Source: Shigella phage vB_SsoM_113. From it: a DNA stretch of 64,000 nucleotides. The position numbers were made by a program, and so were the translations under genes. The stretch lies in the sequence record LR746311. The stretch is one strand, 5' to 3'. This document shows, one piece after another, positions 1 to 64,000 of the stretch. How positions within the stretch are numbered: the first letter of the stretch is position 1; every line of letters begins with the position of its first letter. The notes under the pieces are model-generated. The model was given only the letters and a program-made list of their open reading frames with translations, was not told where the DNA came from and searched no databases.

Positions 1-1
1 T

Positions 2-139
2 GAAGGAAATGGATTCATCCTTGAGTATGAATTTAGCCAATGGTGGTTATACGCTAATTACGGCGAATTGATTGAATATGTTGACCAGTTTGATTCACTA
101 GATGCAGCTCTTGAAGCGGCTAAGTTGATGAATGTATGA
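2..139 (+). CDS. hypothetical protein, 3' fragment (start outside window)
   Basis: open frame from window edge to TGA 137-139; ATGA overlap with next ORF. Confidence 0.3.
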   Translation, partial: EGNGFILEYEFSQWWLYANYGELIEYVDQFDSLDAALEAAKLMNV

Positions 140-405
140 AATTAATTAATATTTCTATTGCTATTGAAAATTTTGGTATTTTCTATGTTGACCAATACAT
201 GAAAATTTCATTTTTCCCAAATAAAACTGGTGTTGGATATTGGGAAAGCCATGTTTCTGAATTAAATGAAAGTAAATATTCTAATACCCATAAAAAGTTT
301 TTAGACTTTTTATATCGCGCTGATATTACTGAACATTATATAGATATTCATGAATTTAAAAAGATGATGGAGAAAGTGTTCCAAGCATACTGCTTACTTA
401 GATAA
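136..405 (+). CDS. hypothetical early protein (89 aa) upstream of gene 55
   Basis: ATG ORF, AT-rich phage codon usage, translationally coupled to upstream frame. Confidence 0.5.
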   Translation: MKLINISIAIENFGIFYVDQYMKISFFPNKTGVGYWESHVSELNESKYSNTHKKFLDFLYRADITEHYIDIHEFKKMMEKVFQAYCLLR

Positions 406-483
406 CTGATATCCTCTATGCTTTAAGATAGATCTTCAAATATTATGATATAATAGATCTATGAATTGAGCTAAGAGGTGAAA

Positions 484-1041
484 ATGTCAGAAACTAAGCC
501 TAAATATAATTACGTAAACAATAAAGAGCTTTTACAAGCTATTATTGATTGGAAAACAGAATTAGCAAATAATAAAGACCCAAATAAAGTAGTTCGTCAG
601 AATGATACTATCGGATTAGCCATTATGCTTATTGCAGAAGGCTTATCTAAACGTTTCAACTTTTCAGGATACACCCAATCCTGGAAACAAGAAATGATTG
701 CAGATGGTATAGAAGCTTCTATTAAGGGGCTTCATAATTTTGATGAAACGAAATATAAAAACCCACATGCATATATAACTCAAGCTTGTTTTAATGCATT
801 CGTCCAACGTATTAAAAAAGAACGTAAGGAAGTTGCAAAGAAATACAGTTACTTCGTTCACAATGTCTATGACAGTCGTGACGACGATATGGTTGCGTTA
901 GTAGATGAAACTTTTATTCAAGACATCTACGATAAAATGACGCATTACGAAGAATCAACCTATAGAACACCGGGGGCTGAAAAGAAAAGTGTTGTAGACG
1001 ATTCTCCTAGTTTGGATTTTTTATATGAGGCTAACGATTAA
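484..1041 (+). CDS. 55: late-transcription sigma factor gp55
   Basis: 185-aa product beginning [18 protein letters not shown], recognised as T4 gp55; GAGG RBS before ATG 484. Confidence 0.95.
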
Positions 1042-1243
1042 CCTCTCCGGATTCTTGGAAGAAATACCTGAAGTTGAAGCTATTCCCTATTTACTTAAAA
1101 TGTATCTCAGGGAAGTTTTAGCTCTTGACATTGATATTGATCCAGAAAATCCGTATGATACCGCTTTTAAATCTAACGGTGTAGAATTAAACTATCGGTA
1201 TCATTTAACAGATGATGATTTTTATTTTATATTAGAGAAATAA
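1025..1243 (+). CDS. hypothetical protein (72 aa)
   Basis: ORF overlapping end of gene 55; no strong RBS. Confidence 0.4.
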
Positions 1244-1244
1244 T

Positions 1245-1562
1245 ATGACTGATAAACCCGAAATTAATGATGAAGTGGAAAAGCTTATTTCTTCTATTGA
1301 AGAAAAGAACCGTCTTGAAGCAGAAAGAAAAGCAAATAAGTTATTGTCTAAAAACAAACGTGAACTGAACCGTCTTTATAAGTACGCTCAGATTGCAGCT
1401 GAAAACAATAATTTTGCTCAATACGAATACGCTATCAAGAAAAGTCGGGATATTCTAAAACAGCCATATAACGATGAACTCATTAGTATTCTTTGGAAGA
1501 CTACTAGATCGCAGATTGAGGATATGATTGATGCTTACACACGTAAAATTCAAGCGTCTTAA
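1245..1562 (+). CDS. hypothetical protein (105 aa), charged/helical
   Basis: ATG ORF directly after previous stop. Confidence 0.55.
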   Translation: MTDKPEINDEVEKLISSIEEKNRLEAERKANKLLSKNKRELNRLYKYAQIAAENNNFAQYEYAIKKSRDILKQPYNDELISILWKTTRSQIEDMIDAYTRKIQAS

Positions 1563-1734
1563 AATTAATGCAGGATTTACTGAATCTTTGAATGGTCATC
1601 TTTGTGTGAAAATTTCTGAAAAAGAATACCATGATAGTTCAATTAAAGAAGTTAATCCTCCTATTGTAAGAGCAGACCCTAATATGAAAGTGTGGGTTGA
1701 TTCTTATCAAGTTAAAAAATGGTGGCAACTGTGA
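1531..1734 (+). CDS. hypothetical protein (67 aa), start uncertain
   Basis: ORF overlapping 3' end of previous gene in another frame. Confidence 0.3.
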   Translation: MLTHVKFKRLKINAGFTESLNGHLCVKISEKEYHDSSIKEVNPPIVRADPNMKVWVDSYQVKKWWQL

Positions 1735-1737
1735 AAG

Positions 1738-1911
1738 ATGAACGCCCAGACTTGTGAAATAGATTATAATAAAATTCGTTCCTCTAAAGTAGAAATGATG
1801 AGGCGCTTTAAAGAGTCTCATGATAAAGCTAAAGCAGAAGGAACTATAACACATAAACGTATAAAATTTAGAAGCTCTAACGAGCCTCTGTATGGTGTAT
1901 TATGCGGATAG
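1738..1911 (+). CDS. hypothetical protein (57 aa)
   Basis: ATG ORF not in supplied track (under 60 aa); ends at hairpin 1908-1927. Confidence 0.3.
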   Translation: MNAQTCEIDYNKIRSSKVEMMRRFKESHDKAKAEGTITHKRIKFRSSNEPLYGVLCG

Positions 1912-1927
1912 GAGCTTCGGCTCCTAT
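1908..1927 (+). terminator. stem-loop with UUCG tetraloop (ataggagc-ttcg-gctcctat)
   Basis: 8-bp perfect stem read from sequence; weak U tract, so may be an RNA-stability hairpin. Confidence 0.4.
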
Positions 1928-1929
1928 AT

Positions 1930-1953
1930 TGCTTTATAAATTTTTGGTAAAAT
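1930..1953 (+). promoter_or_regulatory. putative MotA-dependent middle promoter upstream of agt
   Basis: TGCTTTA box 1930-1936, 11-nt spacer, TAAAAT 1948-1953. Confidence 0.45.
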
Positions 1954-1977
1954 AAACCAAAACAATGAGGATATTAA

Positions 1978-3180
1978 ATGAAAGTATGCATTTTTATGGC
2001 TCGAGGTCTTGAAGGTTGTGGCGTAACTAAATTTTCTCTTGAGCAGCGTGATTGGTTTATTAAAAATGGTCATGAAGTAACTTTGGTTTATGCTAAAGAT
2101 AAATCATTTACCCGTAATTGCGCGCATGATTATAAATCATTTTCAATTCCGGTTTTATTGGCAAAAGAATACGATAAAACACTTAAGCTGGTAAATGATT
2201 GTGATATTCTAATTATCAATTCAGTTCCTGCTACTTCAGTAGAAGAAGACACTATTAATAACTATAAAAAAATTATTGATAACATTAAACCTTCGGTTCG
2301 TGTTGTAGTTTATCAACATGACCATTCTTCTCTTTCTTTGCGCCGAAATTTGGGATTAGAAGAAACTGTTCGTCGAGCTGATGTTATTTTTAGTCATTCT
2401 GATAATGGTGATTTTAATAAAGTTCTGATGAAAGAATGGTATCCAGAAACAGTTTCTCTGTTTGATGATATTGAAGAAGCACCGACTGTATACAACTTTC
2501 AGCCTCCTATGGATATTGCGAAGGTTCGATCAACCTACTGGAAAGATGTTTCTGAAATTAACATGAATGTCAACCGTTGGATTGGTCGTACGACTACATG
2601 GAAAGGTTTTTATCAGATGTTTGATTTTCACGAAAAACATCTTAAACCTGCAGGACTAAGTACTATTATGGAAGGTCTGGAACGTTCTCCAGCGTTCATT
2701 CCTATTAAAGAAAAAGGAATTCCATACGAGTATTATCGTCTTCATCAAGTAGACCAAATTAAAATTGCTCCTAATTTGCCGACGCAAATTCTCGACCGTT
2801 ATGTAAATAGCGAAATGCTTGAACGCATGAGTAAATCCGGATTTGGTTATCAGTTGAGTAAGTTGGACAAAAAATATCTACAACGTTCTTTAGAATATAC
2901 TCATCTCGAGCTTGGTGCATGTGGAACAATTCCAGTATTTTGGAAATCTACTGGCGAAAATTTAAAATTCCGTGTTGATAATACTCCGTTAATTTCTCAT
3001 GATAGCGGTATCGTTTGGTTTGATGAAAATGACATGGAATCAACATTTGAACGTATTAAAGAACTGTCATCTGACCGAGCTCTTTATGACCGTGAACGCG
3101 AAAAAGCTTATGAATTTTTGTATCAGCATCAAGATTCAAGCTTCTGCTTTAAAGAACAGTTTGACATTATTACAAAATAA
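1978..3180 (+). CDS. agt: DNA alpha-glucosyltransferase
   Basis: 400-aa product MKVCIFMARGLEGCGVTKFSLEQRDWF, recognised as T4 alpha-gt; GAGGA RBS. Confidence 0.93.
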   Translation: MKVCIFMARGLEGCGVTKFSLEQRDWFIKNGHEVTLVYAKDKSFTRNCAHDYKSFSIPVLLAKEYDKTLKLVNDCDILIINSVPATSVEEDTINNYKKIIDNIKPSVRVVVYQHDHSSLSLRRNLGLEETVRRADVIFSHSDNGDFNKVLMKEWYPETVSLFDDIEEAPTVYNFQPPMDIAKVRSTYWKDVSEINMNVNRWIGRTTTWKGFYQMFDFHEKHLKPAGLSTIMEGLERSPAFIPIKEKGIPYEYYRLHQVDQIKIAPNLPTQILDRYVNSEMLERMSKSGFGYQLSKLDKKYLQRSLEYTHLELGACGTIPVFWKSTGENLKFRVDNTPLISHDSGIVWFDENDMESTFERIKELSSDRALYDREREKAYEFLYQHQDSSFCFKEQFDIITK

Positions 3181-3197
3181 AGGGCTTCGGCCCTTTA
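3181..3197 (+). terminator. UUCG-tetraloop hairpin (agggcttcggccct) after agt
   Basis: GC stem with TTCG loop immediately after agt stop; short U tract. Confidence 0.45.
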
Positions 3198-3221
3198 GCT
3201 TTATACGGAGTTTGATATAAT
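3197..3221 (+). promoter_or_regulatory. middle-promoter-like element (AGCTTTA box, 12 nt, TATAAT)
   Basis: AGCTTTA 3197-3203, TATAAT 3216-3221; same architecture recurs at 32800-32824. Confidence 0.35.
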
Positions 3222-3360
3222 GATATTTCTTGGATATGTGATACTTTTTCTCGCATTTTATCTATTCACTAGAGCATGTTGGATTGGGTTCTTTAGCACT
3301 CCGGACGGATTTATTTCAATAATTTTATTTTGCATTTCAATGACGGTTCTTGATATATGA
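3220..3360 (+). CDS. small hydrophobic protein (46 aa)
   Basis: GGAG RBS, ATG 3220; MIFLGYVILFLAFYLF; stop overlaps next ATG (ATGA). Confidence 0.35.
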   Translation: MIFLGYVILFLAFYLFTRACWIGFFSTPDGFISIILFCISMTVLDI

Positions 3361-3980
3361 AAAAATATATAACTTATTTAACAATATATAGTGGAGATAA
3401 ACTTCCTCCTTTTTATATTGGATCTACGTCTTTAGATAGGCATTTAGCTGGATATCATGGTTCAGTTTTATCTAAAAAGTATAAGAAAATTTATAATAAA
3501 GAGCTTTCAGATAATCCTCACTTATTTGATTCATGCATTTTAGCTGAATTTGATACGCGTGAAGAAGCTATTAAATGCGAGTTATATTATCAACGATTGC
3601 ATGATGCAGTTAAAAATCCATTATTCTTTAATATGTCATATGCTGCTCCAAAAGGTTCATTTGGAAGAGATAATAAAGGACAAAATCATCCATTATATGG
3701 TTCTCATAATTGTAAAGGAAATATACATTCACATGATCCATTAACAGGAAAATCTGCCTTTTTGCCTTATATTCCAGAAGGTTATGTAAAAGGAAGGTCA
3801 AATAAATTTAAAGCTTCATCACATAATAAAGGTAAAAAATGGTATAATAACGGAGTTAAGCAAATGTTGTGTCATGAACCTCCTGGTCCTGAATGGACAA
3901 AAGGAAAAATTAAAGAACTGGTTTCAAAAGCAGCTAAATTAGGATGGAAAAGACACCATGAAAATACTAAACTTGGGTGA
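3357..3980 (+). CDS. GIY-YIG family homing endonuclease-like protein (Seg-like)
   Basis: N-terminal IY-x8-YIGST motif; C-terminal basic region with KKWYNNG; 23-nt overlap with gene 47. Confidence 0.7.
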   Translation: MKKYITYLTIYSGDKLPPFYIGSTSLDRHLAGYHGSVLSKKYKKIYNKELSDNPHLFDSCILAEFDTREEAIKCELYYQRLHDAVKNPLFFNMSYAAPKGSFGRDNKGQNHPLYGSHNCKGNIHSHDPLTGKSAFLPYIPEGYVKGRSNKFKASSHNKGKKWYNNGVKQMLCHEPPGPEWTKGKIKELVSKAAKLGWKRHHENTKLG

Positions 3981-4977
3981 TTGGCATTTAGGCGTTAAAG
4001 CTGATGATGAGTGGATTCGCGGTATTCAAATTGATGGAATTAAGCAAGCGATAGAATATTCTAAGAAAAATGGAATTACTGTATGGATTCAATATGGTGA
4101 TATTTTTGATGTGCGAAAAGCAATCACACATAAAACTATGGAGTTTGCCCGTGAAATAGTTCAAATGCTTGATGGTGCTGGAATCACATTACATACTATT
4201 GTAGGAAATCACGATCTCCACTACAAAAATGTAATGCATCCAAATGCTTCTACTGAGCTTTTGGCTAAATATCCTAATGTTAAAGTATATGATAAGCCTA
4301 CTACAGTAGATTTTGACGGATGTTTGATTGATTTAATTCCTTGGATGTGCGAAGAAAATACTGGTGAAATTCTTGAACACATCAAAACTTCATCTGCTTC
4401 TTTTTGTGTTGGTCACTGGGAACTGAATGGATTTTATTTTTATAAAGGAATGAAATCTCACGGTCTTGAACCTGATTTCCTTAAGACTTATAAAGAGGTG
4501 TGGTCTGGTCACTTCCATACTATCTCTGAGGCTGCTAACGTCAGATATATTGGGACACCATGGACACTAACTGCGGGTGACGAGAATGACCCTCGTGGGT
4601 TCTGGATGTTTGATACAGAAACAGAACGAATGGAATTTATTCCAAACAACACCACCTGGCATCGTCGAATTCAATATCCATTTAAGGGGAAAATTGACTA
4701 TAAAGATTTTACAAATCTATCAGTACGTGTTATAGTAACTGAAGTAGACAAAAATCTAACGAAGTTCGAATCTGAACTAGAAAAAGTTGTGCATTCATTA
4801 CGAGTTGTGTCAAAGATTGATAACTCTGTCGAGTCAGATGATAGTGAAGAAGTTGAAGTTCAATCTCTTCAGACATTGATGGAAGAATACATTAATGCAA
4901 TTCCAGACATCACTGATTCTGACCGTGAAGCACTTATTCAATATGCAAATCAGTTATATGTAGAGGCAACACAATGA
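3958..4977 (+). CDS. 47: recombination nuclease subunit gp47 (Mre11-like)
   Basis: 339-aa product MKILNLGDWHLG with phosphoesterase motifs, recognised as T4 gp47. Confidence 0.93.
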   Translation: MKILNLGDWHLGVKADDEWIRGIQIDGIKQAIEYSKKNGITVWIQYGDIFDVRKAITHKTMEFAREIVQMLDGAGITLHTIVGNHDLHYKNVMHPNASTELLAKYPNVKVYDKPTTVDFDGCLIDLIPWMCEENTGEILEHIKTSSASFCVGHWELNGFYFYKGMKSHGLEPDFLKTYKEVWSGHFHTISEAANVRYIGTPWTLTAGDENDPRGFWMFDTETERMEFIPNNTTWHRRIQYPFKGKIDYKDFTNLSVRVIVTEVDKNLTKFESELEKVVHSLRVVSKIDNSVESDDSEEVEVQSLQTLMEEYINAIPDITDSDREALIQYANQLYVEATQ

Positions 4978-5237
4978 CTTTTGATGAATTTAAAAATGTT
5001 ATGATGAGTCAGCATTTTGAATGCGAAGTAAAAGATGATATTGGGCATAAAGAAATTATTGAATATTGGTTTGAACCGCTAGAGGTTGAAGATAATTGTA
5101 TTAAAAAGGTTACGGTCTGCACTGACTGGGCTGTATCTTTTAACTTCAACATTTTAGATAATGACACACCTAAATCATTACAAGATATGGCTGTATCTTG
5201 TATTAAGGATGCATACTGTGAAGTTTTTGACATTTGA
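4974..5237 (+). CDS. hypothetical protein (87 aa)
   Basis: ATGA-coupled to gene 47; position of T4 46.x ORFs. Confidence 0.5.
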   Translation: MTFDEFKNVMMSQHFECEVKDDIGHKEIIEYWFEPLEVEDNCIKKVTVCTDWAVSFNFNILDNDTPKSLQDMAVSCIKDAYCEVFDI

Positions 5238-5424
5238 CCTTAACGATGAATTCATAGCAAATATTGATTACACTGAAGAAGATTCTAGATATGTTGGAAT
5301 AATTTATATCACATCAAAAGCAGCACAAGGTGTTGTTTGCATGGCTGAATTTGATGAATACTTTTTAGATTATGATGATATGATAGAATGGTCTAAAAGA
5401 TACATTAAAAGGAATCTTTTGTGA
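5209..5424 (+). CDS. hypothetical protein (about 71 aa), start uncertain
   Basis: ORF overlapping previous gene; first ATG at 5209. Confidence 0.4.
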   Translation: MHTVKFLTFDLNDEFIANIDYTEEDSRYVGIIYITSKAAQGVVCMAEFDEYFLDYDDMIEWSKRYIKRNLL

Positions 5425-7103
5425 AGAATTTTAAATTAAACCGAGTTAGGTATCAAAATATAATGTCAGTAGGTGGAAATCCTATTGACATTCAACTAGA
5501 TAAGTTTCAAAAAACTCTTATTACTGGACGAAATGGCGGTGGTAAGTCTACTATGTTAGAAGCCATCACATTTGGGCTTTTTGGCAAGCCATTTCGTGAT
5601 GTAAAGAAAGGTCAATTAATAAACAGCACAAATAAGAAAGAACTTTTAGTTGAACTGTGGATGGAATATGATGAAAAAAAGTACTATATCAAAAGAGGAC
5701 AAAAACCGAATGTTTTCGAAATCACCGTTAACGATACACGTCTTAATGAATCTGCCAGCAGTAAAGATTTCCAAGCAGAATTTGAACAGCTTATCGGAAT
5801 GTCATACGCCAGTTTCAAACAGATCGTCGTACTCGGCACGGCTGGATATACCCCTTTTATGGGCTTATCCACTCCTGCAAGAAGAAAACTCGTCGAAGAC
5901 CTGCTCGAAGTAGGAACATTAGCTGAAATGGATAAGCTCAATAAAGCACTAATACGTGAATTAAATTCACAAAACCAAGTGCTTGATGTTAAAAAAGATA
6001 GTATTATCCAACAAATTAAAATATATAATGATAACGTTGAACGCCAGAAAAAATTAACTGGTGATAACCTTACTCGTCTACAGAATATGTATGATGATTT
6101 GGCAAAAGAAGCCAGAACGCTAAAATCGGAAATAGAAGAAGCTAATGAAAGATTAGTTAATATTGTTTTGGATGAAGACCCGACTGATGCATTTAATAAA
6201 ATCGGTCAAGAAGCATTTTTAATTAAATCAAAAATTGACTCGTATAATAAAGTCATTAATATGTATCACGAAGGTGGATTATGTCCAACCTGTTTGTCAC
6301 AATTAAGTTCCGGTGATAAAGTTGTTTCTAAAATTAAAGATAAAGTTTCTGAATGCACACATTCGTTTGAACAGCTTTCAACACATCGTGATAATTTAAA
6401 AGTTCTCGTTGATGAATACCGAGATAATATTAAAACCCAGCAGACGTTGGCGAATGATATTCGCAATAAAAAGCAATCTCTAATCACGACGGTAGATAAA
6501 GCTAAAAAAGTTAAAGCAGCTATAGAAAAAGCATCATCCGAGTTTATTGACCATGCTGATGAAATAGCACTGCTTCAAGAAGAACTTGATAAAATTGTTA
6601 AGACAAAAACTAATTTAGTAATGGAAAAATACCACAGAGGAATTTTGACTGATATGCTCAAAGATTCTGGTATTAAAGGTGCTATTATTAAAAAGTACAT
6701 TCCATTATTTAATAAGCAAATTAACCATTATCTTAAAATAATGGAAGCGGATTATGTGTTTACATTAGATGAAGAATTTAATGAGACAATTAAATCCCGT
6801 GGTCGCGAAGATTTTAGTTATGCTTCATTTAGTGAAGGTGAAAAAGCACGAATCGATATTGCTCTTTTATTTACTTGGCGTGATATTGCTTCTATCGTAT
6901 CTGGTGTTAGTATTAGTACATTAATTCTTGATGAAGTGTTTGATGGGTCATTTGATGCCGAAGGTATTAAAGGTGTAGCTAATATTATAAATTCAATGAA
7001 AAATACTAATGTTTTTATAATTTCGCATAAAGACCATGACCCGCAAGAATATGGTCAGCATCTTCAAATGAAGAAAGTTGGTCGATTTACTGTAATGGTT
7101 TAA
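5421..7103 (+). CDS. 46: recombination ATPase subunit gp46 (Rad50/SbcC-like)
   Basis: 560 aa, GTG start, Walker A GRNGGGKST, coiled-coil middle, zinc hook CPTC. Confidence 0.93.
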   Translation: MKNFKLNRVRYQNIMSVGGNPIDIQLDKFQKTLITGRNGGGKSTMLEAITFGLFGKPFRDVKKGQLINSTNKKELLVELWMEYDEKKYYIKRGQKPNVFEITVNDTRLNESASSKDFQAEFEQLIGMSYASFKQIVVLGTAGYTPFMGLSTPARRKLVEDLLEVGTLAEMDKLNKALIRELNSQNQVLDVKKDSIIQQIKIYNDNVERQKKLTGDNLTRLQNMYDDLAKEARTLKSEIEEANERLVNIVLDEDPTDAFNKIGQEAFLIKSKIDSYNKVINMYHEGGLCPTCLSQLSSGDKVVSKIKDKVSECTHSFEQLSTHRDNLKVLVDEYRDNIKTQQTLANDIRNKKQSLITTVDKAKKVKAAIEKASSEFIDHADEIALLQEELDKIVKTKTNLVMEKYHRGILTDMLKDSGIKGAIIKKYIPLFNKQINHYLKIMEADYVFTLDEEFNETIKSRGREDFSYASFSEGEKARIDIALLFTWRDIASIVSGVSISTLILDEVFDGSFDAEGIKGVANIINSMKNTNVFIISHKDHDPQEYGQHLQMKKVGRFTVMV

Positions 7104-7158
7104 TTTATAAGAGATTATGCTTTAATTTATTAGAGTATAATCTCTATGGAGGAAAAAC

Positions 7159-7347
7159 ATGGAATATTCAACTGGACAGCATCTATTAACTATTCCTGAA
7201 ATAAAACGATATATTCTGAGAAATAATTTTTCTAATGAAGAGCATATAGTTACTGAATCTATGCTTAAGAATGCATTTAAAGCAGAATATACGAAAATAA
7301 TGTCCAACAGAAATGAAGCTTGGACTGTTACTGATTATTATGACTAA
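7159..7347 (+). CDS. hypothetical protein (62 aa; position of T4 45.2)
   Basis: GGAGG RBS, ATG 7159. Confidence 0.55.
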   Translation: MEYSTGQHLLTIPEIKRYILRNNFSNEEHIVTESMLKNAFKAEYTKIMSNRNEAWTVTDYYD

Positions 7348-7356
7348 AGGTGTATT

Positions 7357-7746
7357 ATGACTAAAATTACTGTGAATTATACTGTTGATGTAAAAGATAT
7401 TCAGCCAAAACACGTGCGTTCTGATTCAAATCCACAAAACCAAAATAAAATTCGTCGAGCATGGGTTTTGTCTCTTTCTGATAACGCGATGGAAGTTATT
7501 CAGAACAAAATTAAATCTGCACCTGCTCGTCATGCGTATTATGAAGCTATCGATCGTGAAGTAAGTAATAAATGGATTGAACTAATGCGCAAACATACGA
7601 CAGAATCTTTAAATGCTGGTGCTAAATTTATTATGACTTCATGTGGTGAGCGCCTTGAAGATGATTATTGTGGTAATGCAGATGAACGTCTAATTGTTGC
7701 TGCTCAAATTGTTGCGGAAACAATTGCTGCCGATTTTAATCGTTAA
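7357..7746 (+). CDS. rpbA: RNA polymerase-binding protein RpbA
   Basis: 129-aa ORF directly upstream of gene 45, as in T4. Confidence 0.75.
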
Positions 7747-7747
7747 T

Positions 7748-7772
7748 TGCTTTATTAAATTAGTTATAAAAT
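7748..7772 (+). promoter_or_regulatory. MotA-dependent middle promoter of gene 45
   Basis: TGCTTTA 7748-7754, 12-nt spacer, TAAAAT 7767-7772, about 30 nt before gene 45 ATG. Confidence 0.6.
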
Positions 7773-7801
7773 TAAATCTCATTTGAATTGAAGGAAATTA
7801 C

Positions 7802-8488
7802 ATGAAACTGTCTAAAGATACTACTGCTCTGCTTAAAAATTTCGCTACTATTAACTCTGGTATTATGCTTAAATCTGGTCAATTTATTATGACTCGCGCA
7901 GTTAATGGTACAACTTATGCGGAAGCAAATATTTCTGACACTATTGATTTTGATGTAGCAATTTACGATTTGAACGGTTTTCTCGGTATTCTGTCCCTAG
8001 TTAATGACGATGCAGAAATTTCCCAGTCAGAAGATGGAAATATTAAAATTGCTGATGCTCGTTCAACAATTTTTTGGCCAGCAGCTGATCCGAGCACAGT
8101 AGTGGCTCCTAATAAACCAATTCCATTCCCGGTAGCATCTGTTGTTACTGAAATTAAAGCTGAAGACCTTCAACAACTGTTGCGTGTATCTCGTGGTCTG
8201 CAGATTGATACAATTGCTATCACAGTAAAAGAAGGTAAAATCGTAATTAACGGTTTTAATAAAGTAGAAGATTCTGCTTTGACCCGTGTTAAATATTCTT
8301 TGACTCTTGGTGATTATGATGGTGAAAATACATTTAATTTCATTATCAATATGGCAAATATGAAAATGCAACCAGGAAATTATAAACTTCTGCTCTGGGC
8401 AAAAGGTAAACAAGGTGCTGCTAAATTTGAAGGTGAACACGCGAATTATGTAGTAGCTCTTGAAGCTGATTCTACCCACGATTTTTAA
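7802..8488 (+). CDS. 45: sliding clamp gp45
   Basis: 228-aa product MKLSKDTTALLKNFATINSGIML, recognised as T4 gp45. Confidence 0.95.
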   Translation: MKLSKDTTALLKNFATINSGIMLKSGQFIMTRAVNGTTYAEANISDTIDFDVAIYDLNGFLGILSLVNDDAEISQSEDGNIKIADARSTIFWPAADPSTVVAPNKPIPFPVASVVTEIKAEDLQQLLRVSRGLQIDTIAITVKEGKIVINGFNKVEDSALTRVKYSLTLGDYDGENTFNFIINMANMKMQPGNYKLLLWAKGKQGAAKFEGEHANYVVALEADSTHDF

Positions 8489-8490
8489 TA

Positions 8491-8506
8491 AAGGGCTTCG
8501 GCCCTT
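8491..8506 (+). terminator. UUCG-tetraloop hairpin (aagggcttcggccctt) after gene 45
   Basis: perfect stem with TTCG loop, 2 nt after stop. Confidence 0.45.
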
Positions 8507-8537
8507 AAATTTACACTAAAACTTGAATGAGGAAATT

Positions 8538-9497
8538 ATGATTACTGTAAATGAAAAAGAACACATTCTTGAACAGAAATATCGTCCATCTACTATCGAT
8601 GAATGTATTCTTCCCGCCTTTGATAAAGAAACCTTTAAATCTATTACAAGTAAAGGTAAAATTCCACATATTATTCTTCATTCTCCTTCTCCAGGAACAG
8701 GTAAAACAACTGTAGCAAAAGCATTGTGTCATGATGTAAATGCTGATATGATGTTTGTGAATGGATCAGACTGTAAAATTGATTTCGTTCGTGGTCCTTT
8801 GACTAATTTTGCTAGTGCAGCTTCATTTGATGGTCGTCAAAAAGTAATCGTTATTGATGAATTTGACCGTTCAGGGCTAGCAGAGTCTCAACGACATCTT
8901 CGTTCCTTTATGGAAGCTTATAGTTCAAACTGTAGTATTATTATTACTGCTAACAATATTGATGGTATTATTAAACCGCTTCAGTCACGCTGCCGAGTTA
9001 TTACGTTCGGTCAACCGACTGATGAAGATAAAATTGAAATGATGAAGCAGATGATTCGTCGATTGACTGAAATCTGTAAGCATGAAGGAATTGCTATAGC
9101 TGATATGAAAGTTGTAGCAGCTTTGGTTAAAAAGAATTTTCCTGATTTTCGTAAAACTATTGGTGAGCTCGATAGTTATTCATCTAAAGGTGTTTTGGAT
9201 GCTGGTATTTTATCACTGGTTACTAACGATCGTGGTACTATTGATGATGTTCTTGAATCTCTCAAAAATAAAGATGTTAAACAGCTCAGAGCTTTAGCGC
9301 CAAAATATGCAGCTGATTATTCGTGGTTCGTAGGTAAACTTGCCGAAGAAATCTATACACGTGTAACTCCGCAAAGTATTATTCGTATGTATGAAATTGT
9401 TGGTGAAAATAACCAGTATCATGGAATTGCGGCTAATACGGAATTACATTTAGCATATCTTTTCATTCAATTAGCATGCGAAATGCAGTGGAAGTGA
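8538..9497 (+). CDS. 44: clamp loader large subunit gp44
   Basis: 319 aa from ATG 8538 (MITVNEKEH), AAA+ Walker A GTGKTT; GAGGAA RBS. Confidence 0.95.
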
Positions 9498-9498
9498 T

Positions 9499-10062
9499 AT
9501 GAGCTTATTTGAAGATGATATTCAATTAAACGAGCATCAAGTTGCTTGGTATTCAAAAGATTGGACAGCTGTCCAATCTGCTGCTGATTCTTTCAAGGAA
9601 AAAGCTGAAAATGAATTTTTTGAAATAATTGGAGCTATTAATAATAAAACTAAATGCTCTATTGCTCAAAAAGATTATTCAAAATACATGGTTGAGAATG
9701 CATTATCACAATTTCCTGAATGCATGCCAGCTGTATATGCTATGAATTTAATTGGATCAGGTTTAAGCGATGAAGCCCATTTTAATTATCTGATGGCTGC
9801 CGTTCCTCGGGGTAAAAGATATGGTAAATGGGCAAAACTGGTCGAAGATTCTACCGAAGTATTGATTATTAAGTTACTTGCTAAGCGGTATCAAGTTAAT
9901 ACAAATGATGCAATTAACTATAAATCAATTCTTACTAAAAATGGAAAACTTCCTTTAGTATTAAAAGAACTAAAAGGTTTAGTCACGGATGATTTTTTGA
10001 AAGAAGTGACTAAGAACGTAAAAGAACAGAAACAACTCAAAAAACTAGCATTGGAATGGTAA
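9499..10062 (+). CDS. 62: clamp loader small subunit gp62
   Basis: 187-aa ORF coupled to gene 44, T4 order 44-62-regA. Confidence 0.92.
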
Positions 10063-10063
10063 A

Positions 10064-10432
10064 ATGATTGAAATTACTCTTAAAAAACCTGAAGATTTTC
10101 TGAAAGTAAAAGAAACTTTGACTCGTATGGGAATTGCTAATAATAAAGATAAAGTTTTGTATCAGTCCTGCCACATTCTTCAGAAAAAAGGACTATACTA
10201 TATCGTCCATTTTAAAGAAATGCTTCGTATGGATGGTCGCCAGGTTGAAATGACAGAAGAAGATGAAGTTCGCCGTGATTCGATTGCGTGGCTGTTAGAA
10301 GATTGGGGACTGATTGAAATCGTTCCTGGTCAAAGAACTTTTATGAAAGATTTAACCAATAACTTCCGAGTTATTTCTTTTAAACAAAAACATGAATGGA
10401 AACTCGTTCCAAAATATACGATTGGTAATTAA
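10064..10432 (+). CDS. regA: translational repressor RegA
   Basis: 122-aa ORF between 62 and 43. Confidence 0.92.
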   Translation: MIEITLKKPEDFLKVKETLTRMGIANNKDKVLYQSCHILQKKGLYYIVHFKEMLRMDGRQVEMTEEDEVRRDSIAWLLEDWGLIEIVPGQRTFMKDLTNNFRVISFKQKHEWKLVPKYTIGN

Positions 10433-10434
10433 GC

Positions 10435-10452
10435 AAGGGGCTTCGGCCCCTT
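10435..10452 (+). terminator. UUCG-tetraloop hairpin (aaggggcttcggcccctt) after regA
   Basis: perfect GC stem, TTCG loop. Confidence 0.45.
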
Positions 10453-10510
10453 ATTTGGAGTATAATATATTAAGAGCCTAATAACTCGGGCTATAAACTA
10501 AGGAATATCT

Positions 10511-13207
10511 ATGAAAGAATTTTATATCTCTATCGAAACAGTCGGAAATAACATTGTTGAGCGCTATATTGATGAAAACGGAAAGGAACGTACTCGTGAA
10601 GTAGAATATCTTCCGACTATGTTTAGGCATTGTAAGGAAGAGTCAAAATACAAAGACATTTATGGTAAAAATTGTGCTCCTCAAAAATTTCCATCAATGA
10701 AAGATGCACGAGACTGGATGAAGCGGATGGAAGACATCGGTCTCGAAGCTCTCGGTATGAACGATTTTAAACTCGCTTATATCAGTGATACATATGGTTC
10801 AGAAATTGTTTATGACCGAAAATTTGTTCGTGTAGCTAACTGTGACATTGAGGTTACTGGTGATAAATTTCCTGACCCAATGAAAGCAGAATATGAAATT
10901 GATGCTATCACTCATTATGATTCAATTGATGATCGTTTTTACGTCTTTGATTTGTTGAATTCAATGTACGGTTCAGTATCAAAATGGGATGCAAAGTTAG
11001 CTGCTAAGCTTGACTGTGAAGGTGGTGATGAAGTTCCTCAAGAAATTCTTGACCGAGTAATTTATATGCCATTTGATAATGAGCGCGATATGCTCATGGA
11101 ATATATTAATCTCTGGGAACAGAAACGACCTGCTATTTTTACTGGTTGGAATATTGAGGGATTTGACGTTCCGTATATCATGAATCGTGTTAAAATGGTT
11201 CTCGGTGAACGTAGTATGAAACGCTTCTCTCCAATCGGTCGAGTAAAATCTAAACTAATTCAAAATATGTACGGTAGTAAAGAAATTTATTCTATTGATG
11301 GCGTATCTATTCTTGATTATTTAGATTTGTACAAGAAATTCGCATTTACTAATTTGCCATCGTTCTCTTTGGAATCAGTTGCTCAACATGAAACCAAAAA
11401 AGGTAAATTGCCGTACGATGGTCCTATTAATAAACTTCGTGAGACTAATCATCAACGATACATTAGTTATAACATCATTGACGTAGAATCAGTTCAAGCA
11501 ATTGATAAAATTCGTGGGTTTATCGATCTAGTTTTAAGTATGTCTTATTACGCTAAAATGCCTTTTTCTGGTGTAATGAGTCCTATTAAAACTTGGGATG
11601 CTATTATTTTTAACTCGCTGAAAGGTGAACATAAGGTTATTCCTCAACAAGGTTCGCACGTTAAACAGAGTTTTCCGGGTGCATTTGTATTTGAACCTAA
11701 ACCGATTGCTCGTCGATACATTATGAGTTTTGACTTGACGTCTCTATATCCTAGCATTATTCGTCAGGTTAACATTAGTCCTGAGACTATTCGTGGGCAG
11801 TTTAAAGTTCATCCAATTCATGAATATATCGCAGGAACAGCTCCTAAGCCAAGTGATGAATATTCTTGCTCTCCGAATGGATGGATGTATGATAAGCACC
11901 AAGAAGGTATCATTCCAAAGGAAATCGCTAAAGTATTTTTCCAGCGTAAAGATTGGAAAAAGAAAATGTTCGCGGAAGAAATGAATGCCGAAGCTATTAA
12001 AAAGATTATTATGAAAGGCGCAGGGTCTTGCTCAACTAAACCAGAAGTTGAACGATATGTTAAGTTCAGTGATGATTTCTTAAACGAATTATCGAATTAC
12101 ACCGAATCTGTTCTTAATAGTCTGATTGAAGAATGTGAAAAAGCTGCTACACTTGCTAACACAAATCAGCTGAACCGTAAAATTCTTATTAACAGTCTTT
12201 ATGGTGCTCTTGGTAATATTCATTTCCGTTACTATGATTTGCGAAATGCTACTGCTATCACAATTTTCGGTCAAGTCGGTATTCAGTGGATTGCTCGCAA
12301 AATTAATGAATATCTGAATAAAGTATGTGGAACTAATGGTGAAGATTTCATCGCAGCAGGTGATACTGATTCAGTATATGTTTGTGTAGATAAAGTTATT
12401 GAAAAAGTAGGTCTTGATCGCTTTAAAGAACAAAATGATTTAGTTGAATTCATGAATCAGTTTGGTAAGAAAAAGATGGAACCTATGATTGATGTTGCAT
12501 ATCGTGAGTTATGTGATTATATGAATAACCGCGAGCATCTGATGCATATGGACCGTGAAGCTATTTCTTGCCCTCCGCTTGGTTCAAAGGGTGTTGGTGG
12601 ATTTTGGAAAGCGAAAAAACGTTATGCTCTGAACGTTTATGATATGGAAGATAAGCGATTTGCCGAACCGCATCTAAAAATCATGGGTATGGAAACTCAA
12701 CAAAGTTCAACACCAAAAGCAGTACAAGAAGCTCTCGAAGAAAGTATTCGTCGTATTCTTCAGGAAGGTGAAGAGTCTGTTCAAGAATACTACAAGAACT
12801 TTGAGAAAGAATATCGTCAACTTGATTATAAAGTTATTGCTGAAGTAAAAACTGCGAATGATATAGCGAAATATGACGATAAAGGTTGGCCAGGATTTAA
12901 ATGCCCGTTCCATATTCGTGGCGTACTAACTTATCGTCGAGCTGTTAACGGTTTAGGCGTAGCTCCAATTTTGGATGGAAATAAGGTAATGGTTCTTCCA
13001 TTACGTGAAGGAAATCCATTTGGTGATAAGTGCATTGCTTGGCCATCGGGCACAGAACTTCCAAAAGAAATTCGTTCTGACGTACTGTCTTGGATTGACT
13101 ACTCAACTTTGTTCCAAAAATCGTTTGTTAAACCACTTGCTGGTATGTGTGAATCGGCAGGTATGGACTATGAGGAAAAAGCTTCGTTAGACTTCCTGTT
13201 TGGCTGA
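10511..13207 (+). CDS. 43: DNA polymerase gp43 (family B)
   Basis: 898 aa; exo motifs and polymerase motifs YGDTDS, DxxSLYPS. Confidence 0.97.
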   Translation: MKEFYISIETVGNNIVERYIDENGKERTREVEYLPTMFRHCKEESKYKDIYGKNCAPQKFPSMKDARDWMKRMEDIGLEALGMNDFKLAYISDTYGSEIVYDRKFVRVANCDIEVTGDKFPDPMKAEYEIDAITHYDSIDDRFYVFDLLNSMYGSVSKWDAKLAAKLDCEGGDEVPQEILDRVIYMPFDNERDMLMEYINLWEQKRPAIFTGWNIEGFDVPYIMNRVKMVLGERSMKRFSPIGRVKSKLIQNMYGSKEIYSIDGVSILDYLDLYKKFAFTNLPSFSLESVAQHETKKGKLPYDGPINKLRETNHQRYISYNIIDVESVQAIDKIRGFIDLVLSMSYYAKMPFSGVMSPIKTWDAIIFNSLKGEHKVIPQQGSHVKQSFPGAFVFEPKPIARRYIMSFDLTSLYPSIIRQVNISPETIRGQFKVHPIHEYIAGTAPKPSDEYSCSPNGWMYDKHQEGIIPKEIAKVFFQRKDWKKKMFAEEMNAEAIKKIIMKGAGSCSTKPEVERYVKFSDDFLNELSNYTESVLNSLIEECEKAATLANTNQLNRKILINSLYGALGNIHFRYYDLRNATAITIFGQVGIQWIARKINEYLNKVCGTNGEDFIAAGDTDSVYVCVDKVIEKVGLDRFKEQNDLVEFMNQFGKKKMEPMIDVAYRELCDYMNNREHLMHMDREAISCPPLGSKGVGGFWKAKKRYALNVYDMEDKRFAEPHLKIMGMETQQSSTPKAVQEALEESIRRILQEGEESVQEYYKNFEKEYRQLDYKVIAEVKTANDIAKYDDKGWPGFKCPFHIRGVLTYRRAVNGLGVAPILDGNKVMVLPLREGNPFGDKCIAWPSGTELPKEIRSDVLSWIDYSTLFQKSFVKPLAGMCESAGMDYEEKASLDFLFG

Positions 13208-13220
13208 TAGAATAAATCTA

Positions 13221-13241
13221 GGGACCTCCGGGTCCCTTTTT
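13221..13241 (+). terminator. rho-independent terminator after gene 43
   Basis: gggacc-tccg-ggtccc hairpin followed by TTTTT. Confidence 0.6.
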
Positions 13242-13323
13242 CATACAAGTAATATAAATCTATACTTAAGAAAAATAGATGATTCTAGGTCCTGTAAATT
13301 CATTAAAAATTTTTCACAAAACT

Positions 13324-13353
13324 GTTTACAAGACTGTTCCTCTGTGGTACTAT
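13324..13353 (+). promoter_or_regulatory. T4-type early promoter
   Basis: GTTTAC -35 at 13324, A-rich upstream, -10 region ggTACTATacaact. Confidence 0.55.
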
Positions 13354-13387
13354 ACAACTATCAACCAATACAAATTTGGAGAATGAA

Positions 13388-13768
13388 ATGAAAATTGCTA
13401 TTTTGGTTATTGCATTAGGTCTTACTGGTTGTGTAGCTCAAGGACCGGTAGTAAATCAGTCTGATGCAGGAAAAATTGTAAACTGTTCAAGCAAATTTTA
13501 TAATCCTAACGTCAAGTGTTATAAAGAGGCTCCAAAACAGACAGTAGAACAAATGCAGGCGAATTTTGACGAAGCTATTCGTCCAGACGAATCTGCTCAA
13601 GCATATCGTAATTCGGATGTAATTACACGCGAAGAAAAAATTGAAAACTACTGCGCCGAACTTTGGGCTAATTGGGCTAATAATTACCAATGGCGTACTG
13701 GTAAAAACGCTCCGATGGAGTATGTAGTGAATTCTTATAATTCATGCGTAAAAAATTTGACTAAGTGA
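13388..13768 (+). CDS. putative lipoprotein (126 aa)
   Basis: signal peptide with lipobox LTGC; GGAG RBS; lies between 43 and imm. Confidence 0.6.
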   Translation: MKIAILVIALGLTGCVAQGPVVNQSDAGKIVNCSSKFYNPNVKCYKEAPKQTVEQMQANFDEAIRPDESAQAYRNSDVITREEKIENYCAELWANWANNYQWRTGKNAPMEYVVNSYNSCVKNLTK

Positions 13769-13775
13769 GGAAAAG

Positions 13776-14027
13776 ATGGAAACTTTAGTAGCAGGTTCAA
13801 TTTTTATGGTTTTAGTTTCAGGCGTGTTGGCTATTATTATATACATGCTTCCGTGGTTCATCGCCTTGATGCGTGGGTCAAAATCGACAGTAGGAATCTT
13901 TTTCACGTCTTTACTGTTTAATTGGTCAATTATTGGTTGGTTTATTACATTTATTTGGTCAATTGCGGGTGAAACTAAAAAATCCGCACAACCAAATCAA
14001 GTAATTATCATCAGAGAGAAGGAATGA
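13776..14027 (+). CDS. imm: superinfection immunity protein Imm
   Basis: 83-aa two-TM protein at T4 imm position; GAGGAAA RBS. Confidence 0.85.
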   Translation: METLVAGSIFMVLVSGVLAIIIYMLPWFIALMRGSKSTVGIFFTSLLFNWSIIGWFITFIWSIAGETKKSAQPNQVIIIREKE

Positions 14028-14173
14028 AAAGCAAAATTTTAGCAGTATTGCTTTTAATCTTGATGATTATAATAAGTATATACTATAGCGTAACGGTTCC
14101 TTGTATGATTCCGACACTTATTATAGGTTGGGGTTTATTACTGTTACAAGTTAAATATGAATGCATCAATTGA
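14024..14173 (+). CDS. small hydrophobic protein (49 aa)
   Basis: ATGA-coupled to imm; not in track (under 60 aa). Confidence 0.4.
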   Translation: MKSKILAVLLLILMIIISIYYSVTVPCMIPTLIIGWGLLLLQVKYECIN

Positions 14174-14180
14174 GGTTTAA

Positions 14181-14921
14181 ATGATTAACGATTATATGAC
14201 AGTTGAAGAAATCCGTCTTGATTTGGGTCTTGCATTAAAGGAAAAAGATTTCGTAATTGATAAAACTGGTGTTAAAACTATTGAAATTATTGGTGCATCA
14301 TTTGTAGCAGATGAACCTTTTATTTTTGGCGCTCTTAATGATGAATACATTCAGCGTGAACTTGAATGGTATAAGTCTCAAAGTCTGTTTGTTAAAGATA
14401 TTCCAGGTGAAACACCGAAGATTTGGCAACAGGTAGCATCTTCTAAAGGCGAAATTAACTCAAATTATGGTTGGGCCATCTGGTCAGAAGATAACTATGC
14501 CCAGTATGATATGTGTTTAGCTGAACTTGGTCAAAATCCTGATTCTCGACGTGGTATCATGATTTATACTCGTCCATCTATGCAGTTTGACTACAATAAA
14601 GATGGTATGTCAGATTTCATGTGTACGAATACCGTACAGTATCTGATTCGTGACAAGAAAGTCAATGCAGTTGTTAATATGAGAAGCAATGACTGCTGGG
14701 CAGGCTATCGTAATGATTATGCATGGCAAAAATACGTACTAGATAAATTAGTATCTGATTTGAATGCAGGCGACCCATCGCGGCAATATAAAGCAGGTTC
14801 TATTATATGGAACGTTGGAAGTCTTCATGTGTACGAAAATCAGTTTTATTTAGTTGACCATTGGTGGAACACTGGTGAAACTCATATTGCTAAAAAGGAT
14901 TATACTGGAAAATGGAAGTAA
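14181..14921 (+). CDS. 42: dCMP hydroxymethylase gp42
   Basis: 246-aa product MINDYMTVEEIRLDLGLALKEKDF, recognised as T4 gp42. Confidence 0.95.
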   Translation: MINDYMTVEEIRLDLGLALKEKDFVIDKTGVKTIEIIGASFVADEPFIFGALNDEYIQRELEWYKSQSLFVKDIPGETPKIWQQVASSKGEINSNYGWAIWSEDNYAQYDMCLAELGQNPDSRRGIMIYTRPSMQFDYNKDGMSDFMCTNTVQYLIRDKKVNAVVNMRSNDCWAGYRNDYAWQKYVLDKLVSDLNAGDPSRQYKAGSIIWNVGSLHVYENQFYLVDHWWNTGETHIAKKDYTGKWK

Positions 14922-15553
14922 ATGTGCCACATGTTTATAAGTATAAACATCCTAAAACTAAAAAGTGGTATATAGGAAGTCATGATGGTCACAACCCAAA
15001 TTATGATGGTTCGGGTGTAGTTTGGCAACATGCTAAAAAGAAATATGGAATAAAATCCTTTAATAAAGAAATATTATATGAAGGACCAATGTTTAGACAG
15101 GTTGAAGAAATTATTTTAACTTGTTTAGATGCTGCTAATTGTCCGGATTCATATAATTTAAAGAATGAAGCATGGGGAGGAAGTTTTCCAGGCAAATTAA
15201 ATGGAATGTACGGTAAAAAACTATCTCCAGAAGAAAGATATAAGTGCGGAAATGCCTTTCGTGGAATCAAGCGTCCTGATCATTCTAAAAGAATGAAAGG
15301 CGAAGGTAATCCAATGTATGGTAAAAATGAGCAGGCATATGGAATTATAAATCGAGCAAAGGAAAATTCTGGTAAAACTTATGAAGAAATTTTTGGCGCA
15401 GAAAAAGCTAAAATAATTAAAGAAACGATGTCTAAAAATCGTAAAGGAAAACCTCATAATTTGATAGAAAAAATATGTCCGCATTGCGGACTAAAAGGAC
15501 GTGGGCCAAATATGACAAGATACCATTTTGACAAATGTAAGGCACTTAAATGA
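14912..15553 (+). CDS. GIY-YIG homing endonuclease-like protein with NUMOD-like repeats and C-terminal zinc finger
   Basis: VY-x10-YIGS motif; repeats MYGKKLSPEERYK / NPMYGKN; CPHCG...C at C-terminus. Confidence 0.7.
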   Translation: MEVNVPHVYKYKHPKTKKWYIGSHDGHNPNYDGSGVVWQHAKKKYGIKSFNKEILYEGPMFRQVEEIILTCLDAANCPDSYNLKNEAWGGSFPGKLNGMYGKKLSPEERYKCGNAFRGIKRPDHSKRMKGEGNPMYGKNEQAYGIINRAKENSGKTYEEIFGAEKAKIIKETMSKNRKGKPHNLIEKICPHCGLKGRGPNMTRYHFDKCKALK

Positions 15554-16392
15554 TTCAATTCGTAATTCCAAGCTATCAACGCGTAGGGGCAGTTTCTGCC
15601 CTTGATATGTTTCCATCTGATTATGAACCACATATTGTAGTACGTAAACATGAAGAAAAAGCTTATTATGATGCTTACGGGTCTAGAGCCAAAATTATAA
15701 CTATTCCTGATGATGTCAATGGAATTGCTGGTACTCGTAAAGCAATTACTGATATGTATGCAGGTCAACGAATTTGGATGATTGATGATGATACTACTAT
15801 TCGTATGAGTTCAATGCGAAAAAGAGATGATCGTCGCTGCGTAGATAAAATTAATCAGTTAACTCGTGAACAGTTCTATGAATTGATTCAATACGTCGAA
15901 GATGCCATGGATTGTGGGTATTATCACGGTCATGCTCGTCTACCTATTTTTAAAATTACTTCATCTTGGGGTAATTATCGTGAAAATTCATATGGATTCA
16001 CGAATACTTGGTATGACCTCGGGAAACTTACAACAGAACAAATTGGATATGGAAAAATTGATTTATGCGAAGATATGTATGCATTTCTCAATTTAATTAA
16101 TCAAGGTTATCCGCATTTGGCCTTGTTCAAATATCTGGTTGTATCTGGAAAAGCGCAAGCTCCAGGCGGATGTAGTTCAATTCGTAGTAATTCAAAACAT
16201 AATAGAGCTCTTGAGCAAATCAATAGAGAGTTTCCAGAGCAAGCTCGTTGGAAAACATCGAATATTGAAAAGAGAAAATCGTTGGGTGAAGAAGACGAGC
16301 CATTAAAGGTTCTTCGCATGTGTGTTTCGCGCAAAGAAAAATCAGAAGCGTTTCATAAGTTTAATGCTATTCATCCAATAGCAGTTGATTAA
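15550..16392 (+). CDS. GT-A fold glycosyltransferase (probable DNA glucosyl-HMC modifying enzyme)
   Basis: N-terminal FVIPSYQR and DDD (DxD) motifs typical of GT-A; sits where T4 has beta-gt. Confidence 0.7.
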   Translation: MIQFVIPSYQRVGAVSALDMFPSDYEPHIVVRKHEEKAYYDAYGSRAKIITIPDDVNGIAGTRKAITDMYAGQRIWMIDDDTTIRMSSMRKRDDRRCVDKINQLTREQFYELIQYVEDAMDCGYYHGHARLPIFKITSSWGNYRENSYGFTNTWYDLGKLTTEQIGYGKIDLCEDMYAFLNLINQGYPHLALFKYLVVSGKAQAPGGCSSIRSNSKHNRALEQINREFPEQARWKTSNIEKRKSLGEEDEPLKVLRMCVSRKEKSEAFHKFNAIHPIAVD

Positions 16393-16469
16393 TGCCTAAA
16401 TTTATTGTGTTATAATTACTTTATCTTTAACCAGTGAGGAAAATATAATGATGCCTATGGAAAAAATGA

Positions 16470-17651
16470 ATGTCTATTGCAGATTTAAAATCCCGTTTGA
16501 TTAAAGCTTCCACTTCTAAAATGACTGCTGAACTGACTACATCTAAATTCTTTAATGAAAAGGATGTAATCCGTACAAAAATCCCAATGCTTAATATCGC
16601 TATTTCTGGTGCAATTGATGGTGGTATGCAGTCTGGTTTAACCATTTTTGCAGGTCCTTCTAAACACTTTAAATCAAATATGTCTTTGACTATGGTTGCG
16701 GCGTATTTGAACAAATATCCTGACGCGGTATGTCTATTCTATGATAGCGAATTTGGTATTACTCCAGCTTATTTGCGATCCATGGGAGTTGACCCGGAAC
16801 GAGTAATTCATACACCAATTCAGTCAGTTGAACAGCTGAAAATTGATATGGTGAATCAGCTTGAAGCTATTGAGCGTGGTGAAAAAGTTATTGTATTCAT
16901 CGACTCAATTGGTAATATGGCTTCTAAGAAAGAAACGGAAGATGCCTTGAATGAAAAATCTGTGGCAGATATGACTCGTGCTAAATCACTGAAGTCATTA
17001 TTCCGTATTGTTACTCCTTATTTTAGTATTAAAAACATTCCGTGTGTTGCGGTTAACCATACAATTGAAACAATTGAAATGTTTAGTAAAACCGTGATGA
17101 CAGGTGGTACAGGCGTAATGTATTCGGCTGATACTGTGTTCATTATCGGTAAGCGCCAGATTAAAGATGGTTCTGATCTTCAGGGGTATCAATTTGTTCT
17201 AAATGTAGAAAAATCTCGTACCGTTAAAGAAAAAAGTAAATTCTTTATTGATGTTAAATTTGACGGTGGCATCGATCCTTATTCTGGATTGTTAGATATG
17301 GCTCTTGAATTAGGATTTGTGGTAAAACCTAAAAATGGCTGGTATGCTCGTGAATTTCTTGACGAAGAAACCGGTGAGATGATTCGCGAAGAAAAATCTT
17401 GGCGTGCAAAAGATACCAATTGCACTACATTCTGGGGTCCTTTATTTAAGCATCAGCCATTCCGAGATGCTATTAAACGCGCTTATCAGTTAGGTGCTAT
17501 TGATAGTAATGAAATTGTTGAAGCTGAAGTTGATGAATTGATTAACTCAAAGGTTGAAAAATTTAAATCTCCAGAAAGTAAAAGTAAATCAGCAGCTGAT
17601 TTAGAAACTGACCTAGATCAGTTAAGTGATATGGAAGAATTTAATGAATAA
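16470..17651 (+). CDS. uvsX: recombinase UvsX (RecA-like)
   Basis: 393-aa product, Walker A GPSKHFKS, recognised as T4 UvsX. Confidence 0.95.
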   Translation: MSIADLKSRLIKASTSKMTAELTTSKFFNEKDVIRTKIPMLNIAISGAIDGGMQSGLTIFAGPSKHFKSNMSLTMVAAYLNKYPDAVCLFYDSEFGITPAYLRSMGVDPERVIHTPIQSVEQLKIDMVNQLEAIERGEKVIVFIDSIGNMASKKETEDALNEKSVADMTRAKSLKSLFRIVTPYFSIKNIPCVAVNHTIETIEMFSKTVMTGGTGVMYSADTVFIIGKRQIKDGSDLQGYQFVLNVEKSRTVKEKSKFFIDVKFDGGIDPYSGLLDMALELGFVVKPKNGWYAREFLDEETGEMIREEKSWRAKDTNCTTFWGPLFKHQPFRDAIKRAYQLGAIDSNEIVEAEVDELINSKVEKFKSPESKSKSAADLETDLDQLSDMEEFNE

Positions 17652-17988
17652 AGATGATTTAGATTTAGATCTAGAAATTATTGATGAATCCCCCTCTTCG
17701 GAGGGGGAAGAAGAAAGAAAAGAACGTCTTTTTAATGAATCTCTTAAGATAATTAAATCTGCCATGGAAAATGTTATCCAGGAGATTGTCATTAAACTAG
17801 AAGATGGTTCTACACACATTGTGTATGTGACAAAATTAGATTGGGTTGATGGAAAAGTCGTAATGGACTTTGCTGTTCTTGACCAAGAAAGAAAAGCTGA
17901 GTTAGCTCCTCATGTAGAAAAATGTATTACAATGCAACTACAAGATGCATTTAATAAAAGGTCAAAGAAAAAATTTAAATTCTTTTAA
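17644..17988 (+). CDS. 40: gp40 head vertex assembly protein (start uncertain, alternative GTG 17626)
   Basis: ORF between uvsX and 41 as in T4; GGAAG RBS before ATG 17644. Confidence 0.65.
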   Translation: MNKDDLDLDLEIIDESPSSEGEEERKERLFNESLKIIKSAMENVIQEIVIKLEDGSTHIVYVTKLDWVDGKVVMDFAVLDQERKAELAPHVEKCITMQLQDAFNKRSKKKFKFF

Positions 17989-17997
17989 GGAGTAAGT

Positions 17998-19425
17998 GTG
18001 GTAGAAATTATTCTTTCCCATCTCATATTTGATCAAGCTTATTTTTCAAAAGTTTGGCCATATATGGATTCAGAATATTTTGAAAGTGGTCCAGCTAAAA
18101 ATACATTCAAATTAATTAAATCTCATGTTAATGAATACCATAGCGTTCCATCTATTAATGCGTTAAATGTTGCATTAGAAAATAGTTCATTTACTGAAAC
18201 AGAATATTCTGGTGTAAAAACACTTATTTCAAAACTGGCCGATTCGCCAGAAGACCACAACTGGTTAGTAAAAGAAACAGAAAAATATGTTCAGCAAAGG
18301 GCGATGTTTAATGCTACGTCTAAAATAATTGAAATTCAAACTAATGCTGAGCTTCCTCCAGAAAAACGAAATAAGAAAATGCCAGATGTAGGTGCTATTC
18401 CTGACATCATGCGCCAAGCATTATCAATTTCATTTGATAGTTACGTTGGTCATGATTGGATGGATGACTACGAAGCACGTTGGCTATCTTATATGAATAA
18501 AGCTCGTAAGGTTCCATTTAGACTCAAAATTCTAAATAAAATTACTAAAGGTGGAGCTGAAACTGGAACACTGAACGTTTTAATGGCTGGTGTTAACGTC
18601 GGTAAGTCATTAGGTCTGTGTTCATTGGCAGCAGATTATTTGCAGCTCGGACATAATGTTCTTTACATTTCCATGGAAATGGCAGAAGAAGTCTGTGCTA
18701 AGCGTATTGATGCTAATATGCTTGATGTTTCTCTTGATGACATTGATGATGGGCATATTTCTTACGCTGAGTATAAAGGAAAAATGGAAAAATGGCGTGA
18801 GAAATCTACTCTTGGACGTTTAATCGTTAAACAGTATCCTACTGGTGGAGCAGACGCTAATACATTCAGGTCTCTCTTGAATGAATTGAAGCTCAAGAAG
18901 AATTTTGTTCCAACAATCATTATTGTTGACTATCTGGGTATTTGTAAATCTTGCCGCATCAGAGTTTATTCAGAAAATAGTTACACAACTGTTAAAGCTA
19001 TCGCAGAGGAATTGCGTGCTCTGGCTGTTGAAACCGAAACTGTTCTTTGGACCGCAGCACAGGTTGGTAAACAAGCTTGGGACTCTTCTGATGTTAACAT
19101 GAGCGATATTGCAGAATCTGCCGGCCTTCCAGCAACAGCCGATTTTATGCTTGCGGTCATTGAAACCGAGGAGCTAGCAGCTGCTGAACAACAACTCATT
19201 AAGCAAATCAAATCACGATATGGTGATAAGAATAAATGGAATAAGTTTTTGATGGGTGTTCAAAAAGGAAATCAAAAATGGGTAGAAATTGAGCAAGATT
19301 CTACTCCAACCGAAGTGAACGAAGTAGCAGGTTCACAGCAGATTCAGGCTGAACAGAATCGCTATCAAAGAAACGAATCCGCTCGAGCTCAGTTAGATGC
19401 TTTGGCAAATGAATTAAAATTTTAG
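17998..19425 (+). CDS. 41: replicative DNA helicase gp41 (DnaB-like)
   Basis: 475 aa, GTG start after GGAG RBS, Walker A GVNVGKS. Confidence 0.95.
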   Translation: MVEIILSHLIFDQAYFSKVWPYMDSEYFESGPAKNTFKLIKSHVNEYHSVPSINALNVALENSSFTETEYSGVKTLISKLADSPEDHNWLVKETEKYVQQRAMFNATSKIIEIQTNAELPPEKRNKKMPDVGAIPDIMRQALSISFDSYVGHDWMDDYEARWLSYMNKARKVPFRLKILNKITKGGAETGTLNVLMAGVNVGKSLGLCSLAADYLQLGHNVLYISMEMAEEVCAKRIDANMLDVSLDDIDDGHISYAEYKGKMEKWREKSTLGRLIVKQYPTGGADANTFRSLLNELKLKKNFVPTIIIVDYLGICKSCRIRVYSENSYTTVKAIAEELRALAVETETVLWTAAQVGKQAWDSSDVNMSDIAESAGLPATADFMLAVIETEELAAAEQQLIKQIKSRYGDKNKWNKFLMGVQKGNQKWVEIEQDSTPTEVNEVAGSQQIQAEQNRYQRNESARAQLDALANELKF

Positions 19426-19454
19426 TTTACAAGCCGACAAGACTATGGTATAGT
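19425..19454 (+). promoter_or_regulatory. T4-type early promoter (dmd)
   Basis: GTTTAC 19425-19430, 18-nt spacer, TATAGT 19449-19454; spacer carries 9-bp inverted repeat. Confidence 0.55.
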
Positions 19455-19483
19455 AGTCTTGTTGGTTAAATGAGGAGATTGTT

Positions 19484-19666
19484 ATGGAATTGGTAAAGGT
19501 AGTTTTTATGGGGTGGTTTAAGAACGAAAGCATGTTTACTAAAGAGATCACAATGATGAAAGATGACGTTCAATGGGCTACTACTCAATATGCTGAAGTT
19601 AATAAAGCGCTAGTTAAAGCTTTCATTGATGACAAGAAGGTATGTGAAGTGGATTGCCGAGGATAA
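19484..19666 (+). CDS. dmd: Dmd antitoxin (inhibitor of RnlA/LsoA)
   Basis: 60-aa product MELVKVVFMGWFKNESMFTKEI directly after gene 41, recognised as T4 Dmd. Confidence 0.85.
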   Translation: MELVKVVFMGWFKNESMFTKEITMMKDDVQWATTQYAEVNKALVKAFIDDKKVCEVDCRG

Positions 19667-19667
19667 T

Positions 19668-19925
19668 ATGCATATCGTTTTATTTAAACCTACTCCGTAT
19701 AATGTCAGGAAAAATACTCAATTCAAAGCACTTATTGCAGATACGTGGGAATTAGTATTAGATATTCCGGCAGAAGAAAGCCCTCCATTTGGTCGAGTGG
19801 AATTTATTAAGTTTGTTGTGCGCCCTACAAAGCGACAGATTCGTCAATGCAAAAGATACTTTCGTAAAATCGCCAAGTTAGAGAAACAGTTTGTAACATG
19901 TGATTATGCAGAAGTTTTAAAATAA
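19668..19925 (+). CDS. small basic protein (85 aa; position of T4 61.4)
   Basis: GAGGA RBS, ATG 19668; C-terminus rich in K/R (RPTKRQIRQCKRYFRK). Confidence 0.5.
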   Translation: MHIVLFKPTPYNVRKNTQFKALIADTWELVLDIPAEESPPFGRVEFIKFVVRPTKRQIRQCKRYFRKIAKLEKQFVTCDYAEVLK

Positions 19926-19926
19926 C

Positions 19927-19956
19927 TGTTTACTTTTATTGGAAATTGAGATACTA
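19927..19956 (+). promoter_or_regulatory. T4-type early promoter (sp)
   Basis: GTTTAC 19927-19932, 18-nt spacer, TACTAT 19951-19956. Confidence 0.5.
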
Positions 19957-19985
19957 TATAAACATAAACTACTGAGGAGATTATC

Positions 19986-20279
19986 ATGAAAAAATTTATC
20001 TTTGCTGCAATTTTTGCTTTATCTTCTTGCGCTGCTCAGCCTGCTATGGCGGGTTATGACAAAGATTTGTGCGAATGGTCTATGACTGCAGATCAGACTG
20101 AAGTTGAAATTCAAATTGAAGCGGATATTATGAATATCGTTGAACGTGATCGTCCTGAAATGAAAGCTGAAGTGCAAAAACAACTTAAATCTGGTGGTGT
20201 AATGCAGTATAATTATGTTCTGTATTGCGATAAAAACTTTAATAATAAAAATATCATCGCTGAAGTGGTAGGTGAGTAA
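19986..20279 (+). CDS. sp: Spackle periplasmic protein (superinfection exclusion)
   Basis: 97 aa with cleavable signal peptide, at T4 61.3 position. Confidence 0.8.
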   Translation: MKKFIFAAIFALSSCAAQPAMAGYDKDLCEWSMTADQTEVEIQIEADIMNIVERDRPEMKAEVQKQLKSGGVMQYNYVLYCDKNFNNKNIIAEVVGE

Positions 20280-20291
20280 TTAGAGGTTAGT

Positions 20292-20648
20292 ATGTATAGT
20301 TCTGAATTTTCATATTTAAAAATGGAAAAAATTTCATACGATTTTATAGATGAAAAGGTTTATTACAGCTTCCATGAACCACGTTTTAATAGTGAGGTTG
20401 GGTTTATTATAGTAAAAGACAATTTCATTTTAAAAATATATTCGGCATTAAAGGATTTTCACTACGAAAATATTAACCTAAAATTTGATAAAGAAAACGT
20501 TCGTAATTGCGCAGTAACAATTACAGGAAATAAAGGTACATGCGTTATGCTATCTGATGAAATTAATGATTTGTTAAATGATGTAGAAAAAGTTGCTATT
20601 CCATCGATTGATGACCAAATTTTTAATGCTTTTATGAATAGAGGTTAA
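20292..20648 (+). CDS. hypothetical protein (118 aa; position of T4 61.2)
   Basis: ATG ORF with AGAGG RBS. Confidence 0.6.
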   Translation: MYSSEFSYLKMEKISYDFIDEKVYYSFHEPRFNSEVGFIIVKDNFILKIYSALKDFHYENINLKFDKENVRNCAVTITGNKGTCVMLSDEINDLLNDVEKVAIPSIDDQIFNAFMNRG

Positions 20649-20649
20649 T

Positions 20650-20814
20650 ATGAAAACATATAAAGAATTTATTAAAGAAGATATGGTAGCTGGAGATTCA
20701 GGTGGTAATCCTGAAAATATCTCCACTGGAACAACGTCAGGTGCTGTAGTAAATAAAGGTCCTGAACAGATTCCTAAAAAGAAAAAAGAGGAATCTAAAG
20801 AAAAAGAAGAGTAA
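20650..20814 (+). CDS. hypothetical protein (54 aa, Lys/Glu-rich tail)
   Basis: GAGG RBS, ATG 20650; not in track. Confidence 0.45.
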   Translation: MKTYKEFIKEDMVAGDSGGNPENISTGTTSGAVVNKGPEQIPKKKKEESKEKEE

Positions 20815-20816
20815 AA

Positions 20817-21845
20817 ATGTCATCAATACCTTGGATTGATAATGAGTTTGCATACCGTGCATTGGCTCATTTACCTAAATTCGCACAAGTAAATAATAGT
20901 TCAACTTTTAAATTACGGTTTAGATGTCCTGTTTGTGGAGATTCAAAAACCGACCAAAATAAAGCCCGTGGATGGTATTATGGTGATAATAATGAAGGAA
21001 ATATTCACTGTTATAACTGTAACTATCATGCACCAATCGGAATATATTTAAAGGAGTTTGAACCTGATTTATATCGTGAGTATATCTTTGAAATAAGAAA
21101 AGAAAAAGGTAAAAGTCGTCCAGTAGAAAAACCTAAAGAACTTCCTAAACAACCTGAGAAGAAAATAATTAAATCTCTTCCGTCATGCATTAGATTAGAT
21201 AAACTGGCGGAAGACCATCCAATTATAAAATATGTAAAAGCTCGTTGTATTCCAAAGGATAAATGGAAATATCTTTGGTTTACAACCGAATGGCCTAAAT
21301 TAGTTAATAGTATAGCGCCAGGAACATATAAAAAGGAAATACCTGAGCCTCGTCTTGTTATTCCAATTTATAATGCTAACGGAAAAGCTGAGTCTTTTCA
21401 AGGACGTGCATTAAAGAAAGATGCTCCTCAAAAATATATCACCATCAAAGCTTATCCTGAGGCAACAAAAATTTATGGAGTCGAACGAGTCAAAGATGGT
21501 GATGTATATGTTCTAGAAGGACCTATAGATTCACTTTTTATTGAAAATGGTATAGCTATTACGGGTGGTCAATTAGACCTAGAAATTGTTCCATTTAAAG
21601 ATAGACGTGTGTGGGTTTTAGATAATGAACCTCGTCACCCTGACACTATTAAACGAATGACTAAATTGGTTGATGCAGGAGAAAGGGTTATGTTTTGGGA
21701 TAAATCTCCCTGGAAATCAAAAGATGTTAATGATATGATTAGAAAGGAAGGTGCAACCCCTAAACAAATTATGGAATATATGAAAAATAATATTGCCCAA
21801 GGGTTGATGGCTAAAATGCGGCTATCTAAATATGCTAAGATTTAA
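20817..21845 (+). CDS. 61: DNA primase gp61
   Basis: 342 aa, zinc-binding CPVCGDS, Toprim region, recognised as T4 gp61. Confidence 0.95.
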   Translation: MSSIPWIDNEFAYRALAHLPKFAQVNNSSTFKLRFRCPVCGDSKTDQNKARGWYYGDNNEGNIHCYNCNYHAPIGIYLKEFEPDLYREYIFEIRKEKGKSRPVEKPKELPKQPEKKIIKSLPSCIRLDKLAEDHPIIKYVKARCIPKDKWKYLWFTTEWPKLVNSIAPGTYKKEIPEPRLVIPIYNANGKAESFQGRALKKDAPQKYITIKAYPEATKIYGVERVKDGDVYVLEGPIDSLFIENGIAITGGQLDLEIVPFKDRRVWVLDNEPRHPDTIKRMTKLVDAGERVMFWDKSPWKSKDVNDMIRKEGATPKQIMEYMKNNIAQGLMAKMRLSKYAKI

Positions 21846-22042
21846 ATTAACCCAACTAAAGCAAATGCTAAATCTACGAATGTATCAAGAGTAATTACTG
21901 GAATATTAACGCCATGAGCAATAGCAATTGGCGATAAAACAAAATTCCAGAGTAAAATTCCTACCATAGCAGAAATAGTAAAAGCTATACGTTTTTTATT
22001 ACCTTTTATGGCATTAACAAGTGCCATTAATTTTTGTACCAT
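21842..22042 (-). CDS. small membrane protein (66 aa), antisense to the early operon
   Basis: AAGGAGG RBS 5 nt before ATG; two hydrophobic segments; late-promoter-like AATAAATA upstream; stop overlaps gene 61 stop. Confidence 0.5.
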   Translation of the reverse strand: MVQKLMALVNAIKGNKKRIAFTISAMVGILLWNFVLSPIAIAHGVNIPVITLDTFVDLAFALVGLI

Positions 22043-22055
22043 ATGTCCTCCTTAT

Positions 22056-22079
22056 TGCTTTATATATTTATTGTATAAT
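22056..22079 (+). promoter_or_regulatory. MotA-dependent middle promoter of gene 56
   Basis: TGCTTTA 22056-22062, 11-nt spacer, TATAAT 22074-22079. Confidence 0.55.
22065..22072 (-). promoter_or_regulatory. late-promoter-like element AATAAATA (one mismatch to TATAAATA)
   Basis: about 22 nt before the ATG of the minus-strand ORF. Confidence 0.35.
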
Positions 22080-22113
22080 TAATCTACTAACCCATGAATT
22101 GAAAGGAAAAATA

Positions 22114-22632
22114 ATGGCTTACTTTAATGAATGTAGTCAACTGATTGAAGGCGCTGATAAAGCTCAAAATGAATACTGGGATATTCTCGGCGATGAAAAA
22201 GACCCGCTGCAGGTTATGCTTGATATGCAGAAATCTCTGCAGGTTCGTTTAGCTAAAGATAAACCTGAATATAACCGTCATCCTGATGATTTGGCTACTG
22301 CAGGTGAAGTTGTTGATTGGCTGCGTAATCAGAAAGATTATATTGATGATGAATTCCGCGAACTTCTGACTTCTCTTGGTGGTATGAGCAATGGCGAAAA
22401 AGATGCATCTGCTGTATGGAAGCCTTGGAAGTCGCAACACGGTGAACGTCGTGAAACTCTGATTACTGATTTGTCTCCACAAGACCAGTTGGAAATTAAA
22501 TTCGAAATGATTGATATTCTTCATTTCGTTCTGAACATGTTCCAAGGCCTCGGTCTTACGGCTGAAGAAATCTTTAAACTTTATTATCTGAAAAATGCTG
22601 AAAACTTCGCTCGTCAAGACCGAGGTTATTAA
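22114..22632 (+). CDS. 56: dCTPase/dUTPase gp56
   Basis: 172 aa from ATG 22114 (MAYFNECSQLIEGADKAQNEYWDILGDEKDPLQVM), recognised as T4 gp56. Confidence 0.93.
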   Translation: MAYFNECSQLIEGADKAQNEYWDILGDEKDPLQVMLDMQKSLQVRLAKDKPEYNRHPDDLATAGEVVDWLRNQKDYIDDEFRELLTSLGGMSNGEKDASAVWKPWKSQHGERRETLITDLSPQDQLEIKFEMIDILHFVLNMFQGLGLTAEEIFKLYYLKNAENFARQDRGY

Positions 22633-22856
22633 TGGCTCGTTTAAATAAACGCCAGCTTAAGAAAGCCCACAAGAAACGTATTGACCAGCTATTTAAAAAT
22701 TATGACAAGGAGCTCACATACGAGCTCTTATCTAATCAGCTTCGTGCAGTTGATTGGGGTGTAGAAGAAGGTCTTGATGAAATTTTTGTCAGTAAAGAAG
22801 CCTTAAAATTAATTATAGAGCATTCAAATGAAAATATCCAAAGAAGAATTTATTAG
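22632..22856 (+). CDS. hypothetical protein (74 aa)
   Basis: TAATG coupling to gene 56. Confidence 0.5.
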   Translation: MARLNKRQLKKAHKKRIDQLFKNYDKELTYELLSNQLRAVDWGVEEGLDEIFVSKEALKLIIEHSNENIQRRIY

Positions 22857-23001
22857 ACGACAAAAAGCTTTAATTAATTTATACGAGTGGTATGCCTATC
22901 AACTTAAAGTAGATAGCTCTAATATAAATGCTGTAATGGCTTTATATAAACAAATTCAAGATGAACACGAATTCCTGGCACAAGTTTTCATTGAAGACTG
23001 A
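22828..23001 (+). CDS. possible small ORF (57 aa)
   Basis: ATG ORF overlapping previous gene; weak RBS. Confidence 0.25.
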   Translation: MKISKEEFIRRQKALINLYEWYAYQLKVDSSNINAVMALYKQIQDEHEFLAQVFIED

Positions 23002-23002
23002 T

Positions 23003-23010
23003 ATAAATAC
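23003..23010 (+). promoter_or_regulatory. late promoter TATAAATA (soc)
   Basis: exact TATAAATA 31 nt before soc ATG, followed by AAAGGAG RBS. Confidence 0.7.
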
Positions 23011-23040
23011 ACCTGTAATTAAACAATAAAGGAGTTTATT

Positions 23041-23277
23041 ATGGGTGGTTTCGTTAACATCAAGACCTTTACTCATCCAGCGGGTGAAGGCAAAGAAGTT
23101 AAAGGTATGGAAGTTTCTGTTCCGTTTGAAATTTATTCTAACGAGCATCGTATCGCAGATTCTCATTATCAAATCTTTCCGTCAGAAAAAGCAGCTTATT
23201 CTGATGTAGTTTCCGATGCAGCAACTTGGAAAACTAAGAATACTGCAATGTTTACGCCTACAGAAATAGGTGGTTAA
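23041..23277 (+). CDS. soc: small outer capsid protein Soc
   Basis: 78 aa with VNIKTF ... HYQ.FPSEKAAYS resembling T4 Soc; late promoter and strong terminator. Confidence 0.8.
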   Translation: MGGFVNIKTFTHPAGEGKEVKGMEVSVPFEIYSNEHRIADSHYQIFPSEKAAYSDVVSDAATWKTKNTAMFTPTEIGG

Positions 23278-23282
23278 AATTC

Positions 23283-23308
23283 AAGGACTCCTTCGGGAGT
23301 CCTTTTTT
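23283..23308 (+). terminator. rho-independent terminator after soc
   Basis: 9-bp stem aaggactcc/ggagtcctt, TTCG loop, T6 tract. Confidence 0.75.
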
Positions 23309-23318
23309 CATTTTACCT

Positions 23319-23348
23319 GTTTACTTTCCAAAATGAGTATGGTATAAT
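23319..23348 (+). promoter_or_regulatory. T4-type early promoter
   Basis: GTTTAC 23319-23324, 18-nt spacer, TATAAT 23343-23348. Confidence 0.55.
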
Positions 23349-23374
23349 AGAATTATCTTACAGAGGAGAGCACT

Positions 23375-23581
23375 ATGTTAAATCGCTGGATTAAACCAAA
23401 TGAAGATTTAGATATTATCATTTCACGGCATGTAATGAAGAAATATGAACTACAGCCATGGTCTACAGAAGTTGTTGTGCATTCATTTATGATGTACGCA
23501 GATGGTTCTGTCGAATTTAATGCAGAGATTCGATATGATTATGGCGAGAAGCAAGTTGAATTCAAAAGAGGCTTTTTGTAA
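23375..23581 (+). CDS. hypothetical protein (68 aa)
   Basis: GAGGAGAG RBS, ATG 23375. Confidence 0.5.
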   Translation: MLNRWIKPNEDLDIIISRHVMKKYELQPWSTEVVVHSFMMYADGSVEFNAEIRYDYGEKQVEFKRGFL

Positions 23582-23919
23582 TGTTTATCTTTAATTGGTT
23601 TAAAAGTTTCTTTACGGATTTTTTCTCTACGACTCCCGGAGAAGGTGTAGTTCCTATTTCAAATGACTACCTTCCTTTAACTGTAGTTGAATATGTTTAT
23701 ATGGGAGATGGAACAGTAGAAGCAGTTACTATGACTTATGAAGAAGCCCAGGAATATTATAAAAATCCTTGGCGTTGGTCAACACCTACATCATCTAATA
23801 CGCAGAATACACAGTCTAGTTCTGATTCATATGATACTAATGTTCCTGTTCATGTGTGGACGGGCGATTCATGTGGAAGTTCTTGTGATTCTAGTTGTTC
23901 ATCTACATCTTGTGATTGA
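23581..23919 (+). CDS. hypothetical protein (112 aa) with Cys/Ser-rich C-terminal tail
   Basis: TAATG-coupled; C-terminus [18 protein letters not shown]. Confidence 0.5.
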
Positions 23920-23927
23920 GGAAAATT

Positions 23928-24413
23928 ATGGAAGCAATTTTGTTTGAAATGTATATTAGCAGTGATAGCATGGCGTTTGCTAAAGATATTCCAATTACAG
24001 TAGCAGTAATAATTGATAAAAGATATGATAATAACATGTATCTAGTAGAAGATTTTATTTCAATGCCAGTTCCAGAAGATGTTGAAATAAAACTTAAAAA
24101 GATCGGAATTATTGAAACTGTACGAAATTCTCCATTTATGTCAATTCAAGCATTTACTAAATCTAACTATATTGATGTTGCTGAATCATATTATAACAAT
24201 AAACCATTGCCATTATATTCATATGATTCAGTATATGACTGGAAAATAGATAAAGGAAATAAATTTATAATTACGGAAGAAAATGCGCTGTCATATTTTA
24301 TTACCTCTTTATGGAATAGTTTAAATCCAAATTTGCTAAAAATTCATAAATTTGACGATGCTCCTACTATTGTTTTAGGTAAAACAAATGAAAGTTCTGA
24401 AGAAGATGCTTGA
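23928..24413 (+). CDS. hypothetical protein (161 aa)
   Basis: GAGGAAA RBS, ATG 23928. Confidence 0.55.
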
Positions 24414-24591
24414 ATGGTTCAATAGACCAAACTCAATGTATATTGATGATGGTTGGGTTGAACAAGCAAATAAAGAAATGCAGAACGAATCGGAAGAATG
24501 GATGAAATCAATGATTAGTGCTGAGAAAGAAAAGAAATTAGAACGCTCAGCGCTTAAATTGATGAGAGACATCTATGGGGATAAATCATGA
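24406..24591 (+). CDS. hypothetical protein (about 61 aa), start uncertain (alternative 24388)
   Basis: ORF overlapping previous stop. Confidence 0.4.
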
Positions 24592-24752
24592 ACAGAGATA
24601 TGACATTAGAAGAGGCTAAAGCTAAAGCAAATGAAGCAATGGATTTGCTTCTTAAAATTGGCAGTAAAATGATGGAAGAAAATGAGAAATATATCCAGGA
24701 AAACAAAATTCCTGACGGTCCATTAGTAGGCAAAAGGAAATCACATGATTGA
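24588..24752 (+). CDS. hypothetical protein (54 aa)
   Basis: ATGA-coupled at both ends; not in track. Confidence 0.35.
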
Positions 24753-25215
24753 AGTAGCAAAACATTATTCAATAGAATTTATGTCTAAAGAAGGTAAATC
24801 AGTAAATGCACTTGATAAAAAATGCTCATTAATTATTCCTTTAGTAGAAAATCCGGATCTTTTAATTAAAGATATAAAAGAAAGAAAATATCCAGAAAAT
24901 GTTATTCTAATTATAAAGCATACTGAAGATATTTTACAGAATACTGATTCACCGTTTTCTTCTTCTGAAGCTTTAACTATTAAAGGCTATAAAAGAGCCC
25001 ATGAATATGGTCTTTTTGACCTGTTTGAAGACGATAAAGTTAAATTAGCGAGTCAACCTTCTAAAAGTAAAACATTCATTATTGAAGATATTAAAGATAT
25101 AAATGCATTTGTTAAGATGGTCTGGGCTCATTTTGACGTTGGACTACGCTGGAGAATATCCGAAGAAGAAAGAAAGATTATTGAAGCTAATCGTTATTTT
25201 GGTTTTTATCGCTAG
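24745..25215 (+). CDS. hypothetical protein (156 aa)
   Basis: ATG ORF coupled to upstream ORF. Confidence 0.55.
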
Positions 25216-25223
25216 GAATTAGT

Positions 25224-25406
25224 ATGGATTTATTTGAGATGTTAGAAGATAATCATTCTACGAATATCCAGAATGATTCTAGTGATTATAAGAAAGAGTA
25301 CCGTATAGTATTACAGAATTATGGAATTGAAGCCCCAGATGCTCTTCTAGAAGAACTAGCTTCATACCATCTTGACCCTCCGCCTTGGGCTCCCTGGGCA
25401 AAATAA
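25224..25406 (+). CDS. hypothetical protein (60 aa)
   Basis: AGGA RBS, ATG 25224. Confidence 0.45.
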   Translation: MDLFEMLEDNHSTNIQNDSSDYKKEYRIVLQNYGIEAPDALLEELASYHLDPPPWAPWAK

Positions 25407-25417
25407 TTCAAAAAGTT

Positions 25418-25447
25418 GTTTACTTTCCTTCCTAACAATGATATGAT
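25418..25447 (+). promoter_or_regulatory. T4-type early promoter (modB)
   Basis: GTTTAC 25418-25423, 18-nt spacer, TATGAT 25442-25447. Confidence 0.5.
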
Positions 25448-25473
25448 AGCTTCTGAAGTATATGGAGGCTATC

Positions 25474-26097
25474 ATGATTATTAATCTCGCAGATGTTGAA
25501 CAGTTATCTATAAAAGCTGAAAGTGTTGATTTTCAATATGATATGTACAAAATGGTCTGTGAAAAATTTACTGACTTTGAACAGTCAGTTCTTTGGCAGT
25601 GTATGGAAGCCAAAAAGAATGAAGCTCTTCATCGGCAGTTGAATAAAATCGTTAAAAAGCATTTAACTAAATCGCCTTATCAGCTATATCGTGGTATATC
25701 AAAATCGACAAAAGAACTCATTAAAGATTTACAAGTTGGAGAAGTGTTTTCAACGAACAGAGTAGATTCATTTACTACTAGTTTGCACACAGCATGTGGT
25801 TTTTCTTATGTTGAATATTCCACTGAAATAATATTTCGCTTAAAAACTGACAAAGCTTTTAATTATTCTGACCATATCAGCGATATTATACTTTCTTCTC
25901 CTAATACTGAGTTTAAGTATACATATGAAGATACTGATGGATTAGATTCAGAACGTACTGATAACTTAATGATGATTGTACGTGAACAAGAATGGATGAT
26001 TCCAATTGGAAAGTATAAAATAACTTCTATTTCAAAAGAAAAATTACACGATTCATTTGGAACATTTAAAGTGTATGATATTGAGGTAGTTGAATGA
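25474..26097 (+). CDS. modB: ADP-ribosyltransferase ModB
   Basis: 207 aa from ATG 25474; ART R-S-E signature (YRG, STS-like, EQEWM). Confidence 0.85.
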   Translation: MIINLADVEQLSIKAESVDFQYDMYKMVCEKFTDFEQSVLWQCMEAKKNEALHRQLNKIVKKHLTKSPYQLYRGISKSTKELIKDLQVGEVFSTNRVDSFTTSLHTACGFSYVEYSTEIIFRLKTDKAFNYSDHISDIILSSPNTEFKYTYEDTDGLDSERTDNLMMIVREQEWMIPIGKYKITSISKEKLHDSFGTFKVYDIEVVE

Positions 26098-26696
26098 AAT
26101 ATTCAGCAATGCAATTAAAAGATTTTAAAATAAAATCAATGGATGCATCGGTGCGTGCTTCTATTCGTGAAGAATTACTTTCTGAAGGATTTAATTTATC
26201 CGAAATTGAACTTTTAATTCATTGTATTACTAATAAGCCAGACGATCATTCTTGGTTAAATGAAATAATCAAATCTCGTTTGGTTCCAAACGATAAACCT
26301 CTTTGGAGAGGTGTTCCAGTTGAGACTAAGAAGGTGTTAAATCAAGGAATTGATATTATTACATTTGATAAAGTAGTATCAGCTTCATATGATAAAAATA
26401 TAGCTCTACATTTTGCTTCTGGATTAGAATACAACACACAAGTTATTTTTGAATTCAAAGCTCCTATGGTGTTTAATTTCCAGGAGTATGCTATAAAAGC
26501 TTTACGTTGTAAAGAATATAGCCCGAGTTTTAAATTTCCGGATAGCCATCGTTATCGTAATATGGAATTAGTTTCAGATGAACAAGAAGTAATGATACCA
26601 GCTGGAAGTGTATTTAGAATTGCGGATAGATACGAGTATAAAAAGTATTCAACATACACTATCTATACTCTTGATTTTGAAGGATTTAATCTATAA
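26094..26696 (+). CDS. modA: ADP-ribosyltransferase ModA
   Basis: 200-aa paralogue of ModB (WRG ... EQEVMIP), ATGA-coupled. Confidence 0.85.
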   Translation: MKYSAMQLKDFKIKSMDASVRASIREELLSEGFNLSEIELLIHCITNKPDDHSWLNEIIKSRLVPNDKPLWRGVPVETKKVLNQGIDIITFDKVVSASYDKNIALHFASGLEYNTQVIFEFKAPMVFNFQEYAIKALRCKEYSPSFKFPDSHRYRNMELVSDEQEVMIPAGSVFRIADRYEYKKYSTYTIYTLDFEGFNL

Positions 26697-26751
26697 TGGA
26701 AGGACTTAGATTCATTATACCATGAAAGTTTTAAAGCATTTTCATAAAGTT

Positions 26752-26781
26752 GTTTACAAGTTGAAGTAAAAATGTTATAGT
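26752..26781 (+). promoter_or_regulatory. T4-type early promoter (srd)
   Basis: GTTTAC 26752-26757, 18-nt spacer, TATAGT 26776-26781. Confidence 0.5.
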
Positions 26782-26810
26782 ATAAGTAGTTAACCGTCCG
26801 TGAGAAAAAT

Positions 26811-27557
26811 ATGAAACTGTCTAAAAATCAAATTCGTAAAATTACACGTCGTCTAGAGCATACCCAGGCATCTGCTAAAAGACGTTCTAAAGATTTTAAC
26901 TTAGACTTCAATTACATTAAGAACATTTTAGATCAGAAAGTTTGCGCTTACTCGGGAGAACCTTTTGATAATCGTATTGAAGGAGAGAAATTATCATTAG
27001 AACGTTTTGATAATAACGTTGGATACATTAAAGGGAATGTTATTGCAGTAAAGAAAAAGTACAATACATTTCGTTCTGATTATACTTTAGAAGAGTTGAT
27101 TGAAAAGCGTGATTTATTTGCTTTGCGAATTGGTCGTTCATCTGCGAAAAAAGTTCATAAACTAAATTTAGATGAAAAGAAATGGGCTAAAATCAAAAAG
27201 ACTTATAATCAAATTAAAGCTATACAGAAAAAACGTGAAAACCGAATTGAGCACATTTCTCAGCTTTCTAAATCAAAACAGACCTCTGACGTTAAGCTAA
27301 CGATTGTAGCACTCAAAGCTCGTATTGATGGTTCTCGTATAGCAGAAGGTGCTGAAGTTGTTAAATTGAACGTTCTTCTTAAAGGCTCTGATTGGAAAAC
27401 TGTGAAAAAGTTGTCAGAAGCAGAAATGCAATATGATATGTGTGATAAAATTATTCAAGGTGTAGAGCGGTATCAAAACTTGTCTTTTATTGATAAACTT
27501 AAACTAAAAAGAGGATATCCGCTAAATTGTTCAATTTTTAAACTTATCCGAGGATAA
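26811..27557 (+). CDS. srd: Srd (sigma-factor-like early protein)
   Basis: 248-aa basic protein at T4 srd position between modA and dda.1. Confidence 0.75.
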   Translation: MKLSKNQIRKITRRLEHTQASAKRRSKDFNLDFNYIKNILDQKVCAYSGEPFDNRIEGEKLSLERFDNNVGYIKGNVIAVKKKYNTFRSDYTLEELIEKRDLFALRIGRSSAKKVHKLNLDEKKWAKIKKTYNQIKAIQKKRENRIEHISQLSKSKQTSDVKLTIVALKARIDGSRIAEGAEVVKLNVLLKGSDWKTVKKLSEAEMQYDMCDKIIQGVERYQNLSFIDKLKLKRGYPLNCSIFKLIRG

Positions 27558-27558
27558 T

Positions 27559-27870
27559 ATGTTTTATGTATATGCGATAGTGTATAGAGACAAAGATGGA
27601 TTTGCAGTGCCTGTTCCTCTTGATGAACACCGCCCTGCTGTATTTTTTGAAAGGGAGATTGCTGATAAAGTATTTACCACTCTTAAAGAGCAGTATCGAC
27701 TAGCTTTGGGTATGGGAATTCCGAGATTAGTTGAGACTCCACGTAAGTTTTGGTTTAATAAAATAGAAGTTAAACATGTTAAGCCTGATGTAGACACGCA
27801 AAGATTATATCGGCGAATTTTAGATACTGGGCGTATTGTTAGTATACCAATTGCAGGGAATTTACGATGA
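27559..27870 (+). CDS. hypothetical protein (103 aa; position of T4 dda.1)
   Basis: GAGGA RBS; coupled to dda. Confidence 0.6.
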   Translation: MFYVYAIVYRDKDGFAVPVPLDEHRPAVFFEREIADKVFTTLKEQYRLALGMGIPRLVETPRKFWFNKIEVKHVKPDVDTQRLYRRILDTGRIVSIPIAGNLR

Positions 27871-29186
27871 CATTTGATGATTTGACCGAAGGCCAGAAAA
27901 ATGCCTTTAACATCGTTATGAGGGCTATTAAAGAAAAGAAACATCATGTAACTATTAATGGACCTGCTGGTACTGGTAAGACTACTCTTACTAAGTTCAT
28001 CATTGAAGCTTTAATATCTACAGGCGAAACTGGCATTATTTTAGCAGCTCCTACTCATGCAGCTAAAAAGATTCTTTCAAAACTATCAGGGAAAGAAGCG
28101 AGTACTATTCACAGTATTCTCAAAATTAACCCGGTAACATATGAAGAAAACGTTCTTTTTGAACAAAAAGAAGTACCGGATTTAGCTAAATGTAGAGTAT
28201 TAATCTGCGACGAAGTGTCAATGTATGATAGAAAGCTATTTAAAATTCTGCTTTCAACTATCCCGCCGTGGTGTACTATAATTGGAATAGGCGATAATAA
28301 GCAAATTAGACCTGTTGACCCAGGAGAAAACACTGCTTATATCAGTCCATTCTTTACACACAAAGATTTTTATCAGTGTGAACTCACTGAAGTTAAACGC
28401 AGTAATGCTCCTATTATTGATGTAGCTACTGATGTTCGCAACGGTAAGTGGATTTATGATAAAGTTGTTGACGGGCATGGAGTACGTGGATTTACTGGTG
28501 ATACCGCTTTACGCGATTTTATGGTAAATTATTTTTCAATCGTAAAATCACTAGATGATTTGTTTGAAAATCGCGTAATGGCATTTACGAATAAATCTGT
28601 CGACAAGTTAAATAGCATTATTCGCAAAAAGATTTTTGAAACTGATAAAGATTTTATTGTCGGTGAAATTATTGTAATGCAGGAACCATTAATTAAAACA
28701 TATAAAATTGATGGAAAGCCTGTGTCAGAAATTATTTTTAATAACGGACAATTAGTTCGTATTATAGAAGCAGAGTATACATCAACATTTGTTAAAGCTC
28801 GTGGTGTTCCTGGAGAATATCTAATTCGTCATTGGGATTTAACAGTAGAAACTTACGGCGATGATGAATATTATCGTGAAAAGATTAAAATAATTTCATC
28901 TGATGAAGAGCTGTATAAGTTTAACTTATTTTTAGGTAAAACGGCAGAAACTTATAAAAATTGGAATAAAGGTGGAAAAGCTTCATGGAGTGATTTTTGG
29001 GATGCTAAATCACAGTTTAGTAAAGTGAAAGCACTTCCTGCATCAACATTCCACAAAGCTCAGGGCATGTCTGTAGACCGTGCTTTCATCTATACACCTT
29101 GTATTCATTATGCAGATGCTGAATTGGCTCAGCAGCTTCTTTATGTTGGTGTCACTCGTGGTCGTTATGATGTGTTTTATGTGTGA
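27867..29186 (+). CDS. dda: Dda DNA helicase (SF1)
   Basis: 439 aa, Walker A GPAGTGKT, recognised as T4 Dda. Confidence 0.95.
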   Translation: MTFDDLTEGQKNAFNIVMRAIKEKKHHVTINGPAGTGKTTLTKFIIEALISTGETGIILAAPTHAAKKILSKLSGKEASTIHSILKINPVTYEENVLFEQKEVPDLAKCRVLICDEVSMYDRKLFKILLSTIPPWCTIIGIGDNKQIRPVDPGENTAYISPFFTHKDFYQCELTEVKRSNAPIIDVATDVRNGKWIYDKVVDGHGVRGFTGDTALRDFMVNYFSIVKSLDDLFENRVMAFTNKSVDKLNSIIRKKIFETDKDFIVGEIIVMQEPLIKTYKIDGKPVSEIIFNNGQLVRIIEAEYTSTFVKARGVPGEYLIRHWDLTVETYGDDEYYREKIKIISSDEELYKFNLFLGKTAETYKNWNKGGKASWSDFWDAKSQFSKVKALPASTFHKAQGMSVDRAFIYTPCIHYADAELAQQLLYVGVTRGRYDVFYV

Positions 29187-29192
29187 GGATAT

Positions 29193-29453
29193 ATGATTAA
29201 CATCAATTCAAAATATTTAAATCGTCTAATAGATGGTATAAAGAAGCATACTGATAAGCAAGATAACCTCAGTGTTATGATAACAGGAGCTGAGCTCCTT
29301 TATAAGCTTAATCTTATAAGTGATACTATACTAGCAATTAAACGAATTGAAAAACAATCATATCATAGTAATACAGACACGGTAATTACGCTAGATGAAA
29401 GTGTCTGTAAGCTGCTGATTAAATTTGAGGAAGCTATTCGTGGAAATAACTAA
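29193..29453 (+). CDS. hypothetical protein (86 aa)
   Basis: GTGAGGA RBS, ATG 29193. Confidence 0.5.
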   Translation: MININSKYLNRLIDGIKKHTDKQDNLSVMITGAELLYKLNLISDTILAIKRIEKQSYHSNTDTVITLDESVCKLLIKFEEAIRGNN

Positions 29454-29685
29454 AGATCAGTTTTATCTTCTTCAAGATAAAGTAAGCGAAATTTATGAAA
29501 TATCTTATAGTAAAAATTATGAAACTGTAAAAATTGAGTCTAGTAAGTTAATGCTTCAATTGGAAGAAATTGAACGAGATTTGACTGCGTTAGAATTCTT
29601 TTGCGGTAGAGTGAAAACTGTCACAATCAGTGATTATATTTTAGGTGAAATTAGCCATCTTTATAAGGCGATTATTAATGTTTGA
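29440..29685 (+). CDS. hypothetical protein (about 81 aa), start uncertain (GTG 29440 or TTG 29425)
   Basis: GAGGAAG RBS 6 nt before GTG. Confidence 0.4.
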   Translation: MEITKDQFYLLQDKVSEIYEISYSKNYETVKIESSKLMLQLEEIERDLTALEFFCGRVKTVTISDYILGEISHLYKAIINV

Positions 29686-30361
29686 TTTTATTATAGATTT
29701 TGAAACAATGGGAAGCGGTGAAAAGGCAGCTGTTATTGATTTGGCTGTTATTGCCTTTGACCCTAATCCAGAAGTAGTTGAAACATTTGATGAATTAGTT
29801 TCACGTGGCATTAAAATCAAATTTGATTTAAAAAGCCAAAAAGGACATCGTCTTTTTACTAAAAGCACTATCGAATGGTGGAAAAATCAGTCTCCTGAAG
29901 CTCGAAAAAATATTGCACCATCAGATGAAGATGTAAGCACCATCGATGGTATTGTAAAATTTAATGATTATATCAATGCACATAACATCGATCCTTGGAA
30001 ATCTCAGGGCTGGTGCCGTGGAATGTCGTTTGATTTTCCAATTTTAGTCGATCTCATTCGCGATATTCAACGTCTTAACGGCGTTTCCGAGAATGAGCTT
30101 GACACATTTAAGTTAGAACCTTGTAAATTCTGGAATCAGCGTGATATTCGTACCAGAATTGAAGCACTTCTGCTTGTTCGTGATATGACCACATGTCCTC
30201 TTCCAAAGGGAACTTTAGATGGATTCGTTGCACATGATTCTATTCATGACTGTGCGAAAGACATCCTGATGATGAAGTATGCTTTGCGGTATGCTATGGG
30301 TCTTGAAGATGCTCCGTCAGAGGAAGAGTGCGATCCTCTGTCTCTTCCAACAAAACGATAA
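29678..30361 (+). CDS. dexA: exonuclease A (DexA)
   Basis: 227 aa from ATG 29678 (MFDFIIDFETMGSG), DEDD-type exonuclease motif. Confidence 0.9.
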   Translation: MFDFIIDFETMGSGEKAAVIDLAVIAFDPNPEVVETFDELVSRGIKIKFDLKSQKGHRLFTKSTIEWWKNQSPEARKNIAPSDEDVSTIDGIVKFNDYINAHNIDPWKSQGWCRGMSFDFPILVDLIRDIQRLNGVSENELDTFKLEPCKFWNQRDIRTRIEALLLVRDMTTCPLPKGTLDGFVAHDSIHDCAKDILMMKYALRYAMGLEDAPSEEECDPLSLPTKR

Positions 30362-30384
30362 AAAGTAGCTATTTTGAATTAATA

Positions 30385-30414
30385 GTTTACAAACTCTTGG
30401 GACCAGAGTATAAT
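30385..30414 (+). promoter_or_regulatory. T4-type early promoter with the -10 hexamer inside a hairpin loop
   Basis: GTTTAC 30385-30390, TATAAT 30409-30414 flanked by gggacc/ggtccc inverted repeat. Confidence 0.55.
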
Positions 30415-30458
30415 GGTCCCGTGGAGTATAAAATCTTTTTAACAAGTGAGAGATAACT

Positions 30459-30956
30459 ATGATTATTAATATTGGTGAAATTGCTCGTGTATCTGATAAA
30501 TCCCGTTCTAAAGCAACAGGAAAATTGGTTGAAATTGTAAGCATTCAGCTTAAACATGGTGTTAAAGATGAAGATTCTGAAGTAAAAGTGCGTATCATTC
30601 CTAAAGATGGAAAGTCTAAACCTCAGTTTGGCTATGTTCGTGCGAAATTTCTTGAATCTGCGTTTTTGAAAGCTGTTCCTGCTAAAGGAATTGAAACGAT
30701 TGATACTTCGCACGTAGGTGTAGACTTTAAGTGGAAACTCGGTCAAGCTATTAAGTTCGTTGCTCCTTATGAATTCGAATTTACTGAAGATGAGGAAGGG
30801 GTTGTTCAAAAACACCGTACTCGCGCTATGTGTGCATACATTACCGATCAGTGGGTAGAAGATGGCGTTAAGTTGTACAACGCGGTATTTTTAGGAACAT
30901 ACAAAGTCATTCCTGAAAGTTGGATTAAACACTATAGCAAAGCCCGCTATGCATAA
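30459..30956 (+). CDS. hypothetical basic protein (165 aa; possibly MotB-like by position)
   Basis: ATG ORF after early promoter. Confidence 0.5.
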   Translation: MIINIGEIARVSDKSRSKATGKLVEIVSIQLKHGVKDEDSEVKVRIIPKDGKSKPQFGYVRAKFLESAFLKAVPAKGIETIDTSHVGVDFKWKLGQAIKFVAPYEFEFTEDEEGVVQKHRTRAMCAYITDQWVEDGVKLYNAVFLGTYKVIPESWIKHYSKARYA

Positions 30957-31053
30957 AGTTTAAAATTTTTTCATAAAACTATATACATCGGTAGTTGATT
31001 ATGGTACTATATCAATATCAACTACTGATACAGAAAACAACTTGGAGAATAAA

Positions 31054-31323
31054 ATGGAAAATTTAATTATCATCGAACAATCTTTCAACGATTATGGTAT
31101 GGCTTACGGTTATCGTGCGATAATGGAAGATTCTCGTGGATGTGTTATCGATATTGCAGAATGCAAAGATTTACTGCAGCTTTTGAAGATTGTTCGCAAA
31201 AATTGGGATTGTGAAAACATTAAAGCTCGTGTTGTAACGGAAGAAGAAACTGTTTTTCATGATGTAAAATTCGCCAAAGGTGCTGCTACTCTTCTGAAAC
31301 GCATCGCTCCACTGTTCAATTAA
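31054..31323 (+). CDS. hypothetical protein (89 aa)
   Basis: GGAG RBS, ATG 31054. Confidence 0.5.
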   Translation: MENLIIIEQSFNDYGMAYGYRAIMEDSRGCVIDIAECKDLLQLLKIVRKNWDCENIKARVVTEEETVFHDVKFAKGAATLLKRIAPLFN

Positions 31324-31336
31324 TGAGGAAATTGTA

Positions 31337-31552
31337 ATGAAACGTAAAACTGTTCAGAAATGCACTAATGACGAATTTGAAGATGTATTATTCGATCCAG
31401 ATTTGGTAGTAGTTCAAAAGGAACACACTGCTAAGTTTACTCACTTGACTTCGGTTTATGTGTATGAAAAGGTTGGTGATAAACACCCTATTTACGGTGT
31501 ATTCCGTGAAATTACTGAAGATGGCACAACTTACTGGAAGGAAATTTATTAA
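31337..31552 (+). CDS. hypothetical protein (71 aa)
   Basis: GAGGAA RBS. Confidence 0.5.
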
Positions 31553-31965
31553 TGGCTATTAAATTTGAAGTTAATAAATGGTATCAATTTAAAAATAAAC
31601 AAGCTCAAGAAGCTTTTATTGAAGACCATGCTGAGAATAAAATTTATGCAAAACGTTTAGGTATGCAACCTTTTAAAATCTTGGATGTTGATTCTCTTCA
31701 AACTCCAACTAAAATTATGACATCTAACGAAACACTATTTTTATATAGAGATACTTGCGATGAAAATTATATTTGTCTTTTAGCGGACGATGCAGAGTTC
31801 TTTGATGAAGTGGAAAATCCATATCAGGCAGCTGAAGAGCAAGAGCAGGAAGAGCAAGAACAAATAGAAGATTTCACAGAATTTCCTGTCATGAAAGTTA
31901 CTATTGAAAATAATGAACAGGCATGGTCCTTGTATCAGATGTTGAAAGCACACTTTAAGGAATAA
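31552..31965 (+). CDS. hypothetical protein (137 aa) with acidic EQEQEEQEQ tract
   Basis: TAATG-coupled ORF. Confidence 0.5.
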
Positions 31966-31967
31966 TT

Positions 31968-32111
31968 ATGCCAATGTATGATTATAAATGCCAATCCGAA
32001 GATTGCGGGCATGAATATGAAAAAATTAAAAAGATTTCTGAACGAGAAAATGATGTTTGCCCAAATGTCATCGTCTGTCTACTCGTCGGCCTTCTGCTCC
32101 TAAGCATGTGA
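31968..32111 (+). CDS. small Cys-containing protein (47 aa), zinc-ribbon-like N-terminus plus hydrophobic tail
   Basis: AAGGA RBS; MPMYDYKCQSEDCGHEYE ... VCPNVIVC; not in track. Confidence 0.3.
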   Translation: MPMYDYKCQSEDCGHEYEKIKKISERENDVCPNVIVCLLVGLLLLSM

Positions 32112-32145
32112 ATGGTGGATTTTACGACTTACTTAAAGGGTGATT

Positions 32146-32517
32146 ATGTTTAAAATCGGTAAGAAATATCGCATTCGCGAAGGTGAAGAAAAGAAATATC
32201 TATTTTCTGCTATTTATAGGAATGGTTCTATTAGTAATGTAATATCTACAAGCGAATTTATCGTTGAAGATATGAAAGGTAATAATGTTACAATGATTAG
32301 TACAGCATCTGGAAATGACGGAAAAATTCTTCACAGTTTTCAGAGTAATGTTCTAATATATGATGAAGAATTTGACCTATTCGAAGAAGTCCCCGAAGGT
32401 TTTGATTTTGAATGCACTATTACTATGAAATCCGGCGATCCTCTTTCTTTTACAGTTAAAGATGAAAGAAGTCGCTTGAGAATTATTAGTCTTCTTCAAG
32501 CCATTAAATTTGAGTGA
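32146..32517 (+). CDS. hypothetical protein (123 aa)
   Basis: AGGGTGA RBS before ATG 32146. Confidence 0.5.
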   Translation: MFKIGKKYRIREGEEKKYLFSAIYRNGSISNVISTSEFIVEDMKGNNVTMISTASGNDGKILHSFQSNVLIYDEEFDLFEEVPEGFDFECTITMKSGDPLSFTVKDERSRLRIISLLQAIKFE

Positions 32518-32521
32518 AATT

Positions 32522-32782
32522 ATGAAATATATTAATCGTTCTATCGCAGCATTAGTATTAGCAGTGTCTTTAGCAGGATGTACTGATGCTGATAATGCAA
32601 CCAAAGTTTTGTCTTCAAGCGGTTTTACTAATATTGAAATCACTGGATACAATTGGTTCGGTTGCTCTGAAAATGATTTCCAACATACTGGATTTCGTGC
32701 TATTGGACCTACTGGGCAGAAAGTAGAAGGAACCGTATGTTCTGGTCTATTCTTCAAGGATTCGACTATCCGTTTTAAATAA
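32522..32782 (+). CDS. putative lipoprotein (86 aa)
   Basis: signal peptide with lipobox LAGC. Confidence 0.5.
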   Translation: MKYINRSIAALVLAVSLAGCTDADNATKVLSSSGFTNIEITGYNWFGCSENDFQHTGFRAIGPTGQKVEGTVCSGLFFKDSTIRFK

Positions 32783-32798
32783 AAGGCCTTCGGGCCTT
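32783..32798 (+). terminator. UUCG-tetraloop hairpin (aaggccttcgggcctt)
   Basis: perfect stem 1 nt after stop. Confidence 0.45.
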
Positions 32799-32799
32799 T

Positions 32800-32824
32800 A
32801 GCTTTATGATTACCGGAGTATAAT
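32800..32824 (+). promoter_or_regulatory. middle-promoter-like element upstream of gene 39
   Basis: AGCTTTA 32800-32806, 12-nt spacer, TATAAT 32819-32824. Confidence 0.4.
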
Positions 32825-32851
32825 ATTCCCGAAACCAAACGAGGATAAGTG

Positions 32852-34669
32852 ATGATTAAGAATGAAATTAAAATTCTGAGCGATATTGAACATATCAAAA
32901 AGCGTAGCGGCATGTATATTGGCTCTTCTGCTAATGAAATGCATGAGCGCTTTCTGTTTGGTAAATGGGAAAGTGTTCAGTATGTACCTGGTCTTGTTAA
33001 GCTTATTGATGAAATTATCGATAACTCAGTAGATGAAGGTATTCGTACTAAGTTTAAATTCGCGAATAAAATTAATGTTACTATCAAAAACAGCCAAGTA
33101 ACAGTTGAAGATAACGGTCGTGGTATTCCACAGGCAATGGTTAAAACACCTACCGGTGAAGAAATTCCTGGTCCTGTTGCTGCCTGGACTATTCCAAAAG
33201 CAGGTGGTAACTTTGGTGATGATAAAGAACGCGTCACTGGCGGTATGAACGGCGTTGGTTCTAGTTTAACTAACATTTTTTCTGTTATGTTTGTCGGTGA
33301 AACTGGCGACGGTCAAAATAATATTGTAGTTCGTTGTTCAAATGGCATGGAAAATAAATCATGGGAAGATATTCCTGGAAAATGGAAAGGAACTCGTGTT
33401 ACTTTCATTCCCGATTTTATGTCATTTGAAACTAATGAGCTATCTCAAGTTTATCTTGACATTACACTGGATCGTCTCCAGACACTTGCAGTAGTTTATC
33501 CTGATATTCAATTTACCTTTAATGGTAAAAAGGTTCAAGGTAATTTTAAGAAATATGCACGCCAATATGATGAGCATGCTATTGTTCAAGAACAAGAAAA
33601 TTGTTCTATTGCTGTTGGTCGTTCACCTGATGGTTTTCGTCAATTAACATACGTCAATAACATTCATACTAAGAATGGTGGCCATCATATTGACTGCGTT
33701 ATGGATGATATTTGTGAAGACCTTATTCCACAAATCAAACGTAAGTTCAAAATTGATGTAACTAAAGCACGTGTTAAAGAATGTTTGACTATCGTCATGT
33801 TTGTTCGTGATATGAAAAACATGCGATTTGATTCTCAAACTAAAGAGCGTTTGACTTCTCCATTTGGTGAAATTCGCAGTCATATTCAGCTTGATGCTAA
33901 AAAGATTTCACGTGCTATTTTAAATAATGAAGCAATTTTAATGCCAATTATTGAAGCTGCTTTGGCTCGTAAATTGGCGGCAGAAAAGGCAGCAGAAACT
34001 AAAGCAGCTAAAAAGGCTTCTAAAGCTAAGGTTCATAAACATATTAAAGCGAATCTTTGTGGTAAAGATGCTGATACTACTCTTTTCTTGACTGAGGGCG
34101 ATTCTGCTATCGGATATCTTATTGATGTTCGTGATAAAGAACTTCATGGTGGTTATCCATTGCGTGGTAAAGTTCTCAACAGTTGGGGTATGTCATATGC
34201 TGATATGCTTAAAAACAAAGAACTGTTTGATATTTGCGCAATCACTGGATTAGTTCTTGGTGAAAAGGCTGAAAACTTGAATTATCATAATATTGCTATT
34301 ATGACCGATGCTGATCACGATGGTCTAGGAAGCATTTATCCTTCTCTGCTCGGATTTTTTAGTAATTGGCCAGAACTGTTTGAACAAGGAAGAATTCGCT
34401 TCGTCAAAACTCCCGTAATCATCGCTCAGGTCGGTAAAAAACAAGAATGGTTTTATACAGTCGCTGAATATGAGAGTGCCAAAGATGCTCTACCTAAACA
34501 TAGCATCCGTTATATTAAGGGACTTGGCTCTTTGGAAAAATCTGAATATCGTGAGATGATTCAAAATCCGGTATATGATGTTGTTAAACTTCCTGAGAAC
34601 TGGAAAGAGCTTTTTGAAATGCTCATGGGGGATAATGCTGACCTTCGTAAAGAATGGATGAGCCAGTAG
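32852..34669 (+). CDS. 39: DNA topoisomerase II ATPase subunit gp39, uninterrupted (includes the region T4 encodes separately as gp60)
   Basis: 605 aa; GHKL ATPase and Toprim motifs; C-terminal 120 aa match gp60. Confidence 0.93.
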   Translation: MIKNEIKILSDIEHIKKRSGMYIGSSANEMHERFLFGKWESVQYVPGLVKLIDEIIDNSVDEGIRTKFKFANKINVTIKNSQVTVEDNGRGIPQAMVKTPTGEEIPGPVAAWTIPKAGGNFGDDKERVTGGMNGVGSSLTNIFSVMFVGETGDGQNNIVVRCSNGMENKSWEDIPGKWKGTRVTFIPDFMSFETNELSQVYLDITLDRLQTLAVVYPDIQFTFNGKKVQGNFKKYARQYDEHAIVQEQENCSIAVGRSPDGFRQLTYVNNIHTKNGGHHIDCVMDDICEDLIPQIKRKFKIDVTKARVKECLTIVMFVRDMKNMRFDSQTKERLTSPFGEIRSHIQLDAKKISRAILNNEAILMPIIEAALARKLAAEKAAETKAAKKASKAKVHKHIKANLCGKDADTTLFLTEGDSAIGYLIDVRDKELHGGYPLRGKVLNSWGMSYADMLKNKELFDICAITGLVLGEKAENLNYHNIAIMTDADHDGLGSIYPSLLGFFSNWPELFEQGRIRFVKTPVIIAQVGKKQEWFYTVAEYESAKDALPKHSIRYIKGLGSLEKSEYREMIQNPVYDVVKLPENWKELFEMLMGDNADLRKEWMSQ

Positions 34670-34698
34670 TTTACTTTACCACAAGGATGTGGTATAAT
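34669..34698 (+). promoter_or_regulatory. T4-type early promoter
   Basis: GTTTAC 34669-34674, 18-nt spacer, TATAAT 34693-34698. Confidence 0.55.
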
Positions 34699-34723
34699 TA
34701 ATTGGGCAAATGAGGATATTGAA

Positions 34724-34927
34724 ATGAAATCATATAGAGTAAATTTAGAACTTTTTGATAAAGCAGTTCATCGAGAATATAGAATCATTCAACGCTTTTT
34801 CGATATGGGAGAAGCCGAAGAGTTTAAAAACCGCTTTAAGGATATTAGAGATAAAATTCAATCCGACACTGCAACTAAAGATGAACTACTAGAAGTTGCT
34901 GAAGTTATTAAACGTAATATGAATTAA
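34724..34927 (+). CDS. hypothetical protein (67 aa) upstream of rIIA
   Basis: GAGGA RBS. Confidence 0.6.
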
Positions 34928-34937
34928 TGAGGAAATT

Positions 34938-37115
34938 ATGATTATCACCACTGAAAAAGAAACAATTCTTGGTAATGGTTCTAAATCAAAAGCATTTAGC
35001 ATCACAGCATCTCCTAAAGTATTTAAAATTCTGTCATCTGATTTGTATACAAACAAGATTCGCGCAGTAGTCCGTGAATTGATTACCAACATGATTGATG
35101 CCCATGCTCTCAATGGAAATCCTGAAAAATTTATCATTCAAGTTCCAGGACGATTAGATCCGCGATTTGTTTGTCGAGATTTTGGTCCGGGTATGAGCGA
35201 TTTTGATATTCAAGGTGATGATAATTCTCCTGGGTTGTATAATTCATACTTTAGTTCATCTAAGGCTGAATCTAACGATTTCATTGGCGGATTTGGTTTA
35301 GGTTCTAAATCTCCGTTTAGTTATACTGATACATTTAGTATTACTTCATATCATAAAGGCGAAATTCGTGGTTATGTAGCTTACATGGATGGTGATGGTC
35401 CGCAGATTAAACCTACATTCGTAAAAGAAATGGGTCCAGATGATAAAACTGGTATTGAAATCGTAGTTCCAGTTGAAGAAAAAGACTTTAGAAACTTTGC
35501 TTATGAAGTTTCTTATATCATGCGACCATTCAAAGATTTAGCTATCATTAATGGTCTTGACCGCGAAATTGATTATTTTCCAGATTTTGATGACTATTAC
35601 GGCGTAAATCCAGAAAGATACTGGCCAGATCGTGGTGGATTGTATGCTATCTATGGTGGTATTGTTTATCCTATCGATGGTGTTATTAGAGACCGTAACT
35701 GGTTAAGCATCCGCAATGAAGTGAATTACATTAAGTTTCCAATGGGTTCACTTGATATTGCTCCATCACGCGAAGCTCTTTCATTGGATGATCGTACTCG
35801 TAAAAATATTATTGAGCGTGTTAAAGAGCTTAGTGAGAAGGCATTCAATGAAGATGTAAAACGATTTAAAGAATCTACATCTCCTCGTCATACATACCGT
35901 GAATTGATGAAGATGGGATATTCTGCTCGAGATTATATGATTAGTAATTCAGTCAAATTTACGACTAAAAATCTGTCATATAAGAAGATGCAAAGCATGT
36001 TTGAACCCGACAGTAAGTTATGCAATGCAGGAGTTGTGTATGAAGTAAATCTTGACCCTCGACTGAAACGCATTAAGCAAAGTCATGAAACTTCGGCCGT
36101 TGCATCAAGTTATCGTCTATTTGGTATTAATACAACAAAAATTAATATTGTTATTGATAATATTAAAAATCGTGTTAATATTGTCCGTGGATTAGCACAT
36201 GCATTAGATGATAGTGAATTTAATAACACTTTGAATATTCATCACAATGAGCGTCTTCTGTTTATTAATCCGGAAGTAGAATCGCAGATTGATTTACTCC
36301 CTGATATTATGGCAATGTTTGAAAGTGATGAAGTTAACATTCATTATTTGTCAGAAATTGAAGCTTTAGTTAAAAGTTATATTCCGAAGGTAGTTAAAAG
36401 TAAAGCTCCTCGTCCTAAAGCTGCTACTGCATTTAAGTTTGAAATTAAAGACGGACGCTGGGAAAAAGAGGAACTGTTTACACTCACATCAGAAGCAGAT
36501 GAAATTACTGGTTATGTAGCATATATGCATCGTTCTGATATTTTCTCTATGGATGGTACTACATCGCTTTGTCATCCATCTACGAGTATTTTGACTCGTA
36601 TGGCTAATCTTATTGGCATTAATGAATTTTATGTTATTCGTCCGCTTTTGCAGAAAAAGGTAAAAGAACTTGGTCAGTGCCAATGTATTTTTGAAACTCT
36701 GCGTGATTTATATGTAGATGCTTTTGATGATGTAGATTATGATAAGTATGTAGGTTATTCAAGTTCAGCTCAGCGATATATTGATAAAATTATTAAGTAT
36801 CCTGAACTCGATTTTATGATGAAATATTTTAGTACAGATGAAGTTTCCGAAGAATATACACGACTCGGTAATATGGTTAGTTCATTGCGGGGGATATATT
36901 TCAACGGTGGAAAAGATACCATCGGTCATGACATCTGGACAGTAACTAATCTTTTTGATGTATTATCAAATAATGCTTCAAAAAACAGTGATAAAATGGT
37001 TGCTGAGTTTACCAAGAAATTCCGTATTGTTTCCGACTTCATCGGTTATCGCAACTCTTTAAGTGATGATGAAGTTTCCCAAATCGCTAAAACTATGAAG
37101 GCCCTTGCGGCCTAA
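34938..37115 (+). CDS. rIIA: rIIA protein
   Basis: 725-aa product [32 protein letters not shown], recognised as T4 rIIA. Confidence 0.95.
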
Positions 37116-37126
37116 TAAGGAAAATT

Positions 37127-38065
37127 ATGTACAATATTAAATGCCTGACCAAAAACGAACAAGCTGAAATCGTCAAACTGTATTCAAGCGGTAATTATAC
37201 CCAGCAGGAATTGGCTGATTGGCAAGGTGTATCGGTTGACACAATCCGTCGTGTTTTGAAAAATGCTGAAGAAGCTGAGCGCTCCAAAGTTATTATTAGC
37301 GGTGATATTACAGTTAAAGTTAATAGCGATGCAGTTATTGCTCCAGTTGCTAAATCTGACATTATTTGGAATGCATCTAAAAAATTCATTTCAATTACTG
37401 TTGACGGTGTAACTTATAACGCAACTCCTAATACTCATTCAAACTTCCAGGAAATTCTTAATCTGCTTGTTGCAGATAAATTGGAAGAAGCGGCGCAAAA
37501 AATTAACGTTCGTCGCGCTGTTGAAAAATATATTTCCGGTGATGTTCGAATTGAAGGTGGAAGCTTGTTCTATCAAAATATTGAATTGCGATCTGGTCTG
37601 GTTGATCGTATTCTCTATTCGATGGAAAAAGGCGAAAACTTTGAATTTTATTTTCCGTTCTTGGAAAATCTGTTGGAAAACCCGAGCCAAAAAGCGGTAT
37701 CTCGACTCTTTGATTTCTTGGTAGCAAACGATATTGAAATTACAGAAGATGGCTACTTCTATGCTTGGAAAGTAGTTCGCAGCAATTACTTTGACTGTCA
37801 TTCAAATACTTTTGATAACAGTCCTGGTAAAGTAGTTAAAATGCCACGTACTCGTGTGAATGACGATGATACACAAACTTGTTCTCGTGGTCTGCATGTG
37901 TGTTCTAAATCTTATATTCGTCACTTTGGTAGTTCAACCAGTCGAGTTGTAAAAGTTAAAGTGCATCCGCGTGATGTAGTATCAATTCCGATTGATTACA
38001 ACGATGCTAAAATGCGTACCTGCCAATACGAAGTAGTTGAAGACGTTACTGAACAATTTAAATAA
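37127..38065 (+). CDS. rIIB: rIIB protein
   Basis: 312-aa product MYNIKCLTKNEQAEIVKLYSSGNYTQQELADWQGVSVDT, recognised as T4 rIIB. Confidence 0.95.
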   Translation: MYNIKCLTKNEQAEIVKLYSSGNYTQQELADWQGVSVDTIRRVLKNAEEAERSKVIISGDITVKVNSDAVIAPVAKSDIIWNASKKFISITVDGVTYNATPNTHSNFQEILNLLVADKLEEAAQKINVRRAVEKYISGDVRIEGGSLFYQNIELRSGLVDRILYSMEKGENFEFYFPFLENLLENPSQKAVSRLFDFLVANDIEITEDGYFYAWKVVRSNYFDCHSNTFDNSPGKVVKMPRTRVNDDDTQTCSRGLHVCSKSYIRHFGSSTSRVVKVKVHPRDVVSIPIDYNDAKMRTCQYEVVEDVTEQFK

Positions 38066-38066
38066 G

Positions 38067-38082
38067 GGCTTCGGCCCTTAAC
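38067..38082 (+). terminator. UUCG-tetraloop hairpin (agggcttcggccctt) after rIIB
   Basis: perfect stem with TTCG loop. Confidence 0.45.
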
Positions 38083-38093
38083 TAAGGAAAATT

Positions 38094-38288
38094 ATGTTAG
38101 GTTATCAAGCACGAGTAAAAGAAGAATACGATCAATTAATGCTCAAAATTAATGCACTGAGCAAATTTTTAGAAAGTACAAAGTTTCTAACGATTAATGA
38201 AGTTGAGCAAGAATTACTGCTTTCACAGTTCATCTCAATGAAATCTTACGCAGATTGTTTAGAAAAAAGAATTGCACAATTCAAATAA
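38094..38288 (+). CDS. hypothetical protein (64 aa)
   Basis: AAGGAAA RBS. Confidence 0.5.
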   Translation: MLGYQARVKEEYDQLMLKINALSKFLESTKFLTINEVEQELLLSQFISMKSYADCLEKRIAQFK

Positions 38289-38291
38289 AAT

Positions 38292-38315
38292 AAGGGGCTT
38301 CGGCCCTTTTGTTTT
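38292..38315 (+). terminator. UUCG hairpin followed by U-rich tract
   Basis: ggggcttcggccc stem-loop then TTTTGTTTT. Confidence 0.5.
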
Positions 38316-38326
38316 AAGGAAAAATT

Positions 38327-38656
38327 ATGATTTATTGTATGAATATCGGTGATTCCGACACAAAAGAGATTAAACTGCATGGAAATCATCATGCTAATAT
38401 TGTGTACTGTAATAAATTTGAGTTTGGCCATGAAAAACTTGGGTTTCTTTACTGCAATGATGTTATAGTCATGGATAAAAAGGAACTCGATGAACTCGAC
38501 CATAAGTCTTTAGATGAAAATGATCGAATTTATTATGGCACTCTTAAAGTATATAACGCTTATCTCAGCGGTAAAAAGGAAAGTCTAAATGCAGAAAACG
38601 AATCCGGGTTTACAGAGACTATTTCAGATTCCGACATTTACCCTATCGAACAGTGA
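38327..38656 (+). CDS. hypothetical protein (109 aa)
   Basis: AAGGAAAAA RBS; overlaps denB start by 68 nt. Confidence 0.5.
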   Translation: MIYCMNIGDSDTKEIKLHGNHHANIVYCNKFEFGHEKLGFLYCNDVIVMDKKELDELDHKSLDENDRIYYGTLKVYNAYLSGKKESLNAENESGFTETISDSDIYPIEQ

Positions 38657-39146
38657 CTTGACTAGTGAAATGAAGGTCAAAATTGCTGATACAGCAAGAT
38701 ACTCTTTAAAACAAGACCCGAACCAGGATAAAGCAGAAGTTATCGAAAGATGCCGTATCGCGGTGTACGCAGAGTTTTTTGTAGCAGATTGGCTGAGCGG
38801 GTATGTTAACAAAGGCCAAGAGGATGTTAATGACCCGTATACATACGCATGGGATGTATTGGCGCATCCAAGATACTGTGGGCTTCGTGTAGAAGTTAAG
38901 ACACACCAAACTGACTCACGTTGGATTTCGGTAACAACAGGATGCAGCGGGGAGTATCCATACGGTTCTGGAATAAATCTAGGGCCCATTCTGAATCACC
39001 AAGTCGCTGATTGTATAATTATATTCAACACTAAAGAAATTCATCCAGGTGTCATCCAGTACACTCCGAAGTTCATCGGTGACAGAGAAGACCTTCGTAA
39101 GGTTGTAAGAAAAAGCAACTACAATGGATGGTATCTTTCCATTTAA
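38589..39146 (+). CDS. denB: endonuclease IV (DenB)
   Basis: 185-aa product MQKTNPGLQRLFQIPTFTLSNSDLTSEMKVKIADTARYSL, recognised as T4 DenB. Confidence 0.9.
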   Translation: MQKTNPGLQRLFQIPTFTLSNSDLTSEMKVKIADTARYSLKQDPNQDKAEVIERCRIAVYAEFFVADWLSGYVNKGQEDVNDPYTYAWDVLAHPRYCGLRVEVKTHQTDSRWISVTTGCSGEYPYGSGINLGPILNHQVADCIIIFNTKEIHPGVIQYTPKFIGDREDLRKVVRKSNYNGWYLSI

Positions 39147-39162
39147 AAATTTTCACAAAACG

Positions 39163-39192
39163 GTTTACATACCACAAGGACTGTGGTACTAT
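39163..39192 (+). promoter_or_regulatory. T4-type early promoter (copy of the 60571 cassette)
   Basis: GTTTAC 39163-39168, spacer ataccacaaggactgtgg, -10 TACTATacaact. Confidence 0.55.
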
Positions 39193-39226
39193 ACAACTAT
39201 CAACTGATACGGATTTGGAGAATAAA

Positions 39227-39433
39227 ATGTTTACTACGGCTGAATTAAAACGAGCAAAAGCTAAGAAAGGGCAAGGAAAATATAAAGCTGAATTAGTTAA
39301 AGAACTTCAGTTTGCTGAGGCTGAATTGAATTCGATGATTATTCAAAATGTTCCAGAAACTGAAATTGCTCTTAAACGTATTGCGAATAAATGTCTTCGT
39401 GATACAATCGTCGATCTTTTAGCGGATTATTGA
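39227..39433 (+). CDS. hypothetical protein (68 aa)
   Basis: GGAGAATAAA RBS, ATG 39227. Confidence 0.5.
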   Translation: MFTTAELKRAKAKKGQGKYKAELVKELQFAEAELNSMIIQNVPETEIALKRIANKCLRDTIVDLLADY

Positions 39434-39438
39434 GTAAA

Positions 39439-39702
39439 ATGAAATTTAAATTTTATTACGCTAAACATAAAATAACTGATGAGTTTGTGTCAGTTGAATA
39501 TTCTAGCGATGATGAAGGTATGATTTATACTCGTTTGGGATTATCACACTGGGAGTCTGATACGCCTTATTTTTCAACTCCCGAAGAAATTATACGCTTA
39601 GTTAATGGTCATATGAATGACCACTGGGATGTAATTCTTTCAGATAGTCTTAAAGCGGCTATTAATAGTAATGAAATGAAAATCGCTGAGATTGAACTAT
39701 GA
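39439..39702 (+). CDS. hypothetical protein (87 aa)
   Basis: ATG ORF. Confidence 0.45.
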   Translation: MKFKFYYAKHKITDEFVSVEYSSDDEGMIYTRLGLSHWESDTPYFSTPEEIIRLVNGHMNDHWDVILSDSLKAAINSNEMKIAEIEL

Positions 39703-39785
39703 GTTCATTATGGTGGTGTTTTGTTTGGTTAATTAGTATTCCATTGATTTGTTTAGTATTTACTTTTGTGATGAGGTTATTATGA
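39699..39785 (+). CDS. tiny hydrophobic ORF (28 aa)
   Basis: ATGA-coupled; MSSLWWCFVWLISIPLICLVF. Confidence 0.25.
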   Translation: MSSLWWCFVWLISIPLICLVFTFVMRLL

Positions 39786-39880
39786 AAATTTTGAATTCTG
39801 TACTTATTGCTTGTGCGTGGTGGATTGCGCAAGTTTCAGCGGTAGTGATTGGTATTCACATTTATTACGAATATTTTTAA
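39782..39880 (+). CDS. tiny hydrophobic ORF (32 aa)
   Basis: ATGA-coupled; GAGG RBS; MKILNSVLIACAWWIAQVSAVVIG. Confidence 0.3.
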   Translation: MKILNSVLIACAWWIAQVSAVVIGIHIYYEYF

Positions 39881-39887
39881 AAAAGTT

Positions 39888-39917
39888 GTTTACAAGACTG
39901 TTCCTCTGTGGTACTAT
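39888..39917 (+). promoter_or_regulatory. T4-type early promoter (copy of the 13324 cassette)
   Basis: GTTTACaagactgttcctctgtggTACTAT, identical to 13324-13353. Confidence 0.55.
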
Positions 39918-39945
39918 ACAACTATCAACTACGGAGGAACAGAAA

Positions 39946-40059
39946 ATGAAAAAGATTGTTAAAGCTATATGGAATGTAGTTATAATACTAGTAGTTTTGA
40001 GTATATTCCCAATCGTTTTAATGATTGATGTATTAAACGCTTACTTTGGATTTATGTGA
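39946..40059 (+). CDS. tiny membrane protein (37 aa)
   Basis: GGAGG RBS; single TM segment. Confidence 0.35.
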   Translation: MKKIVKAIWNVVIILVVLSIFPIVLMIDVLNAYFGFM

Positions 40060-40066
40060 GGAAAAT

Positions 40067-40264
40067 ATGAAGCGTAAACGCAGTGCTTTTATATTTGTTG
40101 AATGGTTTTTTGATAATATTTTTCCGGCTTTATTCATTTTCATGCTGATTTTCGCCTTAGGTTCAGTTGTAGTTGGAATTTATTTGATGGCAGTTGTCGG
40201 AATGGATATTCACCAAAATGGCTTAAAATCTGTTGTTGAAACAATTTGGAATGGTGTAAAATGA
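40067..40264 (+). CDS. small membrane protein (65 aa)
   Basis: GAGGAAA RBS; TM segment. Confidence 0.4.
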   Translation: MKRKRSAFIFVEWFFDNIFPALFIFMLIFALGSVVVGIYLMAVVGMDIHQNGLKSVVETIWNGVK

Positions 40265-40371
40265 TGAATTTATTGAGTGGTTGGTTTTATATTCTCATGT
40301 TTTACGTCGGTGCAAATTTTCCGTATTGGATGGGATGGTCAACAACTGCATTTGGATTTTATACTCCCTGA
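40261..40371 (+). CDS. tiny hydrophobic ORF (36 aa)
   Basis: ATGA-coupled; aromatic-rich hydrophobic peptide. Confidence 0.3.
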   Translation: MMNLLSGWFYILMFYVGANFPYWMGWSTTAFGFYTP

Positions 40372-40379
40372 GGTGAATT

Positions 40380-40595
40380 ATGAAAATTTTTAAAGATGTA
40401 AAAGTTGGCGAAATTTTTTGCTTAGATAGTGGTGATCAGTTAATTCGTATTTCACCTCTTAAGAGCACTAGCGAGAAAATGACAGTTAATGCTACTTTAG
40501 CAAACAACAGTAATGAACGTTTCTGTATTGAAAATGATACTGAAACTTATACCGTAGAAGAGTTCTGGGAATTGAGCGTCGACTGCGACGATTAA
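40380..40595 (+). CDS. hypothetical protein (71 aa)
   Basis: GAGGTGA RBS. Confidence 0.5.
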   Translation: MKIFKDVKVGEIFCLDSGDQLIRISPLKSTSEKMTVNATLANNSNERFCIENDTETYTVEEFWELSVDCDD

Positions 40596-40654
40596 TTTAT
40601 CGGCCGTGTGTATTCATGCGGCCTTGGAGTAGAAAATAATTAGAGGAAATTAAT

Positions 40655-41107
40655 ATGAAATACATGACTGTTACTGATCTGAATAATGCAGGTGCTACTG
40701 TTATTGGTACAATCAAGGGCGGTGAATGGTTTTTGGGAACTCCGCACAAAGATATTTTATCTAAACCTGGATTTTACTTTTTAATAAGTGAATTCGATGG
40801 TTCATATGGTTCATGCGTATCTGCACGATTTTATGTAGGTAATCAGCGTTCTAAGCAAGGGTTTAGTGCAGTTCTAAGTCATATTCGTCAACGTCGGTCT
40901 CAGCTCGCGCGCACTATTGCAAATAATAATGTTCCATACGCAGTATTTTATTTGCCTGCTTCTAAGATGAAACCTTTGACGACAGGATTTGGAAAAGGTC
41001 AGTTAGCTTTAGCGTTTACTCGTAATCATCATTCTGAGTATCAAACACTTGAAGAAATGAACCGTATGTTGGCTGATAACTTTAAATTTGTTTTGCAGGT
41101 ATACTAA
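40655..41107 (+). CDS. ndd: nucleoid disruption protein Ndd
   Basis: 150-aa product [42 protein letters not shown], recognised as T4 Ndd. Confidence 0.9.
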
Positions 41108-41187
41108 TGAGTAATTTCCATAACGAACATGTGATGCAGTTCTATCGTAACAATCTTAAAACTAAAGGCGTCTTCGGACGCCAGTGA
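41107..41187 (+). CDS. stp: Stp peptide (activator of host PrrC anticodon nuclease)
   Basis: 26-codon [29 protein letters not shown] right after ndd (TAATG). Confidence 0.8.
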
Positions 41188-41194
41188 GGAAAAT

Positions 41195-41350
41195 ATGAAA
41201 TTTGTTCACGGTATAACCTTTTTCTGTTGGTTCTTTTTATGCATCGGAACAGTAATAACTGGAGAAACTTCAGTATTTTTGCAAGCATCAGCTCAGGGCG
41301 TATTAGCGATTTTATCATTATTCGCGTACATTGGTTCTAAAAATAGTTGA
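41195..41350 (+). CDS. ac: small membrane protein (51 aa) at the position of T4 ac
   Basis: GAGGAAA RBS; hydrophobic 51-aa ORF between stp and 52. Confidence 0.6.
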   Translation: MKFVHGITFFCWFFLCIGTVITGETSVFLQASAQGVLAILSLFAYIGSKNS

Positions 41351-41360
41351 GGAGAATATT

Positions 41361-41519
41361 ATGAATATCGCAAAATTATTAGGAGTTATTTCATTTATTT
41401 GTTGGATAGTAGCATGTGTTTTAACTATCTGTATCGATGCTAGCAGTGTGTTTTCACAAGCTTTAGCCCAGGGTATGTGTGCATATTTAACATTTGTGTT
41501 GTTATCTACTAATGATTAA
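41361..41519 (+). CDS. small membrane protein (52 aa)
   Basis: GGAGAA RBS; TM segment. Confidence 0.4.
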   Translation: MNIAKLLGVISFICWIVACVLTICIDASSVFSQALAQGMCAYLTFVLLSTND

Positions 41520-41656
41520 GAAAATCTTGGGCTATTCATTAGCCCTTGCTACTTTATTGGTAGCACTATATTATGGAGTAATGTTCGGATTAATTCAAGT
41601 CGTGCTTTTCATTTCTGATGTTATTATGGCACTACATTCACTAGTATGGTAAATTT

Positions 41657-42985
41657 ATGCAACTGAATAATCGCGATTTAAAAAGTATCATTGATAATGA
41701 AGCATTGGCTTATGCTATGTACACGGTTGAAAATCGTGCTATCCCAAATATGATTGACGGATTTAAGCCAGTTCAACGATTTGTTATTGCTCGAGCTCTT
41801 GATTTAGCACGAGGAAATAAAGATAAGTTTCACAAACTCGCTTCTATTGCAGGTGGTGTAGCAGACCTTGGATATCATCATGGTGAAATCTCTGCACAAG
41901 ACGCAGGTGCTTTGATGGCTAACACTTGGAATAATAACTTTCCTTTGTTAGATGGTCAAGGAAACTTTGGTTCTCGTACCGTTCAAAAAGCAGCGGCAAG
42001 TCGTTATATTTTTGCTCGTGTAAGTAAAAATTTCTATAACGTATATAAAGATACTGAATATGCTCCGGTACATCAAGATAAAGAACACATTCCGCCTGCT
42101 TTCTATTTGCCTATTATTCCTACTGTTCTTCTTAATGGTGTTTCCGGTATTGCAACTGGTTATGCAACTTACATTCTTCCTCATAGTGTTTCTTCTGTCA
42201 AGAAAGCTGTATTGCAAGCTCTTCAAGGAAAGAAAGTAACTAAACCTAAGGTAGAATTCCCAGAATTTCGTGGTGAAGTCGTTGAAATTGACGGTCAATA
42301 TGAAATTCGTGGAACGTACAAGTTTACTTCACGAACTCAAATGCATATCACTGAGATTCCGTATAAGTATGATCGTGAAACTTATGTGAGTAAAATCTTA
42401 GACCCGCTTGAAGATAAAGGCTTCATTACATGGGATGATGCTTGTGGTGAGCATGGTTTTGGCTTCAAAGTTAAATTCCGTAAAGAATATTCCTTGAGCG
42501 ATAACGAAGAAGAACGCCATGCAAAAATTATGAAAGACTTCGGGTTGATTGAGCGTCGTTCCCAGAATATTACCGTTATTAATGAGAAAGGAAAACTACA
42601 AGTTTACGATAACGTAGTTGATTTAATCAAAGACTTCGTTGAAGTTCGTAAAACTTATGTCCAAAAACGAATTGATAACAAAATCAAAGAAACTGAATCA
42701 GCATTTCGTTTAGCCTTTGCCAAGGCACATTTCATTAAGAAAGTAATTTCAGGTGAAATTGTTGTACAAGGTAAAACTCGTAAAGAACTGACCGAAGAAC
42801 TTTCTAAAATTGATATGTATTCTTCTTATGTTGATAAACTAGTTGGAATGAACATTTTTCATATGACTTCCGACGAAGCAAAGAAACTTGCTGAAGAAGC
42901 TAAAGCTAAAAAAGAAGAAAACGAATATTGGAAAACTACTGATGTAGTTACCGAATACACTAAAGATTTAGAGGAAATCAAATGA
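41657..42985 (+). CDS. 52: DNA topoisomerase II subunit gp52 (GyrA-like)
   Basis: 442-aa product MQLNNRDLKSIIDNEALAYAMYTVENRAIPNMIDGFKPVQR. Confidence 0.95.
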   Translation: MQLNNRDLKSIIDNEALAYAMYTVENRAIPNMIDGFKPVQRFVIARALDLARGNKDKFHKLASIAGGVADLGYHHGEISAQDAGALMANTWNNNFPLLDGQGNFGSRTVQKAAASRYIFARVSKNFYNVYKDTEYAPVHQDKEHIPPAFYLPIIPTVLLNGVSGIATGYATYILPHSVSSVKKAVLQALQGKKVTKPKVEFPEFRGEVVEIDGQYEIRGTYKFTSRTQMHITEIPYKYDRETYVSKILDPLEDKGFITWDDACGEHGFGFKVKFRKEYSLSDNEEERHAKIMKDFGLIERRSQNITVINEKGKLQVYDNVVDLIKDFVEVRKTYVQKRIDNKIKETESAFRLAFAKAHFIKKVISGEIVVQGKTRKELTEELSKIDMYSSYVDKLVGMNIFHMTSDEAKKLAEEAKAKKEENEYWKTTDVVTEYTKDLEEIK

Positions 42986-43131
42986 GTCCATTCATTGGTA
43001 TTACAAGCGCTGCGTTAGTATCCGGTGGCATTTTACTGGCGGGTTTAGGTGTTGTTCCTGCTGTAGCAGGAGGTCTTCTTGCGTTCGGAATTCAACGTGT
43101 TATCATGACAGTTATCACAGTCATGCAGTAA
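42982..43131 (+). CDS. small hydrophobic protein (49 aa)
   Basis: ATGA-coupled to gene 52; Gly/Ala/Val-rich TM peptide; not in track. Confidence 0.4.
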   Translation: MSPFIGITSAALVSGGILLAGLGVVPAVAGGLLAFGIQRVIMTVITVMQ

Positions 43132-43136
43132 TTTTA

Positions 43137-43163
43137 GGGAGAGCCGAGGCTCTCCCTTTTTTT
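43137..43163 (+). terminator. rho-independent terminator
   Basis: gggagagcc-gag-ggctctccc hairpin then T7 tract. Confidence 0.75.
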
Positions 43164-43188
43164 ATTTCAAAAATTTTTTCACAAAACG

Positions 43189-43218
43189 GTTTACAAGCAT
43201 AAAGCCTTATGGTACTAT
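43189..43218 (+). promoter_or_regulatory. T4-type early promoter
   Basis: GTTTAC 43189-43194, 18-nt spacer, TACTATacaact. Confidence 0.55.
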
Positions 43219-43266
43219 ACAACTATCAAATAAATGAACTGAAACAAACAACCCGGAGATACAAAA

Positions 43267-43494
43267 ATGAAATTTAAAATCGAAAACGAAATCGTTAAAG
43301 CTAAAAATGCTCTGACTGCTAACAAACTGGTTGTAGATGGTATTGAATATGATATCTGTGGAGTTCGTGAAGAAAAACCCGGTGTTCTGACTTTCTTCAC
43401 AATGATTTTTAAATTTAAAGGTGACACAGAATTCAAACAGTTTGATTTTGCCCATGAAGACGAAATCGAAGTTCGTAATCTGAACATTAAGTAA
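43267..43494 (+). CDS. hypothetical protein (75 aa)
   Basis: GGAGA RBS, ATG 43267. Confidence 0.55.
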   Translation: MKFKIENEIVKAKNALTANKLVVDGIEYDICGVREEKPGVLTFFTMIFKFKGDTEFKQFDFAHEDEIEVRNLNIK

Positions 43495-43533
43495 GTACTT
43501 TATTAGAGCTCTTGAAAAAGAGTGCAAAAAAGT

Positions 43534-43562
43534 GTTTACTTCTGCTTTAAACATGATACTAT
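43534..43562 (+). promoter_or_regulatory. T4-type early promoter of motA
   Basis: GTTTAC 43534-43539, 17-nt spacer, TACTAT 43557-43562. Confidence 0.55.
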
Positions 43563-43599
43563 AGACCTATCAAATAAATGAACTGAAACGGAGATTAAA

Positions 43600-44235
43600 A
43601 TGTCTAAAGTAACTTACATCATCAAAGCTTCTAACGATGTTCTGAATGAAAAAACTGCTGCGATTTTAATTACCATTGCTAAGAAAGATTTCATTACAGC
43701 CGCAGAAGTTCGTGAGGTGCATCCAGATTTAGGTAACGCAGTAGTTAATAGTAATATTGGGGTATTGATTAAAAAAGGCCTGGTGGAGAAATCTGGTGAT
43801 GGATTAATCATTACAGGCGAAGCTCAGGATATTATTTCAAATGCAGCAACTTTATACGCGCAGGAAAATGCTCCTGAACTACTGAAAAAACGAGCAACTC
43901 GTAAAGCTCGCGAGATTACTTCCGATATGGAAGAAGATAAAGACTTCATGTTAAAACTTTTAGATGAAAATGGATTTGTTCTTAAAAAGGTTGAAACTTA
44001 CCGCAGTAACTATCTTGCTATTTTAGAAAAACGCACTCACGGAATTCGTAATTTTGAAATTAATAACAATGGAAATATGCGAATTTTTGGATACAAAATG
44101 ATGGAACACCATATTCAGAAATTTACTGATATTGGAATGTCATGTAAAATCGCTAAAAACGGCAATGTGTATCTTGACATTAAACGCTCGGCAGAAAACA
44201 TTGAAGCAGTAATCACCGTAGCATCTGAACTGTGA
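43600..44235 (+). CDS. motA: middle-transcription activator MotA
   Basis: 211-aa product MSKVTYIIKASNDVLNEKTAAILITIAKKDFITAAEVREV, recognised as T4 MotA. Confidence 0.93.
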   Translation: MSKVTYIIKASNDVLNEKTAAILITIAKKDFITAAEVREVHPDLGNAVVNSNIGVLIKKGLVEKSGDGLIITGEAQDIISNAATLYAQENAPELLKKRATRKAREITSDMEEDKDFMLKLLDENGFVLKKVETYRSNYLAILEKRTHGIRNFEINNNGNMRIFGYKMMEHHIQKFTDIGMSCKIAKNGNVYLDIKRSAENIEAVITVASEL

Positions 44236-44245
44236 GGAATAAATA

Positions 44246-44590
44246 ATGAACAAGTTAGAAATTGTTAATGAACTTCGTCGTTGTGCAGAACCCACTCAAG
44301 AGGGGTGGGACATCTGGTACCATGGAGCTTATCTTGGAACTATTGTTAAAGTTAGAACTGGGCTATATTTAATTATTCGTGAAAATTCTGAATTACCCAA
44401 CGGAGTAGCTCCTGGCGGTGTACGTAAAAACTTCATGGCAGCGATTAGTACCTTTGTTCAATCGGCTTACGAAATTTACCTTGCTGATTATAAAGAATTC
44501 CAGGAATCTCAACCAGTTATTCGCTCAATTGGTGTTAACAAAGCTCGACAGAAAACTTTGTGGCAGCGTATTAAAGGATGGTTTAAATGA
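44246..44590 (+). CDS. hypothetical protein (114 aa)
   Basis: GAGGAA RBS. Confidence 0.55.
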
Positions 44591-45048
44591 ACCCATTTAT
44601 TAATCGTTTAAAAATGCTGAGTGTTCCTTTATCTCGCGAAACTCCAGAAAGTCTTGTTGAAAAATTTAAAGCGCATGGTTATAAATGCACAGAAGAAGAT
44701 ATTCTGAAAGAAGTTCCTGAAATCTGTTGGCAGTCTGCATATTGGGACGAAAATCAAAAATATCAACGACGAATTGTTTGCGCAGCCAACCGTTTTAAAT
44801 TAAAAGATGGACGAACTCTTGTTATTCCAGGTGCTCGTCATTATTCTAAAGATATGGCAGAAGTTTTAGATGTAGTTAAACCCCAATTAGTTACTCAGCA
44901 AGTTTGTGATGATGACCAAGGGTTTATTGATCAGTATAGTAATTATTGGACACGTGAAGAAGCAATGATTATTGCAACTTACGCAGGACAAGTACGTATT
45001 GAACGCGGTGGTAGTGAAAAAGAACTTTACTCTGAGGACCTTTACTAA
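44587..45048 (+). CDS. hypothetical protein (153 aa)
   Basis: ATGA-coupled ORF. Confidence 0.55.
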
Positions 45049-45344
45049 TGAATATTAAAAAGTTTCAAATTGATGGAATTAAGAATCAAATCCAGGCGTT
45101 GGAATATGCCAATAAAATGATGTCATCTAATTGGGGAATTTATGCCAATGAACCGGCATTTCAGTTCTGTGATATGGAATTCACCAAAAAGCTCGTAGGA
45201 AAAGATTATGTATGTCCATTTAGTTCTATAATAAATGACATGTTAAAACCTGCTTTACGCGATCTTTATATTGCGATGAACGAAGAAATGATAAAAGAAC
45301 TAAAACGTCAACTGAAGGTGATTCAATTTGGCCAGGGAAATTAA
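45048..45344 (+). CDS. hypothetical protein (98 aa)
   Basis: TAATG-coupled ORF. Confidence 0.5.
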   Translation: MNIKKFQIDGIKNQIQALEYANKMMSSNWGIYANEPAFQFCDMEFTKKLVGKDYVCPFSSIINDMLKPALRDLYIAMNEEMIKELKRQLKVIQFGQGN

Positions 45345-45629
45345 TTCAAAATCCGATTATTTTAATTCTCTCAATGATAAAGATAAAAATCTAATACGGC
45401 ATTTTATCGTTGAGATGGGATATACTGATACACGTGATTTAAGAGAACATATATTTGAATGTGGTGTAGCTAAAAAGTTTTCATTCACGTGCAATTGTTT
45501 AAGAGAGGTAATTCAGCACTATGAACAATTTAGTCGCAAAACATAATTTTAATAAAGCTTCTGTCCATAAGGATAAGAAGAAAGCGTTTAAAGAATCTAA
45601 TCGCAAACAGAAACATAAGGGGAAGGTCT

Positions 45630-45908
45630 ATGATTATTGATTCTCAGTCTGTGGTTCAATACACAATCAAAATTGATATTCTAGAAAAGCTATACAAGTT
45701 TCTACCAAATTTATACCACTCAATTGTTAATGAATTAGTTGAAGAACTACATCTTGGGAATAATGATTTCTTGATTGGAACTTATAAAGATAACTCAAAG
45801 GCGGGATATTTTTACGTAATTCCAGCTCCAGGAAAAAGTATTGATGATGTATTAAAAACTATAATGATTTATGTCCTTGATTATGAAATTGAAGATTATT
45901 TCGAATGA
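45630..45908 (+). CDS. hypothetical acidic protein (92 aa; size and position compatible with an Arn-like anti-restriction protein)
   Basis: AAGGGGAAGG RBS; acidic 92-aa ORF upstream of asiA. Confidence 0.45.
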   Translation: MIIDSQSVVQYTIKIDILEKLYKFLPNLYHSIVNELVEELHLGNNDFLIGTYKDNSKAGYFYVIPAPGKSIDDVLKTIMIYVLDYEIEDYFE

Positions 45909-46057
45909 GTCATAATCTTGAAAAAGTAATCGAGCATAATGTAGCTCAGGAACGTAAGTCGTTCAAGGAATTCGTAGAAAAAATTTTTGAAGAAAATACC
46001 ACAGACCAGTTTACAAATCAAGCGTCTGATGATATTATAACAAAGTCAACTAATTGA
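45905..46057 (+). CDS. hypothetical protein (50 aa)
   Basis: ATGA-coupled; not in track. Confidence 0.35.
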   Translation: MSHNLEKVIEHNVAQERKSFKEFVEKIFEENTTDQFTNQASDDIITKSTN

Positions 46058-46069
46058 GTGGTATAGTTA

Positions 46070-46342
46070 ATGAATAAAAATATTGATACAGTTCGTGAAA
46101 TTATTACTGTTGCGTCTATTTTGATTAAATTTTCCAGAGAAGATATTGTTGAGAATCGCGCTAATTTTATTGCATTTCTGAATGAGATTGGAGTAACGCA
46201 TGAAGGTAGAAAGTTAAATCAGAATTCATTCCGTAAAATTGTTTCTGAATTAACTCAAGAAGATAAGAAAACCCTCATCGACGAATTCAACGAGGGTTTT
46301 GAGGGTGTATATCGATATCTAGAGATGTATACGAACAAATAA
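46070..46342 (+). CDS. asiA: anti-sigma70 factor AsiA
   Basis: 90-aa product MNKNIDTVREIITVASILIKFSREDIVENRANFIAFLNEIG, recognised as T4 AsiA. Confidence 0.93.
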   Translation: MNKNIDTVREIITVASILIKFSREDIVENRANFIAFLNEIGVTHEGRKLNQNSFRKIVSELTQEDKKTLIDEFNEGFEGVYRYLEMYTNK

Positions 46343-46999
46343 TTATTTAGCCCTTCCTAATATTCTGGCCGCCTGAGCACATATTGATTCAAGGCGGTCA
46401 TTACTTATATGATCATTTCTATACCAGTACATGGTTATTGTTCCAGCATAGATATTATCCAAATTAAAATATGGACAACTGTACATGTAATTTATTTCGG
46501 GAGTAGGCTTTTTAGTTGGTAAAAAAGCAAATTTTGAGTTTGAATAATAATGACGTCCATTTAAATGAACTGCATATTCATCCATAGTTTTATCAACAGG
46601 ATATCCTCCAAGTGATTTTTCACTTATTGTTGAAGGTAGTTTTCCTTCGTATGCTATAATATCAACAAAATAGTTTAAGTTTTTAGGGCGGAAAGAATAC
46701 ACCGCACTAAAGTCTGCCTCAGATGATATATGAACTATCTGGAGTTGTTCCAGGGCGACAGATTCAAAGCGTGCATTTCTTTCCTTTTCAATAATTTCAC
46801 TGTATGTTTCATACTTTGATTGCTTATAGTACTCAAAGAAACTATCTCCCCTATACCAAACAATCGCCATTATAAACAAAAGAATTACGACAGCTACCCG
46901 GGAAGCAAGAACTTTCCCGGTAGCATTATCTTTGAACAAGCGATCTAGAACACCAAACAGAATATCAGAGGGCGAAAATGATATTCTAGGTGCTGCCAT
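46343..46999 (-). CDS. t: holin (gene t)
   Basis: 218 aa, single N-terminal TM segment plus large periplasmic domain; AAGGAGGG RBS. Confidence 0.93.
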   Translation of the reverse strand: MAAPRISFSPSDILFGVLDRLFKDNATGKVLASRVAVVILLFIMAIVWYRGDSFFEYYKQSKYETYSEIIEKERNARFESVALEQLQIVHISSEADFSAVYSFRPKNLNYFVDIIAYEGKLPSTISEKSLGGYPVDKTMDEYAVHLNGRHYYSNSKFAFLPTKKPTPEINYMYSCPYFNLDNIYAGTITMYWYRNDHISNDRLESICAQAARILGRAK

Positions 47000-47029
47000 A
47001 GACCCTCCTTTTAAGGGTATTTATTTAAA

Positions 47030-47812
47030 TTATACTCTTGGACCATATATTGCTCCAACGTTTTGCCATGTCGGTGTAGACCCTATGACGGCATAACCAG
47101 CAGCTCCGCCATCGTATTCATATCCTTGACCACGAATATTACATCTACCTCCTGCGGAGCCAACTTCACCACCAGACCCGCCGTTGTAGATACCGTTCAC
47201 AGACCCTGCGCCTGGCGCAGAAATAGTACCAGCAGTTGCTCCTGATTGCATATCAATAGATCCGCCCGGTGCGCCAAACGGACGACCGCCGCCACCGCCA
47301 AAGGTCAATCTCATTTGTGAAAAAGGAGAATAATACCCGCCGCCACCGCCGCCACCGCCGCCAGCAATAGCTCCACCATTATTAATTCTTAGTCTCCCAC
47401 CAATATCATTTTGAATACAATGACCCCCAGCTGAGCCAGGACTATTGCTACCGCCATTCCCGCCACGGCCATACATCGTTACACCATGTATGTTCAACTG
47501 AACATATTCATTCGGTGTATCTCCGTACATGAAGAATAAAGGAACATCTTTAGAATATGATACTAAATCTCCAGTGATATTAAACACTATAGGTGCACTA
47601 CCTGCCTCAAAACATCTATCTCGGAACCATTGACCATTGAAGTTATGGTCTGCTCCAAGTGTATGAATAATTTCTCTTGAGCGACCTGCAAATTGACTCA
47701 TCCAGCAAGGAACACCCAATCTTAATTGACCAGCTGCTTGACTCATCCAGCGCTGACCCGTTTCATTTACGGCTGAACTTCCAATCCAACCAGGAACACC
47801 AACTACTGCCAT
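47030..47812 (-). CDS. 38: gp38 tail-fibre tip adhesin with glycine-rich motifs (T2 type)
   Basis: 260 aa; conserved N-terminus [13 protein letters not shown]; repeated poly-Gly blocks (GGGGGGGGG, GGGGG). Confidence 0.9.
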
Positions 47813-47824
47813 AATTTATCTCCA

Positions 47825-47841
47825 AAGGGGCAATGCCCCTT
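47825..47841 (-). other. intergenic stem-loop between genes 37 and 38 (aaggggc-aat-gcccctt)
   Basis: 7-bp perfect stem, no U tract; probable mRNA structural element. Confidence 0.4.
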
Positions 47842-47845
47842 GTTA

Positions 47846-50800
47846 TTAGAATTTAAAGTATTTACCAATTTTGCGAGCAATTTTAGTGAAGAAAGGCGTT
47901 TTCAATTCTTTAATTTCTTCACTCATTTCCTGAATGGCCTTAATTAAAAGAGCATTCACAGCAGAGTTAGAAATTGTTAAAATTTCTTCTGGGTTATCCT
48001 GAGATCCGACACTAGAAGTGCTAACAGCTTCCGGTAATACTTCTTGCAAATCCTGTGCGATAATACCAATCTCATGGCCGATAACTTCGCGGTCAGAAAG
48101 AGATTTAACTTTATCATAGGTTTTAACTTTGAGTTTATTTACCTTATCCACCGCATTCTCTTCGTAGTCTTCAACATTAATTTTCAGACGACGGTCAGAA
48201 CGAATATAAACGTCGTTACAATATACAGCAGCACCAGCAGTAAAATCACCGTTAAATGAAAATCCAAAATCATTCCCACCCACATGCAATACAACATAAG
48301 GATTACCACCTCCAGCATGAGCACCCATCGCCGCAATGTGCTGTTCGCCCCAATGAGTAGCTTTCCAAATGTTATATGCTTGATTTCGTGAGTCCTGACA
48401 GTCTACTAACAATCCAGCCGGACGATCTCGCCAGTCTACCCATGCACCACCGGAAATATTACCACGGATAAGAGCGTATTCACCATTATATGGAACACGC
48501 TCTCCCGCTTTAATCATTGCACCCTGGAAGTGATGACTAAATGAACCCCCATGATTATTGCGAATATGTAAAATACCCTCATCTGTAGCCCAGATAACAG
48601 CCTTTTCCGTATCGCTATCATCTCTAAACCAGATATGGCGTGCGCCAGAGGTTTTGACGGTTATTCCGTTAGGTCCATGCACGGTCAAAGCACCAGATAC
48701 ATCAAATAAAACGGTGTCATCTGTCCTACGTTCAGTATAGAAGTGATAACCTTTGGAATCACCGACTTCCATCACTGCCGCGCGACCAACTTCTGAATTT
48801 CCCCAATTATTGATATGGAATCGTTCAGAGCTATTATTCATCTGATTTAGGTATAATGTACCATCAGTGAATGTTTCGCCAAAGAAACGAGTTTTAATTG
48901 CACCAGTCGCTAAAGTACGTTCAGTAGAAAAATGAACTCCTTTGCTGTCTTCTAACTGAATAATGTTATCACGCGCATTATTACTATCACCCCAATGGTT
49001 AAATTTAAAATAATCTCGTGATCCTAAACGTCCAGCGTCAAAAGTCATCAAGCCTTTTATATTAATATCACCACCAAAAAATGCGGTGAGAGAATCACGT
49101 TTTAATTTTAAAACGTTAGCACCACTAGTACCACCTAAAGTAACATCACCAGTTCTCAATTCATAACGGAAAGGTCTATTTGTATTAAAGTTTCCATCTT
49201 GATCATCTTCGTCGGTGGAAAGAATATAAAGACTCTCTCCATCATTACGGAAAATTGCGCCAAACTTACCGCCGTACATTTTAAATGCATTCAATGAGCG
49301 GAATTTAACTTCTGTTTTAAAAGTGGTAGTGTTATTAAGGTTAACAGTAGAGTTAAAATTGGTAGGAGCACCGAAGTTAACTGCGCCATTAAAATCTTGC
49401 TGCGCTGTCCATTTGTGGCGACCATCTTCAAGAACAACACGACGAACTGTGCAAGTTCTATTTCCTGAATTACCGAATACACGAACGACAAAATAACGGT
49501 AGTTTGTCTGGGATACAGTACCACGCCAAACCTGAACAGTACGCCCTGTGCTAGTATGTTCGCTAGGACCGACGGAAAACATAACCAAGTTTCCATCAAT
49601 CGTCCCCCAATTCATATTTGCTGGCATGTTCTTTATTTTGTTCAAAGGAACGCTAAACATACTACCAGGGACAAAATCAAAGGTTTGCCAATCTAACTCC
49701 GCTAATTGAGCTTTAATACCACCCATACCCAAAGTAATTGGCAGAGAATAAGATGTATATACTTCGTTCCATGTACCCCAAACACCATTAGTGTATGCAC
49801 GCTCAAAAATACGTCCGCGAGTAGTTGTACCTGTTCCGGCAGTAGTAAATTTTTGGAAAATAGCACCACCAGAAGCACGCTGTTTAACTTCTAGCAAACC
49901 AATAATAACGGCTGGTAAACCTTCACCTGTAGGGCAGTTAATAACGGCATCAGTGCCTAAAATATTATATAACCCAGGAGTTTTAAAATCATTCAGGTTT
50001 CCATCATAGAAAGTCGCTGGTGTGACATTACCGACTTGTTGCCACGGTCCCCATTTAGGAGCAGTAGCATTCCACGCGGCAGTAAGACAGCGAGTATAAA
50101 CAACACCAAACATGGTTGTATATCTTTGCGTACGAGAATAGCTTCCCCCTTCATATACTTCCAAAAGACCTTTAGCTGACGATCCCTCTTCTGGGAAATT
50201 TCTGTCAAAGGTGGCAATGGAATTTGAACTATTCCTCCACAAGCCAAAGTGTTCAGCACCTCCTAGATCATTAAGATCAATTGTTGTTGACAGTGGACGA
50301 GTACCGGATTGAATATTTCGCCACACACTCCACGGACCATTTACTCCGTTCCATGTAGCAGTCAAGGAACGAATATAAACATTTCCGTATCTGGTTGTAT
50401 ATCTCTGAGTACCAGCAAATTGACCGGCCACAAATACTTCTAGCACACCTACAGCATTTTCTTCTGGAAATTTATTTGCTGGTTGAGCGTTGGTTGAAGT
50501 TGCTTTCGACCAAACTCCAAGATATTCTTCAACAGGCCCATACTCATCTAAATTAGCATCAACCGGTAATTCGCCGTTATTTTTTATAAACGTTGTGCTA
50601 TTGACATTTATGTCAGATGGAGTTAGCGTGATATCTTTTGACCCATCAAAGGATATACCATTAATTTTTCGTGCTGTTTTTAATTTCGTTGCAGTTGCAG
50701 CGTTACCTGTTAAATTTCCAACTATACTTCCATTAACAGTTAAAGAACCATCAATTGTTCCTCCATATTTTAAACCTAATTCTATAACACTGCCTGAGTC

Positions 50801-50926
50801 ATCTTTTGTGAAAATTGTTTTATCTTTTAAATTAATAGCCAATTCACCTTCGGCTAATACTGAAGCAGCAGGACGTTGACCTGCAGTTTTGCTTCTTTTA
50901 AATTGTATTTGTTTTAAAGTAGCCAT
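47846..50926 (-). CDS. 37: long tail fibre distal subunit gp37 with C-terminal intramolecular chaperone-like domain
   Basis: 1026 aa; N-terminus [22 protein letters not shown]; C-terminus YIRSDRRLK ... resembles self-cleaving chaperone domains. Confidence 0.95.
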
Positions 50927-50934
50927 AAGTCCTC

Positions 50935-51585
50935 TTAATAATAGCCGAAATCTTGAACAGAATCCTTAATCACGATTTGGTCAAATCGTGGAACATGTGA
51001 GGGTTGAGATGCAGGATTCTGCGAGAAAAAGTTTGGCGCTGTTAAATTACCTGTCATGGTGTCACCTTTACGCAAAACTCTAGAATTCGCATTTGCCGTA
51101 ACAGTATTTATTGCTCCATCGACATAATCTTTACGAGTAACATCAGACGCTGCTGAAGGAGTAGATGTAACAGTTACAGATGGAGCCGTTACAGCCCTAG
51201 TAAATGTTGTCAAACCTTCTGGCGTAATAGTAATTTGTCCAGTAGTGATTTCACTACCTGCAGGTCTAAAACTAATACCACCAGAAGAGCCACCAACTAC
51301 AAGAGTATTACCGGTACCGCCACCAGAACGAATTCGAATGGGGGTTTCATTATTACTTAATTGAAGATAACTATTTACCCCGTAATTAATAGTAATTGGA
51401 CCGGTGTAAGTACCACCATTAGCTTTAGAAACGAAATCGTTATCAGCTGCCTGTGGTTTGTTATATTCTGAATATATTTTAAATGATTTGTAGAGTACAT
51501 CGTCACCGGCTGAATTCAATGGAAAATTTCCTTGATGCCAAATGACAGATCCACCCACAGTTGAACCTACTTTTAAATCAGCCAT
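50935..51585 (-). CDS. 36: long tail fibre distal connector gp36
   Basis: 216-aa product [24 protein letters not shown]. Confidence 0.9.
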
Positions 51586-51608
51586 TATATGCCCCTTTAT
51601 TTTAATAT

Positions 51609-51616
51609 TATTTATA
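51609..51616 (-). promoter_or_regulatory. late promoter TATAAATA (gene 36)
   Basis: exact TATAAATA on minus strand about 24 nt before gene 36 ATG. Confidence 0.7.
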
Positions 51617-51642
51617 AAGAAAAAGGGAACCCGAAGGCTCCC
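51616..51642 (-). terminator. rho-independent terminator after gene 35
   Basis: minus-strand hairpin gggagcc-uucg-gguuccc followed by UUUUUCUUU. Confidence 0.65.
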
Positions 51643-51647
51643 TCAGT

Positions 51648-52763
51648 TTAAACTTCTCTAAATTCTTGCCCAAACACTTTGCCAGTTTTAGAAGAGGATT
51701 GTGTAGGAAGTACCATTATATCTGGAGGTGAAGCCGATTCACAGACATAATTAACGCGAATACCGTTGACGCCAAATTCGGCAGGTTTTGAAATGCCGCC
51801 ATTTCTTGATACTTCAGAAAAGCTTAAATTCCTCAGTCCGCCTTGACCAGCTTGAGCAGTTCTCTGCGCATATATAGTAAATCCGACTGCATTTTCAGGA
51901 ACAACTACATAATCTTCCTTTAATTCCCATGACCCAGCTTGCCCAGTAAACTCAGATTGGGTCGAGGAAATATATCCATTTGATTCATTATAAAAACGGA
52001 TAGATATATTTGTAGTTCCAAGATCAAGTAAATCAGCATCAGCATATAACTGTGCTTTAAGATAAAGAACATCACCAGGAATTAAATTATAATCAGATAG
52101 TTTACTTATAGCAGCTGAAGTTGGCAATCGCGCAATTTCGTTATTAGTTCCACCAACCGCTGACATAAATTGCTCGGCACTTTCATATGTTCTTTTAGGA
52201 AATCCCGTAGCTCCGACGTCTTCTAAACTATCAAATACAACATCTAAAATAGTTTGATAATCATCTGTGCTTTTTCTATTACTTAGTTTAACATGCTCTA
52301 ATGCAATAGCTCTTTTAGAAGAAGTATAAAAAGCAGCATATGATACGTCAAATCTTGACAATACTGAATCTGATGGAAAAACTGAAGTTCCTGCTTTCCT
52401 TAGCCAAGATACCACTTCAGGAGGAAAATTAACCTTTCCGCTAGTCAATATAGCAGCAAGTCTATTGTTTGACAAAGAATTCATGAAACTAACAAAAGCA
52501 GCTGATGTAGTATTATTTGAAGTAGAAAAAGCATATGACTTACTATCAACTAATGCTCCCGTAGAAGGATCAAAAACTCTTAAATGAAGACCTGCACTAA
52601 ATGTTTGATTTCCAACGGGGTTATCCTGAAATTTAACATACGGTCCTGCTGTGGAAAGCGGGCAAGAACCCGCTATACTTATTTTGTATCTTACTGAATT
52701 ACTTTCCGATAAAAATGGCGTTTGGACATATCCTTGTCCAAACTCTGCCATAAATTTTTCCAT
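51648..52763 (-). CDS. 35: long tail fibre hinge gp35
   Basis: 371 aa directly downstream of gene 34. Confidence 0.9.
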   Translation of the reverse strand: MEKFMAEFGQGYVQTPFLSESNSVRYKISIAGSCPLSTAGPYVKFQDNPVGNQTFSAGLHLRVFDPSTGALVDSKSYAFSTSNNTTSAAFVSFMNSLSNNRLAAILTSGKVNFPPEVVSWLRKAGTSVFPSDSVLSRFDVSYAAFYTSSKRAIALEHVKLSNRKSTDDYQTILDVVFDSLEDVGATGFPKRTYESAEQFMSAVGGTNNEIARLPTSAAISKLSDYNLIPGDVLYLKAQLYADADLLDLGTTNISIRFYNESNGYISSTQSEFTGQAGSWELKEDYVVVPENAVGFTIYAQRTAQAGQGGLRNLSFSEVSRNGGISKPAEFGVNGIRVNYVCESASPPDIMVLPTQSSSKTGKVFGQEFREV

Positions 52764-52771
52764 AATACCTC

Positions 52772-55700
52772 TTATTCAATCCACTCAAATTTAACAGTTT
52801 TATTCACTGGGTCAGGAATAATGCGAACATTACCAATTCGTAAGAAATCGCGAATAGTAAGATTACCTATTATTCCGTTATCAGATGGGATCGCTCCTAT
52901 ATCTGAAGGTTGAGGAGGGTTACCTCCGTCAAATACCTGAACAAAACTTGACCAAGAGTTTTTGGTTTTCTGCCATGTACGTGTCCAGCGAGTGGTACGT
53001 GCTTCTGGAGTCGTTGGATAAGTAATCCAATCTTGGTAAAGTGAATCAAGTGTGTTACCAAACTGAGTCAATGTACCAGGAGATTTAACTTCTTCGCCAC
53101 GTTCTAAGTATGGAAGTCCAGTCACTTCATTAGTTTTTTCAACCATTTTAAAATAACCCGGGAACTGGTTATAAGTGGCTGAATCATTAATATCGATTGA
53201 CCAGAATCCTACAGTATCAGATGTTGGCGCACGGGTATATAAATCAGGTGTTTTAACACCTTGAGAACGAATTCTCGAGTTAACAGTTAAACCACCTGAA
53301 TTTATAGTAGCACCTTTAGCAATGATCAAGCTTTCACCAATCGTTACTTGACCGGACTGATTATTAATTGATAATGGACGTAATGCATTAAATCCACCAG
53401 TTTGGTCACCGGCTGCAGTGAGCATAAAATAGGTGTCATTACCAGCGTTACGAATAATGAAACCATAATTTCCATTAATAGCACGGAAAGCATTTGCGCT
53501 TCGAGAAATAATTTCACCAGTTGCAGTGACTGAATTACCAAATGTTGCAACACCATTCGCATTCAATGTTCCTGAAGCATTCACATTTATCGGTGTTACT
53601 GTACCGTTGATATTAAATGTTATATTACCAGCTTTATTACGCTGAGAATAAAAATGACTAGAAGTTTCATCACTAACTTCAAATACAGTAGAACGTGTTG
53701 TGTCTGACTCCCCACTAAATTGATTTCCCCACACTTTTACAGTCATTGTTTGAGTCGGGTTTGTTCCAGTTTGAGGTCCTTTCTCAAAAATTAATTGAGT
53801 TGCCATTCCAGTATTAGAAATAGTTAGTGTACTATTTGCTGAAACTGATCCACCAAACGTAGCAGTACTAGATGATACAAGAGGGGCACTCAGGTTCGTT
53901 TGTTTGGTTAAGGTTAGTGAACCATTAACTGTCTGGGCAATATCCCTACGAATGAACTGAGATGAATCTAGACCATCTAATAAATTTGCGTCAGCAGCTT
54001 TTGCTTTTAACGGCAAATAATTTGCTAATACACGGTTTAATTCATATGGTGATACTGCATAACTATTTTTCTCGTATAGCTCTAAGTCCTGCGTAGAACC
54101 AGCTGTATCATTACCAACGAATGTAATTGAACCGGATGAAGTTTTAACAAATCCTCTTATGGCTGGAGTGGCTGCCCAAGTAGGTTCACTCTGCACAATC
54201 CATTTTAAATTTTTTGGAGATACAGCAGTATTTGCTGACGTTCCAGTCACGGTTTCAGACTGAGTTGCAACTTTAATAACACCTTCTTGCGATTCGGTAG
54301 ATTTAGTACCTAAAAGCTTTTTAGGAGTTATTAAAACATTATCTAATTTTCCTGCAGCAGCTTCAACTTGTGTAGCTACACGAAGTGTACCACGTTGTGT
54401 CTCATTTGCTTCAAGAATATTAAGGGTATAATGGTCCCAGAGAGTTCCTGATTCAACTAATCCAGATAGAGCAACAACAGAAGTACGATCAGTACTATTA
54501 AATCTAGTTTTAATTTTTAATGGTGTAGAGATACGAGTATCGTCGACGCCTGCGTCGAATTCAACTTGCGTAGCAATTTCAGCTATACCACTTAAACTTT
54601 CAGTTGCTCTACGGTCATTTAAAGTTTTAGGAGTGACTGCACGAGTATAATCAGTTCCTGTATTAACTTCACTTTGCGTAGCAATTTCAATTAAACCAAT
54701 TCTTCCATCAGTTGATGTCTTTTTATGTAACGTTTCTGGTGTTACAACCGCATTTGCCCATCCTTCTTGGCTTTGTCCAGCAATTACTTCACTTTCAACT
54801 GCTAAAATTACTGCACCTTGTTGCGTTGGAGTAGCTTTATACTGATCCAAAGCTTTAGGCGAAACAACTAAATTATTAGTATTTTTATTATAAACATTTG
54901 TACCATTTAATTCACGACTAGAGGCTGGAGTAGCTCCTGCGGTAGATACAAAAGTTACAATACCCGATAATGTTTCAGAACCTTGACGAGCTTGAAGCTT
55001 TTTAGGAGTGATGATTGTAGTATCATCAGTACCTGTATTAGTTTCCTGCTGCGTAGCAATTTCAGCAACACCTCTGCGAGTTTCTGTAGCAGTTCTTTCA
55101 TTCAGCTTTTTAGGAGTGATGATAAGGTCATCAGCAAAAGAGAATGTAGTGTTCTGATTTACTTGAGCAGTAGTTGCTATTCTTGCGATACCTCTACGAG
55201 TTTCTGTAGCAGTACGGTTAGCTAATGTTTCTGGAGTAATTGCTAATTCTTTTTGTGGAGAATTTTCTAAATCGACGTTAGCTTGAGCTTGTGTAGCTAA
55301 AGCAATTACGCCTAATCTTGCTCTAGTAGAATTATTTAAAGAATCGACTCTTTCAACTGTTGGAACGTTTTGCTGTACAACCCAGTATTTTCCGTCAGAA
55401 TCTTCTATATAAGCAAGTTGTAAAACTGGAACATAATTAGTTTCACCGTTAAAAACTAATTCTTGAACAGTCACCCATTCAGCTTCAGGTGGATATTCTG
55501 AGCGTTTTGGGAATTGCAGCAATTGAACTGAAGAAGCAATTTTATCTTCACCGGCAGCTTTGATTTTAACTGTTTGTCCTTTTCTCATGTAATTCATGGA
55601 AATTTTAACAGTATCACCAACAGAAATATTGGTTGGAAGCTGAAGTTCAATCGTTTGAGTTGTTCCGTTATTTGCACCAAATACCATAACTTCTTCATTT

Positions 55701-56641
55701 GGACGAATGTTTGAATTAGTTGTTATGATACGTAAACGTGCTTTACTATCCCCGTCAAACAATCTCCATAATTTTTCACTATCATCAAACATCAAGAAAC
55801 CGTCAATCGATGTACGGCCTTCAATGGAATGAGTTCCAACTTCTTGTACTGAAGTTGTTTCATCATATGTCGTGACAATTGTATGATAAAGTGGATTTAA
55901 TTTATCTAAATCAACGAAATTAATAATATCGCCATGATTAGCAAATCTTGGAAGTTTAATATTAATCGGCGCTGCGGAAGTAAATCTACGCACGATAAAA
56001 TCATTAGATTGTGCTTGATATGCAGTCGATGGAGTAACAATTGCAGCTTCTCTGCTATAATCAGCAACATACATTTGCCACAAACGATTATTAAAAATGA
56101 ATATCATCTGTGACTTTGGATGAGTCATTAAAACTGAACGTACTTGTTCACCTCTAAAATTAACAATGCTCTGATTTGAAGAACTTATTTTAACCTGATT
56201 TATACCAGGTTTTCCACCGATATCTTGAATTATTACTGTTTCTCCATCGAGCGGAGAAGGTGGTAAAGTAAACTCAATGTCATTACCAACTGACGTATCT
56301 ACTGAAATTGCTTCTCCGGATTTTAATTGATACGGTCCAGATGATACGGTTGTATATACAGCATCAGTACGTAATGCTTTCCAACGAATTCTATTAAAAC
56401 TTCCAGCAGGTTTTGGAATATTATCCGTTGCTGCCCAAAAACGATTATTATAAATGATTACAAAATCTTTTAAATATCCACGAGTTGGATCATATTGTTG
56501 AACTGTGTTTTCTTGAATTAAGTAATCAACGTTAACACCGTCAGTTCCTACGGTACGATCAGCTAAAGCTACGTTGATTATTTTATCGCCACCTGCGTCC
56601 AGACCATCTTCTGCTCTGAACTTTCTTTTAATCTCGGCCAT
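52772..56641 (-). CDS. 34: long tail fibre proximal subunit gp34
   Basis: 1289-aa product MAEIKRKFRAEDGLDAGGDKIINVALADRTVGTDGVNVDYL. Confidence 0.95.
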   Translation of the reverse strand: MAEIKRKFRAEDGLDAGGDKIINVALADRTVGTDGVNVDYLIQENTVQQYDPTRGYLKDFVIIYNNRFWAATDNIPKPAGSFNRIRWKALRTDAVYTTVSSGPYQLKSGEAISVDTSVGNDIEFTLPPSPLDGETVIIQDIGGKPGINQVKISSSNQSIVNFRGEQVRSVLMTHPKSQMIFIFNNRLWQMYVADYSREAAIVTPSTAYQAQSNDFIVRRFTSAAPINIKLPRFANHGDIINFVDLDKLNPLYHTIVTTYDETTSVQEVGTHSIEGRTSIDGFLMFDDSEKLWRLFDGDSKARLRIITTNSNIRPNEEVMVFGANNGTTQTIELQLPTNISVGDTVKISMNYMRKGQTVKIKAAGEDKIASSVQLLQFPKRSEYPPEAEWVTVQELVFNGETNYVPVLQLAYIEDSDGKYWVVQQNVPTVERVDSLNNSTRARLGVIALATQAQANVDLENSPQKELAITPETLANRTATETRRGIARIATTAQVNQNTTFSFADDLIITPKKLNERTATETRRGVAEIATQQETNTGTDDTTIITPKKLQARQGSETLSGIVTFVSTAGATPASSRELNGTNVYNKNTNNLVVSPKALDQYKATPTQQGAVILAVESEVIAGQSQEGWANAVVTPETLHKKTSTDGRIGLIEIATQSEVNTGTDYTRAVTPKTLNDRRATESLSGIAEIATQVEFDAGVDDTRISTPLKIKTRFNSTDRTSVVALSGLVESGTLWDHYTLNILEANETQRGTLRVATQVEAAAGKLDNVLITPKKLLGTKSTESQEGVIKVATQSETVTGTSANTAVSPKNLKWIVQSEPTWAATPAIRGFVKTSSGSITFVGNDTAGSTQDLELYEKNSYAVSPYELNRVLANYLPLKAKAADANLLDGLDSSQFIRRDIAQTVNGSLTLTKQTNLSAPLVSSSTATFGGSVSANSTLTISNTGMATQLIFEKGPQTGTNPTQTMTVKVWGNQFSGESDTTRSTVFEVSDETSSHFYSQRNKAGNITFNINGTVTPINVNASGTLNANGVATFGNSVTATGEIISRSANAFRAINGNYGFIIRNAGNDTYFMLTAAGDQTGGFNALRPLSINNQSGQVTIGESLIIAKGATINSGGLTVNSRIRSQGVKTPDLYTRAPTSDTVGFWSIDINDSATYNQFPGYFKMVEKTNEVTGLPYLERGEEVKSPGTLTQFGNTLDSLYQDWITYPTTPEARTTRWTRTWQKTKNSWSSFVQVFDGGNPPQPSDIGAIPSDNGIIGNLTIRDFLRIGNVRIIPDPVNKTVKFEWIE

Positions 56642-56675
56642 TCTCCCGGGCTCCTATTGTGTTTTCAATAATAAG

Positions 56676-56683
56676 TATTTATA
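56676..56683 (-). promoter_or_regulatory. late promoter TATAAATA (gene 34)
   Basis: exact TATAAATA on minus strand about 35 nt before gene 34 ATG. Confidence 0.7.
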
Positions 56684-56686
56684 CTT

Positions 56687-56714
56687 GTTTACTTTAAGAT
56701 TTGGAGTATATAAT
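56687..56714 (+). promoter_or_regulatory. T4-type early promoter of rnh, divergent from the gene 34 late promoter
   Basis: GTTTAC 56687-56692, TATAAT 56709-56714. Confidence 0.5.
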
Positions 56715-56743
56715 AGAAATCTCACTAATTGAACGAGGTTCAT

Positions 56744-57661
56744 ATGGATTTAGAAATGATGCTGGATGAAGATTACAAAGAAGGAATTTGCTTAATTGAC
56801 TTTAGTCAGATTGCGCTTTCAACTGCTCTGGTAAACTTCCCAGATAAAGAAAAAATTAATTTATCAATGGTTCGTCATTTGATATTGAACTCAATTAAGT
56901 TTAATGTCAAAAAAGCAAAAACTCTTGGATACACTAAAATTGTGCTGTGTATTGATAACGCGAAATCTGGATACTGGCGCCGTGATTTCGCTTATTATTA
57001 TAAGAAAAACCGCGGAAAAGCACGAGAAGAATCTACTTGGGACTGGGAAGGTTATTTTGAATCCAGTCATAAAGTTATAGATGAATTGAAAGCTTATATG
57101 CCATACATCGTTATGGATATTGATAAGTATGAAGCAGATGACCATATTGCTGTTCTTGTTAAAAAGTTCTCTTTAGAAGGACATAAGATTTTAATCATTT
57201 CGTCGGATGGTGACTTTACTCAACTTCACAAATACCCAAATGTTAAGCAATGGTCACCGATGCACAAGAAATGGGTTAAAATTAAAAGCGGTTCTGCTGA
57301 AATTGACTGTATGACTAAAATCCTTAAAGGTGATAAAAAGGATAACGTTGCTTCAGTTAAAGTACGGTCTGACTTTTGGTTTACTAGAGTTGAAGGTGAA
57401 CGAACTCCTTCAATGAAAACCTCTATTGTTGAAGCTATTGCTAATGACCGTGAGCAAGCTAAGGTGCTTCTCACAGAATCTGAATATAATCGTTATAAAG
57501 AAAATTTAGTTCTAATTGATTTTGATTATATTCCTGATAATATTGCTTCAAACATTGTGAATTACTATAATTCATATAAATTACCACCGCGTGGCAAAAT
57601 TTATTCATATTTTGTAAAAGCGGGTCTTTCTAAATTAACTAATAGCATTAATGAATTTTGA
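56744..57661 (+). CDS. rnh: RNase H (5'-3' exonuclease, FEN-1 family)
   Basis: 305 aa from ATG 56744 (MDLEMMLDEDYKEGICLIDFSQIA), recognised as T4 RNase H. Confidence 0.95.
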   Translation: MDLEMMLDEDYKEGICLIDFSQIALSTALVNFPDKEKINLSMVRHLILNSIKFNVKKAKTLGYTKIVLCIDNAKSGYWRRDFAYYYKKNRGKAREESTWDWEGYFESSHKVIDELKAYMPYIVMDIDKYEADDHIAVLVKKFSLEGHKILIISSDGDFTQLHKYPNVKQWSPMHKKWVKIKSGSAEIDCMTKILKGDKKDNVASVKVRSDFWFTRVEGERTPSMKTSIVEAIANDREQAKVLLTESEYNRYKENLVLIDFDYIPDNIASNIVNYYNSYKLPPRGKIYSYFVKAGLSKLTNSINEF

Positions 57662-57669
57662 GGTGAATA

Positions 57670-57939
57670 ATGGCTAAAAAAGAAATGGTTGAATTTGATG
57701 AAGCTATCCATGGCGAAGACTTGGCTAAATTTATTAAAGAAGCATCTGATCATAAACTGAAAATTTCTGGTTATAATGAATTGATTAAAGATATTCGAAT
57801 TCGTGCCAAAGATGAACTTGGCGTTGATGGTAAGATGTTTAATCGTCTGTTAGCTTTGTATCATAAAGATAACCGTGATGTGTTTGAAGCTGAAACTGAA
57901 GAGGTAGTTGAACTTTATGACACAGTTTTCTCTAAATGA
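57670..57939 (+). CDS. dsbA: double-stranded DNA-binding protein DsbA
   Basis: 89-aa ORF between rnh and 33. Confidence 0.85.
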   Translation: MAKKEMVEFDEAIHGEDLAKFIKEASDHKLKISGYNELIKDIRIRAKDELGVDGKMFNRLLALYHKDNRDVFEAETEEVVELYDTVFSK

Positions 57940-58255
57940 TATTCGTCCGGTCGATGAGACCGGTCTTTCAGAAAAAGAACTTTCAATTAAGAAAGAAAAG
58001 GATGAAATTGCAAAGCTTCTTGACCGCCAAGAAAATGGATTTATTATTGAAAAAATGGTAGAAGAGTTTGGAATGAGTTATCTTGAAGCTACAACAGCAT
58101 TCTTAGAAGAAAATTCTATTCCTGAAACTCAATTTGCTAAATTTATTCCTTCGGGTATAATTGAAAAAATTCAGTCAGAAGCTATTGACGAAAATCTTTT
58201 ACGTCCTTCTGTTGTTCGTTGTGAAAAAACTAATACATTAGATTTTCTACTATGA
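57917..58255 (+). CDS. 33: late transcription co-activator gp33
   Basis: 112 aa from ATG 57917 (MTQFSLNDIRPVDETG). Confidence 0.9.
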   Translation: MTQFSLNDIRPVDETGLSEKELSIKKEKDEIAKLLDRQENGFIIEKMVEEFGMSYLEATTAFLEENSIPETQFAKFIPSGIIEKIQSEAIDENLLRPSVVRCEKTNTLDFLL

Positions 58256-58905
58256 TTAAACTCCGCATGCCTGCTGGTGGTGAAAGATACATTGATGGTA
58301 AATCAGTTTATAAATTATACTTAATGATAAAACAACATATGAATGGAAAGTATGATGTAATTAAGTATAATTGGTGCATGCGGGTGTCTGATGCCGCTTA
58401 TCAAAAGCGAAGGGATAAGTATTTTTTCCAGAAGTTATCAGAAAAATATAAATTAAAGGAACTTGCTTTAATCTTTATAAGCAATCTTGTTGCTAACCAA
58501 GATGCTTGGATTGGTGACATCTCTGACGCTGATGCACTTGTGTTTTATCGTGAATATATCGGACGCTTAAAGCAAATTAAATTTAAGTTTGAAGAAGATA
58601 TTCGCAACATTTATTATTTTAGTAAAAAAGTTGAAGTTTCTGCTTTTAAAGAAATCTTTGAGTATAATCCAAAAGTCCAATCAAGTTATATTTTTAAACT
58701 ACTTCAATCGAATATAATTTCGTTTGAGACGTTTATCTTGCTTGATTCGTTTTTAAATATAATCGATAAACATGATGAACAGACTGATAATTTAGTCTGG
58801 AATAATTATTCTATAAAGTTAAAGGCTTATAGAAAAATTTTAAATATTGATTCACAGAAAGCCAAAAGTGTTTTTATTGAAACTGTGAAATCTTGCAAGT
58901 ATTAA
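58252..58905 (+). CDS. 59: helicase loader gp59
   Basis: 217-aa product MIKLRMPAGGERYIDGKSVYKLYLMIKQHMNGKYD. Confidence 0.93.
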   Translation: MIKLRMPAGGERYIDGKSVYKLYLMIKQHMNGKYDVIKYNWCMRVSDAAYQKRRDKYFFQKLSEKYKLKELALIFISNLVANQDAWIGDISDADALVFYREYIGRLKQIKFKFEEDIRNIYYFSKKVEVSAFKEIFEYNPKVQSSYIFKLLQSNIISFETFILLDSFLNIIDKHDEQTDNLVWNNYSIKLKAYRKILNIDSQKAKSVFIETVKSCKY

Positions 58906-58906
58906 T

Positions 58907-59539
58907 ATGAATATAGTATATTGGTTTACATTTGAAGACCGTGTCAAAAATAAGACTCCGCCATACTACTATATCGGTAGTAAATTAAATTGCTCATTTG
59001 AGAACGGAATAATATATGACTCTTCCGGAAAGGAATACTGGAGCTCATGTAAACAAAAAAGATTTTTGAATGCGGTAATGCTTCAAAAACCGAGCGTTAA
59101 AATAATTCAAATTGATGATGACTTGGATGTTATTGAAGCAGAACGAAAATACCAACTTGAAGTAAATGCCAGAGATAATCCAGATTATTTCAATCTGGTA
59201 TATGCTGGTGGTGGATTTGGTGTGAGTGGTGAAACTCATCCAGCCAAAGACCCGGAAGTTAGAGAGCATATGAGATTGGCTAATTATATGAACCGTGACG
59301 ATTTTAGACCTTGGAAAACATCACGAGCTAATATAGAGTCTTGGAAATTATCTCATATTGCTTACGAGAATTATGTGTTATTATTATCCTCTAATCTTTA
59401 CGGTAAAACTCCTGGATGGCGAAGAGTTAAAGGTAATATAAATATAACTGATACAACTGCTAAATCGATGGTAAAGTATTTCAACTCAGGTTGGATACCT
59501 CTCGAAGACCCAGAGTATTGCGAATTATGCCAGCTATGA
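58907..59539 (+). CDS. GIY-YIG homing endonuclease-like protein (SegG-like by position, upstream of gene 32)
   Basis: N-terminal ...VY...YYYIGSK motif; paralogous to the 3357 ORF. Confidence 0.65.
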   Translation: MNIVYWFTFEDRVKNKTPPYYYIGSKLNCSFENGIIYDSSGKEYWSSCKQKRFLNAVMLQKPSVKIIQIDDDLDVIEAERKYQLEVNARDNPDYFNLVYAGGGFGVSGETHPAKDPEVREHMRLANYMNRDDFRPWKTSRANIESWKLSHIAYENYVLLLSSNLYGKTPGWRRVKGNINITDTTAKSMVKYFNSGWIPLEDPEYCELCQL

Positions 59540-59588
59540 GGTAAAGTGTCATAGCACCAACTGTTAATTAAATTAAAAAGGAAATAAA

Positions 59589-60497
59589 ATGTTTAAACGT
59601 AAATCTACTGCTGAACTTGCTGCACAAATGGCTAAACTGAATGGCAATAAAGGTGGTTTTTCTTCTGAAGATAAAGGCGAGTGGAAACTGAAACTCGATA
59701 ATGCGGGTAACGGTCAAGCAGTAATTCGTTTTCTTCCGTCTAAAAATGATGAACAAGCACCATTCGCAATTCTTGTAAATCACGGTTTCAAGAAAAATGG
59801 TAAATGGTATATTGAAACATGTTCATCTACCCACGGTGATTACGATTCTTGTCCAGTATGTCAGTACATCAGTAAAAATGATTTGTACAATACTGACAAT
59901 AAAGAGTACGGTCTTGTTAAACGTAAAACTTCTTACTGGGCTAACATTCTTGTAGTAAAAGACCCGGCTGCTCCAGAAAATGAAGGTAAAGTATTTAAAT
60001 ACCGCTTCGGTAAGAAAATCTGGGATAAAATCAATGCAATGATTGCAGTTGATGTTGAAATGGGTGAAACTCCGGTTGATGTAACTTGTCCGTGGGAAGG
60101 TGCTAACTTTGTACTGAAAGTTAAACAAGTTTCTGGTTTTAGTAACTACGACGAATCTAAATTCCTGAATCAATCTGCGATTCCAAACATTGATGATGAA
60201 TCTTTCCAGAAAGAACTGTTCGAACAAATGGTTGACCTTTCTGAAATGACTTCTAAAGATAAATTCAAATCGTTTGAAGAACTGAGCACTAAATTCAGTC
60301 AAGTTATGGGAACTGCTGCTATGGGTGGTGCCGCAGCGACTGCCGCTAAGAAAGCTGATAAAGTTGCTGATGATTTGGATGCATTCAATGTTGACGACTT
60401 CAATACAAAAACTGAAGATGATTTTATGAGCTCAAGCTCCGGTAGTTCATCTAGTGCTGATGACACGGACCTGGATGACCTTTTGAATGACCTTTAA
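59589..60497 (+). CDS. 32: single-stranded DNA-binding protein gp32
   Basis: 302 aa; zinc site and acidic C-terminal tail [17 protein letters not shown]. Confidence 0.95.
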
Positions 60498-60519
60498 TAG
60501 ATTATATTACTAATTAATT

Positions 60520-60545
60520 GGGGACCCTAGAGGTCCCCTTTTTTT
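60520..60545 (+). terminator. rho-independent terminator after gene 32
   Basis: ggggacc-ctaga-ggtcccc hairpin then T7 tract. Confidence 0.75.
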
Positions 60546-60570
60546 ATTTTAAAAATTTTTTCACAAAACA

Positions 60571-60600
60571 GTTTACATACCACAAGGACTGTGGTACTAT
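60571..60600 (+). promoter_or_regulatory. T4-type early promoter (copy of the 39163 cassette)
   Basis: GTTTACataccacaaggactgtggTACTATacaactatc. Confidence 0.55.
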
Positions 60601-60643
60601 ACAACTATCGGCAATACTGCTGATGATTAAAGAGGAAAATAAT

Positions 60644-60871
60644 ATGGCTAAAGTTGATATTGACATCGTTGATTTTGAATATATTGAAGAAATTATTCGT
60701 AATCGTTATCCTGGACTTAGTATCACAAGCGTACAAGATTCTAAGTTTTGGAGTATTCAAATCGTTATTGAAGGTCCTCTTGAAGACCTCACTCGTTTTA
60801 TGGCTAATGAATATTGTGATGGTATGGATTCTGAAGACGCAGAATTTTACATGGGACTGATTGAACAATAA
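60644..60871 (+). CDS. hypothetical protein (75 aa)
   Basis: GAGGAAA RBS, ATG 60644. Confidence 0.5.
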
Positions 60872-60915
60872 TTATCAAGGGGCTATAAAGCCCCTATTAA
60901 AATGAGGAAAACATA

Positions 60916-61296
60916 ATGTATATTGGCAAAAAGTATGAACTTGTTCCAAGACTTATTGATACATTTATTAATTATAGCCCACGATCCAACGCGTCAATAG
61001 TTAAAATTATTCGAGAAAATGGCGGGTGGTTTGAAGTTAAAGAAGTTTTCTTTGCTAATGGATTTAAAGCGGTAAAACACATTGAATGCGCTAATGGAAA
61101 GCATTTTTACCTTAAAGATAGACTTTTAGAAATTTGCGAAGATGAATTTCATTGTTTCCGTGAGTATAAAGAACCGACTTCTGAAGAAGATGAAATCGAA
61201 GACAAGGTTTCTGGCGTAACAAAAATTCACTGCATTGTTGACGAAAACAACGTAGACGAAATCATTGAACTTTTGCGAAAAACTTTTAAGGCCTAA
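60916..61296 (+). CDS. hypothetical protein (126 aa)
   Basis: GAGGAAA RBS. Confidence 0.55.
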   Translation: MYIGKKYELVPRLIDTFINYSPRSNASIVKIIRENGGWFEVKEVFFANGFKAVKHIECANGKHFYLKDRLLEICEDEFHCFREYKEPTSEEDEIEDKVSGVTKIHCIVDENNVDEIIELLRKTFKA

Positions 61297-61297
61297 T

Positions 61298-61558
61298 ATG
61301 ACTAAAGATGATTTCCTGGATGCGGTAGAAAAAGCTAGTGAGAAATTTGAAGTGATGGGTGTACGGGTCCATAAAGACAGAAATTACGGACTCGATATTC
61401 AAACGTATTCGTTATGGCTTGTGGGTGAACACAGTCTTGTAACCAGTTTAGTTATGGGTGTCGATACCTATCCTCTATTGGTTAAGTTCAGAAGTATGGA
61501 AAAGGCTACTAAAGAAATGATTAAGCTTGGTAAGTGGCTCGATAAAATTCAAAAATAA
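61298..61558 (+). CDS. hypothetical protein (86 aa)
   Basis: AAGG RBS, ATG 61298. Confidence 0.45.
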   Translation: MTKDDFLDAVEKASEKFEVMGVRVHKDRNYGLDIQTYSLWLVGEHSLVTSLVMGVDTYPLLVKFRSMEKATKEMIKLGKWLDKIQK

Positions 61559-61560
61559 TT

Positions 61561-61590
61561 GTTTACAACAGGCTATAGTAGTGATACTAT
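61561..61590 (+). promoter_or_regulatory. T4-type early promoter with 10-bp inverted repeat in the spacer
   Basis: GTTTAC 61561-61566; aggctatagt/actatagcct arms; TACTAT 61585-61590. Confidence 0.5.
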
Positions 61591-61615
61591 AGCCTTATTA
61601 ACTAAGGAGAATAAA

Positions 61616-61858
61616 ATGAGATTACAACGTCAGAGCATTAAAGATTCAGAAGTTAGAGGTAAATGGTATTTTAATATCATCGGTAAAGATTCTGAACTTG
61701 TTGAAAAAGCTGAACGTCTTTTGCGTGATATGGGATGGGAAGATGAATGTGATGGATGCTCTCTTTATGAGGATGGAGAAAGCGCAGGATTCTGGATTTA
61801 TCATTCTGATGTTGATCAGTTTAAAGCTGATTGGAAAATTGTGAAAAAGTCTGTTTGA
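61616..61858 (+). CDS. hypothetical protein (80 aa)
   Basis: AAGGAGAA RBS, ATG 61616. Confidence 0.5.
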   Translation: MRLQRQSIKDSEVRGKWYFNIIGKDSELVEKAERLLRDMGWEDECDGCSLYEDGESAGFWIYHSDVDQFKADWKIVKKSV

Positions 61859-61868
61859 GAAAAATATT

Positions 61869-62224
61869 ATGTCTAACATTCATATAACTGGAATTACCCA
61901 AGTAAAAATTCGTTGCCAACTTAAAACCGCGCCTGGGACGGCTTTTATTAATTTATCACACGACATAGATTCCCGTGAAAGCCAGTTAATGGGTGTAATT
62001 ACATTTTACGCTGGATTTGGCGGAAACGAATTTACTGTAGGCGAAATTGTCGGCCGTAAATTAAAAGTTCAGAAGAACGTATTAGAACTTTTTAATGACC
62101 TTTACGATGATAGTGACGAAGTTTTTGATGAAATCGCGCAAGCAGTTAACAGAGGAATGGTAACTTTAGTTAAAATGATTGACGCTAGCGGATATGCTCA
62201 TGACCCTTTTCAATGGGAGATAAT

Positions 62225-62228
<4 letters not shown>
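61869..62228 (+). CDS. hypothetical protein (119 aa)
   Basis: ATG ORF. Confidence 0.55.
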
Positions 62229-63256
<1,028 letters not shown>

Positions 63257-63257
<1 letters not shown>

Positions 63258-64000
63258 TGAAACAATACCAATTTTTAATTAAAGATATCCTGGAAAATGG
63301 CTATGAAACCGATGACCGAACAGGCACAGGAACAATTGCTCTGTTCGGTACTAAATTACGCTGGGATTTAACTAAAGGTTTTCCTGCAGTAACGACTAAG
63401 AAGCTCGCCTGGAAAGCTTGCATTGCTGAACTAATATGGTTTTTATCGGGAAGCACAAATGTCAATGATTTGCGATTAATTCAACATGATTCATTAATTC
63501 AAGGCAAAACCGTTTGGGATGAAAATTACGAAAATCAAGCAAAAGATTTAGGATACCATAGCGGTGAACTTGGTCCAATTTATGGAAAACAATGGCGCGA
63601 TTTTGGCGGTGTAGACCAAATTATAGAAGTTGTTGATCGTATTAAAAAACTGCCAAATGATAGACGTCAAATTGTTTCTGCATGGAATCCAGCTGAACTT
63701 AAATATATGTCATTACCACCTTGTCATATGTTTTATCAATTTAATGCGCGTAATGGCTATTTGGATTTGCAGTGGTATCAACGTTCAGTAGATGTTTTCC
63801 TCGGTCTTCCATTTAATATTGCGTCATATGCTGCGTTAGTTCATATTGTAGCTAAGATGTGTAATCTTATTCCGGGAGATTTGATATTTTCTGGCGGTAA
63901 TACTCATATCTATATGAATCACGTAGAACAATGTAAAGAAATTTTGCGTCGTGAACCTAAAGAGCTTTGTGAACTGGTAATAGGCGGATTGCCTTATAAA
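63257..64000 (+). CDS. td: thymidylate synthase (td), 5' 248 codons, truncated by window end; no intron within this span
   Basis: MKQYQFLIKDILENGYETDDRTGTGT ... PPCHMFYQF active-site region, uninterrupted open frame. Confidence 0.93.

Follow-up and report, generated by a model that had tools for sequence, protein, structure and literature searches.

Mrh.1, encoded in a T4-like dispensable early cassette, ends in a family-wide Ser-Cys-Asp signature

The small phage protein Mrh.1 ends in a conserved element of two Ser-Cys-Asp units, the second of which is the very C-terminus, and the four-cysteine, serine-rich tail found in the 64,000-nucleotide stretch of DNA analysed here (the window) is a local, T4-clade variant of this family-wide motif. 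As judged from its sequence, the interval that encodes it (23375–25406) is the known, dispensable T4-like early cassette mrh.2-mrh.1-mrh-srh-modA.4-modA.3-modA.2. Cassette and tail are already catalogued and annotated in T4, whose Mrh.1 has an identical tail, and neither is therefore a new feature. As a genome feature the cassette carries little weight, being a textbook dispensable T4 region whose genes any annotation pipeline would name; the new part of this analysis is the family-wide tail signature, that is, the anatomy of Mrh.1.

By nucleotide similarity the window comes from a Tequatrovirus (96.9% identity to Tequatrovirus HY01; 711 phage records match). Seven plus-strand ORFs fill the interval and correspond one for one, by position and length, to T4 mrh.2 to modA.2 (NC_000866 13198–15232; NP_049637 to NP_049643), with the same order, orientation, lengths and overlaps, and Pfam and PHROG matches agree on the identities of the genes. 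The flanks are also those of T4, with soc (23041–23277; Pfam Soc) upstream, modB and modA downstream, and the promoter and hairpin ahead of modB in place; segF, which lies upstream of soc in T4, is absent there in the window. Coordinates and family matches thus confirm the tight packing between soc and modB/modA described in the initial annotation, which did not recognise the ORFs as named T4 genes. Its size range of 68 to 161 aa needs correcting to 54–161 aa, while the coupling it proposed stands as probable, since the ORFs overlap or abut (in order, they overlap by 1 nt at TAATG, lie 8 nt apart, overlap by 26 nt, by 4 nt at ATGA and by 8 nt, and again lie 8 nt apart). The order soc-mrh.2-mrh.1-srh-modA.4-T4_MRH-modA.2-Mod ADP-ribosyltransferase is retained in distant Tevenvirinae. 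In the window, in T4 and in distant relatives (loci L003, L005 and L012–L019) alike, mrh.1 immediately follows and overlaps mrh.2 within the stretch that runs from soc to the Mod ADP-ribosyltransferases. Searches of NCBIfam and PADLOC gave no meaningful matches, an Rfam scan of 22000–27500 returned no RNA family, and full-text literature searches on mrh.1, modA.x and mrh.2 produced no relevant main-text match.

Signals for transcription, all on the plus strand, bracket the cassette. Beyond soc lies an intrinsic terminator (23283–23304; 9-bp GC-rich stem, UUCG loop, T run), followed by an early-type sigma-70 promoter (23320–23348; TTTACT-17-TATAAT with a TG extension) that scores 10/12 and is the top promoter match in the region. 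This promoter has a 33-nt direct repeat (73%; family D1) in common with a second, promoter-like site close to modB (25419–25476; TTTACT-17-TATGAT), where a hairpin includes the promoter-like -10 in its 5' arm and the modB Shine-Dalgarno sequence GGAGG and start codon in its 3' arm; the promoter/hairpin site is 96% conserved in T4, HY01 and locus L010. The two plus-strand genes that follow, modB (25474–26097; 207 aa from the T4-equivalent start) and modA (26094–26696; 200 aa), belong to the ModA/ModB ADP-ribosyltransferases by their matches to PHROG 832 (E values of 8e-42 and 4e-33) and by their T4 positions. In the window an additional in-frame ATG, which T4 lacks, precedes the modB start by 12 nt, at 25462; because T4 has ACG there, we take 25474 as the conserved start.

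Published T4 data bear on whether the cassette is needed and when it is expressed. Transposon insertions were tolerated at all TA sites of all seven genes, with 31 of 31 in mrh.1 (HIDEN-SEQ, bioRxiv 10.1101/2025.11.20.689424, supplementary file 7), and the cassette lies within the dispensable Delta12 region (PMC6070864); the initial view of the cluster as accessory is upheld by both. The prospect that the ORFs might not be expressed is answered in part, for T4, by a supplementary table (PMC9697503, supplementary file 4) in which the mRNAs of all listed cassette genes are classed as early and the proteins of mrh.2, mrh, srh, modA.4 and modA.3 were detected, Mrh.1 protein itself being left unclassified there. 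The tryptic peptides of Mrh.1 are 8, 53, 4 and 47 residues long, and the two long ones would probably render it invisible to trypsin-based proteomics. The main text of a toxicity screen of Mosigvirus AV110 genes makes no statement on the Mrh.1 homolog among toxic genes.

The neighbours of mrh.1, all on the plus strand, are assigned as follows. The 68-aa product of mrh.2 (23375–23581; T4 position and length; PHROG 1873, E 1e-36) is always encoded immediately upstream of mrh.1, and its homologs at L003 and L005 match PF26878 (Phage_T4_Y01J). We considered whether Mrh.2 and Mrh.1 are paralogs with a common DG(S/T)VE hairpin and rejected this, as BLASTP found nothing and hhalign gave a probability of 0.3%. 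Downstream lies mrh (23928–24413; 161 aa from the ATG, or 165 aa from an upstream TTG; PHROG 1234; T4 mrh position), which matches Pfam T4_MRH (PF24070) with 140.7 bits; modA.3 (24745–25215; 156 aa) encodes a second member of that family at 127.7 bits, both well above the gathering threshold of 24.4 bits. ModA.3 is a paralog of Mrh (25% identical, E 4e-4) and is the copy of the pair retained by other Tevenvirinae; a homolog search with ModA.3 alone found relatives that were all at least 72% and nearly all more than 88% identical, and a profile search gave mostly the same proteins. The T4_MRH profile had no match in the PDB, and an AlphaFold2 (AF2) model of Mrh from 28 sequences (mean pLDDT 50.9) was unusable for establishing the fold. 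According to its annotation in an RB14 record, Mrh affects the phosphorylation of sigma32. Srh (24388–24591; 67 aa; PHROG 2441, E 6e-41, full length; T4 srh position) is annotated as a decoy of host sigma32 and has a weak local BLASTP match to residues 244–279 of E. coli MG1655 RpoH (12/38 identical, E 7e-4 for one pairwise comparison). The two remaining genes are modA.4 (24588–24752; 54 aa; PHROG 2681; T4 position) and modA.2 (25224–25406; 60 aa; PHROG 1647), whose product has a conserved C-terminal DPPPWAPW and whose homologs match PF26838 (Phage_T4_Y01E).

Mrh.1 itself (23581–23919, plus strand; 112 aa; PHROG 2031), whose start overlaps the mrh.2 stop at TAATG, matches DUF7206 (PF23836) with 98.9 bits against a gathering cut-off of 25.6, its residues 3–112 aligning to positions 1–107 of the 107-position profile. 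The protein consists of an amphipathic N-terminal helix, a conserved hairpin-plus-helix core with PGEGxVPI, a linker of variable, low-complexity sequence and an acidic tail of Ser, Gly and Asp that is predicted to be disordered. Residues 1–15 (23581–23625), rich in aromatics and modelled by AF2 as a helix at residues 3–15, have a family mean hydrophobic moment of 0.67 against a background of 0.44, and the helix motif is common to Mrh.1 and Srh (hhalign E 1.8e-4 over 12 columns). The most conserved core, residues 37–49 (23689–23727), is a predicted beta-hairpin (AF2 strands 34–40 and 46–52, pLDDT about 70) in which Y40, G42, G44 and E47 are invariant among 29 sequences. Across the whole AF2 model (8 sequences; mean pLDDT 52.9) residues 34–61 alone, the core hairpin and helix, come near 70 and the tail falls below 50, so that the model is too poor for fold comparison. 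A PDB sequence search with Mrh.1 alone returned no match; the sole PDB match of the family profile, to an iridovirus major capsid protein (6ojn_A residues 220–281), was marginal (E 0.0026) and is probably due to chance.

Relatives in DUF7206/PHROG 2031, found in phages of many host genera (T4-like, Enterobacterales), share with the window protein the N-terminal helix, PGEGxVPI, the EYVYMGDG core and the terminal -S-C-D. What varies is the linker, which is swapped as a module (P0003) while both protein ends are retained: many relatives carry a module of the form AGNVG...KKLKEHL...DTTPIVVAAAVSS, which the T4 clade lacks. The T4 protein (NP_049642; 113 aa) differs from that of the window, in an alignment by eye, at two residues and by a one-residue indel, the window protein having one linker Thr fewer and Thr94 in place of Ala.

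The tail, exactly the 18 residues given in the initial annotation, occupies residues 95–112 (23863–23916, plus strand), with cysteines at residues 98, 102, 106 and 111. Its composition is not a matter of chance: given the residue frequencies of the window (C 1.2%, S 6.5%), a segment of 18 residues would hold at least four Cys with a probability of 6e-5 and at least eight Ser with one of 8e-6, and no similar tail was found in any other ORF of the 64 kb. DNA slippage was rejected as its origin, since the DNA beneath it is free of tandem repeats and encodes Ser by a mix of AGT, TCT and TCA. Kept in kind in all 36 full-length relatives, the tail has a penultimate Cys in every one of them and a C-terminal -Cys-Asp end in 35; 32 of the 36 have exactly two tail Cys, 5–10 residues apart in a Ser/Gly/Asp-rich tail, and 32 have no Cys outside it. 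Family-wide, a tail Cys is followed by Asp in 66 of 80 cases and preceded by Ser in 70 of 80. Four tail Cys are confined to the T4 clade, the window included, whose tail has no Tyr and where the spacing is C-x3-C-x3-C-x4-C in T4 as opposed to C-x5-10-C elsewhere in the family. The conserved feature is therefore the terminal S-C-D...S-C-D-COOH arm and not a four-Cys metal site. Among 12 Tequatrovirus mrh.1 genes, three of the four Cys codons switch between TGT and TGC and no Cys is replaced, in a protein whose linker has indels, which shows purifying selection on the tail Cys.

On the explanation that we favour, if only by a little over even chances, the cassette is an early, non-essential host-takeover module in which the tail of Mrh.1 acts as a flexible thiol/carboxylate arm. 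The cassette would be transcribed from its own early promoter just past the soc terminator; the N-terminal part of Mrh.1 may, from its composition, dock to a host partner or a membrane surface, and the ligand captured by the tail would be thiophilic: most likely a metal ion, which two chains might share, and failing that the cysteine or metal centre of a partner. As a whole the cassette would most likely tune the transcription and stress physiology of the host in early infection, and the genetics of mrh and srh (PMC6070864) count in favour of this. The initial suggestion that the tail could bind metal accordingly keeps its plausibility in general form and loses its canonical four-Cys form, since the family conserves just two of these four Cys. 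Zinc ribbons and fingers have four conserved Cys, usually in two CxxC knuckles, within a folded domain; here 32 of 36 relatives have two Cys, the T4-clade spacing forms no such knuckles and the tail is predicted to be disordered. In its alternating thiols and carboxylates, its predicted disorder and, in the T4-clade form, its four Cys, the tail resembles metallothionein, the SlyD C-terminus and phytochelatin-like repeats, but this is a resemblance only: the family keeps two Cys, lacks CxC or CxxC knuckles and has no His. Several points weigh against the favoured explanation. No homology ties Mrh.1 to metal or thiol chemistry, two conserved Cys are too few for a canonical monomer site, and an increase in thiol pKa is to be expected from the adjacent Asp. 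Mrh.1 has no relative in PDB, NCBIfam or PADLOC, and its protein goes unclassified in the T4 proteome, although its tryptic peptides are unfavourable. The HIDEN-SEQ main text discusses no condition under which mrh.1 matters, and one conditional table of that study gives it a log2FC of -0.16 with q = 1 (bioRxiv 10.1101/2025.11.20.689424).

The same anatomy could be read in other ways. Flexible C-terminal Cys pairs work as redox or sulfur arms in DsrC/TusE, the C-terminus of ribonucleotide reductase NrdA and MerA, and DsrC has a penultimate Cys and a second one about 10 residues upstream. The Mrh.1 tail, with an invariant penultimate Cys, a second Cys 5–10 residues upstream on a predicted-disordered arm and hardly any other Cys in the protein, recalls this geometry by analogy, and might thus be a swinging arm or decoy whose two Cys cycle between dithiol and disulfide or hold a persulfide, with Mrh.1 feeding or jamming a host thiol pathway. 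We consider this unlikely. The likeness to these arms is one of mechanism only and lies in a mobile tail with a penultimate or near-terminal Cys and another Cys shortly before it; in Mrh.1 this tail is far richer in Ser and Asp, and the Asp beside each Cys disfavours a reactive thiolate. Pfam and PDB sequence searches relate Mrh.1 neither to DsrC/TusE nor to any redox protein, a two-electron shuttle has no need of the two additional T4-clade Cys, and the cassette holds no thiol-pathway gene. Equally, the Cys might have no chemical role and the tail be a mere acidic, Ser-rich disordered region that mimics nucleic acid or a phospho-protein, acts as pseudo-substrate of a kinase or keeps the protein soluble. 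Its predicted disorder would fit, as would the pI of 4.05 and net charge of about -11 of Mrh.1, the 47% Ser plus Thr of residues 66–112, the Tyr-rich SSYSSYDSGS at the same place in relatives and the RB14 annotation of Mrh. Such a region leaves unexplained the universal penultimate Cys, the near-invariant terminal Asp, the Cys-free remainder of the protein and the purely synonymous change at Cys codons, and we hold it to be improbable.

A conserved N-terminal part followed by a Cys/Ser/Thr-rich C-terminus also resembles a leader and core peptide, and Mrh.1 would then be a precursor modified at Cys or Ser by RiPP-like heterocycles, thioethers, S- or O-glycosylation, or lipidation. This is very unlikely indeed: Pfam and PHROG scans of the cassette, its conserved neighbours and the syntenic loci revealed no YcaO, radical-SAM, LanM-type or glycosyltransferase domain, and a host-encoded modifying enzyme would need to be universal, given the many host genera of phages that carry the family. 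Lipidation, which the initial annotation had also raised, finds no support in the protein itself, which has no signal peptide or lipobox Cys: K8 and D13 interrupt the amphipathic helix at its N-terminus, no Cys precedes residue 98 and all lie within the last 15 residues. We know of no pathway for lipidation of a C-terminal Cys in E. coli.

Extending the explanation that we favour, the Mrh.1 family could be an unrecognised class of host-takeover effectors in which the Srh-like helix leads to the inner membrane or a common host partner and the S-C-D...S-C-D 'hook' sequesters metal, or catches a thiol or persulfide enzyme of the host, at an early stage of infection. In the T4 clade the hook would have become stronger through additional Cys at or close to the positions of its relatives' Tyr; this is a speculative and decidedly unlikely proposal. 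Mrh.1 is one of many T4 early proteins left without a function after sixty years, and the family-wide tail signature provides a sharp and cheap experimental handle on it.

The interval between soc and modB (23375-25406) holds seven + strand ORFs of 68, 112, 161, 67, 54, 156 and 60 aa, joined in order by TAATG, an 8-nt gap, a 26-nt overlap, ATGA, an 8-nt overlap and an 8-nt gap, such that no spacing exceeds 8 nt and the remaining junctions overlap. The cluster and the Cys/Ser C-terminus of the 112-aa protein are present as the initial annotation claimed, although its size range of 68-161 aa leaves out the 54-, 60- and 67-aa ORFs. On the 5' side lie soc (23041-23277; Pfam Soc), a strong intrinsic terminator 3' of it (23283-23304) and, at 23320-23348, the region's best-scoring match to a sigma-70 promoter (TTTACT-17-TATAAT with a TG extension); modB and modA (PHROG 832) follow on the 3' side. 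Between gene 56 (dCTPase) and soc (22632-23001) are two small ORFs of 74 and 57 aa, at the site where T4 instead carries the homing endonuclease gene segF (T4 15606-16280).

A DNA search with this 2.5-kb interval matched 711 phage records, the closest being the Escherichia phages HY01 and PEC04 (genus Tequatrovirus; 96.9% identical). Comparative alignment across T-even phages, which had been proposed as a check, matches the cassette to T4 gene for gene: the equivalent interval of T4 (NC_000866) carries mrh.2, mrh.1, mrh, srh, modA.4, modA.3 and modA.2 with equal order, lengths and overlaps, every ORF falls in its T4 family (PHROGs), the 112-aa protein (Mrh.1; 23581-23919) matches Pfam DUF7206 with 98.9 bits, the 161- and 156-aa proteins both match Pfam T4_MRH, and the 18-residue tail of T4 Mrh.1 is identical to that in the window. 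The seven ORFs thus correspond to genes already annotated in T4, the mrh.2-modA.2 cassette, and are not new as a genome feature; functional labels exist for mrh and srh only. In GenBank, many homologs of ModA.3 and ModA.2 (24745-25215 and 25224-25406) are named [quoted passage not shown], apparently a misannotation propagated from the names of the genes modA.2 and modA.3.

Since T4_MRH matches both proteins, ModA.3 is a paralog of Mrh (25% identity). The mrh gene itself (23928-24413) sits between mrh.1 and srh in the T4 clade and is absent from the more distant Tevenvirinae loci compared (L003, L005 and L012-L018), of which L005 has two T4_MRH genes in tandem at the modA.3 position and the others a single one there. 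It looks as though mrh is a clade-specific duplicate and ModA.3 the ancestral copy.

The suggestion that the cluster is accessory is borne out by T4 data: the region is placed inside the dispensable Delta12 deletion (PMC6070864), and transposon sequencing scores 7/7 cassette genes as non-essential, with insertions at 31/31 TA sites of mrh.1 (bioRxiv 10.1101/2025.11.20.689424, suppl. file 7), the main text of the same preprint making no mention of mrh genes among conditionally essential genes. Expression in T4 is documented for most of the cassette in a time-resolved transcriptome/proteome (PMC9697503, suppl. file 4), where mRNAs of mrh.2, mrh.1, mrh, srh, modA.4 and modA.3 are early class and proteins of the same genes are detected except for Mrh.1, whose protein class is “NA”. 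This absent signal is uninformative, because trypsin sites at K8, K61 and R65 only would yield peptides of 8, 53, 4 and 47 residues. A literature search returned nothing on Mrh.1 itself.

Just 5' of modB lies a further promoter-like site (TTTACT-17-TATGAT; 25419-25476). Its -10 hexamer provides the 5' arm of a 12-bp hairpin (AUGAUAGCUUCU / GGAGGCUAUCAU), and the 3' arm of that hairpin holds the modB Shine-Dalgarno sequence and start codon. Across T4, HY01 and the relative's locus L010 the element is 96% conserved, and its fold is only mildly better than that of shuffles (z = -1.75). Given this position of the -10, read-through RNA from the cassette promoter would mask the modB ribosome-binding site, and RNA from the proximal promoter would leave it exposed. 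In the window the modB ORF could also begin at an ATG at 25462, 12 nt 5' of the start annotated in T4; since both T4 and L010 read ACG at this position, 25474 is the conserved start, giving 207 rather than 211 aa.

The Cys/Ser tail of Mrh.1 is under selection. From the window's own amino-acid frequencies, the probability of at least four Cys in 18 residues is 6e-5 and that of at least eight Ser 8e-6; no other ORF of the 64-kb window has a similar C-terminal tail, and no tandem DNA repeat underlies it, the Ser codons being a mix of AGT, TCT and TCA. Comparison of twelve mrh.1 genes from Tequatrovirus shows a nearly invariant tail, with synonymous TGT/TGC variation at 3/4 Cys codons and zero Cys replacements, in contrast to the linker directly 5' of it, which accumulates substitutions and NTQ-type indels.

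In total, 36 full-length relatives emerged from a word-indexed search, a scan of viral contigs and an exhaustive profile search covering 1.84 billion representatives; truncated or frameshifted hits (P0005, P0006, P0009, P0013 and P0019) are fragments. The full-length relatives are encoded by T4-like phages whose hosts include Escherichia, Shigella, Yersinia, Salmonella, Klebsiella, Enterobacter, Citrobacter, Edwardsiella, Serratia and Cronobacter, among others, and wherever context is visible the order is soc, mrh.2, mrh.1, srh, modA.4, T4_MRH, modA.2, Mod ADP-ribosyltransferases. Four of these loci have an extra ORF of 81-84 aa in the modA.2-modB gap (L012 5329-5574, L013 5323-5568, L015 5357-5611, L017 5335-5589), not found in the window, whose N-terminal MNWLTNIP, “SSYSS(C/Y)” stretch and hydrophobic C-terminus loosely echo Mrh.1.

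The family architecture comprises an N-terminal amphipathic helix (M-I-x-W-L-K-x-L-F), PGEGxVPI, an invariant 13-residue core, a linker of low complexity or basic character that varies strongly, and a tail rich in Ser/Gly/Asp(/Tyr). In an alignment-free census of the 36 C-termini, the penultimate residue is always Cys, followed by Asp in 35 and Asn in one; 32 tails have exactly two Cys, spaced 5-10 residues, and four, all of the T4 clade, have four; 32/36 proteins lack Cys outside the tail; and Ser precedes 70, and Asp follows 66, of the 80 tail Cys. What the family conserves is thus S-C-D ... S-C-D-COOH rather than a cluster of four Cys. A smaller alignment places T4-clade C102 on the Tyr of the family's Y-D-S-G motif and matches C106 to the upstream Cys that is conserved, whereas a larger one places C102 on that Cys, and exact correspondence is thus alignment-dependent; under either, the T4 clade has gained two Cys and its tail has no Tyr. 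In P0003 (Mrh.1 of Escherichia phage 235Ecol030PP, 164 aa) the linker holds a module typical of other genera, “EKAGNVGAGALPLNSKKLKEHLDSRR...DTAPIITATAVSS”, between a retained T4-type N-terminus and four-Cys tail, a swap that is evidence of modular recombination within mrh.1.

AlphaFold2 predicts for Mrh.1 a helix (3-15), two strands (34-40 and 46-52) and a second helix (53-61) at pLDDT ~70, and no structure for residues 67-112 (pLDDT < 50); this model and that of Mrh were both below the quality needed for a fold search. The N-terminal helix has a mean hydrophobic moment of 0.67 (0.44 at the N-termini of other ORFs in the window), similar to that of the FtsA membrane-targeting helix computed identically. 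The N-termini of the Mrh.1 and Srh families have in common a motif of about 12 residues, M-x-x-(L/I)-x-W-(L/I)-K-x-(W/F)-(L/F) (23581-23616 and 24388-24423; also L003, L012 and L019), aligned by hhalign over 12 columns (E 1.8e-4, probability 48%), which hints that they may share a docking or membrane-binding peptide. Srh itself has 12/38 identities to residues 244-279 of MG1655 RpoH (E 7e-4 in one single BLASTP comparison), suggestive only as support for its “sigma32 decoy” label. A marginal match of the Mrh.1 family profile to an iridovirus major capsid protein (PDB 6ojn_A residues 220-281, E 0.0026; PGEGxVPI...EYVYMG against VFQNKDTGNVIPIS...EAYVYMTVG) is probably chance.

No match in Pfam, PHROG, PDB, NCBIfam or PADLOC links Mrh.1 to a known activity, and its role has to be read from anatomy. 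Three features favour thiol chemistry over a merely compositional tail: one thiol close to the C-terminus never varies, a second is carried on a flexible acidic arm, and the rest of the protein lacks Cys. The tail is most likely a thiol/carboxylate ligand-binding arm, whose ligand may be a metal ion or else a cysteine or metal centre of a partner. Metal binding, raised in the initial annotation, is possible, although a four-Cys cluster is not what the family conserves; because only two Cys are conserved, the ion would perhaps be shared by two chains. The main rival, a redox or persulfide “swinging arm”, draws on a geometry resembling that of DsrC/TusE, the NrdA C-terminus and MerA, but the two Cys added in the T4 clade fit a ligand-binding arm better than a two-electron redox shuttle. 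The reading of the tail as a purely disordered acidic mimic is weaker, since it would leave the invariant Cys unexplained. Modification or lipidation, the latter also proposed initially, is unlikely for a protein with no lipobox, a conserved neighbourhood without a modifying enzyme and a family spread across many host genera. The remaining interest of the locus lies in Mrh.1/DUF7206, a family without an assigned function that now has a precise, testable signature.

Follow-up and report, generated by a model that had tools for sequence, protein, structure and literature searches.

Five Small Predicted Membrane-Protein Genes between denB and ndd of a Tequatrovirus Are Orthologues of T4 ndd.6 to ndd.2

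Organization of the denB-ndd Interval

The window, by which we mean the whole 64,000-nucleotide stretch of DNA analysed, is from a Tequatrovirus and is 95-97% identical to Tequatroviruses. Five small ORFs, here numbered ORF1 to ORF5, tile positions 39699-40371 on the + strand, and all five start with ATG. They and their surroundings are as follows.

38589..39146, + strand: denB (endonuclease IV), 185-aa ORF, 98-99% identical to Tequatrovirus DenB; the upstream anchor
39164..39192, + strand: early-type promoter-like site 1, TTTACA-N17-TACTAT, TG-extended, upstream of the 68-aa ORF
39227..39433, + strand: 68-aa ORF, equivalent to PST ORF269 and RB32ORF266c; phrog_4535; not hydrophobic; absent from T4
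39439..39702, + strand: 87-aa ORF, equivalent to PST ORF268; phrog_2390; not hydrophobic
39699..39785, + strand: ORF1 (T4 ndd.6), 28 aa; phrog_8851, E 4.8e-16, residues 1-28 of the 28-position profile
39782..39880, + strand: ORF2 (T4 ndd.5), 32 aa; phrog_5011, E 1.5e-25, 1-32 of 32
39889..39917, + strand: early-type promoter-like site 2, TTTACA-N17-TACTAT with an upstream TG, between ORF2 and ORF3 in a PeSL-type cassette
39898..39942, + strand: hairpin with arms 39898-39912 and 39928-39942; 15 pairs, -23.4 kcal/mol, z = -4.2
39946..40059, + strand: ORF3 (T4 ndd.4), 37 aa; phrog_3098, E 3.1e-21, 1-37 of 37
40067..40264, + strand: ORF4 (T4 ndd.3 and ndd.2a as a single gene), 65 aa; Pfam DUF7248 (PF23906); phrog_2401, E 3.9e-29
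40261..40371, + strand: ORF5 (T4 ndd.2), 36 aa, coupled to ORF4; phrog_4135, E 5e-24
40380..40595, + strand: ndd.1 (named after the T4 annotation), 71 aa, soluble; phrog_2183; the downstream neighbor of ORF5
40655..41107, + strand: ndd (nucleoid disruption protein), 150-aa ORF, 91-93% identical to Tequatrovirus Ndd; the downstream anchor
41195-41350: ac, annotated

The original prediction described five consecutive ORFs of 28, 32, 37, 65, and 36 codons, and these sizes and their coordinates are exact. It placed them between denB and ndd; they do lie inside that interval but are flush with neither gene, as the 68- and 87-aa ORFs separate denB (annotated in T4, PST, and RB14) from ORF1, and ndd.1 separates ORF5 from ndd. 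The ORFs were also said to be mostly ATGA-coupled, which is true of ORF1/ORF2 and of ORF4/ORF5 (overlap at 40261-40264) but not of the other two of the four internal junctions: a 7-nt gap lies between ORF3 and ORF4, and 65 nt containing the second early-type promoter lie between ORF2 and ORF3, so the five ORFs do not constitute one uninterrupted run. Upstream, the stop of the 87-aa ORF overlaps the start of ORF1 by ATGA. A Shine-Dalgarno sequence is recognizable for ORF1 to ORF4, and ORF5 has a weak GGA only.

On the + strand, 89.3% of 39699-40371 lies within ATG-initiated ORFs of at least 25 aa, and on the minus strand 16%. Mean coverage in the shuffle control was 32% (sd 18%), and only 4 of 5000 dinucleotide shuffles reached 88%. 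The T content of the five-ORF stretch is 41%, versus 31.5% window-wide; T-richness by itself favors hydrophobic codons. Gene content here is fluid: genes are gained and lost by lineage, close relatives differ by cassette indels, and PeSL-type repeats are present.

Orthology with T4 Genes and Annotation

The five ORFs are orthologues of T4 ndd.6, ndd.5, ndd.4, ndd.3/ndd.2a, and ndd.2, respectively. Gene order, location between denB and ndd, and lengths are all alike in T4 (ndd.6-ndd.2, T4p275-T4p270), the peptides are 92-95% identical, and every one of the five ORFs matches its PHROG profile over the full length. ORF1 is 93% identical to T4 Ndd.6, lies at the equivalent position, and conserves the motif W-C-x-x-W-x-x-x-I-P-x-I-C; ORF2 is 94% identical to Ndd.5 and, as in T4, overlaps its upstream gene by ATGA. 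The Ndd.4 motif KKxxKAIWN ... IFPxVxMID, conserved in 37 of the 42 sources surveyed for homologs, is present in ORF3, which consists of a basic N-terminus, a transmembrane-length segment with a conserved proline, an invariant aspartate, and an aromatic tail. ORF4 scores 70.2 bits against PF23906 (cut-off 27), its residues 13-63 aligning to profile positions 8-57 of 58; a basic N-terminus and a long hydrophobic helix precede the conserved tail GLKSVVxxIWNG. ORF5, 94% identical to Ndd.2, contains no charged residue, is 33% aromatic, and carries the motif VGxNxPYWxG. The novelty implied by the original prediction was thus mistaken, and discovery value is slight: ndd.2-ndd.6 are long-annotated genes that have been on the T4 map for decades, and PHROG and Pfam entries exist.

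The T4 reference differs from the source phage in three respects. First, it splits into ndd.3 and ndd.2a what is a single 65-aa gene in the source phage. The split is due to one G missing at the ATGAA[G]CGT site of the reference record (AF158101/NC_000866), a loss not found in two re-sequenced T4 genomes; these and all other Tequatroviruses examined have the undivided 65-aa gene, and the T4 reference pair should be one DUF7248 gene. Second, T4 ndd.4 is annotated as 42 aa, whereas ORF3 has 37; the T4 gene has probably been given a start five codons upstream of the true one. Third, T4 is without the 68- and 87-aa ORFs that the source phage carries upstream, retaining just the last 8 codons of the latter as a remnant ATGA-coupled to ndd.6.

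Such small genes had been expected to be easily missed by annotation, and they often are: of 17 Tequatrovirus records, only 2 annotate ORF1, 11 annotate ORF3, 12 annotate ORF2, and 14 annotate ORF5; all 17 annotate ORF4. Several records call Ndd.4 or Ndd.1 "naphthalene 1,2-dioxygenase". There is, therefore, modest curation value in merging ndd.3/ndd.2a, correcting the ndd.4 start, restoring omitted ndd.6, ndd.5, and ndd.4, and removing wrong labels.

Coding Evidence and Conservation

Intactness was counted over 23 Tequatrovirus copies of the five ORFs, i.e., 115 instances, and 113 frames were intact (22/23 for ORF1, 23/23 for ORF2); remaining indels fell in two intergenic A-runs or were in-frame. 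Pooled substitutions by codon position were 21/11/55, a third-position bias with P=1e-8, and pN/pS in the annotated frame was 0.07-0.17 for ORF1, ORF2, ORF4, and ORF5, with higher values in shifted frames. Homologs were then surveyed in 42 sources, using loci picked via Ndd. Those of Ndd.4, DUF7248, Ndd.2, and Ndd.6, with conserved motifs, occupy the same position in Gaprivervirus, Kanagawavirus, Jiaodavirus, Marfavirus, and Kagamiyamavirus, five genera in which Ndd is only 45-63% identical; the motifs are conserved at the protein level where the DNA can no longer be aligned. The original prediction was to be given up if the frames were not conserved in related phages; almost all are intact there, with third-position bias, and four of the five families extend to other genera.

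Substitutions in ORF4 were 5/3/29, with a pN/pS of 0.07 and homologs in 24/42 sources; a word-indexed homolog search with ORF4 returned close relatives only. For ORF5, the corresponding values were 6/4/13 (P=0.02), 0.14, and 20/42, and comparison with its Marfavirus homolog gave a pN of 0.35 and a pS of 0.95. Homologs of ORF3 were the most widespread (37/42), and its cross-genus pN was 0.23-0.27 versus a pS of 0.66-0.84; pN was well under pS across genera for ORF3, ORF4, and ORF5 alike. Within Tequatrovirus, ORF3 codon variants comprised one synonymous and six non-synonymous, and its coding support comes from the cross-genus comparison only. RNA structure was sought in the ORF3 body as an explanation for the missing synonymous change, and none was found (z = -0.88, +1.32). 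An exhaustive phmmer scan with ORF3 gave just six cluster representatives of 37-80 aa, none of them a fusion to a larger domain.

ORF1 and ORF2 demand closer consideration. It is unlikely, in our judgment, that only ORF3, ORF4, and ORF5 yield functional peptides and that ORF1 and/or ORF2 are relay frames, kept open mainly for ribosomes arriving from the 87-aa ORF via ATGA coupling and with an amino-acid sequence of little importance. The T4 remnant of the 87-aa ORF, still coupled to ndd.6, would fit such relaying, as would the absence of any ORF2 (ndd.5) homolog outside Tequatrovirus among the 42 sources. However, ORF2 is intact in every copy and its 11 substitutions (3/1/7, P=0.04) gave seven synonymous and four non-synonymous codon variants, the replacements all being conservative; pN/pS was 0.11 versus >1.6 or undefined in shifted frames. 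For ORF1, third-position bias was not significant (3/1/4, P=0.26), cross-genus dN/dS was mostly 0.45-0.73 with two pairs >1, and in one relative (L004) a 2-nt insertion alters the C-terminus and extends the frame, all of which could be accommodated by relaying. Yet 19/42 sources have an ORF1 homolog, Gaprivervirus and a Kanagawavirus locus among them, and the ORF1 motif is retained across several lineages at an overall identity of 38-50%. In addition, there is no coding sequence between ORF2 and the next promoter, and therefore no gene for a relay to serve. From these comparisons we infer with considerable confidence that ORF2 to ORF5 encode real, translated membrane microproteins, and with somewhat less confidence that ORF1 does so as well.

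Predicted Membrane Character of the Peptides

Each ORF had been described as encoding a single aromatic-rich hydrophobic segment, and this is borne out: each of the five peptides has one uncharged run (25, 27, 21, 30, and 36 residues in ORF1 to ORF5, respectively), and F+W+Y constitutes 14-33% of residues, versus 11-13% in DenB and Ndd. On the Kyte-Doolittle scale, the best 19-residue window scores 2.2-3.0 for ORF1 to ORF4, whereas the ORF5 value of 1.16 is borderline for a transmembrane helix. AlphaFold2 models ORF4 as one helix over residues 3-64 (pLDDT 84.6); a lone helix makes a fold search uninformative. The positive-inside rule suggests an N-terminus-in, C-terminus-out topology for both Ndd.4 and DUF7248. 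Shigella phage Sf25 contains a natural in-frame Ndd.4::DUF7248 chimera in which one hydrophobic segment is retained and whose Ndd.4 part is assigned to PF26889 in precomputed annotation; this fits the two families sharing one membrane orientation. The triplet IWN occurs in both, N-terminal in Ndd.4 and C-terminal in DUF7248, which the predicted topology would put on opposite sides of the membrane, and is probably a coincidence.

ORF2 has LIAC at residues 8-11, which may be compared with the lipobox [LVI][ASTVI][GAS]C, but it follows a segment of just 10 residues and the usual lipoprotein signal peptides are longer than that; ORF1, ORF3, ORF4, and ORF5 have no lipobox. Being a lipoprotein would justify the legacy "outer membrane protein" label that Ndd.5 bears.

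Small inner-membrane regulators of bacteria such as AcrZ, MgrB, MgtS, CydX, and KdpF work by binding larger membrane proteins. Like the phage peptides as predicted from sequence, they are shorter than about 65 residues, have a single transmembrane helix, and are without an enzymatic domain; unlike them, the ORFs are phage-encoded and expressed only in infection, and the two groups have no sequence similarity. By analogy, the kinship is a resemblance in kind and not membership. Closer to home, Ac (51 aa, acridine resistance) and Imm (superinfection immunity) of T4 are small membrane proteins with known roles, again with no sequence similarity to the ORFs; both are early, non-essential, small, and hydrophobic and alter host envelope properties, and ac is within the same deletable region.

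Promoters and a Hairpin over the ORF3 Ribosome-Binding Site

The five ORFs were originally thought to be driven by an early promoter. Early-type sites are indeed present, but there are two of them and not one. They have a 25-nt exact repeat in common, site 2 has a 41-nt identical copy at position 13325, and both match the PST/T4 PeSL promoter consensus TTTACW-N17-TAYWAT (PMC4122927). Early expression is also what T4 RNA-seq indicates, the ndd.2 to ndd.6 transcripts being classed as early (PMC9697503 Table S2).

The surroundings of site 2 have the hallmarks of the PeSL cassettes described by Arbiol et al. (2010, PMC2839356) and Comeau et al. (2014, PMC4122927), the latter of whom discuss the denB-ndd locus itself: an early sigma-70-type promoter, a stem-loop that extends over spacer and -10 box, a start codon downstream with its Shine-Dalgarno sequence, a hyperplastic region, genomic repeats, and indels between relatives. 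The 5' arm of the hairpin lies within the promoter spacer and its loop contains the -10 box; GGAGG, the ORF3 ribosome-binding site, is covered by the 3' arm. Although 14 such promoters occur in the window, full pairing with its own ribosome-binding site is found at site 2 only. Four of the five types of substitution in the arms preserve pairing; no double compensatory change was found within Tequatrovirus. Analogous hairpins with different arm sequences are present in other genera, and mean duplex energy was -17.2 kcal/mol for cognate arms versus -9.4±3.6 kcal/mol for non-cognate, but in Kanagawavirus the hairpin pairs only weakly with the ribosome-binding site, and one locus (L016) has no cognate advantage.

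PeSL stem-loops have been published as terminators or attenuators. In the present case, the ORF3 ribosome-binding site forms the 3' arm and a terminator scan of the locus found no hairpin with a U-run, and therefore it is more natural to think of the stem-loop as masking read-through RNA from translation. Two expression units can be proposed. The first would run from the promoter at 39164 through the 68-aa ORF, the 87-aa ORF, ORF1, and ORF2, its genes being ATGA-coupled beginning with the 87-aa ORF, and the second from the internal promoter at 39889 through ORF3, ORF4, ORF5, ndd.1, and ndd. In RNA reading through from the first unit, the hairpin would pair with and may mask the ORF3 ribosome-binding site; RNA begun at the internal promoter would lack the 5' arm, leaving that site free. 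The same logic applies to T4 e, soc, 49, and I-TevI, where a promoter in or next to a hairpin yields RNA without the 5' arm: the hairpin sequesters the ribosome-binding site in the longer transcript from upstream, and the promoter-proximal transcript leaves it free. Those genes, however, contrast early with late transcripts, whereas here both promoters are of early type, as judged from their sequences.

Expression, Dispensability, and Possible Function

We consider it likely that these are five separate, non-essential, immediate-early genes for microproteins of 28-65 residues with one predicted membrane-spanning helix each. The microproteins would appear within minutes of infection and would then insert into the host inner membrane, where they may bind host membrane proteins or perturb lipid metabolism, in the manner of small membrane proteins of bacteria. 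Ndd.2, 2a, 3, 4, 5, and 6 were not detected in a mass-spectrometric study of the T4 proteome, but this is weak counter-evidence because short hydrophobic peptides are hard to see by that method. Ndd.1 was detected early in T4.

The T4 deletion saΔ9 runs from 52.1 to denB and takes ndd.1 to ndd.6 with it, yet is viable with a yield of ~50% (PMC6071114). Phosphatidylglycerol synthesis, which T4 stimulates after infection, is no longer stimulated with saΔ9, and this response is likewise lost with the overlapping rIIΔDD2. As a genetic lead this is coarse: each deletion removes several genes, in a background with multiple mutations, and the lipid phenotype could just as well stem from denB, ndd, ac, or 52.1. 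That one of the five microproteins causes the stimulation is improbable. It is more speculative again to suppose that at least one of them, most plausibly Ndd.4 or DUF7248, is an early T4 lipid-reprogramming factor that binds a host inner-membrane enzyme or regulator and whose hairpin-gated translation would be confined to promoter-proximal early RNA. Kutter et al. (2018) raise the question of which early genes between 52 and rIIB alter host phospholipid synthesis; Ndd.4 and DUF7248 provide a short candidate list, which narrows an old open problem.

Instead of modulating metabolism, the microproteins might be counter-defence or exclusion factors, neutralizing membrane-associated abortive-infection or exclusion systems or blocking entry of superinfecting DNA in the manner of T4 Imm. 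The neighbors denB, ndd, stp, and ac do form a host-interaction gene block, stp itself being a 26-aa peptide that acts on the host EcoprrI/PrrC system; the plasticity and lineage-specific gain and loss of the region are typical of arms-race accessory genes, and the genes are non-essential on laboratory hosts. Nevertheless, PADLOC revealed no sequence link to known defence or anti-defence families, and the conservation of Ndd.4 and DUF7248 in phages of different host genera is better fitted by a conserved host target; we regard a counter-defence role as doubtful. By far the least probable idea is that the ORFs are chance open frames, a gene-annotation artefact of a T-rich (41%), recombination-prone intergenic region full of promoter and stem-loop cassettes whose PeSL-type repeats, cassette indels between close relatives, and mass-spectrometrically unseen products might encourage that view: it is already contradicted by the comparative sequence data, i.e., the intact frames, the pooled third-position bias, and protein motifs conserved beyond DNA alignability, as well as by the rarity of such tiling among shuffles and the Shine-Dalgarno matches at ORF1 to ORF4.

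Other Candidates Considered

The suggestion in the original prediction that the microproteins could modulate host membrane transporters or defence proteins gained no support: scans of the five ORFs against NCBIfam and PADLOC gave no match above noise; a match of ORF3 to KwaA (PADLOC, 13.8 bits) and one of ORF5 to glutamate-cysteine ligase (10 bits) were attributed to the transmembrane segment or to chance. A type I toxin of the Hok, TisB, Ibs, or Ldr type was likewise unsupported, there being no sign of an overlapping antisense RNA: with E values up to 1 allowed, Rfam returned nothing for 39000-41300 on either strand, and the sole minus-strand promoter-like site overlapping the cassette (40384-40356, at the last codons of ORF5) was no better than the shuffle background, with 13 promoter-like sites found versus 11.3 expected. 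The conserved order ndd.4, DUF7248, ndd.2, (ndd.1), ndd had raised the idea that the microproteins tether Ndd and the host DNA to the membrane. This was set aside because ndd alone is reportedly sufficient for nucleoid disruption, Bouet et al. being said to have disrupted the nucleoid with cloned ndd alone in 1998; moreover, loci picked via Ndd are no measure of co-occurrence with it. Literature searches under "ndd.2a" and related names found nothing relevant, and these genes are not mentioned in the main text of the CRISPRi-ART T4 preprint. The Mosigvirus "Emp" is a 109-aa protein adjoining motA and is unrelated to the five ORFs; its preprint also has a mildly inhibitory Gp263.

Gene content between denB and ndd

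The region around ORF1-ORF5 is an early region of the T4 type. A 2.9-kb stretch around the locus matched 577 phage records, and the top matches were Tequatroviruses (HMD-9, PST, and ime09) at 95-97% identity. The gene order is as follows.

Genes and ORFs from denB to ac
38589-39146, + strand, denB, the first gene in the region's order
39227-39702 (together), + strand, 68-aa ORF then 87-aa ORF, between denB and ORF1; these are PST ORF269/268
39699-39785, + strand, ORF1, 28 aa
39782-39880, + strand, ORF2, 32 aa
39946-40059, + strand, ORF3, 37 aa
40067-40264, + strand, ORF4, 65 aa
40261-40371, + strand, ORF5, 36 aa
40380-40595, + strand, ndd.1, directly after the five small ORFs
40655-41107, + strand, ndd, after ndd.1
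after ndd, + strand, 26-aa ORF identical to T4 Stp, then ac

The original prediction of five tiny ORFs was exact in position and size, and their tiling is far beyond chance: ORFs cover 89% of the strand versus 32±18% in 5000 dinucleotide shuffles, only four of which reached at least 88%. Each peptide contains, as had been claimed, a single aromatic-rich hydrophobic segment, seen as one uncharged run of 21-36 residues with an aromatic content of 14-33%. The run was also said to be mostly ATGA-coupled and driven by an early promoter. Within it, the ATGA overlap is found at ORF1/ORF2 and ORF4/ORF5 (and, upstream, at the 87-aa ORF/ORF1 junction) but not at the other internal junctions, including the 65-nt gap between ORF2 and ORF3; early-type promoter sites are present, but there are two, and the second lies inside this gap and splits the run into two units.

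The five ORFs are already known genes, not new ones. Between denB and ndd.1, T4 (NC_000866) is annotated with ndd.6 (28 aa), ndd.5 (32 aa), ndd.4 (42 aa), ndd.3 (26 aa), ndd.2a (40 aa), and ndd.2 (36 aa); ORF1, ORF2, ORF3, and ORF5 correspond to ndd.6, ndd.5, ndd.4, and ndd.2, respectively, and ORF4 to ndd.3 plus ndd.2a. The peptides are 92-95% identical to their T4 counterparts, and each of the five matches a PHROG family over its full length (8851, 5011, 3098, 2401, and 4135, from ORF1 to ORF5). ORF4 also scores 70 bits with Pfam DUF7248, for which the cut-off is 27.

More small hydrophobic ORFs are found downstream of stp at 41195-41652, and the membrane-microprotein cluster thus reaches past ndd. 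They comprise ac (51 aa), an ac-like ORF whose product (MNIAKLLGV...SSVFSQALAQG) resembles Ac (TSVFLQASAQG), and a further 52-aa hydrophobic ORF.

Conservation of the reading frames

Among 23 Tequatrovirus copies of the locus, 113 of 115 ORF copies are intact; the remaining indels consist of single-nucleotide changes in a pair of intergenic A-runs and one codon inserted in frame. Substitutions at the first, second, and third codon positions number 3/1/4 in ORF1, 3/1/7 in ORF2, 4/2/2 in ORF3, 5/3/29 in ORF4, and 6/4/13 in ORF5, or 21/11/55 when pooled (P=1e-8). In their annotated frames, ORF1, ORF2, ORF4, and ORF5 have a pN/pS of 0.07-0.17, with higher values in shifted frames.

A cross-genus set was assembled from 36 loci retrieved with Ndd as the query (Ndd identity 45-93%), which with annotated records gave 42 sources. 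Of these, 37 have Ndd.4-like peptides, 24 DUF7248, 20 Ndd.2-like peptides, and 19 Ndd.6-like peptides, and Ndd.5 is confined to Tequatrovirus; among the lineages with homologs are Gaprivervirus VR20, Kanagawavirus CIP9, Jiaodavirus KP1, Marfavirus Marfa, and Kagamiyamavirus EcS1. Four motifs are conserved: KKxxKAIWN...IFPxVxMID in Ndd.4, GLKSVVxxIWNG in DUF7248, VGxNxPYWxG in Ndd.2, and WCxxWxxxIPxIC in Ndd.6. Across genera, pN for ORF3 is 0.23-0.27 versus a pS of 0.66-0.84; pN is also far below pS for ORF4 and ORF5, and the contrast is weaker for ORF1. Intact frames, third-position bias, and cross-genus pN below pS together mean that the frames are conserved in relatives, the coding status of ORF1 and ORF2 being the least secure of the five.

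ORF3 (39946-40059) is the sole part of the cassette with a DNA-level alignment to other genera. Within Tequatrovirus (21 sequences), it has one synonymous versus six non-synonymous codon variants, whereas pS in the adjacent ORF4 and ORF5 is 0.16-0.45. A search for RNA structure in the ORF3 body gave nothing significant, and the near-absence of synonymous change may stem from a recent sweep or from gene conversion, or may simply reflect how small the sample is. Two variants were noted in ndd.6: a 2-nt insertion near its 3' end lengthens the frame to 83 aa in an IMG/VR Tequatrovirus (L004, 2369-2620), and PD112 has an additional in-frame Trp codon (WWW).

A promoter-like site within a hairpin upstream of ORF3

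Two promoter-like sites, one at 39164 and one at 39889, fit the PST/T4 consensus for promoters of promoter-early stem-loop (PeSL) cassettes (PMC4122927), and they have an exact 25-nt repeat in common (39181-39205 and 39906-39930). At the second site, 39898-39912 pairs with 39928-39942 in a 15-pair hairpin (-23.4 kcal/mol, z = -4.2), in which the promoter spacer holds the 5' arm, the loop holds the -10 box, and the 3' arm lies over the GGAGG of ORF3. Pairing is kept by four of the five arm substitution types in Tequatroviruses, and the same design with other arm sequences occurs upstream of ndd.4 homologs in other genera (loci L008, L015, L016, and L021). Cognate spacer/SD duplexes average -17.2 kcal/mol versus -9.4±3.6 for non-cognate ones; Tequatrovirus and Gaprivervirus show a strong cognate advantage, Jiaodavirus a marginal one, Kanagawavirus a weak one or none, and L016 none. 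Of the 14 early-type promoters in the window, only that at 39889 pairs fully with its own ribosome-binding site.

This element is a PeSL, a previously described class whose stem-loop has been interpreted as a terminator or attenuator (PMC2839356), whereas here the 3' arm covers the ORF3 ribosome-binding site, and we infer from the sequence that the hairpin may mask that site. Read-through RNA from upstream would hide it in the hairpin, and RNA begun at the internal promoter would leave it free. Such masking was not found described for PeSLs in the PeSL literature (PMC2839356, PMC4122927).

A 41-nt stretch at 13325-13365 repeats the 39889 promoter exactly, spacer included, but is without the complementary 3' arm. 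The repeated copies (13325, 39164, and 39889) could serve as substrates for the PeSL-mediated recombination known from the literature.

Expression and possible function

In T4, transcripts of ndd.2, ndd.2a, ndd.3, ndd.4, ndd.5, and ndd.6 are classed as early, and their proteins are listed as "NA" (not detected); by contrast, both Ndd and Ndd.1 were detected (PMC9697503, Table S2). Early RNA and conserved frames uphold the view that these are real early genes; the products are probably five separate, immediate-early, non-essential, single-pass inner-membrane microproteins, which might target lipid synthesis, a transporter, or a defence protein. As a whole, the original interpretation is partly supported: the genes are real and early, their products are probably membrane microproteins, and annotation often overlooks them, whereas an action on host transporters or defence proteins is hypothetical.

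The sole functional lead for ndd.2-ndd.6 is a lipid-synthesis phenotype. The T4 saΔ9 deletion, which spans 52.1, ac, stp, ndd, ndd.1-6, and denB, gives a phage yield ~50% of wild type and abolishes the post-infection stimulation of phospholipid synthesis; stimulation of phosphatidylglycerol is lost in the overlapping rIIΔDD2 (PMC6071114). Its authors asked which genes are responsible and pointed out that a membrane location is predicted for several proteins encoded there (PMC6071114). The lead is coarse because the deletions cover many genes in multiply mutant backgrounds. The main value of this analysis lies in curation and in a short list of candidates for this phenotype.

NCBIfam, PADLOC, and Rfam searches for function gave no match above noise, and an exhaustive scan with ORF3 returned six cluster representatives, all of them small and none fused to a larger functional domain. 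The AlphaFold2 model of ORF4 is a single helix (residues 3-64, pLDDT 84.6). Basic N-termini precede the hydrophobic helix in Ndd.4 (MKK..K) and DUF7248 (MKRKR), which by the positive-inside rule suggests an N-in, C-out topology for both; the invariant Asp and aromatic tail of Ndd.4 and the DUF7248 tail GLKSVVxxIWNG would then be periplasmic. Gp120 of Shigella phage Sf25 (62 aa; PF26889 and PF23906) is a natural chimera in which Ndd.4 residues 1-28 (through MID), three junction residues, and the C-terminal half of the DUF7248 protein are joined in frame. It has a single hydrophobic segment, which fits the same orientation for both proteins.

Annotation of the region

Annotation of the micro-ORFs is inconsistent, and they are indeed easily missed: among 17 records, ORF1 is annotated in 2, ORF3 in 11, ORF2 in 12, ORF5 in 14, and ORF4 in all 17. 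In a 720-nt comparison, the T4 reference departs from two independent T4 re-sequencings (MT984581 and OZ209023) solely by one missing G, ATGAA[G]CGT (window site 40072). The 65-aa DUF7248 protein is intact in both re-sequenced genomes and in all other Tequatroviruses examined; ndd.3 and ndd.2a are therefore one 65-aa gene, and the split is peculiar to NC_000866. The annotated start of the 42-aa T4 ndd.4 (MEEQK-MKK...; 737-865 on the reverse complement of the T4 locus) is an ATG that owes its existence to a T4-specific C-to-T change in the hairpin arm (window position 39932), and it lacks a Shine-Dalgarno sequence; the conserved start, 8 nt past GGAGG, gives a 37-aa product in every relative.

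T4 lacks the 68-aa and 87-aa ORFs except for the last eight codons of the latter (MKIAEIEL), which are fused after the promoter and ATGA-coupled to ndd.6. Since ndd.6 and ndd.5 are intact yet unannotated in the PST record, the published "exchange of ndd.4/.5 for ORF268/269" looks like the simple presence or absence (an indel) of ORF269/268.

The 37-aa Ndd.4 or the 71-aa Ndd.1 is named "naphthalene 1,2-dioxygenase" in several GenBank/RefSeq records (PST, HMD-9, F26, and others), evidently a mis-expanded gene-name abbreviation that was then propagated. Legacy labels of "outer membrane protein" or "periplasmic protein" for these 28-65-aa peptides are unsupported. In a Jiaodavirus-like contig (L036; 1575-2968 and 3489-3943), two larger inserted ORFs, of 202 aa and 263 aa, separate the denB-proximal ORF from the ndd.4 homolog; the 263-aa ORF has the DPPY motif that is typical of DNA adenine methyltransferases. 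In this contig ndd is seemingly split into ORFs of 43 aa and 107 aa.

Follow-up and report, generated by a model that had tools for sequence, protein, structure and literature searches.

Organization of the Distal Tail Fiber Locus

Which type of receptor-recognition apparatus does Shigella phage vB_SsoM_113 carry at the tip of its long tail fiber, and which host receptor is it likely to recognize? We addressed this question in a stretch of 64,000 nucleotides of the phage genome (sequence record LR746311, hereafter the window), where the relevant genes lie at positions 47030-50926. With a probability of about 90%, this region encodes the receptor-recognition module at the distal end of a T2/T6-type long tail fiber of a Tequatrovirus, and we see no sequence evidence that would contradict this model. 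The module is of an already known, ordinary T-even type, whose architecture, cleavage mechanism and variable-loop role have been established for T2, T6, and S16, and it adds no new biology. Its value lies in a practical, testable receptor prediction for this phage, which can be used in the design of phage-therapy cocktails and in receptor-prediction models, and in a clean natural case of recombination at a glycine-rich motif that reshuffles adhesin specificity.

The genes are arranged on the minus strand in the order 36-37-38-t, with gene 38 immediately following gene 37 and preceding the holin gene t, and the same order is found in phages Paracelsus, T2, AR1, JK23, EV240, and RB10. A scan for the late promoter motif TATAAATA returned a single match, upstream of gene 36, and none directly upstream of genes 37 or 38. 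The intergenic spacer between genes 37 and 38 (47813-47845) contains the Shine-Dalgarno sequence GGAG of gene 38 (47820-47823) and a hairpin rich in GC, GGGGCATTGCCCC (47827-47839). Seven other T-even phages have a hairpin at this position, with a different sequence; the 71-nt context of the hairpin in the window is not significantly more stable than its shuffled versions (z = -0.75). A search of positions 46000-49000 against Rfam at gathering thresholds gave no match. Three short antisense ORFs (46932-47096, 47063-47245, and 48044-48259) are unsupported and were taken as by-products of GC-rich glycine codons.

The Gp38 Adhesin

Gene 38 (47030-47812, minus strand, stop codon at 47030-47032) is an ATG-initiated ORF of exactly 260 amino acids, the length given in the preliminary description, and encodes a 26.4-kDa protein that belongs to the receptor-recognizing adhesins of the T2 type. 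Residues 47-260 match the Pfam GP38 adhesin family PF05268 (3e-71, 240 bits against a cutoff of 25), residues 1-42 match the Gp38_N family PF21721 (1e-20, 73.7 bits, cutoff 25), and the protein is assigned to phrog_2056 (6.5e-113). Among proteins of known structure, its sequence matches the receptor-binding domain of PP01 gp38 (PDB 9v85, 4e-80) and S16 gp38 (PDB 6f45_D, 2.5e-49), whereas BLASTP against the gp38 assembly chaperone of T4 reveals no similarity (E = 2.0). The initial view of this protein as an adhesin and not a T4-type chaperone is thereby upheld; its designation as T2-type holds for the adhesin family, although T6 gp38 (93% identity) is a far closer relative than T2 gp38 (52%).

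The AlphaFold (AF2) model of gp38 (pLDDT 86.9, pTM 0.79) predicts a three-domain fold with a polyglycine-II sandwich, and its only structural matches in the PDB are the same two adhesins (E-values from 1e-26 to 1e-22, TM-scores of 0.75-0.88), with 0.88 for 9v85, normalized to the target, and 0.76-0.80 for 6f45_D. [quoted passage not shown] It contains Trp9 and Trp22, both invariant in 39 homologs, and the nearly invariant Trp37, which is at least 90% conserved in a 10-sequence alignment; in S16 gp38, three conserved tryptophans serve as prongs. The pLDDT of this domain is low (39-66), which fits a domain that would become ordered on binding. Residues 43-115 (47468-47686), which comprise the linker and the N-terminal portion of the central β-helix domain and align to 9v85 and 6f45_D, are modeled as β-strands with pLDDT above 90 and are 100% identical to their counterparts in RB10, JK23, Bas36, and M1.

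The region of glycine-rich motifs (GRM) and hypervariable segments (HVS) spans residues 116-236 (47105-47467) and contains 36% glycine, compared with 24% in the protein overall. It is modeled with pLDDT above 90 and with no helix or strand assigned by DSSP, as expected for a polyglycine-II sandwich, from which the receptor-binding loops are predicted to project. In alignments of 10 and 39 sequences, invariant glycine columns alternate with variable stretches in the C-terminal half of the protein. In the window, variable stretches of 12-26 residues are bordered by GxGG motifs. The approximate boundaries of the individual elements, in the direction of translation, are 47336-47362 for the G9 run, 47300-47335 for HVS2, 47261-47299 for GRM3, 47183-47260 for HVS3, 47147-47182 for GRM4, and 47111-47146 for HVS4. 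The alternation of glycine blocks and variable segments that had been read from the sequence at first sight is therefore real; however, only two of the blocks are long poly-glycine runs (G9 at residues 151-159 and G5 at residues 172-176), the other glycine motifs being short. The C-terminal segment (residues 237-260, 47033-47104), which is kept in all aligned adhesins, closes the β-helix.

The Gp37 Chaperone Domain and Fiber Tip

Gene 37 encodes the distal subunit of the long tail fiber, a protein of 1026 amino acids with a Gp34_trimer-like domain; at the DNA level it is 89% identical to its homologs in RB32 and RB33 and 98.8% identical to that of LF73P3. The interval of the preliminary description (47030-48210) ends at gp37 residue 906 and covers the last ~120 residues of the protein, for which a self-cleaving, chaperone-like C-terminus had been suggested. 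This suggestion agrees with the match of residues 910-968 to the Peptidase_S74 family PF13884 (1e-14, 55 bits, cutoff 22), which starts exactly at Ser910. The putative nucleophile Ser910 (48197-48199) and Lys915 (48182-48184) form a Ser-x4-Lys dyad within the motif YIRSDRRLK (residues 907-915, 48182-48208), and the sequence DVYIR^SDRRLK aligns with the mapped cleavage site of S16 gp37, DLNVS^SDRRIKK. The dyad spacing is the same as in endoNF (S911/K916) and MyRF (S587/K592). The serine, aspartate, arginine, and lysine of SDxRxK are invariant in T2-type gp37 proteins, and the dyad serine and lysine in seven gp37 proteins.

Comparison with S16 gp37 (6f45_A, 1e-11) covers mostly the chaperone domain, and the region upstream of it aligns to the β-helix tip of the S16 fiber. 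A PDB search with the last 147 residues of gp37 at E-values up to 10 identified only S16 gp37, the phage tail fiber 8jov, and, weakly, the ICA domain of MYRF (7dc3, 0.02), with no endoNF or T5 chains among the matches. S16 gp37 loses its last 113 residues by autocleavage at S^SDRRIKK, and the gp37 proteins of T2 and T6 are reported to be cleaved and then capped by gp38. By homology, these observations support a self-cleaving intramolecular chaperone at the gp37 C-terminus (residues 910-1026, 117 amino acids and 13.2 kDa, encoded at 47846-48199 on the minus strand with the stop codon at 47846-47848), which would be released by autoproteolysis after trimerization. The mature subunit would then comprise residues 1-909 (48200-50926, minus strand, predicted mass 99.7 kDa) and end in DVYIR (residues 905-909, 48200-48214), its predicted new C-terminus and docking platform for gp38. 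An equal role was proposed for the DVYIR pentapeptide of the fPS phages via alignment to the S16 cleavage site.

The loss of self-cleavage would leave the S74-like domain on the fiber, with gp38 bound elsewhere or not at all. Some S74 homologs do require residues upstream of the domain, such as Arg897 in endoNF, and the gp37 tip upstream of the predicted cut is divergent; however, the dyad residues and their DVYIR^SD context are unaltered and kept in every phage compared, homologs are cleaved in S16, T2, and T6, and a chaperone domain 98% identical and a tip 91% identical to those in the window occur in the viable, characterized phage EV240. We regard such a loss as very improbable.

An even smaller chance, close to negligible, is left for a T4-type arrangement, in which gp38 would be an assembly chaperone absent from the virion and the retained gp37 C-terminus would bind the receptor. 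The gene order 37-38-t and the gp37 length of 1026 residues, coincidentally the same as in T4, are the only features in its favor. In addition to the lack of similarity between the two gp38 proteins and the membership of the window protein in the adhesin family, the gp37 proteins themselves differ: the N-terminal 66 residues are 79% identical to T4 gp37, and the rest of the alignment consists of weak local matches in the shaft. T4 gp37 contains the Collar and fiber-repeat tip domains and has no S74 match above the E-value limit of 0.01, whereas the window gp37 has the S74 match and no match to Collar or Phage_fiber, and it is devoid of the T4 needle domain. A T4-type tip, composed of a gp38 chaperone and a gp37 needle domain, was rejected by this direct comparison with T4 gp38 and gp37.

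We propose for the T2/T6-type module the following mechanism. The C-terminal Peptidase_S74 chaperone would assist the trimerization of gp37, and once the trimeric β-helix has folded, the Ser910/Lys915 dyad would cut the Arg909-Ser910 bond. Departure of the 13-kDa chaperone would expose a flat gp37 tip ending in DVYIR, onto which one gp38 monomer may dock via its N-terminal helical domain with Trp9, Trp22, and Trp37 and stay in the virion. The glycine-rich motifs in the C-terminal half of gp38 would assemble into the polyglycine-II sandwich, and the hypervariable loops jutting from it would bind the primary receptor.

Mosaic Origin of the Module

The module appears to be a natural recombinant, in which the gp37 tip, the chaperone domain, and the N-terminal half of gp38 are of the EV240/RB32 type and HVS2-HVS4 are of the RB5/T6 type. 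Relative to these two OmpA phages, the gp37 tip is 91%, the chaperone domain 98%, and gp38 residues 1-115 are 97-100% identical, whereas from the poly-glycine motif onward (HVS2-HVS4) the window carries loops of the Tsx type and protein identity in the GRM/HVS region is 76%. At the DNA level, sliding identity switches at ~47380, beside the (CCGCCGCCA)x3 repeat at 47337-47363, and identity to the EV240/RB32 type drops to 58-78% over positions 47379-47092. The recombination junction probably lies at this repeat, which encodes poly-glycine. With its Tsx-type loops, including Tyr231, on an RB32/EV240-type tip and N-terminal half, the module would be a natural equivalent of the gp38 swaps made in the laboratory.

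Predicted Primary Receptor

The receptor was left open in the preliminary description; the present comparisons point to the nucleoside channel Tsx as the most likely primary receptor of gp38, since its loops hardly differ from those of T6, RB5, JK23, and Paracelsus (Bas36), all of which are experimentally Tsx-dependent. For JK23 and Bas36, RB-TnSeq identified the receptors as Tsx/HepI. The protein is 100% identical to gp38 of Tequatrovirus LF73P3, known from a public genome, and shares 256 of its 260 residues with RB5 gp38, the overall identity being 97.7% for JK23 and 97.3% for Bas36. In the GRM/HVS region, identity to the Tsx binders reaches 97-98% (RB10, JK23, and Bas36) and 94% (T6). RB5, JK23, and Bas36 have the same HVS2 and, for the most part, the same HVS3, and the protein shares the HVS1-4 set of the Tsx-specific, T6-like subgroup.

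A T2/T6-type adhesin could nonetheless have a primary receptor other than, or in addition to, Tsx, i.e., OmpA or both Tsx and OmpA, as a result of a few HVS differences. The residue at position 231 in HVS4 is Tyr in the window and Ser in T6, JK23, Bas36, RB10, and RB5, positions 202, 210, 213, and 234 also vary, and the gp37 backbone resembles that of the OmpA-using phages RB32 and EV240. One or a few substitutions are known to retarget gp38: the single HVS substitution Q206L switches RB68 from OmpF to OmpW, and PST, which differs from T6 in a few residues, also uses OmpA. However, nearly all Tsx binders have one common HVS set, the OmpA binders EV240 and M1 are more distant from the window in the GRM/HVS region (76 and 63% identity, respectively), and in gp38-bearing phages the porin is determined by gp38 and not by gp37. 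We consider a receptor other than Tsx alone unlikely. If Tyr231 or the other substitutions broaden or shift the specificity, as in PST and RB68, which we regard as improbable for this module, the window would encode a new specificity variant.

The proposal that the gp38 loops set the host range stands for primary-receptor specificity and does not extend to the whole host range. This narrower role is supported by published gp38 swaps, in which an exchange from HVS2 onward turned specificity from Tsx to OmpA, and by RB5/RB32 chimeras.

Comparison with Known Receptor-Recognition Systems

The closest known adhesins are those of T6, RB5, JK23, and Bas36, which are similar to the window gp38 in length (260-261 amino acids), N-terminal attachment subtype, and position between genes 37 and t. 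Their HVS1-4 are near-identical to those in the window, and the overall difference amounts to four to nineteen substitutions (97-98.5% identity outside T6). In contrast, the gp37 fibers of JK23, Bas36, and RB10 are of a different type, with 29-50% identity over the last 100 mature residues. As the gp37 tip in the window is unlike those of the Tsx phages, the docking compatibility of the two proteins is suggested by the shared DVYIR end and by EV240, which combines the same tip with the same N-terminal domain.

The S16 tip complex (PDB 6F45) shares with the window the three-domain gp38, composed of the Trp prong domain, the β-helix, and the polyglycine-II sandwich, and a gp37 that ends in an S74 chaperone, with the cut, predicted in the window, before SDRR(I/L)K. 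However, the two gp38 proteins are only about 43% identical, the gp37 tips align weakly (E about 1e-11, chiefly within the chaperone domain), the cut follows a Ser in S16 and, by prediction, an Arg in the window, and the S16 receptor is Salmonella OmpC. [quoted passage not shown] A poor fit between the gp38 N-terminal domain and gp37 is known to abolish function.

More distant relatives are the S74 domains of the K1F endosialidase endoNF, the T5 L-shaped tail fiber (LTF), and MyRF, which are likewise located C-terminally after a trimeric β-helix and start with a Ser-x4-Lys dyad. Their relationship to the window gp37 is seen only via the Pfam profile and the weak MYRF match. In systems of the latter type, release of the domain simply matures the enzyme or fiber, whereas in the window gp37 it is proposed to create the docking site for a second protein.

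Organization of the distal tail fiber locus

The genes of the locus lie on the minus strand in the order gp36 (50935-51585, 216 aa), gp37 (47846-50926, 1026 aa), gp38 (47030-47812, 260 aa), and holin t (46343-46999, 218 aa). The interval 47030-48210 thus covers the whole of gene 38, a 33-nt spacer, and the final ~120 codons of gene 37, with position 48210 falling at gp37 aa 906. Judged by its DNA, the region is that of a Tequatrovirus, being 99.3% identical to Tequatrovirus LF73P3 (OZ035756) and partially matched in hundreds of T-even genomes. An exact T4 late-promoter consensus, TATAAATA, is located at 51609-51616 (minus strand), 24 nt upstream of the gp36 start; the whole window contains five such matches, which is not an enrichment over shuffled sequences. 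Since no match to this consensus immediately precedes gene 37 or gene 38, the genes 36-37-38(-t) are probably co-transcribed late. The GC content reaches 0.50 at 47000-47499, compared with ~0.33-0.38 in the flanks, and the GC skew is strongly negative there, probably because GGN glycine codons are so frequent on the minus strand, and not because of foreign origin.

The 37-38 spacer (47813-47845, minus strand) carries a GC-rich hairpin at 47827-47839, followed by the GGAG Shine-Dalgarno sequence of gene 38. The stem-loop GGGGC-AUU-GCCCC, positioned between the gp37 stop codon and this ribosome-binding site, has counterparts at the equivalent position in RB10, JK23, Bas36 (phage Paracelsus), EV240, T2, AR1, and T4, with differing stem and loop sequences, including a CTTCGG loop in T2, AR1, and T4. 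The predicted fold of a 71-nt segment containing the spacer is not significantly stable (z -0.75). The hairpin may serve as an mRNA-stability or expression-tuning element for a 3:1 gp37:gp38 stoichiometry. The Rfam scan of 46000-49000 returned no family at threshold, and antisense ORFs of 54-71 aa were dismissed as lacking support.

The gp38 adhesin

The preliminary description interpreted gp38 as a 260-aa adhesin built of poly-Gly blocks rather than a T4-type assembly chaperone, and both the stated length and the architecture are borne out. Glycine accounts for 62 of the 260 residues (24%), and for 36% of residues within aa 116-236, with a G9 run at aa 151-159, encoded by the perfect tandem repeat (CCGCCGCCA)x3 at 47337-47363, a G5 run at aa 172-176, and several GxGG motifs besides. 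Chance composition is excluded as the source of this signal by the Pfam matches to GP38 (3e-71) and Gp38_N (1e-20). The protein also matches the sequences of two crystal structures, the receptor-binding domain of PP01 gp38 (9V85, 4e-80) and S16 gp38 (6F45_D, 2.5e-49). The AlphaFold2 model, based on a 39-sequence alignment, has a mean pLDDT of 86.9 and a pTM of 0.79; pLDDT exceeds 90 across the glycine-rich region, where DSSP assigns no secondary structure, as expected of polyglycine-II helices. In a Foldseek search of the PDB, the model significantly matched only 9v85 and 6f45_D (E 1e-26 to 1e-22, TM 0.75-0.88), all other matches having E >1. Low confidence is confined to the N-terminal ~40 residues, which fits a docking domain that would become ordered on the gp37 trimer. 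The three tryptophans described as prongs in S16 gp38 have conserved counterparts here in Trp9, Trp22, and Trp37.

A T4-type chaperone is rejected; BLASTP against T4 gp38 found nothing (E=2.0). The tip of the fiber is likewise not of the T4 type: T4 gp37 has a Collar and fiber-repeat tip and no Peptidase_S74 match, whereas the gp37 studied here has the S74 domain and no Collar.

Intramolecular chaperone of gp37 and predicted docking of gp38

The gp37 C-terminus, with the sequence YIRSDRRLK at aa 907-915, had been proposed to resemble a self-cleaving intramolecular chaperone. This proposal agrees with the match to Peptidase_S74 (PF13884) at aa 910-968 (1e-14, 55 bits, cutoff 22), which starts exactly at Ser910, and with a Ser-x4-Lys spacing equal to that of the catalytic dyads of endoNF (S911/K916) and MyRF (S587/K592). 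Residues 862-1010 align with the gp37 construct in the S16 structure 6F45 (about 1e-12), and the C-terminus weakly matches the MYRF ICA domain (7dc3, E 0.02). The motif (D/N)VY(I/V)R-SDxR(L/V)K is kept in seven T2-type gp37 proteins, while the tip preceding it is highly divergent. In S16, the last 113 residues of gp37 are autocleaved between two serines at DLNVS^SDRRIKK, exposing the gp38 docking surface, and cleavage after DVYIR has been predicted in related phages (PMC7917993); a 1986 work on T2 gp37 processing is among the references of PMC3157838. By homology, we infer that gp37 would be cut between Arg909 and Ser910, releasing a 117-aa fragment of 13.2 kDa and leaving a 99.7-kDa mature chain with a DVYIR end.

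The T6-type N-terminal domain of gp38 (95-100% identical) occurs in different phages beside three gp37 tip types, which share only 29-50% identity across their last 100 mature residues (48200-48500) and have in common only the DVYIR end. Since the same domain accompanies such divergent tips, their sequences suggest that the docking surface is essentially this conserved end, as already proposed (PMC7917993). The published lock-and-key view, in which the C-terminus of gp37 and the N-terminus of gp38 pair by subtype, accommodates these tips awkwardly in its strict form, unless the key consists of the last few residues only.

Predicted receptor

Characterized adhesins were compared with gp38 over its whole length and over the region of glycine-rich motifs and hypervariable segments (HVS) alone (aa 116-236). 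An identical gp38 is present in the public genome of LF73P3. The next closest proteins are those of RB5 (256/260, 98.5%; Tsx), RB10 (98.5%; same species as RB5, no receptor reported in the literature examined), JK23 (97.7%; Tsx/HepI by RB-TnSeq), Bas36 (97.3%; Tsx), and T6 (93%; Tsx), followed by EV240 (85%; OmpA), M1 (80-84%; presumably OmpA), AR1 (69%; OmpC type), and T2 (52%; FadL). Over aa 116-236, identity is 97-98% for RB10, JK23, and Bas36, 94% for T6, 76% for EV240, 63% for M1, 51% for AR1, and 44% for T2. In published swaps, replacing the part of gp38 that starts at HVS2 turns a Tsx specificity into an OmpA one, and the RB5/RB32 chimeras act likewise, in agreement with the earlier suggestion that the variable loops set specificity. 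Because of these experiments and the regional identity to Tsx phages, Tsx is the probable receptor and our best prediction. However, gp38 can be retargeted by a single HVS change or by a few (RB68 Q206L; PST versus T6), and residue 231, a Ser in the Tsx-type adhesins used for comparison (T6, RB5, RB10, JK23, and Bas36), is a Tyr in this protein.

A database cluster of 155 members differs from this gp38 by 1 aa; its NCBI representative is named 'receptor-recognizing protein [Bacillus cereus]', an implausible label for a coliphage adhesin that probably reflects a contaminated assembly.

Mosaic origin of gene 38

Sliding DNA identity in 60-nt windows was calculated against EV240, RB10, JK23, and Bas36. 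From ~48640 to ~47380, a block that takes in the tip and chaperone domain of gp37, the spacer, and the first ~145 residues of gp38, most windows are 92-100% identical to EV240; RB10, JK23, and Bas36 diverge throughout the tip and over the greater part of the chaperone domain (to about 47977) and then reach at least 90%. From ~47380 to ~47090 (HVS2-4), identity to EV240 falls to 58-78%, while RB10, JK23, and Bas36 show 90-98% in all windows but one. This pattern marks a recombination junction inside gene 38 at ~47380, by the poly-Gly coding repeat, with EV240/RB32-like DNA upstream and RB5/RB10/JK23-like DNA downstream. The position of the switch agrees with a published proposal of glycine-rich motifs as recombination hot spots. 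A 303-aa database protein from an 'E. coli' assembly is a hybrid ORF, joining gp38 aa 1 to ~155, through the poly-Gly run, to a gp37 tip and S74 chaperone; either recombination at the Gly repeat or an assembly error produced it.

Comparison with known systems

Both the observation and the interpretation in the preliminary description are sound, and the probable Tsx receptor, the predicted R909^S910 cleavage site, and the recombination junction at the poly-Gly motif extend them. The module itself is an already known, textbook combination of a T2/T6-type gp38 adhesin and a gp37 intramolecular chaperone.
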